In this document: one piece after another, positions 1 through 64,000 of the stretch
Layout of the letters: every line of letters starts with the position of its first letter
Position numbering within the stretch: the first letter of the stretch is position 1
DNA from: Eledone cirrhosa
Lineage: Eukaryota
Assembly: GCA_964016885.1 (NCBI GenBank)
Contig: OZ024751.1
Span: 38,812,001-38,876,000 of the forward strand
Reading direction: 5' to 3'
Length of the DNA stretch: 64,000 nucleotides
Notes under the pieces: model-generated
The model's input: the letters and a program-made list of their open reading frames with translations, nothing else
Told to the model about the DNA's origin: nothing
Database searches by the model: none
Translations under genes and position numbers: made by a program

Positions 1-597
1 GATCAAATGAAATTTTCATCATAGATATGATGCTTTGCTTGTGGATAGGGGTTAGTATATGAGCAGGGACATTTTTCAACATGCTCTTTCGTATGAAGTA
101 GATTCCTTTGCTTTATCTAGACCTTCCCGTGTTGTTCTTATGGAGTTTTTTTCTTAAGATTGACAACGTTAATCATAATGACAATGATGGTAATGACAAA
201 AACGAAGGTGTTGTTTGGGCTAGATTTTAACTGATGTCATTTAATTAGTGATTTACGATTATGTTTCCTGTATATGGCTGTGCTTCACTTAATTTATTTT
301 CAATGATAGGATTTCTTAGTTGTTCTGTTTTGTATTTCAATTGAGTTTCTTTTTTTTTATGCCTCTTCGTGTTTGAATAATCCTTTTTGTTTAACCAAGC
401 ATTCATTATTGGTTGCTTATCTTCCGTTTCAAAGACAGCAAAGTATTTATAGAGCTCTGTATCGACAGCAATAAACAAGGGACAAAGAATAGCGAAAGGA
501 AAACAGCAGTTAAAACAGATATATAGATAGACATACACTTATAGGAAGAGAGCGACACGCACAATAAAGAGATGGCGGATATATACGCATACACACA

Positions 598-639
<42 letters not shown>

Positions 640-865
640 CATATATAAATGTGTGTATGTGTGTGTACGTGTGTGTGTATTGGAAGAGGCAGAGAGCGGG
701 GTCTAACTTTAAGAAGGGGTAAAGTGTGAGGGATGTATTAAAATGCAAAAAAAAAAAACAGATAAAGAAGTGGAGTTGGACAGAGACGAAATAGAAGTAA
801 ATATAACTATTTTGCTCGATGTTGGCCCAGGTTTTGTACAGGGAGCCAGAGCATTGTAGCAGTGT

Positions 866-1133
<268 letters not shown>

Positions 1134-1401
1134 AAGTATACTTGTATATATAAAAAATTCGACGGGACGAGGATAGGGAGGGTAAAATATCGAGAGAAAT
1201 TTTGAGAACAAATTTGTAGGTGAAAGAATATAAAAAGCAAGTTAACAGGAAGTATTAAACACGATAATAACAAACACATGACATTAGAAGAGAATAGATG
1301 CTCTTGTTAATACGTCATTGTTAATGGCTGACAAAGAAGTGAGGCGTGCGGATCATTAATAAACAGGAAAGAATGGATAGAATGGTGATGGGGAGAGAAC
1401 A

Positions 1402-1930
1402 TAATAAATAAATAATTGTTTCTACTTTAGGCACAAGGCCAGCAATTATCCCAGTACATTACTGGTACTTTATTTTATCGACCCCGAAAGGATGAAAGGC
1501 AAAGTCAACCTCGGCGGGATTTGAATAAATAATTGTTTCTACTTTAGGCACAAAGCCAGCAATTATCCCAGTACATTACTGGTACTTTATTTTATCGAAC
1601 TCGTAAGGATGAAAGGCAAAGTTAACCTCGGCGGGATTTGAACTCAGAATAGAAAGGGCTGTAACTCTTTGCATCAAAGCATGGCGTCCGACCCTCTACC
1701 GATACTGCCAATCCACCGGGATTTGAATAAATAATTGTTTCTACTTTAGGCACAAGGCCAGCAATTACCCAGTGCATTACTGGTACTTTATTTTATCGAC
1801 CCTGTAAGGATGAAAGGCAAAGTCAACCTCGGCGGGATTTGAACTCAGATCATAAAGGGACGTAACTATGCTGGAAAGCATGGCGTCCGACCCTCTACCG
1901 ATACTGCCAATCCACCATACGGGATTTGAA
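1402..1930 (-). mobile_element. Tandem array of three tRNA-derived SINE units (one partial, two near full length), Nin-domain-like
   Basis: Three near-identical units starting about 1405, 1525 and 1725. The minus strand reads B box GAGTTCAAATCCC, then GCCTTTCATCCTT..GGGTCGATAAAATAAAGTACCAGT, then an (ATT)n-like tail. Confidence 0.85.
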
Positions 1931-1963
1931 TAAATAATGAAAGATGAACAGACACACGCACAG

Positions 1964-1998
<35 letters not shown>

Positions 1999-2071
1999 AA
2001 TACTTAGGTTAATAGGAGTTAGGTATTGTATACCCGTGTCCCATTAAGGTATTGGCAGCATAATAATTAGC

Positions 2072-2483
<412 letters not shown>

Positions 2484-2681
2484 AACGAGTAGGACCCCGA
2501 CGGCTGAGCTCAAGCCGTTTCGACGGCTATTTCGACGGCTAATTCGTCCAGAATTAGCTGTCAAACGGCTTGAGCTCAGCCGTCGGGGTCCTACTCGTTC
2601 CTATTACCCACTCTACTACCCTAAGTATTGAGTACTTTGGTGCGTTATGGTCCACCTGGTTCCTTACCACATTTCCTTCGT

Positions 2682-2682
<1 letters not shown>
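2484..2682 (+). mobile_element. Fold-back PLE-derived element, family 1, copy A
   Basis: Short inverted arm 2484-2545 plus long arm ending TTCCTTCGTT-(AT)n; both ends in TA tracts; homologous to copies at 7424, 21748, 31583, 36381 and 62216. Confidence 0.85.
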
Positions 2683-2716
<34 letters not shown>

Positions 2717-2949
2717 ATATATATATATACAGTGATATGTGCATACATAAAGACACACTTTATATATACATATATATGTACATACATTGTTGCTATTTTG
2801 ATTTACGTAATCAGTTTTCATTCAACTTATATTTCCCTTGTAATTCTGTTGCTTACATTGCACTATGATATATTTTGTTGTGAATCGTACTTGAATTTTC
2901 AAACCATTTTTATTTAACTCCTCAAAACACTTTCTTCGTCTCCGTTAAA

Positions 2950-3600
2950 TTATTCGTCAGGCACACCTTCCTTCTGGTCCTGTTAGACGCAACCATCGCC
3001 AGTTGATTCTGAAGGATTTCTGTGCTAGAGAAGCCGAACTCATTGATGTCATCTAACTGACTTTCATTGGAGCCTATTCCTCTCTTTACTACCGGTTGAT
3101 TTATCCAGCAAAATATGTGCAGTAATACTAACTGGGACATTCCAAGCACATGTCCATAATATCAGAGCTGTGATCTCACAATTACCTAGAGCAAATCCAT
3201 GATCATCAAGTTACATATAACATCTAATGCGAATATTCCACAGATACTTCGCAGAAAGCCCTTGTATTTGCGATCGTATTATTTCGGACATTGAAGATAA
3301 CGTGTTTAACTTTTACACCTGCCTCCTTTTTACTAGTGATCGAATGCTGAACCTGACACAAACTCCACTAGCTCCTACAATTCTTAAACTTATTTCAGCC
3401 CCCTTGCAATCCATCACTTATGAACACATGCCCGAGATACTTGAACATCTTCACATAATTCAGGCAACTCCTCTCACATATAGAGTGCACAGTATAGGCT
3501 CCGTTGAGTGCTCAGTCCTCACGGAACTGATTTTCGTTCCTACCACGTGGCACTCTTCAGGAAACCACTGAAGTGCATGTCGGAGAAAACAGTGACGTGA
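2950..3600 (-). mobile_element. Decayed RTE-clade LINE, 3' part of the reverse transcriptase ORF
   Basis: Minus strand with frameshifts gives GTKISSVRTE...LNYVKMFKYLGHVFISDG...EISLRI...RSQIQ...RSQL*YYGHVLGM, matching the RTE FKYLG / EI..RI / QLRW.GHV.RM motifs. Confidence 0.75.
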
Positions 3601-4079
3601 TCTTCAGTGTTGCTCAGTGATAAAACACACGAACAAGAATCAAAATCCCGACATTCCCATCGTGAGCCGAACGCCCTAACAATTTACAAATGCATCACCC
3701 CAAACATATGAATATTTCAACAGAAAACAAAACCTGTTACAAATATAGATTACTCAGTTTAATTAAGATTTTATCCACAAAATAGATTCATATTTTGCTC
3801 TTTTCGTAGCAAAACTGGTAACAAAATCGGTTAAAATTAACCTCATTCCTTTATCTCTAGCAGCCAATTCTATAATTGCCTTTCAGGTCAAACATCGTTA
3901 CTAGCCAATCCCTTGTACAGATAGATTCACAGCTACAATAAAATATACTTTACACTAAAATTTGAAAAAATTGTTTCTCTCATTTCCACAATTAAATATA
4001 CGACCCCCCCCCCCCCATATACACACATATACAGCCCCCCACATATATATATAGATATATATATAGAGAGATAGAGAAT

Positions 4080-4111
<32 letters not shown>

Positions 4112-4279
4112 GACACACACACATATATATATATAATTGTTATTTCGGACTAGCAGTTGATTGCGCTTAACTAACGCCAGAGACACGAAAACTTTAAGCA
4201 TGACAAAATAATACATTACATACGTATATAGATAGATAGACACATATATTGTGGACATCTGTGGGCTTACGTCTGTGTA

Positions 4280-4347
<68 letters not shown>

Positions 4348-4455
4348 CGTGTGTGTGCGTGTGTGTCAGTTTGTGTGTGTATGTATATCTGTGTGTGTCT
4401 GAGTGTATGTGTGTGTGCGTGTAGGTTTATATATAGATATAACGTCTAACTATTA

Positions 4456-4760
4456 GTTCCTGCAGTGGCAGCTGAAGATGGCGGACGTGGAAGAAGAAGA
4501 TTTTAAATAATATATAGGCTAACATCAATGTCGCCTGCTGAAGCAGAGAGCATAATTGATGCAATAACTGGATAGTAAATTACACCAAAATATAGAGGCG
4601 CCAAAATCATCAATATCTAAATGCACAATTAAATTCATTTCCAAAGAAATCCATTATTGAAGTGCAAATATCCAAATTGATGCTAGGGAGCACCCTAATA
4701 TAAATGTATAGATTGAATCGTTAAGTGATGTTGATAGATGTTGAAGAAACCTTACTGTAG
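4456..4760 (+). pseudogene. Possible decayed processed pseudogene (retrocopy) of an unidentified host gene
   Basis: AAGATGGCGG start context (ATG 4478), then coding-like fragments MADVEEEDFK*, MSPAEAESIIDAITG*, KLHQNIEAPKSSISKC, broken by stops and frameshifts. Confidence 0.3.
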
Positions 4761-4909
4761 TGTGTGTGGAGGGAGGGGGGAGTTGAACCATTGGAAAGTG
4801 TCCGGAAGTTAGAAAATTGTATCGGCCTCAAAAGAACTCGCCCGCTTTCACACATTTCACAAACTTACACTTATGCACAACTATATATGCACTCGTTTAT
4901 AAACCATGA

Positions 4910-4943
<34 letters not shown>

Positions 4944-5070
4944 CTGTGTGTGTGTGGGGGGGGTGTATGTGTGTGTGGGTGTGGGTGTGTATGTATGCGT
5001 GTATGTATATGTATACATATACACATTCATCCATACATCCGTATATACATACATAGAGAAGAGGGGAATG

Positions 5071-5152
<82 letters not shown>

Positions 5153-7090
5153 GTATGTATGTATATACGTACATATCTATCTCTCTGTTTCGCTCCACAC
5201 TCATTATATATATTCACACATCCATACATATATAAAAGAAAGAAGCGAGAAATATATTCATACGTATACACATTAATATGTACATATGTATATTCACACA
5301 TACATTGGCAAAATCATTAGGCCATCGCATGGCGTGCTTTCGATATGTTGATGTCACTCCACGCGTTGTGTTTAAATCCCAATGTGTTCAACTTTATGTT
5401 CCTTCTTACTGTCATGATTATTTGCAGAAATAGCCCCTTCTTTTTCCATTCTGAGTTTTAATTTCTCACCATACAGTTCAGCACCAATCGATTGTTTAAT
5501 GCAAGTTGCTGGCATTGAGGTCAATATGAAATAAAAGGTACCTCTTATAAACATCAGTGACATCGGCCAACACATGTTTCAGACAAGATACTCTGGCTTG
5601 GGCATTGATATTTTCGTTCTTGTTTCTCTCATGTTGTGTGGTCGCATAAATTATCTGGGAGGTTTTCTTCGATATTTTAATGTTGTATTTTTATGAATGG
5701 TATTTCAGGATTGATAATACATATGCCTATGTTATAATAATAGTATTTTGATAATAGAATGCTAAAGTAATCACACACCAGTTTACAAGTGTACAGATTC
5801 TGCTGATTATTTGTGAGTGAGGTTAGATAAAATATTTCAGAATCTCTATCGGTAACTTATCGATTGCATATGAAAGAAAGTGAACAATTTTTGGGGGCCT
5901 TTCTTTCCACATAGTGATGTCACCATTCCCTCAACTTACATCCATCGTCAGTACCAAAGTATCTATCCAGTAGATTAATCTACATGACATTTAATTATTA
6001 TATAAATTTAGAGGTGTATATATTATCCCTTCGAAAGCATAAGAACATATTAGAAATATTTAAATTGTTTGCTTATAATATTGTTTTCATATCTACGTAA
6101 GTAGATGGCATATACATTTATTATTTAGTGTATCTCTGATCAGGTCAGTCTTCTGTCTGCTACTAGTACCAGGAAACTCAGTAGAACTTGCGTCATGGTC
6201 CGGTGGTCAGCGTCTAAACAGTCTCCCCCTCCAGAATCTGGTTTGTTGAGGTGGGTAAGTAGAATCACCTGAGTTCAAAATATACAAGAGATGTTAAATG
6301 GAGGAAGATGAATTCCTGAGTCAATCGCCATTTGTCTTACATTATATCGAGGTCGGAAAAAGTGTCATTCCGACAATTTAGTCCTTTCTTTCTACATTTC
6401 TATTTCTTACTTCATCTCCTACCAAGCTCTTACTCATTCTCTAGAAGACATCCGTATACAGATCTGGAGAGGAAATAGACTCCATCAGGCTTAAAGTGTG
6501 GTCTGTGTCACTAGGAATCCATCATATCTTACAATCTACACATGCATGCAATTGTAAATAATACGTTAAGAAAAGTCCACAGTAATCTAGATTTGAAATA
6601 ATAATTACATTTACACACATTCACTGTGTAATTCTGTTGTCTTTCTCATTAGTAATGGAAAACAAACATTTTGATGTAACGTATAGCAAATGAGGTTTTG
6701 CATTGCAGCTTTTGTTAACCTACGATTGCTTTTGTTAACCTACATTGTATACAAAGTTCAGCAAATGTTATATGATTTATCACATACAATAATGATGGGG
6801 AGAAATCTCAATTCACCAACGAAACAATTTCTACGGCAGTAGATCTTGCATAAGAATTAGCCAAAGTTCTCTTGGGATAATATCATTAGCAAAAACATAT
6901 ATACAAGATTCATATCGTCTGAAGCACTGCAATATATTTGCAGTAATGAGGTATCACATTTGTCAGTGCTTCCTATTAGTATCACAGGCTAACGTAGTTT
7001 CTATATCCAGAAAAATCTGTTACATAACAGATTCCTTATCTAGCTACAAGTTCCATTTCTTTTACTCTTTACACAGGATCTATGCAAATG

Positions 7091-7140
<50 letters not shown>

Positions 7141-7349
7141 TACAGAGTCATGCGCACGTACATACACACAGTCACACACACACACGCACACATATATATA
7201 TATATATATATATACATAGATATACATATACATATACATATATACATATACATACATATATATATACATATATACATATACATATATATACATATATATA
7301 TATACACTTGCACACACACATACACACACACACACACATATACACACAC

Positions 7350-7423
<74 letters not shown>

Positions 7424-7425
<2 letters not shown>

Positions 7426-7532
7426 CGAAGGAAATGTGGTAAGGAACCAGGTGGACCATAACGCACCAAAGTACTCAATACCCAGAATTAGCCGTCGAAA
7501 CGGCTTGAGCTCAGCCGTCGGGGTCTTACTGG

Positions 7533-7535
<3 letters not shown>
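7424..7535 (-). mobile_element. Fold-back PLE-derived element, family 1, copy B (internally deleted)
   Basis: Distal long arm (AACGAAGG...CAATAC) is fused to the short arm (CCAGAATTAGCCGTCGAAAC...GGTTC); TA tracts on both sides. Confidence 0.85.
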
Positions 7536-7592
<57 letters not shown>

Positions 7593-8793
7593 CGTTACAT
7601 TCTCTACGGATATTATTGACAATACCGTTATAGAGATCTATTATATATACAACATATTAAAACGTGTTTCAGTACCGACTGGTGGGTGGCCGCACTAGCA
7701 GGCTTCCAGCCACAAACTATAAACAAAGGTTTTTCTAAATTTATGGAAGGTTGGAATTGCTAGAATTATTTAACGGTCGTTTCCTCAATAGTTGTTCTGC
7801 AAAGTATTACCTACACTCCTATTTTGATTTTAACATAATCGATGAACCTACGACAAGTTTAACCTTCAAAGAGTCTCCTTCTATAATTCCCACCTACTTC
7901 ATACGTTCGTCTATATTTTGATATGGACTGTCAGTGAAAGTGGTTTTCACCTCCATCTCACTGAATCTGATATACGAAGTAATATATACAATAGTATGTT
8001 GTTGAAAAATGAGTTACTCAATGGCAATGACCCCGTGGTAGATTTAGAAATTTTATTTTGTGGAACATTATACATATTTATTTATTTATACTCGCTTTTA
8101 GTTTAAACCAACGATCATATATTTCAATAAAAATATAATAGATATTAATTATTATTTATATGTTCCACTTCTGCATATTTTATGTAGGATTATTAATGAT
8201 ATATGCTTTGCTGTATATTAAACATGGTTATTTATTTTCGCCATTTTCGTACATAAAAGATTAAACGCTAGATCAGCAAATATGTAGAATTTACGATTTC
8301 TGTAAACATTTTTGTTAAAAATATATATAAAGAAACTTGAATATGTATAAAGATTTTGGTGTAATAAAATGCATATTTAGTTTGACATCATTTCATAAAT
8401 ATATTCAAAATATTACTACGTTCTTCAACTATCGATTCATATCTTAGTTGCCGTAATGCTCGGTCAGTGTCTGTTGTATGTCTACTAGAAAGATTAGAGA
8501 TAGACAATAGACATCAAATGAATGCGATGCTACGCTTCTATCTAAAGGACGGCGTCTTCAATCGGCAATCATTTTCTCGCAAGGGAACAAATAAAAGATA
8601 CAGACAAGACAGCTGTACGTTATCTAAATACATCATCTTCTTTCCATTGTATTTGAGATAATATAAACAAGAATACATTGTATAATATTTCTACAGTATT
8701 TGTGTAGGTAAATGACTGTGTTATTTTATAGAAATCTCATCAAATGAAGACCATCTTGTTAGAAACATTCCTTGCTTTTTCTATAAAACAATG

Positions 8794-8856
<63 letters not shown>

Positions 8857-9009
8857 GGGGGAAGAGAGAGACTGAGTGAGTGTGTGTAAGAGAGAGTGCG
8901 AGAGAAAGGGAGAGAGAGAGAAATAGATAGAAATAGATATATAGACGATAAAATATTCTGTACTTCGTTGATATAAGATTCGACCTAAAATATATAATTT
9001 CCCGTTTTA

Positions 9010-9223
9010 ATGAATTGGCTGAATTGGTAGAGCGTCGCACAACATGCTTAGCAGCATAGAGTTACGTCCCTTTCCATTCTGAGTTAAAACTCCGCCGACG
9101 TTAGCTTTTCCTTTCATCAGTAAGAGGCCGATAGAATAAAGAACCAGTAATGCACTGGGGTCGATTTAATCGACTTACAATACATAATTTTTGGCCTTGT
9201 GCCTATTTCGGAAACCATTATTA
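9010..9223 (+). mobile_element. Nin-domain-like tRNA SINE
   Basis: A box TGGCTGAATTGG, degenerate B box GAGTTAAAACTCC, CCTTTCATC...GATAGAATAAAGAACCAGT core, GGCCTTGTGCC...(ATT)n tail. Confidence 0.8.
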
Positions 9224-9225
9224 TA

Positions 9226-9401
9226 GGGCGGTGGATTGGCAGTATCGGATTGCAGCATAGAGTTACGTCCCTTTACAGTTTGAGTTCAAATCCCGCCCAG
9301 GTTCACTTTGCCTTTCATCCTTACGGGGTCGATAAAATAAAGTACCAGTAATACACTGAGATAATTGCTGGCCTTGTTCCAAAAGTAGAAACCATTATTA
9401 C
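9226..9401 (+). mobile_element. Nin-domain-like tRNA SINE, same subfamily as 1402-1930
   Basis: TGGCAGTATCGG, GAGTTCAAATCCC, GCCTTTCATCCTTACGGGGTCGATAAAATAAAGTACCAGT; directly downstream of the previous SINE. Confidence 0.85.
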
Positions 9402-11330
9402 TGAAAATAAAAATAAATCATTATATGTGAACAAAACGAATGAGTCACTGAAGCACATTACATGTCCCGTTGTGAATTGCTTTCTGTAAAACCAGTTTGA
9501 AAAGATGCCGGACTTTCTGGAATGTAATATGCATTAGAATCATAACAATATTGGGCGTTCCATTTAAATCTGTTATTATGCTGTTTTCACTAAAATAAAT
9601 CATTTAACCTAGGAACGGAATAATTATATTTGGTATTCAGAATCAGCATATTATTCATTAGTGTTTTGAGACTATTGTAATGATCGTATGTAACTTAGAA
9701 CTAGACAGGAAACATAGTCTCGCGAGAGACAAGCCCTTTAAAATTCAGTCTACCGTCATATTAGAATGTGGAAAACGAAAATAATCAAAAAAATACTAAC
9801 ACAGCAAAAACATATTCTAAATAGATTCATTGTGAATAAGGAATAGAAAACCAGATAAATGTTTTATTTCACCAGTAAAGAATATAGTACGATATCAAAC
9901 CAGATTCACACAAAAAAATCGATTCCGTTTTATGGATGTTAGAGTAAGTTAACTAGTAATGCGTGCATAATAGAATGGAGGTCATGTGATTTACTTAACT
10001 TCGTAATTGGCTTTTACCTTCAATTATACTTCTAATTTCAAGTTTGAAATGGATCTTTATCATGTTACACATTATGGTCTATTGCGTCTGAGAACAATGC
10101 CACTAACTCGCTTACATATGTTAATGCCAGATACGTTTTAGAAAAAAACATTAGTCCTGTAGTATATTTATTATTTTATTTCAAAGTCTAGTTGATTGTC
10201 TCACTATTTCTGAACACTAGTTCGTTGTTTGGCATAGAATAATATCCATTTCAGTTTCTAAAACATTAGTGAATGACGGAATATATTTCTATTTTATTGT
10301 TGACTTTAATCAACGTGACTGTAGTATTTATCACACTGCTAAGAAATATATTCTTTCTGCTTACTCCATGAAATACTTTCCTGTGTGTGTGGCAAACTTC
10401 ATCTGACGTTTGGTTTGTAACTGAATATTATTCCAACCAACGTTGTAGTTTGAGCTCCTAGAAATATGAACCATATTAAAATCACTTCCTACCAACTATA
10501 ATAAAGCAAGGGCCCAAATGGTAATGTACCTCCCGCATTCCCACACAGGAAACGATGCCACAAATTCCATTTTATCATAGGTCAAGTCAGCCAGGGTTGA
10601 ACTGCACTCAAGAAATAACAACCAACGAAGATCAAATGTCTATAGCACATTGTTTAAAAACGACTTCCAACCACGTCAAAAAACACAGCATTAATAAACA
10701 ATTGTTTCTACAGTAGTGTCTCATAATAGTTTAGCAAATGTTAGGAGCAGTTCTTAACACATTATAATTTAATACGATTATTTATTTTATTTACTTTCTA
10801 AACTAAATCATTATAAAAATGTAACAAAAAACATGTAATTGATGCTTCGAGAAAAAAGGATATGTTTTAAAGAATGCATGTTTCAAAATCAATATATGTC
10901 AAGACAGACTTATAAACTAAGGCCACGTTTATAGACACAACATTTAAAAGCCGAATTTTGGTAGCTTTCTTGTATATATAATGAATAAATAATCACAATT
11001 TGAGCTTTTGATTAAGTGAAAATCGAACTGACCCTGTCTAGAATGTTAGAAAAAAATTAGACTCTCTCTGTTAGAAAGAAATTTAGTCTAGTTCGATGAA
11101 TTAGATTTGTTTTAGATTAAAAAGAAACCAGTATTGAAATTTTTTTTAATCACCCTTGCTCTTGAAATGTTATTTATTTTAAAAATTATACCTGGTTTAA
11201 AACAAAGTTGGTTGAAAATGTTTCAAAATATCTAACCACTGTTTTTTTTATCCCACATCAACTATGGTTCAGCAGATTAATATTCATCACCTTTCTAACG
11301 CATAAACACACATACATACGCAAACCCACG

Positions 11331-11368
<38 letters not shown>

Positions 11369-12331
11369 TATATATGTGTGTGTGTGTGTGAATGTTCAAT
11401 TCTTTTTATATCTTTATTGAGTGAATTTGGGTGTAAATAAATGACGTTGAAAACTAACCTAATACAATGTTGCCTCTCACTCAAATCTACTCAGCAGGAA
11501 TTAAAACCTTCTTGTATTTTAGTGGATAGAAATTTAGATGAAGCAATTAAAGTAATTCAATTTTTTTATGAAATTATAGAGAAAATTGAAATGAAACAAA
11601 TCAATAATTGTAATGAGCATTGAATAGAAAAATAAAAGAAAATATGCATTGCAGGTAAATATATTTTTAGTTTTTTTTTTATAATTAGTCAGGTTTATGA
11701 AGATAGAAATTTTAACGAGAACATTAATGAAGTCATTTAATTGGTAGCCAGCGTACAGGTATTTGGAAATGAGACAGCAAGTTTGGGTGATCCGCATATT
11801 ATAGCTCCTTTAATGTTTTAAAACGTCAACAATATCCAACCCAAATATTCACAGAGTGCGACAGTTTATTTCCACATTAAAATTAGAAAAAGGATAACGT
11901 TAGGATAAAGAGTCTTGTAAATGATATTATTGATAATAAAATGTAACTATGTGGTATAGGATCATTGCAACTTTTTAATATAAGATCGAGTCCACATTTG
12001 AATTGCAATTAATGGTAGATCAGAAATATATGTATATGAACAAAATAGTTGTGATTTCGTCACTGTCCAAAGATTAGGAAAAACGAAACTATGATTAAAC
12101 CAATTTGAGATTTTCGTATTTCTATAAATCTACTCACATTCGCAAACACTTTCTGTCTGCCTTTCTATCGATATATATATAAGATCCCGTTATGGGTGAA
12201 AGCAGCAATTCTTTGCTTAAACCGTAATCTGTTATTTTAATAAATATTGGCTCTATGTTTTTTTTATATATTTTTATATACACATTATCCTTGTCGAGCC
12301 CCCGGATTTTAGTCTTCACATTTATTATTAT

Positions 12332-12372
<41 letters not shown>

Positions 12373-12547
12373 TACATATGTATTCGTATAAATATATTTA
12401 TATATACGTGCGTATGTGTGTCTATATAAATAATTAGTATATTATTAGGTAAAAAAATATATCAAATTTACAAAATGAAATATAACATCACAATCTACTT
12501 TATTTTCTTGCCATCTCTATTGTTTCATAAATACGAGTTCACACAGA

Positions 12548-12592
<45 letters not shown>

Positions 12593-12929
12593 TACAGACA
12601 TACCTACATAGAAACATATATACAAACACATCTTCAACTGTTTTATTATTTCATTGAGTGATATTAGATGTAAATAAATGAGTCACTTCACTTCATCACA
12701 TTTTTTCTTTTGTATATTTCTCTATATCATTTTAGATAGACTTTGTTCTTATATTTTTTCATTCAATCTTCACTGTTTTCATTGTTCCTTGTGGGGTGTT
12801 TTATCAATACTTCTATAGTGTATTTGTTGTTCTTTTCTTTCGTACGCAACGTTTTGATAACAATATTATGATATATTGTTCCCAAAACATATATTGTTTT
12901 TTGTTCTCTTTTTTCTTATCATAGTAGGC

Positions 12930-13290
12930 TCAGAGTTAAGTGTGTGTTTGCGTTGGTTACTTCATATCCACGTGGATCTGCAAAGGCCACCCTTCTGTAA
13001 GAAGTGGCTATAGAGTTTGCAGCTAGAAAGTTCCTCTCTGCAGCTCACATTAGAATAACATTTTTTTCTTGTGAAAAACAATCATTCCACCATGCATCTC
13101 ACACTCTTCTCTCTGCATCACAGATGTTGTCCAAGACAAAGGCAAAGACCAATACAGCTTGACACCAGTGATGTCGGTACTCATTTATTCAGCTACATAA
13201 ACGGGAGAAACGTGAAATAAAGTGTCTTGCTCAACAACACAACACACCACCAGGCCGGGGAGTTGAAATCCGAACCACAAACTTCTATGT
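12930..13290 (-). mobile_element. Second tRNA-SINE family, decayed
   Basis: Minus strand has a degenerate B box followed by GTGTTGTGTTGTTGAGCAAGACACTTTATTTCAC, a typical SINE central domain; boundaries approximate. Confidence 0.6.
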
Positions 13291-13307
13291 CCACATACAC
13301 ACCCACT

Positions 13308-13349
<42 letters not shown>

Positions 13350-13584
13350 GCATATATCAGATTAGATCCACATGATACGAGAGCTCAGCTGCTTACCAAG
13401 TGGGTTGTACGTGTACCACTTCGGATTGAGCCGAGGAAGCAATGTTTTCATTGGTATTTCTATTTCTGACATTATCTACCGGTCCCAAGTTGAAGTAAAT
13501 TGTATTTTTCAAGGACATTTCGTATCGCCTGGTCTGATAATCAATCTATCAGCACCACGATTACAACTGGTAAGATAAATAATA

Positions 13585-13710
13585 AGAAATTGTATTAGTA
13601 CTGTTTCTAATGCAAGCTAAATTCTAGCGTTATTTTCGGGCTGGGTACAGGAAGGATCAATTTTATTGATCCCAGTTATTTGCTGACATGGATTCAACTG
13701 AATTTGAATA
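13585..13710 (-). mobile_element. Highly decayed Nin-like SINE fragment
   Basis: TGTTTCTAA...ATTGATCCCAGT...GAATTTGAA resembles the 1402-1930 units. Confidence 0.4.
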
Positions 13711-14939
13711 AAAAAAAAAGTAAAATAGCCGGAAAAATACCGCAAATGTTTCCTCCGACTTTCTAGGAAATTGTATTACTAATATATGTATTTCATTTTA
13801 TCTCTTATCAATTTGAATTCGTTCTTTCTAATCTACTGACTGTGTGATTTATAAGATAGAAAGCTTGTATTTAATAAGTTACCTATTATAGTAGATTGAG
13901 TATATATATATGTGTAAAGGTAACCGAAATATTGAACACATCTTGTTAGTGATACGTGTATATTTTCTATTGCTAATCAATTATAAATCCTCCTTTCTAA
14001 TCTACCAATTATGCAATTTGTAGGACGACAAATATTTATTTAACGACCTCATTATTATATCAATATAGTGGGAATATTAATATATTACAAGATTATGTAC
14101 AGTTGATTTGGTATATTACAAAACAAAATTGCAATTCCTATTAATAATCTGTATATTTTCTATTTGATCGCCTGTCGGCGTGAATTCCTGTGTGGCTGGT
14201 GCCATTAATATAGTAATTCCTTTAGTCCAACGAGAGAAGCACGATATACTGCTTAGGTTGGACAATATTACATAAATGGGATTGCGATAGTTAATGTTCA
14301 GAAATGATTAGTAATATAAAACATATGCAACATATATTCCATCCATTAGTTATAATCTATACGGCTTTATTCATAGTATGCTTAATTCACATTTCTGTCG
14401 AACCACATTACGACAGACTTCTCATATATATGAGGTCAAATAATATATAAATATATTTGTTACGGTTTGCTTCTTGTTTTGCAGCGAATAGAAGCCATAG
14501 GGGATAGTCAAACCCTACTGATTTTAGCATATTCCATTAAGTAGAGTAAGATTTATGCTGGTATTTTTCTACATATCTCTTCGCTGTATATACATCTGTT
14601 TCGGACACATTTTATTCAATTCTGAATGAAAAACCTATTTATAATCATAAGAGTATGTCAGCATAAATCAATATGCGTTTGAACTATAAATGAATCGTGT
14701 GAATGTGGCAACAAAATAGTCAAATGTTCCCCAGATCCAATCTTTATACGTTAAAAACAGAACATATTGGTTAATGTAGTTCTAAATATATTTTACTCTG
14801 ATATGAATAAAATATTTGTTGGTCATGGCAAGAAGTTATTTGTCCATGCTATATCTATGTTAAAGATAACACGGGAATAAATATAAAAAAAGATGAGTTA
14901 TAGTAATTGAGGTGATTCATTTTCAAACGAACGATTTCA

Positions 14940-15290
14940 TGCGTTACCCTTCAGCCTCGATACCCCAGTATTGTGGGCCTGGATGGTGTAGCGAAGCCTT
15001 CTTTTGTCTGTGAGAGCCCATGTGTTGGCTGCCTAATGGTCACACTGGAGAGAAACGACTAAACATGTGGCCCCGGACGATAGCGAGGGAGGTACTTTAG
15101 AATAGCCATTCCATCCCATGGGGATCCCTCCTGTGATACCAAGCTCTGACCAGATAGTTGTGAGTACTGATGTTATCCGAGGGGGAAGAAAGCCGTAGGT
15201 CTCCACTGCTCCAGGTTCGACCAGAAACATATCGAAGAGCGACCGATATTTAGAAGTTAAAATGCCCCAGCCAAGAATAGATATCAAAAT
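14940..15290. mobile_element. GC-richer island, probably a TE (LINE UTR-like) fragment; family unassigned
   Basis: Abrupt compositional shift; no recognisable peptide motif. Confidence 0.3.
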
Positions 15291-15658
15291 CTAAAACTCG
15301 TTTTACAGATTGATCAACAGTGTCTCTGCGCCTTTGCCTAAAATATTGATCGCAAATCAAGCCACATATTTAACAGCAGCAATTAATTTACGATCCCGTA
15401 GATTGTCATTCTATTTGATTAGCTTTCTAATCACAGCAGAACGCCGCAACTAATGACAACCAAACCATATATATATTGTTATACTTTGGGAGGGTCATGT
15501 TGCCAATAAGAAACACACGCACCAGTTGCTTTCACTTCAATTTATTATATATTTATAAATTTATAAATTTACAAATCTATAAACCTATAAATTTCTGGTT
15601 GGTTGGTTGGTTCCACAACCAGATAGTTGTTTATATATAGTCATAGTCCTTTTCGTCA

Positions 15659-15757
15659 ATGTTTAGGCAAATTACAGAGGCAGTAAGCATAAAATAATTA
15701 CAACCAAAATTAAATAGAAAATATGAGTGGAACAGCAACATCACAACTTACAATTAA
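15659..15757 (+). pseudogene. C-terminal remnant of a PLE GIY-YIG endonuclease
   Basis: Translates MFRQITEAVSIK*LQPKLNRKYEWNSNITTYN*, matching the R..xEA..I...P.LN motif that carries the conserved Glu and Asn of GIY-YIG domains; one internal stop. Confidence 0.75.
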
Positions 15758-15965
15758 GGACAAAATGAAAACACACACAGGACAAAATGAAAACACACAC
15801 ACACACATAGAACAAACAACTTACAATTAAGGACAAAATGAAAACACACACAGGACAAAATGAAAACACACACACACACATAGAACAAACAACTTACAAT
15901 TAAGGACAAAATGAAAACACACACAGGACAAAATGAAAACACACACACACATAGAACAAACAACC
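15744..15965 (+). repeat. Three-copy tandem repeat (about 72 bp) at the PLE ORF end / 3' UTR
   Basis: CAACTTACAATTAAGGACAAAATGAAAACACACACAGGACAAAATGAAAAC(AC)nATAGAACAAA repeated three times. Confidence 0.9.
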
Positions 15966-16137
15966 AACCAACAATAAATAAATAAATAAATAAATAAACA
16001 AATAGATAAATGAACACAAACACACACAGACACCCGGATGTGGCGCATGCGCAAACTGAGCACACAACACGCACACAGAAACAAAATGGCGTAGGATAGA
16101 AGAAAGGAAAGGCACAGAAACAAAGAAAGGAATCCCC

Positions 16138-16182
16138 AGTCACTGAAGAGGTCACAGAGTGTGTGACGAAAGGACTATGACT
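16138..16182 (+). ncRNA. Minimal type I hammerhead ribozyme (complete core)
   Basis: AGTCA-CTGAAGA-g-GTCACA(gagtg)TGTGAC-GAAA-ggac-TA-TGACT: 5-bp stem I, CUGANGA, 6-bp stem II, 1-bp stem III; predicted cleavage after A16177. Confidence 0.85.
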
Positions 16183-16639
16183 ATATATAAACAACTATCT
16201 GGTTGTGGAACCAACCAACCAACCAGAAATTTATAGGTTTATAGATTTGTAAATTTATAAATTTATAAATATATAATAAATTGAAGTGAAACAACTGGTG
16301 CGTGTGTTTCTTATTGGCAACATGACCCTCCCAAAGTATAACAATATCGGTTTCAACACACGATTTCAGATAAAGAATCTTGCTAAACAAATTCAGAAAC
16401 GAAATATATATATATATAAATATTTATTTATATGTTTATATGTGTGTATGTATATATATATAAAGAGAAAGGAAGAGAGAGTAATAGAAAAAATAGAGAG
16501 AGATAAGTGTGCACATGTATGTATGAAGATATCTATCTGTATATATATATATATATATGTGGGGGGGGGTATGTGGGTGTGAGTGTGTATGTGTGTGTTG
16601 TGTGTGTGTATATATTTATATATGCACTTATTTGTGTGC

Positions 16640-16682
<43 letters not shown>

Positions 16683-18099
16683 AGGGGGAAGAGAGAGTGA
16701 GAAAGCCAGAGAACATTTTAGTGCAAACAATCCTTTCTAGAAATTTCTAAAATCGATAAAGATCCACGTTCATAATATTTGGCATTATTTATATGAATGC
16801 TTTTAACTAATCTTCAATATCACTAATTAAATATAAATTCTTCATTTCCGAAGCAATTTCATTTCATATCAGATTAATTCATGTAGTCGAATATAATTTT
16901 AATAAAAGTTTAGCTTGTAATTATTTTTCATATCTCGTTTGTGTATAAATTTAAGTAATAACTGTGAATCGCTATATCACGAGGAAAAATATATAGAGTT
17001 GTCGATTATATCATACTGGCCGAAGAAATAATAATACAATACATATTTAGAAGTGATTTGTTTCTAAAAATGTATTTATGAATGCAAATTATAATGTCTA
17101 ATTCGAAGTATAAATGAAATTTAACAAATCTTTAGGGTGTTGTTGATTCTTTTCTGAAAGATGTCCACAGAAAATCGTGACTCTGCCTCAAGTATCATTA
17201 ACGTTGAGAATGGAATTCTTTAGTATTTGAATTATGAACGGTGCCAATTTTGTAATAATCATTTTCTTTATATTGTTTCCTTTATTAATTCTTTGAAATG
17301 CATTTCACTTAATTCAGTGACTAGACATGATTTTTTTTTCATTATATTTTATACATTTTTTAAATAACACCAGCCCTAATCGAAGAACGGTTAAAAATAA
17401 ATTAATTATAGGATTGTGTTTTCTAGAGTTAATTAGTTCAACCAATAATAAAATGTAATTAAAATAACGAAGGTTGAATTATATTAATTATTGTTTAAAA
17501 GGAAATTCAATAATAAAAAAAAATATCTGAATGGTTGTGCAATTTTATAGCTAAATATCATTTGATATTTGATTTATTACAAGAAGTATTTGTATTCATT
17601 TCTCTCAATTTTATTTTTTACATTGATGCTGTCTGTTTATATTGAGTACTCTATAATTTTATAATTTCAGCTGTGTTATTCTTCACTTTCTTCAAACTCA
17701 ATTATGAAATAAATATATTTCCTCTGACAACCATCATCTCAATTATCTGTCTTTATACGTTTAAAGACTTATCTTTAGAACACTGTTACAACACGGGTTT
17801 ATTTAATTCATTCTCTGTAATATATATAAGTTTGTTAGACTCCTGTTGCGGGATTTGATTTCTTTTTTCACGATCGTTAGTTGGGCAGTATAACTATATT
17901 TCCATTGTTCTTTCCAATGTTGATGATATCTATTGGTAGCAACTCCTGTCAGATGCATCACCGGATTTCGAGTGACTAGAGAGGTTATTTCATCTCAGGA
18001 CACACATGAAGTATACATTAATTTATGAAGTTATACATTTCATAATTTAAAATTGATATAATCGTTTTCTTTTATTATTAATCATTTACATATATTAAT

Positions 18100-18240
18100 T
18101 AAAATGTTAAAAAAGTTAAAGTCTGCCTCGAGCCCGGAGGGTCATTAGACCGGTACTCATAGCAGCTTCAGTAGCGTGAAGGCACTGAGACTATAAGACA
18201 ACCCCTGGACAGGACGTCAGTCCCTCACAAGGTTTCCTGA
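18100..18240 (-). mobile_element. Decayed SINE 3' fragment
   Basis: CCCCTGGACAGGACGTCAGTCCCTCACAAGG resembles invertebrate SINE body motifs; T-rich tail on the minus strand. Confidence 0.4.
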
Positions 18241-18458
18241 ATGGGAAACGTTATAAATGAAGATCGAACTAAAATATATATTTTTATAACTAGAGGAAAC
18301 TCTGGTATTCTATATTATGTGAGAATAATTTCATTCAAGATTCAGTTACTGTTTTCCCGTTTCCCCAATGAAATAACAGCGATTCCTTAATTCTGTTCAA
18401 TTAAATATTTATATATATACATTTGACTGTATTCCTTCTCTTGTTATTTTCCTACATT

Positions 18459-18534
<76 letters not shown>

Positions 18535-19009
18535 ATGCTATACTGGTAGATGTTATTCGTGAATGCAATATTATACATTATAATAAATTCAGTGATTCAA
18601 GAGAAAAGGGGAAAATACGATACTATACAATATATAATATAATATGACTTTTCGCATTATGTTTTTCTATTTAACGTTTCGTATAGATCACATTATTAAC
18701 GGTGTCGGATTGTAGTTTGTTGATACCATCAGGATATTTCTCTTTTCAGTCCTGTAGGGATTACTGGATGAACTTTTTATTGTCTTCCATAGACACAGTT
18801 ACATAGAAATATTAAATTTCGGGCATTTCTCCTCGAGAATTTCGTAAAAGTTGAATACTTTATAAATGCATTGGATTTTGTTTCTAAGAATATTTTTTCT
18901 ACCCTGCGATTTCCTACCAACAGGGAAATAAATACGTCAATTCGTCAATTGTTTGATACCACGTATGTCAGTTTAATCTAATCAAGACAATTTACTATAT
19001 CTATCTATC

Positions 19010-19390
<381 letters not shown>

Positions 19391-19769
19391 TTGGTAACAA
19401 TTGCAGATATATTAAATACCCCTAAACATATCAGTATAGAATTCCCCTTGACGAGCACTATATTATCTAATAAAGTAGTGCAGCTATGCATGTCGGTAAC
19501 AGCGCAATGGAGCCTCATTATTCTATAGCAGCATCCGGGGTATATAATTCGTTATAAATATAAGATTAATGAAAAGCCATGTTATTTGTGTTTCATAATG
19601 GCAATTTTAAATTAATGCATGGGAAATATTCTGAACGCCAAATAGCAAATATATTTTTACATATCCTAACAAAATTGGTTCACTATAGAATCCGAACAAC
19701 GGTTTGTATTAGAGTCTAATAATTAGAGGGTGACCTATTAGGGTCGTGACATTGACCTAAAATATGCAT

Positions 19770-19950
19770 TGCATTATTTGTTCTGGCTCTTTACATTCTA
19801 ATTTCCAAGCCCGCCGTGGGTAACTTTGTCTTTCATCCTTACGGCCTCGATAAAATAAAGAACCTGTAACGAACTGACGTCGATGTAATCGACTTCCCCC
19901 TCGCCCCAATTTGTTGGCCATGTGTCTAGGTTAGAAACCACTTTTATTAA
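19770..19950 (+). mobile_element. Decayed Nin-like SINE
   Basis: TTTCATCCTTACGGCCTCGATAAAATAAAG...GTCGATGTAATCGAC...TTAGAAACC. Confidence 0.7.
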
Positions 19951-20090
19951 TATTAAACCCAAAAATATATGAATGGTTCCTCAAAGCAGTATCCAACTGA
20001 CTATTCCTTAAACTTCTTCCGTAATATAAAATCATGCAGACTAATTGTGTTAAAATATCTACAGGCATGTTTTTAACACCGCAAACAAAT

Positions 20091-20121
<31 letters not shown>

Positions 20122-20122
20122 C

Positions 20123-20176
<54 letters not shown>

Positions 20177-20319
20177 TGTGTGTGTGTATGTGATGTATGT
20201 ATGGATATATATATCATAACTCATGTACGCTTCTGTTAACTGGAGGCATAAATAGTTGGGTACACAATATTAATTTACCCGATAGATACGGAAAGGGATA
20301 CTGTAAATATTAGCTATTT

Positions 20320-20415
<96 letters not shown>

Positions 20416-20418
<3 letters not shown>

Positions 20419-20479
20419 CTCTTCAACATACGACATTTATTGAGTGCTTGATGATTCTATCTCTCTCTCTGTATATATG

Positions 20480-20530
<51 letters not shown>

Positions 20531-20566
20531 CTATATATATATATATATATAGATATTAGATATCTC

Positions 20567-20605
<39 letters not shown>

Positions 20606-20698
20606 GGCGGGGAGAAAGAGAGAGAGAGAGGGCGGGGAGAAAGAGAGAGAGAGATAGAATCCTCAAACAATCAATAAATGTCGTATGTTGAAGTGAAC
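20416..20698. repeat. About 50 bp inverted repeat enclosing a (TA)n/(GA)n tract
   Basis: GTTCTCTTCAACATACGACATTTATTGA...GATTCTATCTCTC (20416-20470) is reverse complementary to 20645-20698 with about 4 mismatches. Confidence 0.85.
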
Positions 20699-21038
20699 AT
20701 ATACGAATGTGAGTAAACACATATACACTTCCATAGTCTATGTATGTAATTATGTATGTGTCTTCGTGCACAGACACACACACAAACGTACAAATATATA
20801 TATATATGTACGCGTGTGTGTGGATGTGTGACTGTTTTTGGCTGTGTTTGTCTGTGTGTGTGTGTTTCGTAATTCGTATGTTTATCTGCCTCAGTACATA
20901 GCTTACACAGGTAAATATATAAATGCTAATGAAATTATTTGTAAGTTTATAAAAGATTAAATATCTTTAAAGCAAATTATAAATTTTAAATATATATATG
21001 TATATCACATTTTATACAGCATTATATATATATGTTTA

Positions 21039-21116
<78 letters not shown>

Positions 21117-21628
21117 TTATAATATTTGATATGTTTTAAGCATTATATTTTCAAGTTGGTGTTGAATTGTTTATTGTGTTTTAGTGTTATTTATTATCTT
21201 AAAATGAGTGTAAATATATTTATTAGGATTCCAAAATGGAGGTTTGTATTGCAGGAAATAAAAATTAATTACCGCTTTGATTTCATTTATGAGAATTGAT
21301 TTTCTTCTTCATCTTCTTCGTTTATTTTTTGTTCTTCTTTTCCTAATCATTATTGTTATGATTCTGATTCTTATTATTATTATGTATATGCGTGTCAAAA
21401 ATATACGAATTCGTGTTAAACACTACATAAATGAATGGACATCCTGTGAGTTAGTTTGTGTGTTTGCGTGTGTGAGTGTTTGTTTGTATATGTGTGCGTT
21501 TGTGTATGGAACCTTATTTCTTACACGCAATAACCTTTACTGCTGTTTGTGCATTAGTGAATTCGAACAAATGCATAAAAATTATGCATACGCCTTTGCA
21601 TAAACAAAACTTATATGTGTACATACAG

Positions 21629-21688
<60 letters not shown>

Positions 21689-21701
21689 GTATATATATAT
21701 G

Positions 21702-21747
<46 letters not shown>

Positions 21748-21749
<2 letters not shown>

Positions 21750-21932
21750 AACCAGTAAGACCCCGACAGCTGAGCTCAAGCCGTTTCGACGGCTAATTCC
21801 AGAATTAGCCGTCGAAACGGCTTGAGCTCAGCTGTCGGGGACTTACTGGTTCCTATTACCCACTCTACTACCTCAAGTATTGAGTACTTTGGTGCGTTAT
21901 GGTCCACCTGGTTCCTTACCACATTTCCTTCG

Positions 21933-21934
<2 letters not shown>
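21748..21934 (+). mobile_element. Fold-back PLE-derived element, family 1, copy C
   Basis: Palindrome centred near 21800; GAAA at 21814-21817, stem III around the TGAGCTCA palindrome, GTC at 21834-21836; TA flanks. Confidence 0.9.
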
Positions 21935-22020
<86 letters not shown>

Positions 22021-22082
22021 ATACATACACACATACTTCGTTTAATGTAAGGTTTAAGAAGATATACTCATCTCTCTCTTTC

Positions 22083-22180
<98 letters not shown>

Positions 22181-22199
22181 GATATATGTATATATATAC

Positions 22200-22640
22200 T
22201 ATTAATAATGAGTTCAAAACTCGGGCAGTCCTTTACAATGAACTAGCTCAAAGAAAGAAGTATTTCTGAGCCGTGTAATACAAGTTAATATAAATTAATA
22301 TATTTGATAAACACAAATACCAACATATCCGTGTTTGTATTGTAAATGACTAAGTTAGCTAGATTGAAAAATACTAATTATAATAATACAGTTTGCCTGT
22401 CTCGATTTAAAATAATCTACGGAACAGGTTTGATTTTGAAATTTAAATGTGTCCAAGCACCACGGCCATATGCCTATATGCTTTGTTTTTATTGATTTAT
22501 TATTTTAAATCGAGACAGGCAAACTGTATTATTATAATTAGTATTTTAGTATTTTTCAATCTAGCTAACTGAGTCATTTACAATACAAACACGGATATGT
22601 TGGTATTTGTGTTTATCAAATATATTAATTTATATTAACT

Positions 22641-22645
<5 letters not shown>
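22200..22645 (-). mobile_element. Asymmetric inverted-repeat element, family 3 (probable PLE relic)
   Basis: About 140 bp arms (22278-22416 and 22499-22645), 82 bp spacer, extension on one side only, TA flanks; GAGA-CAG(gcaaa)CTG-TA resembles a mutated HHR 3' half. Confidence 0.7.
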
Positions 22646-22695
<50 letters not shown>

Positions 22696-22699
22696 TAAT

Positions 22700-23256
<557 letters not shown>

Positions 23257-23285
23257 TCTATATACACATATATATGCACACACAC

Positions 23286-23387
<102 letters not shown>

Positions 23388-23727
23388 TATATCTTCTTAA
23401 AACTTACATTAAACTACGTATGTGTGTATGTATTTTCATATATGAGACATATATGAGTTACTCCCCTTCAATAACAAAAACATCGAATTTGTGATTACAT
23501 TATCACTTCCCTAGGCCTTGTGCCTATATAAGAAACAATTATTATCACTTCCCTTTATCTTCACAAGGTTTCATGTAAATAACATCTGCCGTCTTGGTAG
23601 CGCGAGAAGGATAAGCAACACCAAGAGGTTTACCGTCTCTATGTTTTATGCTAGAGTAGGCTTTGAAACCTCAGGTAGCATGCAGCTGTGTTGAAAATTC
23701 ATATATATACCGATATATGTACATACT

Positions 23728-23771
<44 letters not shown>

Positions 23772-25461
23772 GGAGTGGATGTTTTATTGTATTAATCTAT
23801 ACACGTATACATATACGTGATTAATTAAGTATATGTATGTGTATTTCGTGTGGACTTATGTTTCTGGTTGTATCCGTGTGCGCGCCTGTGTGTTTTTGTG
23901 ATTGTTATTGTAGATTAAACTAGTAGTAAGACGATCAGGCCGTGAGTTATAGCAAGCCAAACCAAACCACAATCTAGAAATAGAGTGATATTGTGGGGGG
24001 TAGTGTTTGAATTAGTAGATGTCTGTTGGATGTGATTAGTGAACAGCGCAGTTACAAAGCAATTAACCTCTCTATAAAGCGATGAAACGAATATGTGCTT
24101 TTGAAAATTGTCTAATTAACTAGCTTAATGAATTAAATTGAAACTAACAATGAAAGAAAATTTGACTCAAAAATTAATGCACTTGAGTCATTATTTTTTA
24201 ATATATAGAAATACTCTATTATTTATGAGTAAATCATTATTTGCACAAAAAGTTATTATTTTTCACTAAGTATCCTCATAAATACTTCAAAAATAATGTA
24301 TTTATTTAAATATTGTAAATGTAAATCTTAAATAGTTAACTATGCCCATATGCGTGTATGTGTGTAGCCATATGTCTGTGGGTCTGTGTGTGATTAAATA
24401 CTTAACGTCAATAATTTTCTGAACATTGTAAGAATTATAAATATATGATCAATATTAAGTACCAAGCGGTTAAACAAGAGCCTGAGATGTTAGTAAGGAA
24501 CAAAAGAAATAGTTAAATATACTAGAGTAGCAGTGAAATAGACATACAGAGATGAACCTGCATATATATATAAGTGACATTACTGTTACCACAACAAAAT
24601 TGCTTGTTGTTCTGCAAACCGTTGATCACGGTTTTCCAGATGTAAATATTGCATTTTTCAGAAATTATAATACAATATTATGCAATACTCCTTTTTTTTA
24701 TGTGTTTTGGTGTTGGGTTTGAGTTGTCGAAGGTATCAGAGAGACATTTCCTGGCTATTTGTTCCTGTTCACTGCTGTCTGAGTTGAAATCCCGCCGTGT
24801 CATGAATTGCTCTTCCGATTTTCGAAGACTGACTTCAATACTCTCAAATAAGTTGGCTGTTTAAAACTGAAGAGTGCTGGTCTTCACCAGGTTTAAAATT
24901 TCCAAATCCCATCGTGTATTGATACGGTGCAGCCACTAGTCCGCCAAGATTTAAGGGAATGTTATAATACGTTACCTACCTTCCCCCCTGTCGTCGCGAT
25001 ATACGTAATGATAGTTTTATTGTTGTTCAGAAAATATCCCTTATCTGCATTGTCGTGAGCTGGGTGAGAGTTTGATGATTATAAAAATATTATTGTTGAT
25101 GATGCATAGGTAATGCAGATGGTTGCCCGTTTTAACCAACATCAAACTACACAAACCAATAAATGAATACTACCTACAAACGACAACCACAAAAAACACC
25201 CAGGTACACCCGCACATTCGAGATTATATCGTTACTCTAATACAGTCAATTTTAAACAAAGTACTATTGTTATTTATAGAAAATTAAGGGATAGCAGTTC
25301 TCAGAGTGAATACTATTCACAGCAAAACAGGGGACTTTCCATTGCTCAAAATAAACAATACTATACTATTATTGATTCTTGTATTAGACCACTTAACTTC
25401 TTCTAAAGCACAAACACACATACACACACGTATGCATTCCCATATATGTATATGTATAAAG

Positions 25462-25514
<53 letters not shown>

Positions 25515-26290
25515 AGAGAGAGAGAGACAGAGAGAGATATAGAGAGAGCGAGAGAAACATGTATATACACATATGGATATAATTTCCTTGCACTAGGTCA
25601 ATATTAAATAAAGGTATGTTATTTCTTTCCACACTTACACCTGTTTCTAAATAGATTATATCTTCAAAGTTTTTCCCTTTTTTATATTTCAGTAAATCAA
25701 TCTAGACTAAAATAAGCGTAGATTCCAAAGAAAGCGCAGATCTAAAAAGCAGCATAGAGGTATAGATTGAAGTAACTAATGATTCAGCCTCTATAATTGA
25801 AGTCCAGGAAAATGAACTTACTTGAAAGGAAACTTTAATAGAAACGTATTCTTAAAACATTTCATCTGATTTATCACTTCTGTAGTGCAAATAAGCTGTA
25901 GGGCCCTTTCCGGTATGTCTTCTCTCTATCGTTAAAACAATATGTTCGCCAATAGAAAAGCTCCCACGTTTTCTTTAGTCTTTGATCAAAATTACATTAT
26001 GAAATCTTACTAAAGCAGAATATGTGATCTATTCGTTTATTATTATTATTTTTTCATCGCCATCGTTCTCTATCTCTTCATGTTTTATTTATTTTATCTA
26101 GTTCATATATTTATCTCCATCTCTGCATATTCACAGATTATTTTCGTCTGCCACGCATGTCTTCACCTTTTTCTTGTTTAAATTTGTTTTGCATATTCCT
26201 GCCGTCCCTCCACACGTACTTCTCGTTCTAACCCCACTTCGTTACCTGTTTCGCCTTCTTTAAGTTTGACAGTCATTCTCCTTCTCTAAA

Positions 26291-26291
<1 letters not shown>

Positions 26292-26338
<47 letters not shown>
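26292..26338. repeat. (CAT)n microsatellite
   Basis: Read directly. Confidence 0.95.
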
Positions 26339-26532
26339 TATCTTCCACAGCGTCATCCCTATCATCATCATCAACAGAAACAACAAGCTCTTCTTCTTCT
26401 TCATAGTCTTCGTCAAATACTTCTTCCTGTACTTCTTCCGAATTTTACTCATCATAATCTTCATCATCATCATCGATATTAGTATATTATTCTTATTTTT
26501 CATATCCTCCGTGTTAATCCTGTTAATGTTTT

Positions 26533-26700
26533 ATGGCCTAGTGATTAAGATATCGGGCATGTCAATGAGGTGACTGGTTCGATGCCCGAGCCTGACAGTG
26601 CTTTGTGTTCTGTAGTGTAATGTTGCATTTCACTTTGCTACTTCTACCATGAGATGTGATGGTAGATACTAGCAACAATGGAAAAACCAATTGACATATT
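26533..26700 (+). mobile_element. Decayed tRNA-headed SINE
   Basis: A box TGGCCTAGTGA, B box GGTTCGATGCC, then GCTTTGTGTTC...CATTTCACTTTGCT. Confidence 0.65.
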
Positions 26701-27765
26701 CTCCTCTCTATCCTCTCTTACCTTCAACTCTTTTGTTTATTTGCATGTTTATATTTATGGTGTAATGTGAAATAAAATATTTGTTTCAATGAAATATCGC
26801 TCCAGAGGGAATCGAACTCCCGACAATGTGATCGTGAGCTGAACACCAGAATTCCCAATGTGTGTGACTTCACTATTACTTTAGACTTAATCTCGAAATT
26901 TATGAAATGTATTCATTTGAATATCTTTAAATTTGAAATATCCTTTACAAGTCATTCTTTTAAAATAATTTCATTCTGAAACAATTATAATTTACAGAAA
27001 TATTATTGTTTCAATTTGAAATACTATAATCTATTAAATAATTCAAATAATTATATTTCTTCGCAGAAATATCATAACTAAATTTCACGTATCATTTATT
27101 CATGAAACTTTCTCAAAGCCAATCAAAATATTGTTGAAGGGAATATATATCCGACGTTGATGCTGAATTAGTAATGGCTTTTAAGAGCGAGATGTTCAGG
27201 AAAATATTATATTTAAAGGACGATTAGTTATAGAAAAGAATTCCTTCTGTATTTTTCTGTATTTATACTTTTAAATGCCTTGAATGTGGTTGGATTAATT
27301 ACGAAATCACAACTCCGAATGCAATAAATGCAGTGTTCTGGTCTTTCAAAAGAAATACTCTTGTAGAAATATGATAAAGAATCAAAGATGATACTAGTAT
27401 TAACTACATATATATATATCAATAATATTACAAATGAAAACGCTTAACTCAAACACACACATTTCAATGAGTTTATCTGAAAATAATGCCATTCAATGGA
27501 CCTAGCAAGCATCCATTTGTTTTAAAGCATTTACTGACAACTGGCCGAGTAATGCTGACAAAACGCTGTTAATCACTAATATGATATTTACAGAATGGTG
27601 CATCCATTCATTCACGAAATGCCATTAGTTCAAAGCTACGTAGTGGCTTATCTCTTTGTTAAACATATCTCAATTCAAACATCTTTCTATGTATCTATAT
27701 ATCTATCTATCCAACTATCAGCAACGTTTTGCTGTTACTTTCAAAGACTGAGCCACATTAAACAT

Positions 27766-27985
<220 letters not shown>

Positions 27986-28489
27986 GCAGAGAGAGAAAGA
28001 CAGAGAGCAGAATAGACGGGGAAAAGAATAACAAAATTTAAAACACAATTCAATATTATCACATGACCTGACAAATTATGCCACAGTTCAGAGAAGACAA
28101 ACGCAATTGCAGACTGATAATTGTTCAAGTGAAGTAGCACTTGACTAGCCATGCAGAATCAGATCGTTGGCCAGGAATTGAATCGCAAACAATTCTGTCT
28201 CATTTTGCCGCAGGCTAATAAACGGAGAGGGTGTAAGCAAAGAGGTCTAAAGTATTGCTTTTGTCTAGCGTCATTCATGTGACACAACAGCAGCATTTCT
28301 TCAGTGAATTCAAGATATTTTACTCATTTCACTATTCCATCCATTTGCATCAATTCCCAAATGTAAGTGAGTAGATTTCGTTCAGAGTTTACTACTGTTG
28401 TCACCGTGATTAAATGGAACAAAACGTTACATTTGATCAATGGAGAAAACGTCACGCTGAAAGCAGATCCGGCACAAATGGAAAAAAAA

Positions 28490-28509
28490 ACACTACCTAC
28501 TACTAACAT

Positions 28510-28553
<44 letters not shown>

Positions 28554-28745
28554 ATACTACTACTACTACTAATGATAGTGGTTTCTGATTTAGGCAGAGG
28601 GCCAGCAATTTTTGGGTAGGTGAAACATCGATTATATTATTCCTATTCTTTTACTGGAACTTTGAGGATGAAATGCAATGATAACCGCGACGGGATACAA
28701 ATTCAGAAAATTGAGGGCCGTCACTCTATTCCCCGGAGCGGGGTG
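28490..28745 (-). mobile_element. Decayed Nin-like SINE with expanded (ACT)n tail
   Basis: (ACT)n followed by GGTTTCTGATTTAGGCAGAGGGCCAGCAATT...TACTGG...GGATGAAATGCAA. Confidence 0.6.
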
Positions 28746-29169
28746 TTCGTCGCTATACTGCAAATCGATCACCCCATCTATCTATATAGGTGGAAAAATA
28801 GATAAAGTAAGAGAGAATATGACAGATCGACAGAAAAGCAGACAGGTGGTGAAATAGACAGACAGGCAGAGATACAGACATACAGGCATTCAGGCAGACA
28901 GATAGACAGGCAGACATATAGATAAATATGTAGTTAGGTATGTAGGTGGTTGTGTTGTGTGAGTGGGTAGATAAGTAGATAGGTATAGAAATGTTACATA
29001 CAGTGGAAGCCTTTATGTAGAGGATTCGATCATCTTTCCAATAATATACATTTAAGTATTATACATTATTTCTCTATTAAATTCCAGAGTAGTGTCGTGT
29101 GTCTGCTGGAAACATAAGATATCTCCATTAAACATACAGACACACATGCGCAAATCAAGTACATATATT

Positions 29170-29540
29170 TAATTCGGGAGCTGGACCAGCCCCCGAACAG
29201 GACGTCACTGTGTGGTGCCAAAGGTCCCGTCTTCCACATCGAGAATAAGGAGCAGGGTTCACAGGCCCCCAACTCTTCAACAAGTTGCCGAGGGATTTGA
29301 GAGATCTGCATGGTGTGGACGTGGATGTTTTGAAGAAACATCTCGACACCCTGCTATCCAGGATCCCGGATGAGCCCACAGCACGGCACGGGTGAAACCT
29401 AAGGGCAGCACCAACGAACTCCACCTTGCACCAGTGGCCAACCAATACAAGCTGGACATAAAACGTGTAGCAACAAGGGCGGTGCCCCAGCATGGCCTCA
29501 GCTGGGTGGCTGGAACAGGTAAGTGAGTAAAAAAAGTAGA
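29170..29540 (+). mobile_element. CR1-clade LINE 3' end
   Basis: PRTGRHCVVPKVP...FTGPQLFNKLPRDLRDLHGVDVDVLKKHLDTLLSRIPDEPT...RAAPTNSTLHQ, typical of the CR1 ORF2 C-terminus; short 3' UTR and GTAA-like tail. Confidence 0.8.
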
Positions 29541-30059
29541 ATATACAACTGTCTTGTTTAATCAAATTCTTGCGATTCTATATTTGTAGTTAAAAGTGTG
29601 AGGCAAGATAACCACACAACATAACTATGTCGGAAACGCAATGGATTTTTTAGATGGATATGTGTGAATTCAAGACAATCAGGAGCAGCAATTCTAAGAA
29701 ATAACGTATTATTTCCTGCTCATAAGAAGAACATATTTCAGATGACACTGATGTTTATCAATTCCATATTAAAACATAAACTGCAAAAATACATTGATCA
29801 GCCCAAAGCTGTGTTACGGAGTATAAGTTCGTAGTTAAGGCACTCACATTTAAATGAATCAAATTCTCATGATATCTAAATCTTAATTGGAAATTTTGCA
29901 CTGAAACATGTTCCGCTAGCATTCATTTTATAAATTGCAGCTCAAAGAAATAATTATGAGTTGCAGGTCCTTTAAGATTAGAGAATTTTAAAATATTTAT
30001 CACGACTATTAAACGAAAATTGAGTTAAAGCAGCAAGCAAATATTGCTAAATATTGTAA

Positions 30060-30830
30060 TGTGACTAAGGAAGGCTGGAGGAATAAATACAGAAAAAAGC
30101 AGATTCTCGGTGATAAACATCAATTGAAATATACTGCTGTTGCTGAGTTTTACATGGCATGTCAAATGAGCTTAATGCATCGATACACGCAAGCCGACTG
30201 ATTGCTTTTCAATAATTCGTTCTTTTATATGTATTCGTAAAAAACATTTCAGATCCTTTCAAAAGTTCTGCTAACGATGTTACCGCTTCAACAATCTACG
30301 CACTGGAAAAAAATATTTAGATAAAATAAAAAGTGAAGCATAACATAGGATATGTGCAAGTTACTATAAAACCACAAAGTTGCAATGGAAAAAACTATAG
30401 AATGATGAAAGTGAAGTCGAAGAACAAAACATTAAAAAATTGTTAAGAAATCGGTAATGAAAGCCGAAAAAGTGTTTGGTACAATCCATTGTGAATGTTT
30501 TTACGTTTTCAAATCCGTAGAGTTTCAGCTGAACATGAAAGGTTAACTGAAGATTTATTCTCAGACACTTTTGATATTAACAAGATCACACCAGATCAGT
30601 TAAAGTTTGTATCTACAATAGAAATCCACCAAATATGTTGAGATGTGATAAGTGCGGTCTAGCAAAATATCAAAGTCCAGGAAGCTGATAATGAAATGGA
30701 AATTGAAAACATTTCAGTATTCAGCTATTTGATATACTAGATTACCGTGATCAAGATGGATCCCTGATCCAGGTATAAAAGGTATCGATATTTGGAATTG
30801 CTAAGGACTGTCTCGTAATATATGCGCAAA
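30060..30830 (+). mobile_element. Very decayed RTE-like reverse transcriptase relic
   Basis: Scattered collinear motifs KAGGIN, EKVFGTI (KAFD-like), EIENISVFSYL and FGIAK; no continuous frame. Confidence 0.35.
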
Positions 30831-31371
30831 CCTTAGTGATCGCGATGAACGGGTGGTCCCTAACAGCAACACTGCGAGTGCACTGGTTTGGATCTATTCA
30901 ATCAATGCTGCGTGAACAGCTAGATGAGTAGAAGTAACAACAAATGAAAATATCAATTATATATTTTACTTGAGCGTCTAGGAGGCCACAACACAAAGAT
31001 TCTCTCCACGACCCAAATTCTTCACGAAAAAAATTCCCTACAGATCGTGCCAGTCTTTCACATAATCATCTACCTTCACAAACAAGCAATTTAGACACCC
31101 AAACGCCTTTGTGTCAGGACGAGTTTAGAAAAATGTACTATGAATACGAGATAATGATGTCTAACTTCGGTATATACCCAACAATGCGGAGGAAGGAATA
31201 AATGAAGTATAGCGACTCCAGTAGTGAACTGTTACATATTCAAATTTTAAGATATATTTATATATTTATATATAGAGAGACAGAAAGAGTCATATATCGT
31301 TTGAGAAACTCATGGTATTTTGTACATAGATAAACCAGTTAACATTTCGGGGAAAATATGTACTTTAATTA

Positions 31372-31418
<47 letters not shown>

Positions 31419-31526
31419 AATTTATTCCGGTTTCAATCGGGGGTAACCACAGTAAGTAAGGCACTGAATACAAAGCAGAATATAAATATTTAATATAGAA
31501 AAGGCTTCACATTTATTATTATTACT

Positions 31527-31582
<56 letters not shown>

Positions 31583-31584
<2 letters not shown>

Positions 31585-31726
31585 CGAAGGAAATGTGGTA
31601 AGGAACCAGGTGGACCATAACGCACCAAAGTACTCAATACTTGAGGTAGTAGAGTGGGTAATAGGAACCAGTAGGACTCCGACAGCTGAGCTCAAGCCGT
31701 TTTGACGGCTAATTCTGGACGCAGTT

Positions 31727-31729
<3 letters not shown>
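31583..31729 (-). mobile_element. Fold-back PLE-derived element, family 1, copy D (short arm mostly deleted)
   Basis: Full long arm to AATTCTGGAC, then only GTTCCT of the short arm; TA flanks. Confidence 0.85.
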
Positions 31730-31779
<50 letters not shown>

Positions 31780-32654
31780 CTGCTTTATCTCCTAGCTACA
31801 TTAATACCATAAAATAGCATGGTTATTAATTGATACAAATCGTAGTTTTTACTTTACCAAAGCTAGACAACAACTTTCCAATTTTCCATATATATTTATT
31901 ATATTCATACCCGAAAATGCAGGTTTATGGCGCCTATATGATTTGCAAGTTTATTACATCCAATGTATATGAAAATTATTCCGATTTAAGTGCGGCGAAG
32001 GAAACATTTTCTTTCAATATAAACACGTCTCTAATTCAGACAGGTTAATTTTATATTCGCAATGAATTACTCCAAACAGAACCAATTTTCCAAAAGTATT
32101 TCTAACTGTATAGTTGCGTTAGTGCTTCACATCCATTTGTGAGTAATGAAATTTTAGAACGTCTTGAATTCATCACTAATCAGATTATTCTAGTTTATAT
32201 ATTCAAAACACGAAACATTACTCAAATATACAAGTCTAAAATTCTCCTTAAAATATCGCCACATAATCAATTGATTATAAATCGTTATAATGATATTAAT
32301 TACTCTAAGCGATATAAAGCATAAATTAGCTTTCTTAATATATGTAAATAGAAGCAAAATGTTTTAACTTATAGATACGTCTCTGATTAAACATTGATGT
32401 TACATCCGAGAAGTTAAAGATGTTAGTATTTAATGTAGTTTATTTTACAGCAGCTCATGGCATCATCAGTTCAACTGGACATGTCTGCAGAAATAAATTT
32501 TAATTATAATAAAGCAGAGCTCGTGAACATGTTTTATGTAGAAAATTATGGCTATTAGTTAGAAGCGTGATTTCATATGTGTATATATATATAGGGAGAG
32601 AGAGGGGGAGAGAAAGAAAGAGAGAGAAGGAACAAAGGAAAGAGAGAGCGAGTG

Positions 32655-32686
<32 letters not shown>

Positions 32687-32830
32687 GCGTGTATATATGT
32701 ATGTATTGAGAGAGAGAGGGTGAGAGAAACAGACATGTGTGTACGATTGTTCCTCCATAAGTTCTTTATTCGTTTTCCGTTATATCCTTTTTCTTAACTC
32801 ATTTATTTAACTTTCGAATACGCACGCGCA

Positions 32831-32936
<106 letters not shown>

Positions 32937-32973
32937 ATAAGAAGAAATAAAAGATGGTTAAAAAAGTTCCATG

Positions 32974-33045
32974 TATTTTATTATGCGCATTTCAAAAACA
33001 AATATCATCCAGGGACGATATTTGCGTTCTCATCAGAATAAAATA
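32974..33045 (-). ncRNA. Type I hammerhead ribozyme with long stem II (near complete)
   Basis: Minus strand: TATTTTAT-t-CTGATGA-[17-bp imperfect hairpin GAACGCAAATATCGTCC/GGATGATATTTGTTTTT]-GAAA-TGCGCA-TA-ATAAAATA; about 35 nt from a (TA)n tract. Confidence 0.7.
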
Positions 33046-33254
33046 GGGAAACATGATATGAAGCCTAAAAAACACTTGTGAGCAAGGAAGTGTCCAGTCA
33101 ATATAGGATAAATAAATTTAAAAGGATATAGAAGTTTGGAAAAAAGGAAGGAAGGGGAAAAAAAGGAAGGAAGAGGAGAAAAGGGAAAAAGAAAAAAAGG
33201 AAAAAGAAAGAGAGAAAACCAGAGTAAGAGTATAAGAAGGAAGGATGAGAGACA

Positions 33255-33320
<66 letters not shown>

Positions 33321-33630
33321 AACTGGAAACGCTGTCACACTGAAAATAACTTAATAACGGCTGTAAGTAAATAAATAAATTAATTAAAAAAATAAAAGAT
33401 TGATGAGGTTTATGATAGATGATGTTTATGATTACAGATATAGAAATTAGGTATACTATTTATTTAGGGTTTATATACTGAAGTATTTATTAAGAGGTGC
33501 GAAAATGTATTATTAAAATAAAATAAAGTAAAATAAGATAAGATAAATTAAAATAAAATTAAACTGTTGAGTGGTACTTATCCGATATCATCTGCATTGG
33601 TTTATTGTTCTACAATAAAACTCACCTCCT

Positions 33631-33733
<103 letters not shown>

Positions 33734-35073
33734 TATATATATATACAAATAAGGATTGCGCTAAATAACGTAAGGATGAGATTAGGAAAAGTGTGAATAG
33801 GTCATAATCCGTCTTCTTAAGACCCTAGGAAACTACGTTCCTTCGTGTACCCCACACATTTCTTTCACTAATACACACATTACATACAAGTAGAGTAACT
33901 ACTTGTTAAAGTAGTTAGTTAGATATTGATATTTAGTGCCCTTCACTGCCTCTTCCAATACAGGTTATTATAAAACCAATCTGAAGTATTTATATACAAA
34001 TCTACATCCACTGAAATCTGAACTCACATTCCAAATGTATCTGCAAATGTACCTAAGCTGGTTCTCTAATACACAAATCTGACGAAAATACGTTTCGAAT
34101 ATATCTATAAAGATCAACAGAAAAAAGTGTATTCTGTGTTGTTTTTTTAAAGGAATGTTTAGTGTACTTAATGCTTCATGTAGTTTAGTGTGGTACTAAG
34201 TTCGTTATCATTTACGCCTAACTACTTTCGATCGCTTTTCAGTTATCATAATTCAATCTATACTTTTTAGAGATTTATTCAATTTATTTTAGATTTCATA
34301 TAGGAAACGTCTGCTATATGTAACATACATATACATGTTTAAGTTAGATATTTCATATCACACCACTGGAAATAAAACAAGTATATGAACCAAAAATGTT
34401 TGGTACGTTTTATCATAAGAACAAAGAAAGGAGGAAAAATCAGCCATAATATATTAACAATAGGCTTCATTAAAGGGCAACACAAAGAATTATATCATTT
34501 TGTTTAAGTAAATGATATGTCATATTATATTTCTCATAATCTTACAAAGAAAGCAAGGAAACAATTTTCCATGGAGAAATATTATTTTCTAATCTTACAT
34601 AAATTAAATAAACGTTAAAAATAAGGCAGGAATCCTATTCAAACTATTGTACCAAGACCAAATCTGGTGGTGAGATTGTTTTGTTTTTGTTTTATGTTGT
34701 TTTAGGTTTGTTCTCCTTTTGTTTATTTTGTTTTGTTTTGTTTTTGTGGGTTTTTTTTTCTAGATTTAAACAAAGTTAAAATGTAAAAATGAATTAAATC
34801 TATAAAGGTTAAGCCTGGATCTTTAGTAATTACATTATTCTGTTGTACCATCTTTTTCTCCTAATTCCATCCAGATTATTCTGTTGTTTTTTTTGTTTTT
34901 TTTTTCTTTTTGTATTTTCTCATTTTATATCAACATGAACAGGGAAACAAAAATTAAATAAATGAAAGAAAAATATTAGAATGAAAATAGGCAATGTTTT
35001 TTTTTAGCTTCTTTGTTTTTATTTAATACTAAACTAACTCACAGGTTTTACAATCCTGTTCGATGTTCCATTG

Positions 35074-35202
35074 ATAATAATACTACTACTACTACAACTA
35101 CTAATGATGATAATAACAATAACGATAATAATAATAATAATACTAATAATAGTAATAATAATAATAATAATAATAATAGTAATAATAATAATAATAATAA
35201 TA
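35074..35202. repeat. (AAT)n/(ACT)n microsatellite
   Basis: Read directly. Confidence 0.95.
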
Positions 35203-36332
35203 AACCTATATGAATTTCTCAGCGCCTCTACGCTTTTGTTTCGATGCAATAGTGATGGCGTCAGACAAATGAAAAGTTGCGTGAGCGTTGCATGAAAACA
35301 GGTCTGGTGTATATTAAATCAAATGTTTTTATGCAGCAAAAGTAGAGTTATTTCATATATTTACAGTGGCAATATTTCATTCTTTTGGCGCCACACAACT
35401 ACAAATCAGTCAGTATTGCTAAAAAGGTCAACGGCTTAGATGATTAGGCAGTCAAAACATTTTAATGTTTTCGGTGTCTTTTTCCACTTTTTCCACTGAA
35501 GATCTTAAATATACTTGATGGTATCGAAATTGAAAAATTCACTTAATCTGACGAAATTTTCAATACATAAGTCATTTATATAGTTTGACTGTGTGAAAAT
35601 TATTTTATAAACTTCCTTTGCTTTTCGTTCTTCACATTAAATTATCTAGTATTATTACTTTTGTTTTGCTTTGCTTTTCATGTTATTCTCGTCCGATGTT
35701 TCGCCTTTACAATGTTGTATTAGATCGAACAGCCTATATAAATCCTCTTATCATATTGATTTTTAAACTTGAATATCAAATATAAAGGAGCTCGCTTCCA
35801 TATCTACATAGAAACAAACATCCAAATCGATTGATCAATTGTTTGCTCAAATCCATAAAAATACTACACAATGTATAGTCTTCACAATACAACATATATC
35901 TAACGTTCAGCCACCAAGCTCCTCAGTGATATTAACTATTGTCTATCACTTGCATTCTTTATCCTCCTCACTTTCTCTGTATCTATCTATATATCCATGC
36001 ATCTATATCAATTCTGTACACACACAAGCACACTCTCTCACTCACACATATTTATATGTATGTGTATGTGTGTGTTTGTGTGTGTGTATGTGTGTGTGTA
36101 AATAAGTAAATACAAAAAGAGTTTCGTAAATAAATATTTATAGGTATTTACCTATTGTACTACGTGTTTATCTATTTCAAAATCTATGCTCAAACACAGA
36201 CGGACATCTATATATATTCTTCCTGCTTTCACAGACTCAAATATATATTCAAATGTATATATTATTTTTTCTTTTGTTATTATTCCTCTTTTATAGAGCT
36301 GCCCTATTGCTTGCATTCACTCACACACACAC

Positions 36333-36380
<48 letters not shown>

Positions 36381-36384
<4 letters not shown>

Positions 36385-36554
36385 TATGACCCTGACGGCA
36401 GAGCTCAAGTCGTCTCGACGGATATTTCTGGACTAAATTAGAATATTTAGTCTGGTGTCGGGGTCATACTTTTCCTATTACCCACTCTATTAGCCCAAGT
36501 ATTGAGTATTCTGGTGCGTTATGGTCCATCTGGTTCTTTACTACAACTCCTTCG

Positions 36555-36556
<2 letters not shown>
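36381..36556 (+). mobile_element. Fold-back PLE-derived element, family 1, copy E (diverged, longer hairpin tip)
   Basis: Homologous long arm; centre GACTAAAT-tagaat-ATTTAGTC; the GAAA segment of the long arm is deleted; TA flanks. Confidence 0.8.
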
Positions 36557-36615
<59 letters not shown>

Positions 36616-36930
36616 CATACACACACATACACACACAAGGAGACGGCAACGTTATGTTTGCCAGCTGAGGAGACATGGTCAAAGTGAAAAAAATCCTTTG
36701 GCTCTCACCACTTCGTCTGAATCAGTCGAGTCACATATTTAAATCAAAGGACCATCAATTTGGAAGGTCATCAGTTTTGAGTCGATATAATAAAGTATTG
36801 TATTGGTGTCGAACGCAACAGACTCTACTTGCACTGAAAGTCTGTTGTCTTATGTTTGTGTGGAGAAAACTATTTATGTATCATCATCATCATCATCATC
36901 ATTTTACGTCCGTTTTTCCCTGCTTGCAAG

Positions 36931-36965
<35 letters not shown>

Positions 36966-37322
36966 GTGGGGTGTATGTGTGTGTGTGTGTGTGTATGTAA
37001 CGACACAAATAATATATAATTAAAATAAATTTAGTCTATAAAACTATTCTTCTTATATTGCTCAACAAAAGTGCATTATCTGCATATGGCATCTGATTTG
37101 CATGAATATAATCATAAGCATTGATACAAGAAAAAAAGACTTTATATTTCAATTTTATTATTCTTTTTATTTTTTTATTTTTTCAATTGAATTAAATCAC
37201 TTATCACTTCTCAAAAATCTAAACAATATTTATTTATTAATTACAGAAAAAATAATTAACACAAGATTATTGTATTTCGTGAATTAAATAGATGCGAATG
37301 ACAAAACCTGTTTGGTTTATTT

Positions 37323-37539
<217 letters not shown>

Positions 37540-39896
37540 TCAGATGCAAACACGATGAGAAAATATGAATAATAACTGATTCTATACTCTCGCTGTTATA
37601 TTCAGAAATAAAAAAATACAATGAAATAAATATATTCGTTCTTTGTTATCTTTGAACAATTTTAGAGTGGAAGTTAACAGTTGAGTCTCTAGTGATATTA
37701 ATATCACTGATGAGTCCGTTGTTGTTGTCCCCAGGTTCACACTTTCAACGCTAAGATGGAAATAGATATATATTCTTAACGAATTTGACACCAAGAATCA
37801 AATAAAAATTCGCAATAATCTGAAATTGGATATTATCTCCCCTGGCATTTCCTAGCATTAACTATTTTTTTAAAAACTTATATCTCTATAATTAATACTG
37901 AAAAACGCTAGAAAATAAAGATAATAATAAAATGTTACATTTCTTGCGGAATGTATCGAAAAATATATATGATATATTTTCTAAAATATGAAATATTTTT
38001 GTATCTTTGATTATGCGAATTATCTACATATTATGCAATGAAAGTTCTGAGTCTGTTTAAAATTAATTTGGTGGATTTGATCCATGTACCATTGGGTATG
38101 TATTCGACACCCACACCTAGCCATAATGTGGTTCGAATGGATTACACTCTGTTACATTCTTTTGAGTCAGTGTGATAACAAGTTCTTTCCAAACACCAAC
38201 CAGTTTTTGAAAACATTAAAACTAGTCATATATACTGTCCATTTATCGCAGAGTTTTGTCGTTCACCGAATGTCGTAGGGATAATTTATTTTGTTTCACA
38301 AAAAACTCAAACTAGCAGTTTATTTCATCAATATATATTGGAAAGAAGCTTCAAACTTCCCCGTTCAGGGTAGGAGAATTTATAGGCTATTTTTTTTTTC
38401 TTTGTTAAAATATGCTCATATTTCTACCTTTGCTAACACACACCGATGGAAATGGGGTGTTTGGGTCAAATATTTAAGGTAAGTTGGAGATATTCCCTAA
38501 ATCATTTGAGTATAGAAACAAAGAGTCTTGGTGAACTTTCATCCTTCACCAATCATTTTCTATTTCGAAAGGGAGAGAAACGATAATAGAAGCCTAGCAT
38601 TGTTTAGCTCTCTCTAGGTTAAAAGAATGAAAGGAAGATCATTTAAAAATATAAATAAAATCTAGACAACAAAATATTGCGGTCAGACCACTGAAACGAA
38701 TATATTAATGTCATCACTCACAGAACTGATACCGGAATTCTGAAGCAAAGCAAATAGAGAAGGAAAACCAAAATAAATAATCAAACGTGTGCAGAAACAT
38801 ATAATTCCTGTAAACTGACTAATGATGCGGTGTGTTACTTTGAGAAATAGGATTCTATAAATCTTTATAGGAAAATACTGTAACGTTTGATCGTAACTTT
38901 TGGAGAAAACATCGCTCCAGCAGATTTTACACCTCAACCAGGCTTATGTAGATTACACCATTTCCTAGAGCATATCACTTTATCTAGCTTTCTTCTTACA
39001 ATATTCTATAGTTTGATGTTCTTTTACACAGAATTGACAACACTTACACCGACACTTCAAAATATCTGAGGATACATATATATATTCATTCATGTTTGTG
39101 TTTGTCTTATTTGTTTTTTTCTGGGGTGGGGTAAAAACATTCTTATATTATAAAGATCTGGCAATAGAAAACAAATACTCATACACATACAAGCACACAT
39201 ACCAGCTCCATATATATGTGTATAGACATACATTTCTGAATGCTCACACATACACACGGAGAAGAACTAACCAGATGGCATTGCTATGTCTTGAACATGA
39301 ACATTCCTTTCTATATATGAATAGATATATATGTATGAAGACATAACTCATTATAGAGGCATAGGGGCGAATTCGCCTTTTCTGGTCAGTACACAACCGA
39401 TTTCTCATTGATAACAGAGAGTAAGAGAGAGATATGAAAGAGTTCTATAGGACGAATTACCCACGGTAGTGTACTGGTATTTTCTATCAACATCGTTGAC
39501 GTCGAGATGATATGAAATCAGAGTGTTTAAAGAACCAGGACGAATATAACAGATATTCTGGTCGATGTTCAAACGATACCGCCAATACGATATTTTACGG
39601 GTGAATATAAAATATAATTTATTTGGCACTGCATCCATTTAGCCAACAACACGTTTGGTTTTCTAAGGGTACCGTATTAATCGATACGTAAAGGGAATCA
39701 GATGAGGAAACAGTTATTTGTCTCTCCACTTCATATGCACACTGTAAGGTATGTGTTAAGGAAGTTTAGGGCAAAGTTCAGTCCTAGAATATTCTATCTA
39801 TTGCAATAGAAATTGTGCATCTCTTTGTAGTTTTGTCAGCTAGTATTGTATCATCTGCCTCTCATGATATTTACAAATAACATAATATATATACAC

Positions 39897-39947
<51 letters not shown>

Positions 39948-39974
39948 CAAACAGCATATATGTATATACATATG

Positions 39975-40016
<42 letters not shown>

Positions 40017-40279
40017 ACTAAATATTTGAATAAGCGATGTCATGAATGTTCCGTTACGTAACACCAACCCGTTGTTGAGATTGTTCGTTTCTTGAGATAG
40101 CCATTGAAAACAACTCAAGCGATAGTCGGCGGCCATATTCTATGAAATATATACATATAGATTCAATCTCAGTCTCTATGGAGAAAGAAAGCAGTAATGG
40201 GTAACTAGTTTCAACAAAGGAAGAAAAACTAGTGATAGGAAATTACGATAGTGCTGAAATTTTCAATGACACACACACC

Positions 40280-40825
<546 letters not shown>

Positions 40826-41437
40826 TATTTGATGCCCATATGTGTATATATAAATATATGAGTATATGGGGCGAGGTATTCGATGTATATGAATATTCTA
40901 AATATATATATTCTATATTTTATGGAGGAAGCAATATTCAGTTAAGACTCGGTTATCCTGAAAATGTATGAACAATATTTATTATGCCAATAAAATATAC
41001 ATTTACGTCGAATGAGTGAATAGTTGATATACGTTCTGTTATATAATTTAGATATATTTAACAAAAGAATACATCTTGATTTCAACGCTGGGAGTAAAGA
41101 AAATCTATACATGACTTCATAAAGTTTTAATCATAAAGGAAATAAATGTCATCAGAGAATACAATTCTGATTATTTTTCAAGCAAATAACAATTGGGACG
41201 TTTTATCAATAGAAATGACGTGATATGGTGAAGTAGATATGTCTACATTATTTTTCTAGAGTCATGTCTACAAAAGCTGTTCCCAGCTAATATATATACA
41301 TGCCTAGTTAACTATACAACTAGTTATACTTAAGTAATGCATATTTTACATGATATTAAAGATGCATCGAATTAATTATGAAGTCCTTAACAAATAGGAA
41401 ATAGAGACGTTATTTCTATTATATATAAAAATATGAG

Positions 41438-41970
41438 TAGGCGGCGAATTGGCGGACTTTTCGGAATGTGGGATATAAATCGTTCGTGGTAATTGTTCCG
41501 ACTCTTCTTAGTTCAAAGCCCACCGAGGGAAATTTTACCTTTCATAATTTTGAGGTGGATAAAAATGTTCCATTTCGGTACTGGGAGGGGACAATGCTTC
41601 AACTATATCCCCTTCCGCTTCCGCTTCTTCTCATTCCTTCCCAGGACGAAGTCGTCTGTAAGAAAACATAGAGATTAGATGGGGTCCGATAGGTTGTGAA
41701 AATATCAAAATAAAACCGTATACCACTGTTGCACCACCACAACTCCTTCAGGAGGTATGCGTAGAAAATGGAAAAATACAAGACAGTGTGGGGGGTGGGG
41801 GGCTTAGAATAATCGTTAGAGCACAGGACTAAATATTTTGTAGTAATTGGTTAAGGGTCTTTAGAATTCAAATACCGACACGGTGAGCATTGTCTTTCAT
41901 CAAGTATTGGGGTCAATTTCATCGACATCCACTTCCTAAATTCCCTAGCATCGTGCCTATATTAGAAATA
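41438..41970 (+). mobile_element. Two decayed Nin-like SINE copies (about 41438-41600 and 41800-41970)
   Basis: GGCGGCGAATTGGCGG...AGTTCAAAGCCC...CCTTTCAT; second copy GAATTCAAATACC...CTTTCATC...GGGGTCAAT...GTGCCTATATTAGAAA. Confidence 0.55.
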
Positions 41971-41984
41971 TATATCTATATATA

Positions 41985-42018
<34 letters not shown>

Positions 42019-42534
42019 CTCATGTACGTGATTAGTAAGTAGTAACAGCACATTATTATGTAGATTGCAATTACCAAGATATATTAATTGTAAATATGAG
42101 ATAATCGTAAAGATTTATAGGAGAATTCATGTGGTCACTATTTAAACATATTTCATCTTTTCAACACATGTACATTTAGATAGATAGATATACAAATAGA
42201 CATATGAGCAGACATGGATGGATGGATAGATATAGAGAGACAGCGTGTAAGAACATGAGAGAGAGAGAGACAATTAGGAGTTAGAATATAGGGAGAGAGA
42301 GATGGGCACAGGTAAATATGTAATATTAGCATTTATCTTGAGACCTTGCTTGCTATATGTTATAGGTAATTTCTGTATATTTTGTTAGCATGTATTGGGG
42401 ATGATTATATTCTTAAACAAATGTATTGTCAATATCCATTGTGGCTAAGTACGGTAGCTGAAGTAAAGACGACATATATACCGAGATTAAACACATATCA
42501 AATGATATGTTTTTCGATAACCTATGTGCTTATA

Positions 42535-42537
<3 letters not shown>

Positions 42538-42588
<51 letters not shown>

Positions 42589-42629
42589 GAGAGAGAGAGG
42601 AGGGAGAGAAAAATAGAGAGAGACAACTT

Positions 42630-42702
<73 letters not shown>

Positions 42703-42737
42703 GTATATATATATGTATATATATGTATATATATATG

Positions 42738-42812
<75 letters not shown>

Positions 42813-42953
42813 GTATATATATATGTATATATATATGTATATATATATATATATGTATATATAAATATGTATATATATATATGTATATATATAAATATGT
42901 GTATATATATATGTATATATATATATATGTATATATATATGTATATATATATG

Positions 42954-42988
<35 letters not shown>

Positions 42989-43011
42989 GTATATATATAT
43001 GTATATATATG

Positions 43012-43060
<49 letters not shown>

Positions 43061-43109
43061 GTATATATATGTATATATATATATATATGTATATAAATAT
43101 ATATATATG

Positions 43110-43187
<78 letters not shown>

Positions 43188-43207
43188 TGTATATATATAC
43201 ATATATG

Positions 43208-43239
<32 letters not shown>

Positions 43240-43241
43240 CA

Positions 43242-43306
<65 letters not shown>
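42538..43306. repeat. About 770 bp (TA)n satellite with periodic G interruptions
   Basis: Read directly; source of the 277-331 aa YI ORFs. Confidence 0.95.
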
Positions 43307-43309
<3 letters not shown>

Positions 43310-43901
43310 GTTGATAAAACCAACAAACCAACATCTGAAACATTATTGCACACATGAAGGAGCTGCGATATATTTAGTTCCAACCAGCCAAACACGAGAC
43401 AAAGGAATTCTTCTTTTATGTAAATAATGAATAAATAAAAGGCTAGGGTGAGAGTAGTGTTAAACAATGGGTGGGGATTCAAATCTGAATGAGATTGCTA
43501 ATAGCCTATTACTGATATTGATAAGAATATAATCGTTGCTAGATATATTTTATCTAAGACAAAGGACATTTGACGGAAAATAAATATATATCCGAGAGAT
43601 TGGTAAGGTGATAGATTTTATATAAAAAAAAATAAGTTCATTATAAGTAGTTGTATGATAATGAAGATAATGAATATTCGATGATGATCATAATAAACAC
43701 CTTTGATTGATTCTTCCTTTAACGTTAAACTATTATTTTCTTCGTATTTGTATGCAGTACACTGCATAGAGAAATGTTGATCAAACCTCTGAGTAAATGT
43801 GGTTCATACCTACGGATGACATACATACGTACACAAACTTAAACGCACACACACACACACATAGACAAAAAACATGCACACGCACACATATATATATAAA
43901 C

Positions 43902-43943
<42 letters not shown>

Positions 43944-45604
43944 CATATTTTAATAAACTAGTCGAGGCGCGTGTTCCACTACAAGCTGGAAGATATATCT
44001 GTGTGTTTAAGTCGTCGCAATGTTCCCGCTTCGAACTCAGTACGCAGTATATTGTGAGAGTGTTATCACATGGCATGAATGGTGAGACTTGGAGAAGCGA
44101 GGGAGTCATATATGTTTGACTGTGATTGGCATGTGACTTGAAATTCCAGCGAGCAAAGACTATAATAATAGAGGTATAAAACGATGGAGAGTGTCAATGA
44201 TTGACATAATACCGAGTATCCTGTCTAGTATCATATTGTGAACAATAGCATCATAGTCATATGTGGAGGAGAATTTCTTCCTTGTAATGAAGTTAACTAG
44301 TATTGTATGTATGTATCTATGTATGTGCATGTAACTCCTATTTTTTATAAGGCGGTATTTCTCGGATCCTTGAAATCGTAACAGACGCAATAACCATTGC
44401 TGAGAAGATTTTAACGGATTTCTTCGCAAACATATATGGATAATACAACACAACCGTTTTGATTTATTTAATTGAGGGACGTTATTAAGAACAAGATCTC
44501 TTCTTTCATATTATTCTCTCCCTTCTGACCCCAATCTATTTCATTACGTCATTTAACTGCAAGAGATAACGAAATGACACGCAGTACATATCTGCAAACG
44601 ATAGAATGACATTTACAACATAGTTTTATAAAGTTGTTTATGAAAATGGTAAAGAAAATATCATTTCAATTCGAAATAGAGGACATTGTTTGTGTTAAAG
44701 TTGCATAGGATGAATGAAAGAAGAAGAAAGTGAATATGAAGAGATAATAGTCAATTATCTTTAGAATGTCGGCTTGTTTCAGATCGATGTTAGAGTCATG
44801 CTCTCTTTCACATTAACCTTTGATCCACGAATCATTCGCCATTGATGACAGCTTATATCAGCTCTAATAAGCCGGCATCAATTCAAGCTACGTGCGAAGG
44901 ATTAACAAGTCATTTTTCTTCTTTTCATTTCTAACAGGATATATGCTTTCATCGTCCCTAATCTCACAAGTGAAACGCTACAAACCACTGTTTTTGGCGC
45001 ACACATCTGACAATTCTGAACAAACAAACTGTAATGAAGATAAAAATTCCTCTGGCGATCTAATTTATTTCAGCTTCCTTAATTATCAAATATAATGAAG
45101 AAAATTATTGAAACACTTTTCTTTCTATTCCCGTTGCGTTCTCTCTGTCTTTTGCTTGTCTCTCACCTCCTGTTATTTTGACTCCTTCTTTCCCTCTCTT
45201 CAACTTTCACAAGACAGCACTAAATACTAATTCAGCTGTGAAGTTTTCATCAATAATATTGCTTTATTTCTGATTAAGAAGAGAAGCTATGTATTGCTAA
45301 GAGGGAGATTGGAATTCTATGGTGTTCAAACTTTTGCTAACTACATTTTTGGAGCTATTAAAGTGGTTTGAATTAGGTCTTGATTTCCTGAGAGGTGAAC
45401 CATTGACCTACTTTGCTATCAACTTCGTATACACTATTTTGAGGAGCCAACGAGAGACAACCTACGCAGGTGATAGATCTGCTAGAAATACCAGCCATAT
45501 TCTCCTCAAATTTTGCCTCACCTGATGAAAAGTGTGAAATTAAAATAGCAGTATTTTTCTATATCCAATAAGTATAATTTGGTCTCGCAGTCTCAGAAAT
45601 GTCC

Positions 45605-45655
<51 letters not shown>

Positions 45656-46692
45656 AAAAGTAAATAACAACAACAAGGAGTACAGTGACGAAAGGAGTTA
45701 GGTATTAGGTTCACATAGATAGATGGATGAATAGATAGATTGATGGTTATTGCCTGTGTGCTCATGATAACCATGCAGGTAATCAGAGGAAATCTTCACA
45801 CACTTAGCTAAGAAAAAAACCATAAAAGAACGAATTTAAGAGTTTCCAGTGGGTTGATTTCTGATTGTAAGGTTTCACTCTCATAATTGAATGACAAATC
45901 TGATCAACCATTGTTAACGTACATCATTATAGGAAATGCTGTCACTACCACCTCTTCATAGCAATAATCCAAATCTGAGTTAAATAGATTGAGGATGGAT
46001 AACGTTTTTATGGAGTGAAGTGTGCTATTATTTGAGTACGTGTATAGATATAGGTAATACCGATGTGTTGCATAATGTAAAAAAAGAAATTTGAGATTTC
46101 CAGTCACAAAAAATATATAATACTAACAGTTTCCAGACTAACAGTTTCCAATAAAAACTTTACTCAATTGTCAAATCAGTCGTAATCAAATTTACAAACA
46201 TTGTATACTTAAATGAAATTTAAAAGTCAAATGGTGAGCAAAATGTGTTTAAATTAACATTATAATTAGTGTTTTCCCGTAAAGCCTAAATATACACATT
46301 CATGTACAGAAGAAAAAAACTATCCATAAACAACTAATTTGTGTTAAATACAGTTTTACTGAATTATATATCACTCTATTAATGATTTTGATATCAATAC
46401 AACGAACGCCATTAAACATGAACGGTAGACATCATTTACTGTTAACAATATGTATATCTTGAGACGTAAATACATGCATGGAGATGAGGATAATGTTTTC
46501 ACTCAAAAAGAAATAATCCGTGTTCGCATCACGTGTAGGCGTATTTGTGAGTATGTGAAAATATACATATTCACGTCTAAATATATAATTGTATATGTAA
46601 TAAGACTGAGCAATTGTATCTGAATTAATTTGTCGTTTTTTAATATCGGCCTATATATGTAAATATATATATTCAAGCAAATTCACACACAC

Positions 46693-46793
<101 letters not shown>

Positions 46794-46814
46794 TATGCTT
46801 ATATATGTATACAG

Positions 46815-46880
<66 letters not shown>

Positions 46881-46889
46881 CAATTATGT

Positions 46890-47017
46890 TAATAAATGGA
46901 AACTATATTTAAAAAAAACATATTTATTCTATTATATATATTTCAAGGGAACGAAAACTTTGGTACGCACTCATCAGATAAAATACAAAGTTTGTTTTAT
47001 AAATAGTGACATGCCCA
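46890..47017 (-). mobile_element. HHR-bearing PLE-like relic, family 6, copy A
   Basis: Homologous to 55003-55140; minus strand ATTTTAT-CTGATGA-(decayed stem II)-GAAA-TATA-TA. Confidence 0.55.
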
Positions 47018-47095
47018 TATATATTTATAACAGATTCGAATCTGATATAAATATATTTTGTTGAATTACCAACAAATTAAATTTCCCGTTGCATA

Positions 47096-47136
<41 letters not shown>

Positions 47137-47142
47137 GTATAT

Positions 47143-47176
<34 letters not shown>

Positions 47177-47681
47177 ATTCAGAATGAATGGAGGAGAAGG
47201 CAATATATATGATCATATATATTCATTTACAAATATGGGTATATATAGACAAGTAAATATGTACATATGTATATATATATATTTATTGACATATATATGT
47301 ATATATATGTTTTAAGTGTGTGTTCATCAAATGATGGGTTTGATTTTATCTCTTCGCTTACCGTATATAGCCATAATAGGTAGTAGTTTCATATATTTCA
47401 TGTCAAAAATAGATCCAGACGTTATTCCTTAATTAATAAAGAGTAAAGTGTATTTGTACACTGCGTCCTATTACATAACAATTACCGTAAATGCACATGT
47501 AGTACTATTTTATTTTGATGATATATTATATTATATGTATATTATATTTATATTCATTTCAAAATAACTTAAAACGAAAATTTCAATTTAACAACCCTTT
47601 CATGTTTGCTTTCATATGAATTCTTTGTAAGCAATTCGCAATATCACAGCCAGGCCTCGCTTCTTATAGCTTTATATATAT

Positions 47682-47713
<32 letters not shown>

Positions 47714-48419
47714 ATATATATATGATAAGTAAGCCACGATTTTTTTTCGGAATATCCAATAAGTTTAGCAGATATTCAATTTTAATAACACACAGTCAGT
47801 TGAAAATAAACAGAAACCATTTTCAAGCATTAAATATTTATATCAATATTTTATGATAAAAAATCAAGAAAATAAAGCTATTACGTAAGCTTATTATGAC
47901 CTTTATGCCGTCAGCTTAATATACAAGATTAATGTTCACTCAAAAATTATTCAACAGAAATAGAATACCATATATTTTCACTACTTTTCACTATGTATTT
48001 TAACATATTTTCAAATAGAATTTTTTTTTAAATCTATTTTATGGTATACGTATATTAATTTAAGACTTTTTGCATTTTTTATCTTTTGGGGAAGGAGGAA
48101 AAAGAATATTGATATGATAGCGAAATTGTAAGGAGGGGGAGTATGGCGCATATATAAATGTATGTTTTAAATCAAGATTGAAAGTTTTAAAAAGAGAACA
48201 AAGTTACATTCGAAGACAAACAAATAGCGAATACTGAAAATATTAAAAGAATAGTAAACTCTATTAATGTTTAAGAGAAGGTTAAATATGCTGCCGAAAT
48301 TTTAGATTTTATTTCAACACATCATATGCAGCCATACACCCACGCACATATATGTAATATATGCATGCACAATTTTCAGATTGTATAGCCAAGTAAAATA
48401 CCATATAAATACACTCGGA

Positions 48420-48600
48420 TCATCATCATCATCATCATCATCATCGTTTAAAGTCTATCTTTCACGCTAGCATGGGTTAGACGGGAGTTGTCCCACTTGA
48501 GGCAAGATTGGTCGGGTGACCTTGTCTCTTTCGTATAGGACTATCTGCCAGGTTTTCAACGGATGGATGCTCTTCCTAACACCAAGCACATTAGAGAGAG
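48420..48600 (-). mobile_element. SINE/LINE 3' end with (ATG)n tail
   Basis: (CAT)n-CGTTTAAAGTC...GCTAGCATGGGTTAGACG...GGATGCTCTTCCTAAC; a shorter related fragment lies at 36880-36931. Confidence 0.6.
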
Positions 48601-50213
48601 GGGGTAGTGGGTCCAAATCACGTGGCACAGAAAGTTAATATGTATTTTTGTTTACGGTTATTTGGAGGGAGGGGGGATGTTTGAAATCAGTTACAACTTT
48701 GGTCGTAAATATTCCGTCAAGAATATTCACAATATGAAATGAACGAATGATTTACGGTAAATGTGTATGTGAGTATATATTAGCTAAAGAAAAACACTTA
48801 TGCAATATATATTCTTAAAAACCTAATTTTAAGAATAATTATAAATGAATTAAATAAATATTTGTTTCTTATTTTTTCCAAATTACAATTGATTGTAATG
48901 TATTCATGATTAGGAAGATATTAATTTAAACAATTAGTTGTGAAACTTGATAGGATTACCCATGTTGCACATTAATCTGTTGTATAGTCCTTCAAATAAA
49001 GTCGACTACTCTTATAGAGTTTGATGTCCAATATATCATTTTAACTGTTTACCCCATATGCTGGAGAGCTACTTCTCTGCTGAAATCTAATCAGGGGAGG
49101 CAAATGCTTTATCATTAATTGTCACCACAAGAGCTCAACAATTATTTACAGTTTCTCACTTGACAACATAACGTAATCGCAAAACAATAGATTATAATTG
49201 TTGCATTTCCTGAAGACAAAAATAATACGAAATTATGTATATGATATTCAATGGTTTTAGAGGAGAACAACATCCCCTCACCGTTATTTAATACATTAAT
49301 TTTAGTGGACAGCCTTAATTAATACAACAATCAACAATTGAATTGTTGGAGCTTCAATAAATTACAACTAAGTTAAATGGAATAGGGAACGAAAATTATA
49401 AAACACATTTGGAAAACACATTTGGAAAAGTTTAAGAAACAAATATGTCTTTATACAGATTTTATATCAATGTTAATTAATGTTAGCGATATTTCTACGA
49501 GGATTTTTGGATGAGGGAAAATAATTTCTTTGTAGATTAAATAAATTACAATTATTTTAATACACTTTAATATTGTTACTCAATTTAATTGCAAAATTAA
49601 AAGGTGTATTATAGCATACATATACTTGTCCATTAGTGTTGGTGGCCCTTACTTAAGAACAAGAAAATGAAAACAATTCATTCGCAGAATTATTTTACTC
49701 TATATTCTAGAGATAGCTGCATATTTGGCAACGAAGGACTGTATTATGATGGAAATGACCACATGCAACAACGGAGATGACCTTTCGATCAAAATACGTA
49801 TGTCAAATGCTAACAGCAGATAGAAGAAAAAGGGAATTATGCAGAATATGTCATATATATATATATATATATGTAGATAAATCTACCAAGAGTTTACGGT
49901 AGTGTCCAATCCGTATGAAGAACTCAATGTAATCCGGATATCATGGAAAGAAGAGATGCAATGAAAAATCACTTTCGGTGAAAGATAAACGGAATACAGA
50001 GTCAAGATAAAATATTTAAAAAATAATGAATAAAACAATGAAACAGTTCCTTATATTAAACAAAAAAAGTTCATTATTTAACGATCGTTTCTAGGATATA
50101 TATGTGTTAGAATTGGCATGCATATTCAACAGATCTATGTACAAAATTATACAAAATTATACAAACTATCAAAATTAAATATACATACCAACACATATAT
50201 ATGCCGTCTTCAG

Positions 50214-50300
<87 letters not shown>

Positions 50301-50303
<3 letters not shown>

Positions 50304-50353
50304 CATCATATTCTGCCTAATTCCCTTTTTCTTCTATCTGCTGTTGGCATTTG

Positions 50354-50395
<42 letters not shown>

Positions 50396-50445
50396 CATCA
50401 TATTCTGCCTAATTCCCTTTTTCTTCTATCTGCTGTTGGCATTTG

Positions 50446-50456
<11 letters not shown>
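50301..50456 (+). repeat. Exact direct duplication of about 56 bp separated by (TA)n
   Basis: TGACATCATATTCTGCC...GGCATTTGACACAC at 50301 and 50393. Confidence 0.9.
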
Positions 50457-50521
<65 letters not shown>

Positions 50522-50539
50522 GTGTAGCAGATGTATGTA

Positions 50540-50584
<45 letters not shown>

Positions 50585-50855
50585 CCCGCTCTACATGGGT
50601 GAATACAATAAATGTAATCTGAGCTTTTCGAATAATAATGATAACATTCGATTCGTTTATATATATATATATATATATATATAAATATCGTTGTGTGGAC
50701 GTAGATGATATCGTTCTATTGTGAATGAGGTAGCAAATATGTACATACTCACCATTTACTACTATACGTAAGAGATAGTGTACTTAAGTATCTATAGACT
50801 TTATTTGTTAGATATGCGGTAGTGTGAGATTGTATATATGTATATATCTATATGA

Positions 50856-50889
<34 letters not shown>

Positions 50890-50911
50890 ACACATATATA
50901 TATATATATAG

Positions 50912-50999
<88 letters not shown>

Positions 51000-51742
51000 G
51001 TATATATGTATATATTCCTGCGTTACTGCTGTGTGAGAGTTAGCGTGTGTCATTCCACGGCAAACTTGAAACCGTCATATTCTATCTCATCCTATCATAT
51101 CATATACGCAATCTATATAATTTTCATGGCCAATTTTCTCTTTATTTTTACCTTCTGGAAAGTATGGATTGTTCAGCAGTAAAGGCATCAGAAGATTATA
51201 TCTTGTATGCGATTTATGGCTTGATCTTAATCTGAGATTCCATTAGTAGTATTGTACTTTTCTTAACCACCACGCTCACCCTCATCACCATTATAATGCT
51301 TCGGTCTGCTTTCAGCTATATTCTATGTTTGACAGGTCCTGTCTGTAAGAATTTTCCAAAGATTATATTGATTACAAATACGAGGCAGCATTTGGGTATT
51401 TTTCAAGAGTTATAATACTAATAGCGTATGGCTCACTGTATATCTATGTCAAAGCAGTTAAATAGAAGAGTTAGTTGAACTGGGAGAATGTGAGGGGTAC
51501 AAAAGTGGATTGACCCTTAATTGCAAATTAGAGCTGTTTATTTTCGTTTATTTCTGCATATATATAGGTTTCGTGACCGTCAAAACTATGTAGATATGTG
51601 TGTGTGCTCGTGTATGTTGAGGGGGTGCATTTGTTTGTATGTTAGTATAGTTTGTATGATAACAAATAGTATCGTCGCTAGCTTGATTTCCCAGAATTGT
51701 TCTAATTGTGTAAGGTTCAAAGTAACTAGTTGAATATATATA

Positions 51743-51783
<41 letters not shown>

Positions 51784-51990
51784 GAAATCTTATAACGAAA
51801 CGGCCGTCTGGAAGAAATGATATATTTATTTAATAATGTCTCATATAAAATAATACAACCAATTATCCACGAAATACTGATTAGTTAGCACCCCAAACAC
51901 TTAATTGGGATAATACTTAAGTATATCCTAACGTTTGTTGAGTGAGATGGAGTTGGTCGGAGTATCGCTTAAGGCTTTCTCTGTTTATGT

Positions 51991-52093
<103 letters not shown>

Positions 52094-52632
52094 GGGAAGA
52101 TGAAGGGAAGCAGGAAAAGGAACAGAAAGTATATGAAACGAAAGTTAAGGGTAATTATAAAATACCACCTTACTGTAATCCCCAGGGAGATCCAGAGTGA
52201 CAAAGCGGGACGATGACGATTCTAGGATATCCAGGTTCAAACTTACATTCGAGCATCCACCTAACTTCCAACTGCACATTTTGAACGATCGGAGCCTATG
52301 TTAAAAGATATTTGCCCAACTTCACTAATTATCAATGAAATTTACATAATCAATATTAGCTATTTCATAAATATGTGTCTTCAATACAAACAGATGAACA
52401 TATATTTTTTGTGGCTATTATATATTATGATTTATATTTTCTTGTATTTCATTTTAGATAGTCCCATATCTTGTCCTGGGAAGTATACAGAATTTGAAAC
52501 CACATGAAGTAGAAATGAATCATTCGAAATTTTAAATGTAATTTGCACCTATATATATATGCTTACGTAAACTATTTTGTATAAAAATACGTAAGTATGT
52601 ATATATATATATATATATTTATTTATTTATGT

Positions 52633-52686
<54 letters not shown>

Positions 52687-52710
52687 TTATTTATATATAC
52701 ATATACATAT

Positions 52711-52793
<83 letters not shown>

Positions 52794-53364
52794 CACACAT
52801 ATACCTATTTATACATATACATACATATACATAGATACAAACACATCTTTCATATGACGCTGGAGCAGAAACGAGAAAAACGTGTTAAGACAATTCAGCG
52901 AAACTCATTATAAAGCCATCTATACGTATTAAAAGTTGAAGTAAACAAGACACCCTCTACAGAGTATATTGTTTTCCATTCTCTGTTACTCATAAATCAT
53001 ATTCTTTCAGATCTCTGGAAAATATCAAAATTGTATTAACGAAAAACCAGAACCATTTTAGTATTTCTTGAAAGTGTTCGTGAAAGAATATTTTTGAAGA
53101 CACACTGGTGTACTATATACAAATCACTTATGGTGTATATATAAATATATACAGAGAGAGAGAAGGGGGTGGGATAAAGAGAGAGAGAGTAAGAGTGAAA
53201 TAAAGAAAGAAAGAGAAGCGATCGAGAGCCATAGACTTTAATAAAATAAAGATACGTATATACAGTATTAACATATTTAGTAACTTTATTTATTGTGATC
53301 ACCTTTCGGTATATATCTAAGTATTTATAGTCTAAAGTCTGTCTTAAGCCAGAATACATATATA

Positions 53365-53562
53365 GTCTGTGGTCCTGAGACAGAGGAGATCACTAATCCT
53401 GGGTACTTGATATACGGGCAGATGTAGAATGGGTATCGAGATAGTCAAAACCCGACAGCGGCGCCAAGAGTTTTCGAATTGTGTTTACAGCAATTTTTTT
53501 CCTGGGACTTTCAAAAGACTTGCTGAATACTCAGGCCGACATCGCTTGGCACCGCGGTCGGG
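53365..53562 (-). mobile_element. Decayed fold-back PLE-derived element, family 5 (distant relative of family 1)
   Basis: Imperfect arms (53451-53495 and about 53515-53562) with GAAA-CCGC(ttggcacc)GCGG-TC-GGG consensus; the long arm resembles family 1 (TACCCATTCTAC...AAGTAC...ACCACA). Confidence 0.65.
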
Positions 53563-53607
53563 CTCTCTCTCTCTCTCTCTCTCTCTCATTTTCTCTCTCC
53601 CTCTCCT

Positions 53608-53680
<73 letters not shown>

Positions 53681-53848
53681 GGATTTTAATGGATACAGTT
53701 TAGTTAAAAGGAATTTTTATTGACACGTGTTTCTATAACAGTTGCATAACCTGAAAACAGCTGCTATCTACAAAGTATTAGTTATGCAGACATTCAATAT
53801 TTCAATGTTATTATCAACTGTCATTTCATCGGAATATATATATATATA

Positions 53849-54200
53849 TTAGAAAGTGAGGTTTATTTTACAAAATGAAAAATAACCGGTGTCCTAGACG
53901 AGTGAAAGTATAAAAAAAAAAGATGAAATCGAAAATGCAACTGGAGTCGTATTTTTTTTTTAAATATATATATTTATTTGGTTCCTTTACCGGTTTCGCA
54001 GTTCTTCTGCTTTTCAAAAGTAGAGTTGAGATGGAGGGTCTGTGGTTTTTCTCACATCTGTGAGAAAAACCATAGACCCTCCATCTCATCTCTACTTTTG
54101 AAAAGCAGAAGAACTGCGAAACCGGTAAAGGAACCAAATAAATATATATATTTTTTTAAAAAGTAAGACTCCAGTTGCATTTTCGATTTCATCTTTTTTT

Positions 54201-54204
<4 letters not shown>
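53849..54204 (-). mobile_element. Fold-back PLE-derived element, family 2, copy B
   Basis: Same ends and architecture as 22700-23058; 2-nt loop TC at 54057-54058. Confidence 0.9.
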
Positions 54205-54261
<57 letters not shown>

Positions 54262-55002
54262 ATACTCTACAGCAATTGCCAGTGTTGTTAAGCATTCATA
54301 TAAAATATATACAACACCATTTATAATGTGGAATGTTTTTGTTAGTAAAAAATAATATAGAATTAGTATAATTTTTCCTCTCTTAGATTTTTCTTTTATA
54401 CCATAATGAGGTTGGGAATTATTCAATTTGATTGTTATTTGATACAATACTTACTCATTTAAAACGCTCGAAAAATATGTTGGCTTCTTAATAACATACA
54501 TTATTAGTTCAAAAACTATATAATTTGAAATAAATTAGTCTTGAAATTTCTATAGTCTCCGATCACGCCAAGCTCATACGTTTCTGTAAATAATATATTT
54601 GCCATGCAAATAGGTACGTTTAACAGGTTGACAATGGCGTAAAGCCTTTACTCCTAAATAATTTATTTTATATGTCCCTGAAGGGTGAATGCAACTGAGG
54701 TGGAAGGAAATTACTTTCCAATAATTATGTTATTATTATGATACAGTTATTGACGATCGTTATCTATAACTTCTTGCTAAAGATAAGACAGACTTGATAA
54801 ATATTTTTCAGGTAGAAAATGTTTAAGGAAAGTTATTGTAGTTGAAGATATTTATTTATTTACAAAGTCATGTATCGTATTGTATCTTGTTATAAAAAAC
54901 ATGTGTTCCCAGCATAGAAAGCACGTTATGTACTCCACCTCTGATATATTTGCAAATATTAGTTACTTTGTCAGAGTATATATATATATATATATACGAT
55001 AT

Positions 55003-55140
55003 TAACAAATGGAAACTATATTTATAAAACCATATTTATTTCATTTTACATATTTCAAGGACACCAAGTTAAATTATGGTGTGCTTTCATCAGATAAAAT
55101 ATAATATAGAGCAGTTTTATAAATAAATATTGACATACCC
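55003..55140 (-). mobile_element. HHR-bearing PLE-like relic, family 6, copy B
   Basis: Minus strand ATTTTAT-CTGATGA-AAGCACACCA...TGGTGTCCTT-GAAA-TATG-TA; stem II 9/10 paired, stem I decayed; TA tract downstream. Confidence 0.6.
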
Positions 55141-55215
55141 TTAAAGAATGCAAACATTACTGTTGGAAGCTCACGGATAGTATATCTATAGTATATATAT
55201 ATATATATATATATA

Positions 55216-55280
55216 CCCCTCTGAGAGGCTTGCTGCACATATAAGCCGAAACCGCTTGGCACCGCAGTCGGGATTTTACA
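55216..55280 (+). mobile_element. Family 5 fragment with hammerhead-like core
   Basis: CCCCT-CTGAGA-GGCTT...AAGCC-GAAA-CCGC(ttggcacc)GCAG-TC-GGGA; homologous to 53510-53562; adjoins (TA)n. Confidence 0.6.
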
Positions 55281-55591
55281 TGTATCTGTCTATATATATG
55301 CAGTGTGGTAATAGAAAATTCTAACGTGCATAAGTATAGAGATCTGTTATATCGATTTCTTTAGTAGTTCATAAGTCGAGTAAAATAAAACGGATGTAAG
55401 TCAAGAATTGAAACCAGATTTATTGGTTTGTCTCTCCAGGTGATCAAAACTACAACGATTTTTCTAAAAAGTGAAATAATGCATATTAATAAAACTATTA
55501 AACGTGCGTGTGTTTCTTGTGTGTGTGAACAATCATATTATATTAAACATTTACAAATATTTGATAGTAACGCACATTAGAAAAATTGTAT

Positions 55592-55690
<99 letters not shown>

Positions 55691-56246
55691 TATGTTTATT
55701 CTCCCTTAGGCGGTTGTGATTTCTAAATACTTCAACTTCAATTCCGAGAAATCGTGTCTGAATATCTCAAAGAGAACAAACAATATTTTTAAATGGATAT
55801 ACGAAAACTATATTGATAAATATATGTTTTAATCTTTATTTCAACATCAACAGAGAATAAATCAATAGCGCTTCAAAAATATTTCTTTTCTTAGTATTTC
55901 TTCTCTTAGAGGTTCACCGAGAACTTATTTGCCGATGTCCTGTCTATCAAAGAGCACCCACTGCGCAGTCTCAAAAACAAATTACGTCAGTCTCTCTTGT
56001 AGTACATTCTCATTCGAACAGTATCACGGATAGGCCGAACACTCTAATCTATTCATTCGGATCAGATATTTTAATATATTAAACATTAGTTCTCTGACCT
56101 AGAGGATATGTTTCACATTTTCTAAATAAACACAAACATACACACCCCGACAGCCTTCCATATATATACATACCTCTATACATACACTCATGTATATATG
56201 TATATTCACATTCATTTATACATATACCTATATTCTCATATATGAT

Positions 56247-56300
<54 letters not shown>

Positions 56301-57399
56301 GCATCTCACCACGAACCCTTCAAAAGTGCACATCTATTTATTATACCTTTACTAAGTGGTTATTCTAGGTGATGATAACGATAACAAGAAGGACGATGAG
56401 AAATGTAGGAGGATGGGACGAGGAAAGGATGAGAGGACGATTATAAGGAGGGAGTGGGAGATGAAGAGGAGGGGCATGAGTGAGAGGGGTAAGAATAGAG
56501 GATACTTACAATACAGAATGTTAGTTACCGCACCTAGAAATTGATTGGTCTGTCTTAAGGTGCACCCAGCAATAATCCATAACATATGTAAAATGATTAG
56601 TTAACCCCTTCGGAATTTCCTCCGCATGTTCATTGCAGACAATTCGAACGAGTGCTGGAGCTGGGAAAAACCCAAAAGGCACAAATGTTTTCTAGTATCT
56701 TGTATCTATTTCGTTATTTCGAAATACACTTAGACTAACAATAACATTCAACTCAACGTGGATGGTTTGGAGACATTTTTCTTCCTTTAAATTCAATAAG
56801 TGAGCCGCCTAAGGTGCAGATTTCACAGAGGCGTATTATACTAATTTGCATAATTAAATATATTATACAATAATTTCACGATCAATACATTAACCACAAA
56901 AACATCATCTCTGAGCAGTGTTGTGGAAATAATCAATTCGAGGTAGAACATTGCCGTTAGTGAGGGTAGACAGTATAAAAATACCAGGCAAAATATTCTT
57001 TAGTGTCGTCTAGAATTTTAAAGAATTTTAAGAATGTTAAAGAGCTTAGTTGGTTAGTTTACCAACAATCTTTATTTTATCATTGTGGATCTAGCCTAGA
57101 GTGTTGTACACCCAAGGGCACGACCCTGGAGGTAAAGGAGGCGTAGATAATTAATACATAAATGTCTATACGCGGTGTATTTATATCGTTTTATAAAATG
57201 TCTCGTACCAATGGAAGTGAGATTAATATTTATCAACATTAATAAATATAGTAGAAACAACGACTCTACGTGGCTTCTAATATAATAAATATGCAAATTA
57301 ACTGAAGAACGCGCAATTTCGGTTAAGATGGGCATTGGAGTAGATAAATAGATTGAGATTATCGATAGTAAACAGTCTCGTGTGAAGCACTGTGTAAAA

Positions 57400-57880
57400 T
57401 TGACAGTCACAGAAATTTCAGGGAATATTCTGTCACTTTTGCCTAGATACAATTCCCGCTGCGAAAAGTAATCGATGACATTGTTGGTCAACCTATAATT
57501 TATCAGCATCTTTCTCTCGGCGATATATTGTCTTCAGAGTAAGTTTAATTGCTACCCTCCGAAGGCAAACTTCATCATGATGGAAATAGAGATATTCTCA
57601 TATAGCTAACGGCTTAATGCTGTGATATGTTCGTTAAACCGATGATTATCTCATTTCGAATTGCAAGCTAAGCTCCTACTTCAATCATTAGACAAATGTG
57701 ATCGGTTAGAGAAGATAGAAGAAATTTATACGTGGTGACTCAAACTTACACCTCTTACCAAATAATGTTCACATTTTCCGCCGTATAAACTTTCTCAACT
57801 ATCAACTTATATTCGACCTCATGCTGTCTGCAGTGAAATATGAGAACCACGTCGTGAACGAGTTGATAAATTCGGTAGAA
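57400..57880 (+). mobile_element. Very decayed CR1-like reverse transcriptase C-terminal relic
   Basis: Fragments MFVKPMI and DRLEKIE...YT are collinear with the CR1 FVRP.LEY / KLEKVQRRAT motifs. Confidence 0.35.
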
Positions 57881-57919
57881 ATAATTATGGTCACTTGAAT
57901 ATCAGTGATGTTGACATGG

Positions 57920-57968
57920 TTGATGGTGATGATGATGATGATGATGATGATCGTGATGACGATGATGA
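57920..57968. repeat. (GAT)n microsatellite
   Basis: Read directly. Confidence 0.9.
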
Positions 57969-58489
57969 AAATAATGCTGTTAGTGATGATGACAGGGGTG
58001 GTGATTATGAGGATGACAATGAATACAATGATGAAGGTTATGGTACTGATCGTTATAGCAATAATGATGGTAATTATGATTTTGATAGGAAATTATTCCA
58101 GCTGTGGTGACATCATAAACTGCCCATTATAGCTCTGACTATATTGTACATGGATGAAATATGGCGTAACAGTCCAAAGCTTAAATCAACATTGAAATTT
58201 CGTATTTAAATACGGATCATATAATTTCTGTTTGTCCAATGGATTCTACCTATTTTCAGCCATTATATATTATTTTGAATCACAGCTAGGAAGAATGAAG
58301 TACATGAAACCTATTGTGATTGTGAGGATGTTAAATCTAACCTCTAAGGATTTAACACTAATCTTCCAATTTGGCGTAGGAAAACGGAACCAGTAAACAA
58401 TTTTATTGCGCTGGGCTTTTCAGGGTAATAGTGTACCTTCGCCCATAGCATTTGCAAGTGGTAAAATGCAAAATATTTCTAATGGCAAT

Positions 58490-58680
58490 GACAGTCGTAA
58501 AATATAGTGACTTGTTTAAGGGCACAATACACCATCAGGAATCAAACTCAAGACTTAACCATTGCTAGCCGAATCAGGAATCAAATTCAAGGCTTAACCA
58601 TCACTAGCCGAATCAGGAATCAAACTCAAGGCTTAACCATCGCTAGCCGAACACCCAAGTCACTAAGCTATGCAACTATG
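58490..58680 (-). mobile_element. tRNA-SINE head with the 39-bp B-box segment triplicated
   Basis: ATCAGGAATCAAACTCAAG.CTTAACCAT..CTAGCCGA at 58534, 58573 and 58612; the reverse complement has a GAGTTTGATTCC B-box-like motif and an upstream TAGCTTAGTGA A-box-like motif. Confidence 0.65.
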
Positions 58681-59483
58681 TGGTGGTTCATAGTTATGAG
58701 AAAAAGCGACATTAAAGTCTGTTCCGATATGCAGATGATGACAAGCTTCCAATGTAAAATCGAAGATGTCTAATCATTACTGGTAGGAGATAATATCGAC
58801 TTTTGCACTAACGTATTGTAAAAGACATTTAACAAAACATTATTGCAATGAATTATATTTCAATTTACATTCCTATCATGTTATATTTTTGGCATTACTT
58901 CTCCTGGTGTCATACTTTAGAGATTTCCAAATTCACCGCAGTACTTATTAAGAAAGGGAATTCTCAAGATGGACAAATAAATTATTAGACACAGCCTAGA
59001 GCATTAGACTCAGAGCAAAAACCAAGAAGAATATTTTGTTTTAAACAATATATTTTTCTTGTTATATTTATATTTTCTTTCAATGCTGACTTGCATTCTA
59101 ATTAATGATTTGAATGAGAATATTGGAGGAGGAAATAAACTAATAGTTACAATAAGTAAAATATTTACAATAACGCAGAAAACAAAATATTTTCTGACAA
59201 CCTTAACTTAATGTCTTCAGATATTTCAACCATATCATAATCATAAACAAAACATTAATATTTCGATAATGTTAATGCATATAATTTAATATCAAAGCTT
59301 TTGACACAATTATATACAATATGTAAAATGAGAAACCCTTCGAGTGTTGAACTTCATTAAATATTGATTATAATAAATTGCTTAATTACTTTAAATGATT
59401 ACATCTAAAATTTTATGATAATCCGGTGCGTTATATCAGTGTAGGTTTCATACACAATCATAAGGCATACAGCTCAAAGAGAT

Positions 59484-59674
<191 letters not shown>

Positions 59675-59863
59675 AAAAGGTAAACAGAAATAACAACACA
59701 ATCGGTACAGTATATGGATGGTATATATTAGGTTAACGCTTGATATAGCAAGAAGAGGGTCTTAACGTGTCGGACGCAAGTCCTTCATGAGAAGAATGAA
59801 TAAGAAATAAGATAGATTGAGGGGACAGGTGGGTTGGAATTGGAAGAAATGTAAGAGAGAGAA

Positions 59864-59931
<68 letters not shown>

Positions 59932-60281
59932 CTCTCTCTCTTTCTCTTTCTATCTATCTCGTTATATATATATATATATATATATACATATATATATGTG
60001 TGTGTGTGTATACATTAGTAGAGTGTAAACAATCAAAATAATAAACATATACATATAAAAATGAAAGGATATATATTTAGAAAACCATACAATTTAGTTG
60101 GCATAGCTATCCCACGGTAACCATCGAGAAGAGAATTGAGAGAGGTATGGTAGAAAGCAAAACGTGAATGTGGTTTAAATATGTAAATAATCATGTATGT
60201 GTCAATAAGCACGTGTATGCATGAAAGGTATGTCTGTTTGTGTTTATGTGTGTGTGTGTGTACATACATGTATCAATAGGT

Positions 60282-60352
<71 letters not shown>

Positions 60353-62215
60353 ACACATATATTTGATTGATTTTTGTCTCAACTGTCCGTTCTGTTATCA
60401 CGAGACAATATTAAAATAAGGAAATGATAACACTTACTGAAACAAGCTGGCAAAGTCAAGGGTTTCCTTTAGGTTCTCCATATTTTTCTTCGTTTGTAAC
60501 CTGCTATTTAGATTTAGCGTACGTGGTCTGAATTTATTCAACGTATCATACAATGTGTTGCAATATACATATATTTATATCGTTATATGGCATAAATGCA
60601 TTTGAACATATCATTTCAGAGTAGATTGTATACGCGCATCGTTATATAAGAATATAAATAGAGTTACCTGCATTGTTACATGATACATAGCGACATTTAA
60701 TTTCAAATCTGTATAGTACCAACGTGGCATAGTAAATATATATATATATAATAGATGTTATATAGACCTTCCATTCAATGTATATATATATATATACTAA
60801 TAATAATAATTATTATTATTATTAGTAGTAGTATATATATATATAATGTGTGTGAGTAGTATATACATGCATTATTATATACATATATTCTCACAACAAT
60901 CAGTTCCAATTAATCTTACAAAATAAAGTGTAAATTTATTTTTCATTCTATTCTGTTTCAAAGATGACAACTTTAATTCCAAATTAATTTTAATTACATT
61001 CAAAAACCCCCACTTTACATGACATAATACTATAATTTAATCTATTGTTTCATACAAAAATTACGCTTATCAATTTCTATTTTTTGTTAATTAGCTCAAT
61101 TAAACACATAAAGAAACATAAAATATTATATTACATTTATACAGAATTCATAATTTAGACGTATAAATCAAACTTTTATAACCAGTTATAATGTTCATAC
61201 CAAAAGCCTGTAAATTGTTAACGGTTGTGATATTTGAGATAATGAATAAACGTTCAAGGAATGGTAGTTGTCGTCGTCAAGATTGTGAAACTATGTCTTG
61301 CAAAATTACGATTTATCCTCCGTCCATGTCGACGACGAGCTATCAATTATCCGATCAGCTAAACGTCCAACTCATGAAATAACATGTAAATGTTTGAATA
61401 TTTCAGAGATACATGTCTCTTTTTTGTGTTATTCTGAAGAAGATTGTCAGTGGCATAATATTTGATGAGTCTGGACATGTAAATCACTGGTATTATTCCC
61501 AAGACAAACTCTCAACACAGTTTAACATCGAACTAATTTATCTCTTAAGTATAATAAGAAAGTATCAATGGGACAGATCAATTCTCATGACACCATGCAT
61601 TTTGATCGAAGTTGACGTCATAGTTAGGAGGCGAATGTTTATCGATTAAACCATGCCTGGATTTATTTGCATAACAATTGCCTCTTATTAAATTACAGCA
61701 GATAAATTCTGCACAAACTAACATGTTTAACTACATTCCAACGCGAACATAAAAAATGCAGATATCTATACAGCAGTAACATAATAACCCAATACTTTAT
61801 ATACACATAAACAATTTCGTTTTATATTCTAACTTTTACACATTTAATACCCATTATTTAATACCCATCTCATTTTATTCTATTTCCCCTTAAAGTGGAA
61901 TTCTACAAACAATTAATTTAGTAATACAATTAGAAGGACTTTGTCCCGGTTTATAAATCAATAAATATATGGAAAAGATATAAGTATGAATTTATGGTGG
62001 AGTCAGAAAGATCCTTATTGCAAGTTTTGTCTTACATATCATTTTCATAGTTTATATTTTCTATTTTCTATTGAATAAGTATTTCACAAAGAATTAATGA
62101 TTACATTTGAATAAATGCCTTTCTATAAAAACAAAATATCATATCAAAGTTCACATCTACAGTTATATTTAAGTGTAGTAAAGGCAGCACTGGCAAATGG
62201 AATGCATATATATAT

Positions 62216-62410
62216 AACGAAGGAATTGTGGTAAGGAACCAGATGGACCATACGCACCAAAGTACTCAATACTTAGGGTAGTAGAGTAGGTAATGGGAAC
62301 AAGTATGGACCCCGAGGGCAGAGCCCAAGCCGTTTCGACGACTAATTCTGGAGTCCAGAATTAGCCGTCCAAACGGCTTGAGCTCTGCCGTCGGGGTCAT
62401 ACTTGTTCCT
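62216..62410 (-). mobile_element. Fold-back PLE-derived element, family 1, copy F
   Basis: Long arm 62216-62352, centre CTGGA-G-TCCAG, short arm ending GTTCCT-(AT)n. Confidence 0.85.
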
Positions 62411-62556
62411 ATATATATATATATATAGTAAGGTGCATTATTGGTTGTGGAAAATGGTCCAATAACTTTATGTTAGCAATATTAAGTTCCCCACGCTTTT
62501 GTATATCTCCAATTCCATTCGAGGGAACAGCTAGATGATGTAAAACGGAGTATAAG

Positions 62557-62676
62557 TATCAAAATGAAAATCCGAAAGCAATCGATCTATCCGAAGACAA
62601 TCGATCTATCTCTTATTGAAACATGTGTCGTAATTAAATGATTGGAATTTTACCTTGCCTTCGGATTTTCATTTTG

Positions 62677-62679
<3 letters not shown>
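62557..62679 (+). mobile_element. Small inverted-repeat element, possible family 7 PLE relic
   Basis: 25-bp arms with 24/25 identity (62557-62581 and 62655-62679); interior GAAA-CATGTG-TC; ends in (TA)n. Confidence 0.5.
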
Positions 62680-62732
<53 letters not shown>

Positions 62733-63054
62733 GATTGTTTTTTTATGTATGTGTGTGAGTGATTTGTTTTTATATAGACTACCGTCTTTATTAACAATAC
62801 TATATCAAGGCAGTATGTATCTATGTATGTATATATGTATGTAAGTATGTATGTATCGGTGCGGAGAAGGGTGTAAATAATTTAAATTATTTTCTCCGAC
62901 AAAATAATGATTATGTATTCTTAACATGATACAAAAGTAAGTATTACATCGCATTTGAAATTATCAAATACATATACACACCCATGCGCAAACGCGTAAA
63001 CACACACACTGACACACACACATATGTATATATGTATATATATATATATATGTA

Positions 63055-63084
<30 letters not shown>

Positions 63085-63104
<20 letters not shown>

Positions 63105-63134
63105 CATATAGATGTATATATATACATATATATG

Positions 63135-63193
<59 letters not shown>

Positions 63194-63197
63194 GATG

Positions 63198-63230
<33 letters not shown>

Positions 63231-63255
63231 ATATACATATAGATGTATATATATA

Positions 63256-63305
<50 letters not shown>

Positions 63306-63539
63306 CATACATATAGATGTATATATATACATATATATGTATATATATATATATACATACATACATATAGATGTATATATATACATATATATGTATATAT
63401 ATATATATACATACATACATATAGATGTATATATATACATATATATGTATATATATATATATATATATACATACATATAGATGTATATATATACATATAT
63501 ATGTATATATATATATATATATATACATATAGATGTATA

Positions 63540-63577
<38 letters not shown>

Positions 63578-63581
63578 GATG

Positions 63582-63630
<49 letters not shown>

Positions 63631-63635
63631 GTATA
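63085..63635. repeat. (TA)n-derived satellite with an approximately 54-bp higher-order unit
   Basis: CATATAGATGTAT recurs about 8 times; 18-aa periodicity in the translated frames over about 63300-63470. Confidence 0.9.
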
Positions 63636-63875
63636 CACACACATATTATTTAAGACGAAAAGTTGTTTGGATACTGCTAGGCAGGTGATTTGAGTCTATA
63701 TTGCGTGTCATTCTATGTACGTAATATTTAGGATATACTTAATTTACATCTATATAAGATTTATATATACATATCATATATATATATATATGCACTTAAC
63801 GAACACGTGTGACCATACATATCTATCCTTCTCTATATCTCTCTATCTCTCTCTCTCCCTCTCTCTCTCTCTCTA

Positions 63876-63951
<76 letters not shown>

Positions 63952-64000
63952 TATATATGTATGTAGTGCATTATTTTCCGAAAGATATTTAACATAGATT

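Follow-up and report, generated by a model that had tools for sequence, protein, structure and literature searches.

A dead two-armed copy of a (TA)n-targeting Penelope-like retrotransposon in Eledone cirrhosa, probably inserted by twin priming

The insertion at positions 15467-16418 of the window (the whole analysed stretch of 64,000 nucleotides of Eledone cirrhosa DNA, contig OZ024751.1, positions 38,812,001 to 38,876,000 of the forward strand) is a dead, 5′-truncated, two-armed copy of an abundant Penelope-like retrotransposon (PLE) that targets (TA)n. The identity of the element, its fixed ends, a near-strict pairing of one arm of each kind and A>G marks shared between arms support insertion by twin priming, whereby a single sense RNA would be reverse transcribed from each of the two cut DNA ends; we consider this the probable mechanism. 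As a locus it is unremarkable, being one of some 15,000 dead PLE fragments, and all its parts are already published: inverted pseudo-LTR, one-sided tail, hammerhead ribozyme motif (HHR) and (TA)n bias are described for PLEs in PMC8557442. Repeat libraries may already list this family as a Penelope without a name of its own, and the possibly new part is mechanistic, namely the pairing rule and the arm-shared A>G marks.

The two arms are joined 5′ end to 5′ end between remnants of the (TA)n target (15467-15476 on the left, whose final ATAT is common to the tail-less arm end, and 16404-16418 on the right). The tail-less inverted arm (15473-15658, minus strand) corresponds to 16164-16347 read on the opposite strand, apart from two single-base indels (blastn: 186 columns, 98.9%), in agreement with the first-pass annotation, made from the letters alone, which had described an inverted copy of about 185 bp at the 5′ end that begins at 16164 within the 3′ strand of HHR stem II. 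Compared with the intact copy, the arm-arm junction (15657-15658) has a 2-nt microhomology, CA/TG. The tailed sense arm (15657-16407, plus strand) comprises the ORF end, 3′ UTR, putative promoter, HHR, 5′ UTR and ORF start, as seen from 91-99% matches to 29 other loci and from the intact copy L155; it runs 56 nt further than the inverted arm before (TA)n, or 60 nt including the ATAT common to the target, close to the 55 nt first noted. At its beginning lie the last 32 codons of the RT-GIY-YIG ORF (15659-15757, plus strand; translation MFRQITEAVSIK*LQPKLNRKYEWNSNITTYN*), found as reported with one internal TAA. This remnant is identical at 31 of 32 residues to the C-terminus of the intact ORF (P0001 1185-1216) and retains conserved E, I and N, the residues E112, I116 and N124 of this region being invariant among 37 aligned relatives. 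The internal stop is private to the window copy (codon GAA in 140 of 145 matches from the fetched loci, TAA in 1). A 73-nt unit is present in three copies in the 3′ UTR (15743-15961, plus strand), and its number varies across the family, with one unit in 68, two in 18 and three in 3 of 89 family matches. The final 85 nt of the sense arm (16323-16407), overlooked in the first-pass annotation, encode the ORF N-terminus MTLPKYNNIGFNTRFQIKNLAKQIQKRN, circularly permuted to the 3′ end; the initiating ATG corresponds to window 16323, so that the element terminates at its 3′ side in the beginning of its own ORF, and in the tandem copies L151 and L155 this segment runs into the full ORF. Immediately to the left of the insertion, 14900-15470 is GC-richer, unmatched by the family reference and possibly another repeat. 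Elsewhere in the window, 1407-1938, 9011-9399 and 19786-19947 hold a tandemly repeated sequence of about 200 nt that also has dispersed relatives and is not related to the Penelope-like element.

A DNA search of the 3.0-Gb genome, in which the window lies on G000:C11, gave 66 scored matches from 1,797 candidates, and an RT + GIY-YIG ORF was found upstream of most of them, so that longer copies do carry the RT. In L155 (G000:C2:154546000-154553500), an intact 1,216-aa ORF (L155:2002-5649, minus strand) lies within a partial tandem and is preceded by a partial tandem copy; L151 and L253 are likewise partial tandems. This single ORF has a PLE-type RT with DKS, motif A, B′ and YVDD. Its C-terminal 137 aa scored 24 bits against GIY-YIG PF01541 (cut-off 22.6), and RVT_1 was detected at E 1.2e-4, under the curated cut-off. 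Such Pfam domains appeared only in excised parts of this protein and of the Hydra-clade ORF described below; the full sequences of both gave none at E≤0.1. Likewise the 32-aa remnant alone had zero Pfam matches at E≤0.1, and tblastn of the intact 1,216-aa protein against the window gave zero matches. With these results the initial description of a 5′-truncated Penelope-like element with GIY-YIG tail, HHR and inverted pseudo-LTR is borne out. The family protein had no match in a PDB sequence search and 93 homologues, nearly all unnamed, the best being an Octopus vulgaris predicted protein (70%). Among 37 relatives the CCHH, R, H, E and N of the C-terminal GIY-YIG are invariant, and the CX4CxxC linker that precedes it has 7 residues from CxxC to the next Cys, a spacing seen in 39 of 56 pattern-matching proteins (94 proteins scanned). 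Residues ~245-420 of the L155 ORF form a long Asn/Thr/His-rich stretch that recalls the N-rich inserts of PMC3846280. In one Octopus gene model (P0085, dynein regulatory complex subunit 6-like) the first ~150 aa are a related PLE RT, and this model is probably an annotation fusion.

In its architecture the family resembles canonical C-terminal EN+ PLEs (Penelope/Poseidon, Neptune, Nematis; PMC8557442): a single RT + C-terminal GIY-YIG ORF, partial tandems forming pseudo-LTRs, an inverted 5′-truncated copy, a tail at one end, an HHR in the pseudo-LTR, and an ORF start inside pseudo-LTR and tail (also PMC3846280). It differs from them in a tail of 60 nt, where theirs is 30-40 nt (PMC8557442), in a long Asn/Thr-rich N-terminal ORF region, in DKS where they have DKG, and in RT motifs A to B′ that span ~130 aa, ~70 above the Nematis, Penelope and Neptune rows (Fig. 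S1, PMC8557442). Several clades could be set aside by their traits. Naiad/Chlamys, of which Naiad was initially suggested by the (TA)n targets, have an N-terminal GIY-YIG and no canonical HHR; Naiad was rejected because the EN here is C-terminal, and an HHR is present. Penelope/Poseidon elements are without a Zn-finger linker, whereas the family has CX4CxxC; the Neptune rows have a linker of ~20-30 residues against 7 here (Fig. S2, PMC8557442); and the Hydra clade traits (DKT, CxCX5C linker, no CCHH) are not those of the window copy's family. A non-LTR retrozyme was also rejected, the copy having one complete HHR, coding remnants at both ends and an autonomous parent. In Fig. S2 of PMC8557442 the three rows labelled Nematis have a CX4CxxC linker and, as here, 7 residues up to the following Cys. 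Since the nematode (Nematis) rows lack the ~70-aa insertion between RT motifs A and B′, we call the clade only provisionally Nematis-like, from comparison by eye with the Fig. S1/S2 rows of PMC8557442; a search of that supplement with clade motifs gave no labelled relative of the family.

The HHR at 16138-16182 (plus strand), reported as complete from the start, is a minimal type I motif in which the core and helices I and II are conserved. In order, it consists of stem I (AGUCA/UGACU), CUGAAGA, a single additional G, stem II (GUCACA/UGUGAC), GAAA, GGAC and UA. It fits the min-HHRs of metazoan PLEs, for which opposite-strand pairs 100-700 bp apart were already noted (PMC4209133), in being type I with a 5-bp helix I, a long helix II, a vestigial helix III, an unpaired base between 9 and 10.1, and G10.1-C11.1. 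The difference from them lies in loop III, here GGAC or GAAC, an imperfect palindrome, so that a dimer helix would hold two central mismatches. The predicted cut follows A16177, and helix III is too short for a monomer. An Rfam scan of the window at gathering score returned 0 matches, HHR included, and the unconstrained fold of 16125-16195 was not unusual (z −0.80) and did not adopt the HHR shape, both being expected because helix III is vestigial. Across subfamilies the core is well kept (138 arms tabulated). Four of 95 arms end at the predicted cut (16175-16178). Genome-wide, cut-site junctions gave 46 pattern matches, ~32 of them true once 14 variants with small indels had been set aside (30 matches were inspected, and 16 were judged on six bases), compared with 11 matches (4 independent events) for a non-TA control and 77 (~67 after removing 10) for a TA control. 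Normalised to the sampled denominators (15, 10 and 44), cut site, non-TA and TA had rates of 2.1, 0.4 and 1.5, respectively, an excess at the predicted cut of ~5-fold over the non-TA control but only 1.4-fold over the TA-site control; TA microhomology could also account for it, and the two are not separable. The hammerhead would seem to be a passenger in the pseudo-LTR that does not set the fold-back point.

A 49-mer of the young subfamily matched 438 arms, and the ends of the first 100 were mapped. They accumulate at 16061-16087 (21 of 79 at risk against 3.7 expected, P 6e-10), while 16155-16174 took 1 of 91 at risk against 2.8 expected (4 of 138 in the two-armed sample) and 16175-16187 took 9 of 100. 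The peak falls among three plus-strand motifs, CCGGATGT (16034-16041), GCGCATGCGC (16043-16052) and AAAATGGCG (16083-16091), which we take to be ETS, NRF1 and YY1 sites. From the motif positions and the arm-end peak, 16034-16091 (plus strand) is a putative internal promoter, and because the peak falls among these motifs we place the likely RNA start at 16061-16087.

Six other fold-backs in the window (2447-2729, 7352-7597, 21698-22006, 31526-31778, 36323-36632 and 62206-62427) are copies of a Hydra-clade PLE family that has a tail-less and a tailed end. They represent the commonest palindromes of the window, with their own pair of 3′ ends and a 31-mer that has 30,777 genome matches. Long copies (L317, L319) encode a PLE with DKT, CxCX5C and CxxC/CxH, which are Hydra traits (PMC8557442), and the HHR of these fold-backs has a U3-A8 core, described in PMC4209133, and a long helix II. 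By blastp the Hydra-clade ORF had no match to the ORF of the family studied here, and at the nucleotide level four stretches of window fold-back shared only 11-14-nt AT words with the window element. The commonest palindromes are PLE products of a separate family, with a Hydra-clade parent; the claim that the window copy ties the palindromes to PLEs is accordingly right as to PLE origin and wrong as to the window copy being the link. A second fold-back family (22684-23112 and 53834-54259) has a complete minimal hammerhead in each arm, with a U3-A8 core and a palindromic CCGG helix III. Other, divergent Hydra-type ORFs (L324, L332, L333) are found close to the fold-backs that were retrieved, and the (TA)n niche is therefore common to several PLE families.

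The first-pass annotation had placed the breakpoint of the inverted copy, in stem II of the hammerhead, in one zone with that of the ORF-less palindromes, which would make stem II their common fold-back or stop point. The window copy does end there at 16164 and L002 at 16163, and Hydra-family fold-backs start in loop II of their own HHR (21 of 30 arm starts lie ≤12 nt upstream of the pattern, at TTAGTC), but the scarcity of ends at 16155-16174 in both samples given above contradicts a common breakpoint zone. In the Hydra family, moreover, the start lies 29 nt after TATTTAAATA, which we take to be a TATA box with TTAGTC as an Inr-like site, and the second fold-back family is centred ~40 nt upstream of its complete HHR. 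A stem II stop point is thus scarcely credible, the least probable of the readings weighed here.

Two fixed 3′ ends bound the arms of the family, both within the ORF start, 60 nt apart and each AATAT before CG in the intact copy. The putative priming site 1 (16343-16347, plus strand) is the tail-less end, and the 60-nt tail (16348-16407, plus strand) ends at the putative priming site 2. Both are beyond chance: exact genome matches with TA next to them number 14,651 for the tail-less end and 12,293 for the tailed end, and 0 for the reversed controls. Pairing was classified by hand at 90 loci fetched from the first 100 tail-less ends listed: the partner was a tailed arm at 69 and another tail-less arm at 1, while 20 loci had no partner or were unresolved. 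One arm of each kind, joined 5′-to-5′, was therefore present in 69 of 70 two-armed insertions, and independent choice of site is rejected (P about 1e-22). Among 30 tailed-end loci, which overlap the first sample and several of which run out of the locus, none had a tailed partner. The tail-less arm extended further 5′ in 41 of 69 insertions and the tailed arm in 18, whereas 10 were centred within 10 nt; arms were without any overlap in 15 of 69, the tailed arm was confined to the tail in 15, and the ORF 3′ end was missing from both arms in 49. Arm lengths were correlated (Spearman 0.53). In 28 other, unedited insertions, 121 arm-arm differences stood against 13 shared private variants, and so arms are not homogenised over time. 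Mini-insertions of 40-60 nt in (TA)n were also seen (L049, L051, L106, L127, L131, L148-L150), made up of ~30 nt of tail-less arm and 5-20 nt of tail; L049, L149 and L150 reuse an almost identical microhomology junction.

This geometry bears on a snap-back origin, in which the cDNA from the tailed site folds and copies itself, the hairpin is resolved at site 1 by the EN, and the arms become unequal through subsequent deletions spanning the palindrome centre. Snap-back predicts one-of-each pairing and shared marks, would give near-perfect palindromes such as the 10 centred insertions, which count against twin priming, and agrees with PMC8557442, where the tail is ascribed to EN-mediated resolution. 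Given the longer tail-less arms and the non-overlapping ones, however, most insertions would need a later deletion under snap-back. Two further observations on A>G marks described below oppose it: the tail-less arm of L253 includes a whole unedited unit, impossible for cDNA primed at the edited tailed end, and one solo tail-less arm carries A>G marks of its own. We therefore regard snap-back as unlikely, though it is the strongest of the rivals to twin priming.

Evidence on the template came from a screen of 286 loci, which supplied 390 aligned and partly redundant pieces. On the sense strand, dense clusters of A>G changes were found in four insertions (L102, L232, L253 and L337, on G000 C1 and C2), and comparable T>C, G>A or C>T clusters in none of the 390 pieces, save one old copy whose T>C cluster was matched by as many A>G. 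The marks are common to both arms at 38 of 38 sites in L232, 27 of 29 in L102 and 37 of 38 in L253, and in L232 the sharing spans 833 nt despite an unpaired spacer of 2.4 kb; L337 is without a partner arm and uninformative on sharing. The three patterns are largely distinct (1, 12 and 20 positions in common), and a 24-mer taken from the L102 pattern has just two genome matches, one in each arm of L102 itself, indicating that the pattern does not stem from an amplified edited master. In L102 the marks destroy the hammerhead core. The edited sites have a 5′ A/T neighbour bias (0.10/0.09 vs 0.04) in agreement with the 5′-neighbour preference of ADAR, and we infer that the clusters are ADAR edits fixed by reverse transcription.

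Arm-shared marks, carried by three insertions, point to twin priming on a single sense RNA rather than to snap-back or to antisense or circular templates. In L253 the tail-less arm reads a full unit, whose pseudo-LTR has 0 of 37 marks, and then a marked upstream partial unit, and the tailed arm matches the upstream unit. The two ends thus derive from different tandem units separated by ~4 kb, which means that the sites used are not necessarily a neighbouring pair. L253 fits a linear tandem RNA primed at two places and speaks against a circle, an antisense template and a snap-back that starts from the tailed cDNA. For inverted and tandem PLE structures, published proposals include antisense self-priming (PMC3846280) and copying of a hammerhead-made circular RNA (PMC4209133), and the well-kept HHR core counts in their favour; the clusters, however, are A>G and not T>C on the sense strand, and a circle read twice would repeat the marks, whereas of the two pseudo-LTRs of L253 the upstream one bears marks and the downstream one has 0 of the 37. 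Together these two templates are very improbable. Somewhat less so, but still improbable, is the use of two RNAs, one per protein subunit, with marks shared through arm-to-arm copying during repair. A dimeric protein could bind two RNAs, and a few marks do differ between arms (L102, 2 of 29 sites; L253, 1 of 38); on the other hand, all three edited two-armed insertions share almost all marks, in L232 even over the long interval given above, unedited pairs diverge independently, and strict one-of-each pairing is left without a reason.

Under twin priming, the RT-GIY-YIG protein, probably dimeric, would cut both strands of a (TA)n tract, and the 3′ ends would pair via ATAT, one at site 1 (16347) and one at site 2 (16407). 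Each cDNA could stop anywhere (here at 16164 and 15657) or alternatively run off the RNA 5′ end at the internal promoter (16061-16087), which would yield ORF-less arms, and the two cDNA ends would be joined by microhomology. The same name is used for L1, where the second target end primes internally on the same RNA and the two cDNAs are joined by microhomology; there the parts are non-overlapping and the second site is not fixed, whereas the present family has fixed sites for both ends and overlapping arms, one stretch of RNA being copied twice.

The closest biochemical parallel is PAc, the Poseidon PLE of Anolis (PMC11167929), which cuts and extends both DNA strands at AT-rich targets, has two initiation sites in the ORF start that bound the tail, and is a predicted dimer. 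Its initiation without target homology and its similar start site on both strands count against the twin-priming model, whereas here both sites end in ATAT matching (TA)n; the part of PMC11167929 covered does not report coupling of the two sites or use of one RNA. Further limits are that the same-RNA argument is carried by three insertions, that 20 of 90 loci had no resolved partner, and that a one-time repair copying one arm onto the other at insertion would likewise share marks. The pairing rule, the one-RNA inference and edited genomic PLE copies were not found in mainly open literature, which is weak evidence of novelty.

Published views of PLE integration invoke endonuclease resolution (PMC8557442), antisense self-priming (PMC3846280) or circular RNA (PMC4209133), and PMC11167929 leaves the later steps unvalidated. 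We lean, with somewhat less confidence than for twin priming as such, to the wider proposal that PLE integration is obligatory asymmetric twin priming, in which both ends of a double-strand cut would receive one RNA, always one at the inner and one at the outer site, the inverted pseudo-LTR and the one-sided tail would be two cDNAs of one molecule, ADAR marks would serve as natural single-molecule barcodes, and promoter run-off would account for tens of thousands of ORF-less palindromes. The family is young and numerous enough to test PLE integration, and an intact natural ORF exists that is usable for a direct assay of it. If the proposal is true, many short (TA)n-flanked palindromes would be reclassified as direct PLE insertion products.

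Follow-up and report, generated by a model that had tools for sequence, protein, structure and literature searches.

The locus and its setting

The 64,000-nt stretch of Eledone cirrhosa DNA analysed here (the window) is AT-rich (22-39% GC) and rich in microsatellites (144 entries). At 32974-33045 its minus strand carries a hammerhead motif of type I, in which every position of the core (CUGANGA ... GAAA ... UH) is present and three stems surround that core, with stem I open-ended. Read along the minus strand, the motif begins with the 8-nt 5' strand of stem I (33038-33045), followed by one extra T (33037) between stem I and the core, the core segment CUGAUGA (C3 to A9; 33030-33036), the 5' arm of stem II (33014-33029; 16 positions, with a C.U mismatch at position 4), loop II (33010-33013), the 3' arm of stem II (32994-33009) and the second core segment GAAA (G12-A13-A14-A15.1; 32990-32993). 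The palindromic stem III, the self-complementary 8-mer AUGCGCAU, occupies 32990-32983, the predicted cleavage site (from hammerhead numbering) lies after A17 (32982), that is, between 32982 and 32981, and the 3' strand of stem I (32974-32981) closes the motif, all eight of its letters pairing with 33038-33045 once the extra T is skipped. A further 34 nt (32940-32973) separate the ribozyme from a (TA)n array at 32831-32939, which is the likely insertion target, and the 5' part of the repeat copy that contains the motif extends over 33046-33125 on the same strand. Most of this was anticipated in the original prediction, made from the letters of the window: a near-complete minus-strand hammerhead with an 8-bp stem I interrupted by one extra T and a palindromic stem III, about 35 nt from (TA)n. 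What it said about stem II has fared less uniformly, as described below.

A match this complete is not to be expected by chance. A relaxed hammerhead descriptor finds four matches in the window, where a shuffle yields 0.3 on average; when stem II is held to at least 12 and stem I to at least 7 positions, none of the 60 shuffles (block-wise and approximately dinucleotide-preserving) yields a match. The fold is also more stable on the minus strand (z = -3.46) than on the plus strand (z = -1.64). The motif has nevertheless escaped the standard models: there is no Rfam hammerhead at 32974-33045 among the 150 listed of 244 matches, and a local Rfam scan at E<=10 returns only a snoRNA there (E=0.13). 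The long stem II and minimal stem III are the likely cause of the miss. The locus holds the core and stems of a real type I hammerhead motif.

Two other repeats of the window may be recorded here. A dispersed family with internal 117-nt tandem units is found at 1407-1938, 9011-9399 and 19786-19947; we take it to be SINE-like. A short 60-nt unit is inserted in (TA)n at 49798-49885 and 50269-50451, standing twice in tandem at 50270-50485, and may be the 3' tip of a further element that targets (TA)n.

A multi-copy repeat with a fixed 3' end

Four of eight sequencing runs, X1 (contigs) and X6 (RAD-seq reads), both of organism A, together with X4 and X5, were aligned on 32940-33245 at 80% identity or more, a cut-off that favours copies resembling the query. 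The yield is 1,729 contigs from X1, which is possibly the source of the window and therefore not independent of it, and 3,218 reads from X6. The motif is thus multi-copy. Depth (which in X1 contigs does not equal copy number) begins at about 32948-32951, and the loose ends of X1 contigs there continue into TA-rich letters, although one large loose-end group in X6 has a flank that is not TA. On the other side, depth is lost stepwise, at about 33082 and 33125. A fixed 3' end with variable 5' ends is the pattern that 5'-truncated copies leave. No ORF lies upstream of the copy, and by eye none of the 105 listed ORFs of the window is reverse-transcriptase-like. A small share of X4 and X5 matches the region, and then only at an A/G-rich tract (33137-33177), giving no sign of expression or of relatives.

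Loop II, the extra T and the state of this copy

By letters, stem II (33029-33013 against 32994-33010) comprises 17 positions, 13 of them Watson-Crick pairs, three G.U and one, at position 4, the C.U mismatch. The innermost, 17th pair has a probability of 0.00 in the RNA fold; stem II therefore amounts to 15 pairs and the mismatch, closed by a loop of 4 nt. The family agrees. Most copies have another letter at 33010 (110,882 of 126,525 in summed X1 depth, and 684 of 911 X6 reads), and 33011 and 33016 likewise differ in most aligned copies, so that the tip pair is absent and the family loop is 4 nt. The apparent C-G pair with its 2-nt loop is a minority allele, and the stem of 17 bp closed by 2 nt that had been read at this locus describes neither the common form nor the predicted RNA fold of this copy.

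The extra T is not a constant feature either. It is missing in 403 of 670 X6 reads; in X1, seven contigs lack it, and these account for only 11% of the summed depth. Three groups of loose ends (24 and 15 contigs, and 201 reads) run through without it, as do both relatives in the window, at 46977 and 55093. In the RNA fold of the 32974-33045 copy, the predicted partner of the extra U is the cleavage nucleotide A17 (probability 0.86), and unblocking the core costs about 3 kcal/mol. This particular copy is therefore likely to be impaired as a ribozyme.

Long stem II as a family trait

Whether the long stem is native to its family or a quirk of one copy can be asked of the substitutions. Ten were classified, seven from the table of substitutions (40 of 56 listed) and three, by eye, from the consensus of loose ends; three loop positions and 32988 were left out. 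All nine that fall at paired positions keep the pair on the minus-strand RNA. Five of these hit Watson-Crick pairs, and each gives G.U on the minus strand where it would break the pair on the plus strand; the chance of such strand-specific tolerance in five of five is about 1 in 32 if relatedness and CpG effects are disregarded. In the tenth, the C.U mismatch becomes U.U. The only change within CUGAUGA among the 40 of 56 substitutions listed is at 33032, which is N7, the free position. A diverged subfamily, which appears as a loose end at 33009 (29 X1 contigs and 254 X6 reads), pairs by eye over 16 stem II positions, with the C.U mismatch and a 4-nt loop.

The window also holds two distant relatives, both on the minus strand. 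The one at 55036-55101 (referred to as 55093) keeps stem I and the core but has lost U16.1, and its stem II, closed by a loop of 10 nt, spans 10 positions of which the fourth is C.C; in the other, at 46924-46985 (46977), stem II has decayed, and position 4 is again C.C. GAAA is unchanged in all three copies. The spacer between CUGAUGA and GAAA, 36 nt at 32974-33045, is 26 nt at 46977 and 30 nt at 55093, and the distances to the microsatellite are 34, 44 and 40 nt, respectively. Because MAFFT misplaces the stem II gap when the three are aligned, the count of pairs starts instead at the stem's base. Counted in this way, positions 3, 8 and 9 differ on both sides between 32974-33045 and 55093 (A-U as against G-C or C-G). 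Matches between the two families are of 16-17 nt at E 0.06-0.2, and their probable kinship rests on these short matches together with the shared layout. Position 4 of stem II is a pyrimidine mismatch in all three in-window copies; the same mismatch (33026/32997) is also seen in the aligned subfamily, and it lies about where loop 2 begins in a canonical stem of 4 bp.

The prediction that the long stem II is native thus holds, and the long stem is a trait of the family rather than a quirk of the 32974-33045 copy. The covariation sought among homologues is there in part: in stem II, pairs are kept within the family and three two-sided changes separate it from 55093, but stem III provides a counter-example, since the substitution at 32988 breaks its palindrome. 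That change is carried by 1,181 X6 reads and no X1 contig, and it probably represents one RAD locus, because 1,140 molecules end at 32991.

Stem III, dimers and a proposed mechanism

Closing stem III within one molecule costs energy, and the stem is stable only between two molecules, where the duplex is calculated at -10.5 kcal/mol. The palindrome is therefore likely to pair between two RNA copies. There is precedent for this arrangement: in the available text of a study of metazoan Penelope hammerheads (PMC4209133), motifs with a palindromic helix III are thought to work as dimers in Penelope-like elements, and cleavage is low with dimeric constructs and absent with monomers.

We favour the following reading, at a probability of roughly 0.7. 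The locus is a type I hammerhead motif whose stem II spans 16 positions, and it marks the 3' end of a multi-copy repeat lying next to (TA)n. This repeat copy is likely what 5' truncation has left of a Penelope-like element, whose RNA would cut itself by pairing of stem III between two copies. [quoted passage not shown] The ribozyme, acting as a dimer, would process a tandem precursor RNA, probably cutting at the predicted site after A17 once the palindromic stems III of two copies have paired. The one Penelope-like element that has been reconstituted in vitro, as far as the accessible account goes (PMC11167929), needed protein for cleavage, and its insertion did not need cleavage. The long stem II itself is likely to be an extension of the shorter stem (about 10 bp) that is seen in the sister family, and, as the base of stem II is all that the core requires, the added length was probably tolerated.

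Palindromic families and the question of fold-back

A further role for the long stem was contained in the original prediction, which saw in a long, tight-looped stem II the precursor of two palindromic families (its families 1 and 2, which we take to be the palindromic families A and B of the window). Family A is a palindrome with a tail of about 80 nt lying between (TA)n arrays, at 21745-21935 (palindrome 21745-21856) and in five further copies at 2484-2682, 62206-62412, 36380-36556, 31583-31730 and 7424-7536. By eye, its right arm resembles the 3' half of a hammerhead: stem III would have 6 bp and a loop that is itself palindromic, and a GUC triplet is present. Family B, at 22763-23060 and 53909-54207, has 148-bp arms and a 2-nt loop, with the same centre in both copies. 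The tails are one-sided in the cleanest copies (79 nt for family A, 63 nt for family B).

The proposal is that reverse transcription passes through the long stem II and that the end of the cDNA then snaps back at loop II, serving as primer for its second strand, so that the resulting perfect palindromes keep two GAAA halves and lose CUGAUGA; more broadly, some (TA)n-targeting Penelope-like elements would have evolved long stems II as fold-back primers, thereby founding palindromic, ribozyme-dead mobile families. Several features are what such a process would leave behind. The long stem II is, as shown above, native to the 32974-33045 family. Both palindromic families keep a hammerhead-like 3' half, and CUGAnGA is absent from all eight copies examined; in two copies of family A the centres lie 12 and 16 nt from G12 of GAAA, approximately the length of the 32974-33045 stem II. 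In X1, the 3' half is covered about four times as deeply as the part upstream of the core, and a loose-end group of 173 X6 reads breaks off 3 nt past loop II. Penelope elements are, moreover, already described as forming head-to-head palindromic junctions with a one-sided tail, and self-priming is the published explanation (PMC3846280, in the portion available).

Against this stands, first, the absence of shared sequence: the 32974-33045 element has no match to family A at E<=10, and its best match to family B is 16 nt at E=0.2. The family loop, at 4 nt, is not the tight one, and the likeness to the 1-2 nt loops at the centres of the palindromes falls away with it, as the 2-nt loop here is a minority allele and the junctions of family A vary among copies both in place and in loop size (2, 1, 5 and 6 nt) and so do not mark one fixed loop. 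The centre of family B is 59 nt from G12 of a GAAA-palindrome-UA hammerhead half. The letters that follow the 173-read break are not those of the inverted arm, and ordinary 5' truncation with divergence of the 5' arm would account for the drop in depth as well. No strand-switch joint at loop II appears in X1 contigs or X6 reads among the 22 of 115 loose-end groups listed (contigs collapse palindromes, and RAD reads sample few loci); the only opposite-strand joint among them, 33001/33105 in three X6 reads, lies away from the loop. None of the three copies of the 3'-half motif in the window is inverted. We consequently regard the founding of families A and B, or of any such families, by fold-back at long stems II as doubtful, and find the precursor role assigned to this stem unsupported. 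Were fold-back at loop II nevertheless real, it would be a sequence-encoded cause of the long-known inverted Penelope junctions.

Other inverted structures of the window deserve mention in their own right. At 15473-16400 two inverted copies, 99% identical over 186 nt, stand head to head with about 500 nt between them. The right copy contains a whole hammerhead-like motif at 16143 on the plus strand and continues for some way before (TA)n begins; the left one, which is inverted, ends inside the 3' arm of stem II, making this a second inversion point within a stem II. An imperfect inverted repeat (81% over 380 nt) lies by (TA)n at 22278-22645, directly upstream of family B.

Other readings

A type I hammerhead with a palindromic stem III at a locus devoid of coding sequence is also what one might expect of a stand-alone retrozyme, a short non-coding unit copied by way of a self-cleaved circular RNA, with no Penelope ORF involved, and animal retrozymes have been proposed to derive from Penelope-like pseudo-LTRs (bioRxiv 10.64898/2026.07.22.740005, as far as its available text goes). 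The animal non-LTR retrozymes described in the accessible parts of PMC7229834 and of that preprint are tandem repeats of 150-450 nt that are expressed as circles. The present motif shares with them the non-coding repeat and its type I hammerhead, but the copy at 32974-33045 is solitary: the microsatellite and tandem-repeat listing of the window places no tandem arrangement there, and no X1 or X6 record fits two places in 32940-33245. A 3' end fixed beside (TA)n, together with 5' ends that differ stepwise, also counts against a retrozyme, and X4 and X5, which match only the A/G-rich tract already referred to, give no evidence of its RNA. We consider a retrozyme improbable.

It is very unlikely indeed that the long stem is an accident at the DNA level, produced by local inverted duplication or by palindrome correction in a dead repeat that is not selected as RNA. 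In favour of this reading, the six additional pairs stand where the sister family has its loop of 10 nt, the plus strand folds into a hairpin too (z = -3.0), and no two-sided change within the family could be phased. Against it, only the minus strand tolerates the substitutions, and the single change in CUGAUGA among the 40 of 56 substitutions listed is at the free N7.

Two candidates were set aside. The 36-nt spacer had prompted a comparison with the 'HHR_half_core' of Naiad elements, which, in the available description, have no canonical hammerhead, the two halves of their core being separated by 35-50 nt that do not fold properly; the spacer here is fully paired, and an origin from Naiad was rejected. 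Six short motifs of the window have no match at cephalopod Naiad 3' ends among the matches listed, and the ends differ by eye. A search of other contigs gave no matches in viral contigs and, in metagenome contigs, two loci (L001 and its close homologue L002) whose motif match by eye has no stem II; they were dropped as chance. The L001 match lies within an ORF of 458 aa, presumably a glutamine synthetase.

Comparison with known hammerhead elements

The nearest known relatives in layout are the Hydra-clade Penelope-like elements, whose hammerheads, according to the accessible text and files S1/S2 of Craig et al. 2021 (PMC8557442; 24 families), are of type I, lie near the 3' end of the element and accompany a (TA)n target. 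Shared with the present family are the type I topology, a stem I that abuts the core, a short, near-palindromic stem III, the lack of a strict G10.1-C11.1 pair and the distance to the end of the element, which is 34, 40 and 44 nt in the window and 26-43 nt in 10 of the 24 families. Stem II sets them apart, with 15 pairs and a mismatch here and a listed 3-7 bp in those families. Among the matches listed for octopus hammerheads in a mostly open-access literature only PMC8557442 is relevant, and the octopus element Hydra-1_oBim differs in sequence by eye. The likeness to Hydra-type Penelope is one of hammerhead layout and target. Membership of that clade is read from a single ORF with a telomerase-like reverse transcriptase and a GIY-YIG endonuclease, and the 32974-33045 copy has no ORF. 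Pseudo-LTRs, tandem or inverted, are not seen at this copy; three X6 reads carry the opposite-strand joint 33001/33105.

Metazoan Penelope-like minimal hammerheads (Cervera and de la Pena 2014, PMC4209133, in the part available) occur as dispersed single motifs that are ascribed to truncated elements. The present motif is likewise solitary and dispersed, with a palindromic helix III. In contrast, its helix II is about twice as long as that of Schistosoma (7-8 bp, and already called 'larger than usual'), no nucleotide is unpaired from A9 to 10.1, and stem I has 8 bp rather than 4-5. Arkhipova et al. 2013 (PMC3846280, likewise in part) describe pseudo-LTRs paired in inverse orientation, with a palindrome at their junction and a tail on one side; families A and B fit that description, but the 32974-33045 motif itself is not inverted. 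The stem II of a spike-moss element has 9 bp.

Among the matches listed in a mostly open-access literature we found no Penelope hammerhead whose stem II is said to reach 16 bp (such cases may stand in the supplements of PMC4209133 and PMC3088659) and no description of a long stem II in genomic hammerheads, 'extended stem II' occurring only in an engineering paper; nor do Penelope elements and snap-back appear together there.

What the long stem means

The motif at 32974-33045 is a long-stem form of a known retroelement ribozyme, and what is new is the length of stem II. As far as the accessible tables go, it extends the range of stem II in retroelement hammerheads to about twice that of those tabulated (3-7 bp in the Hydra clade, 7-8 in Schistosoma, 9 in the spike-moss). 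The surprise is modest, since stem II lengths of natural hammerheads are already known to vary widely (PMC3088659, in the text available). That Rfam models miss the motif and that a core-only hammerhead screen allowed a spacer of 7-17 nt (PMC8557442, in its accessible part) together make it likely that long-stem motifs have been undercounted. One may speculate that the pyrimidine mismatch kept at position 4 of stem II is a candidate tertiary contact. Fold-backs at loop II, if they do occur, would bear on how Penelope elements come to form their inverted junctions.
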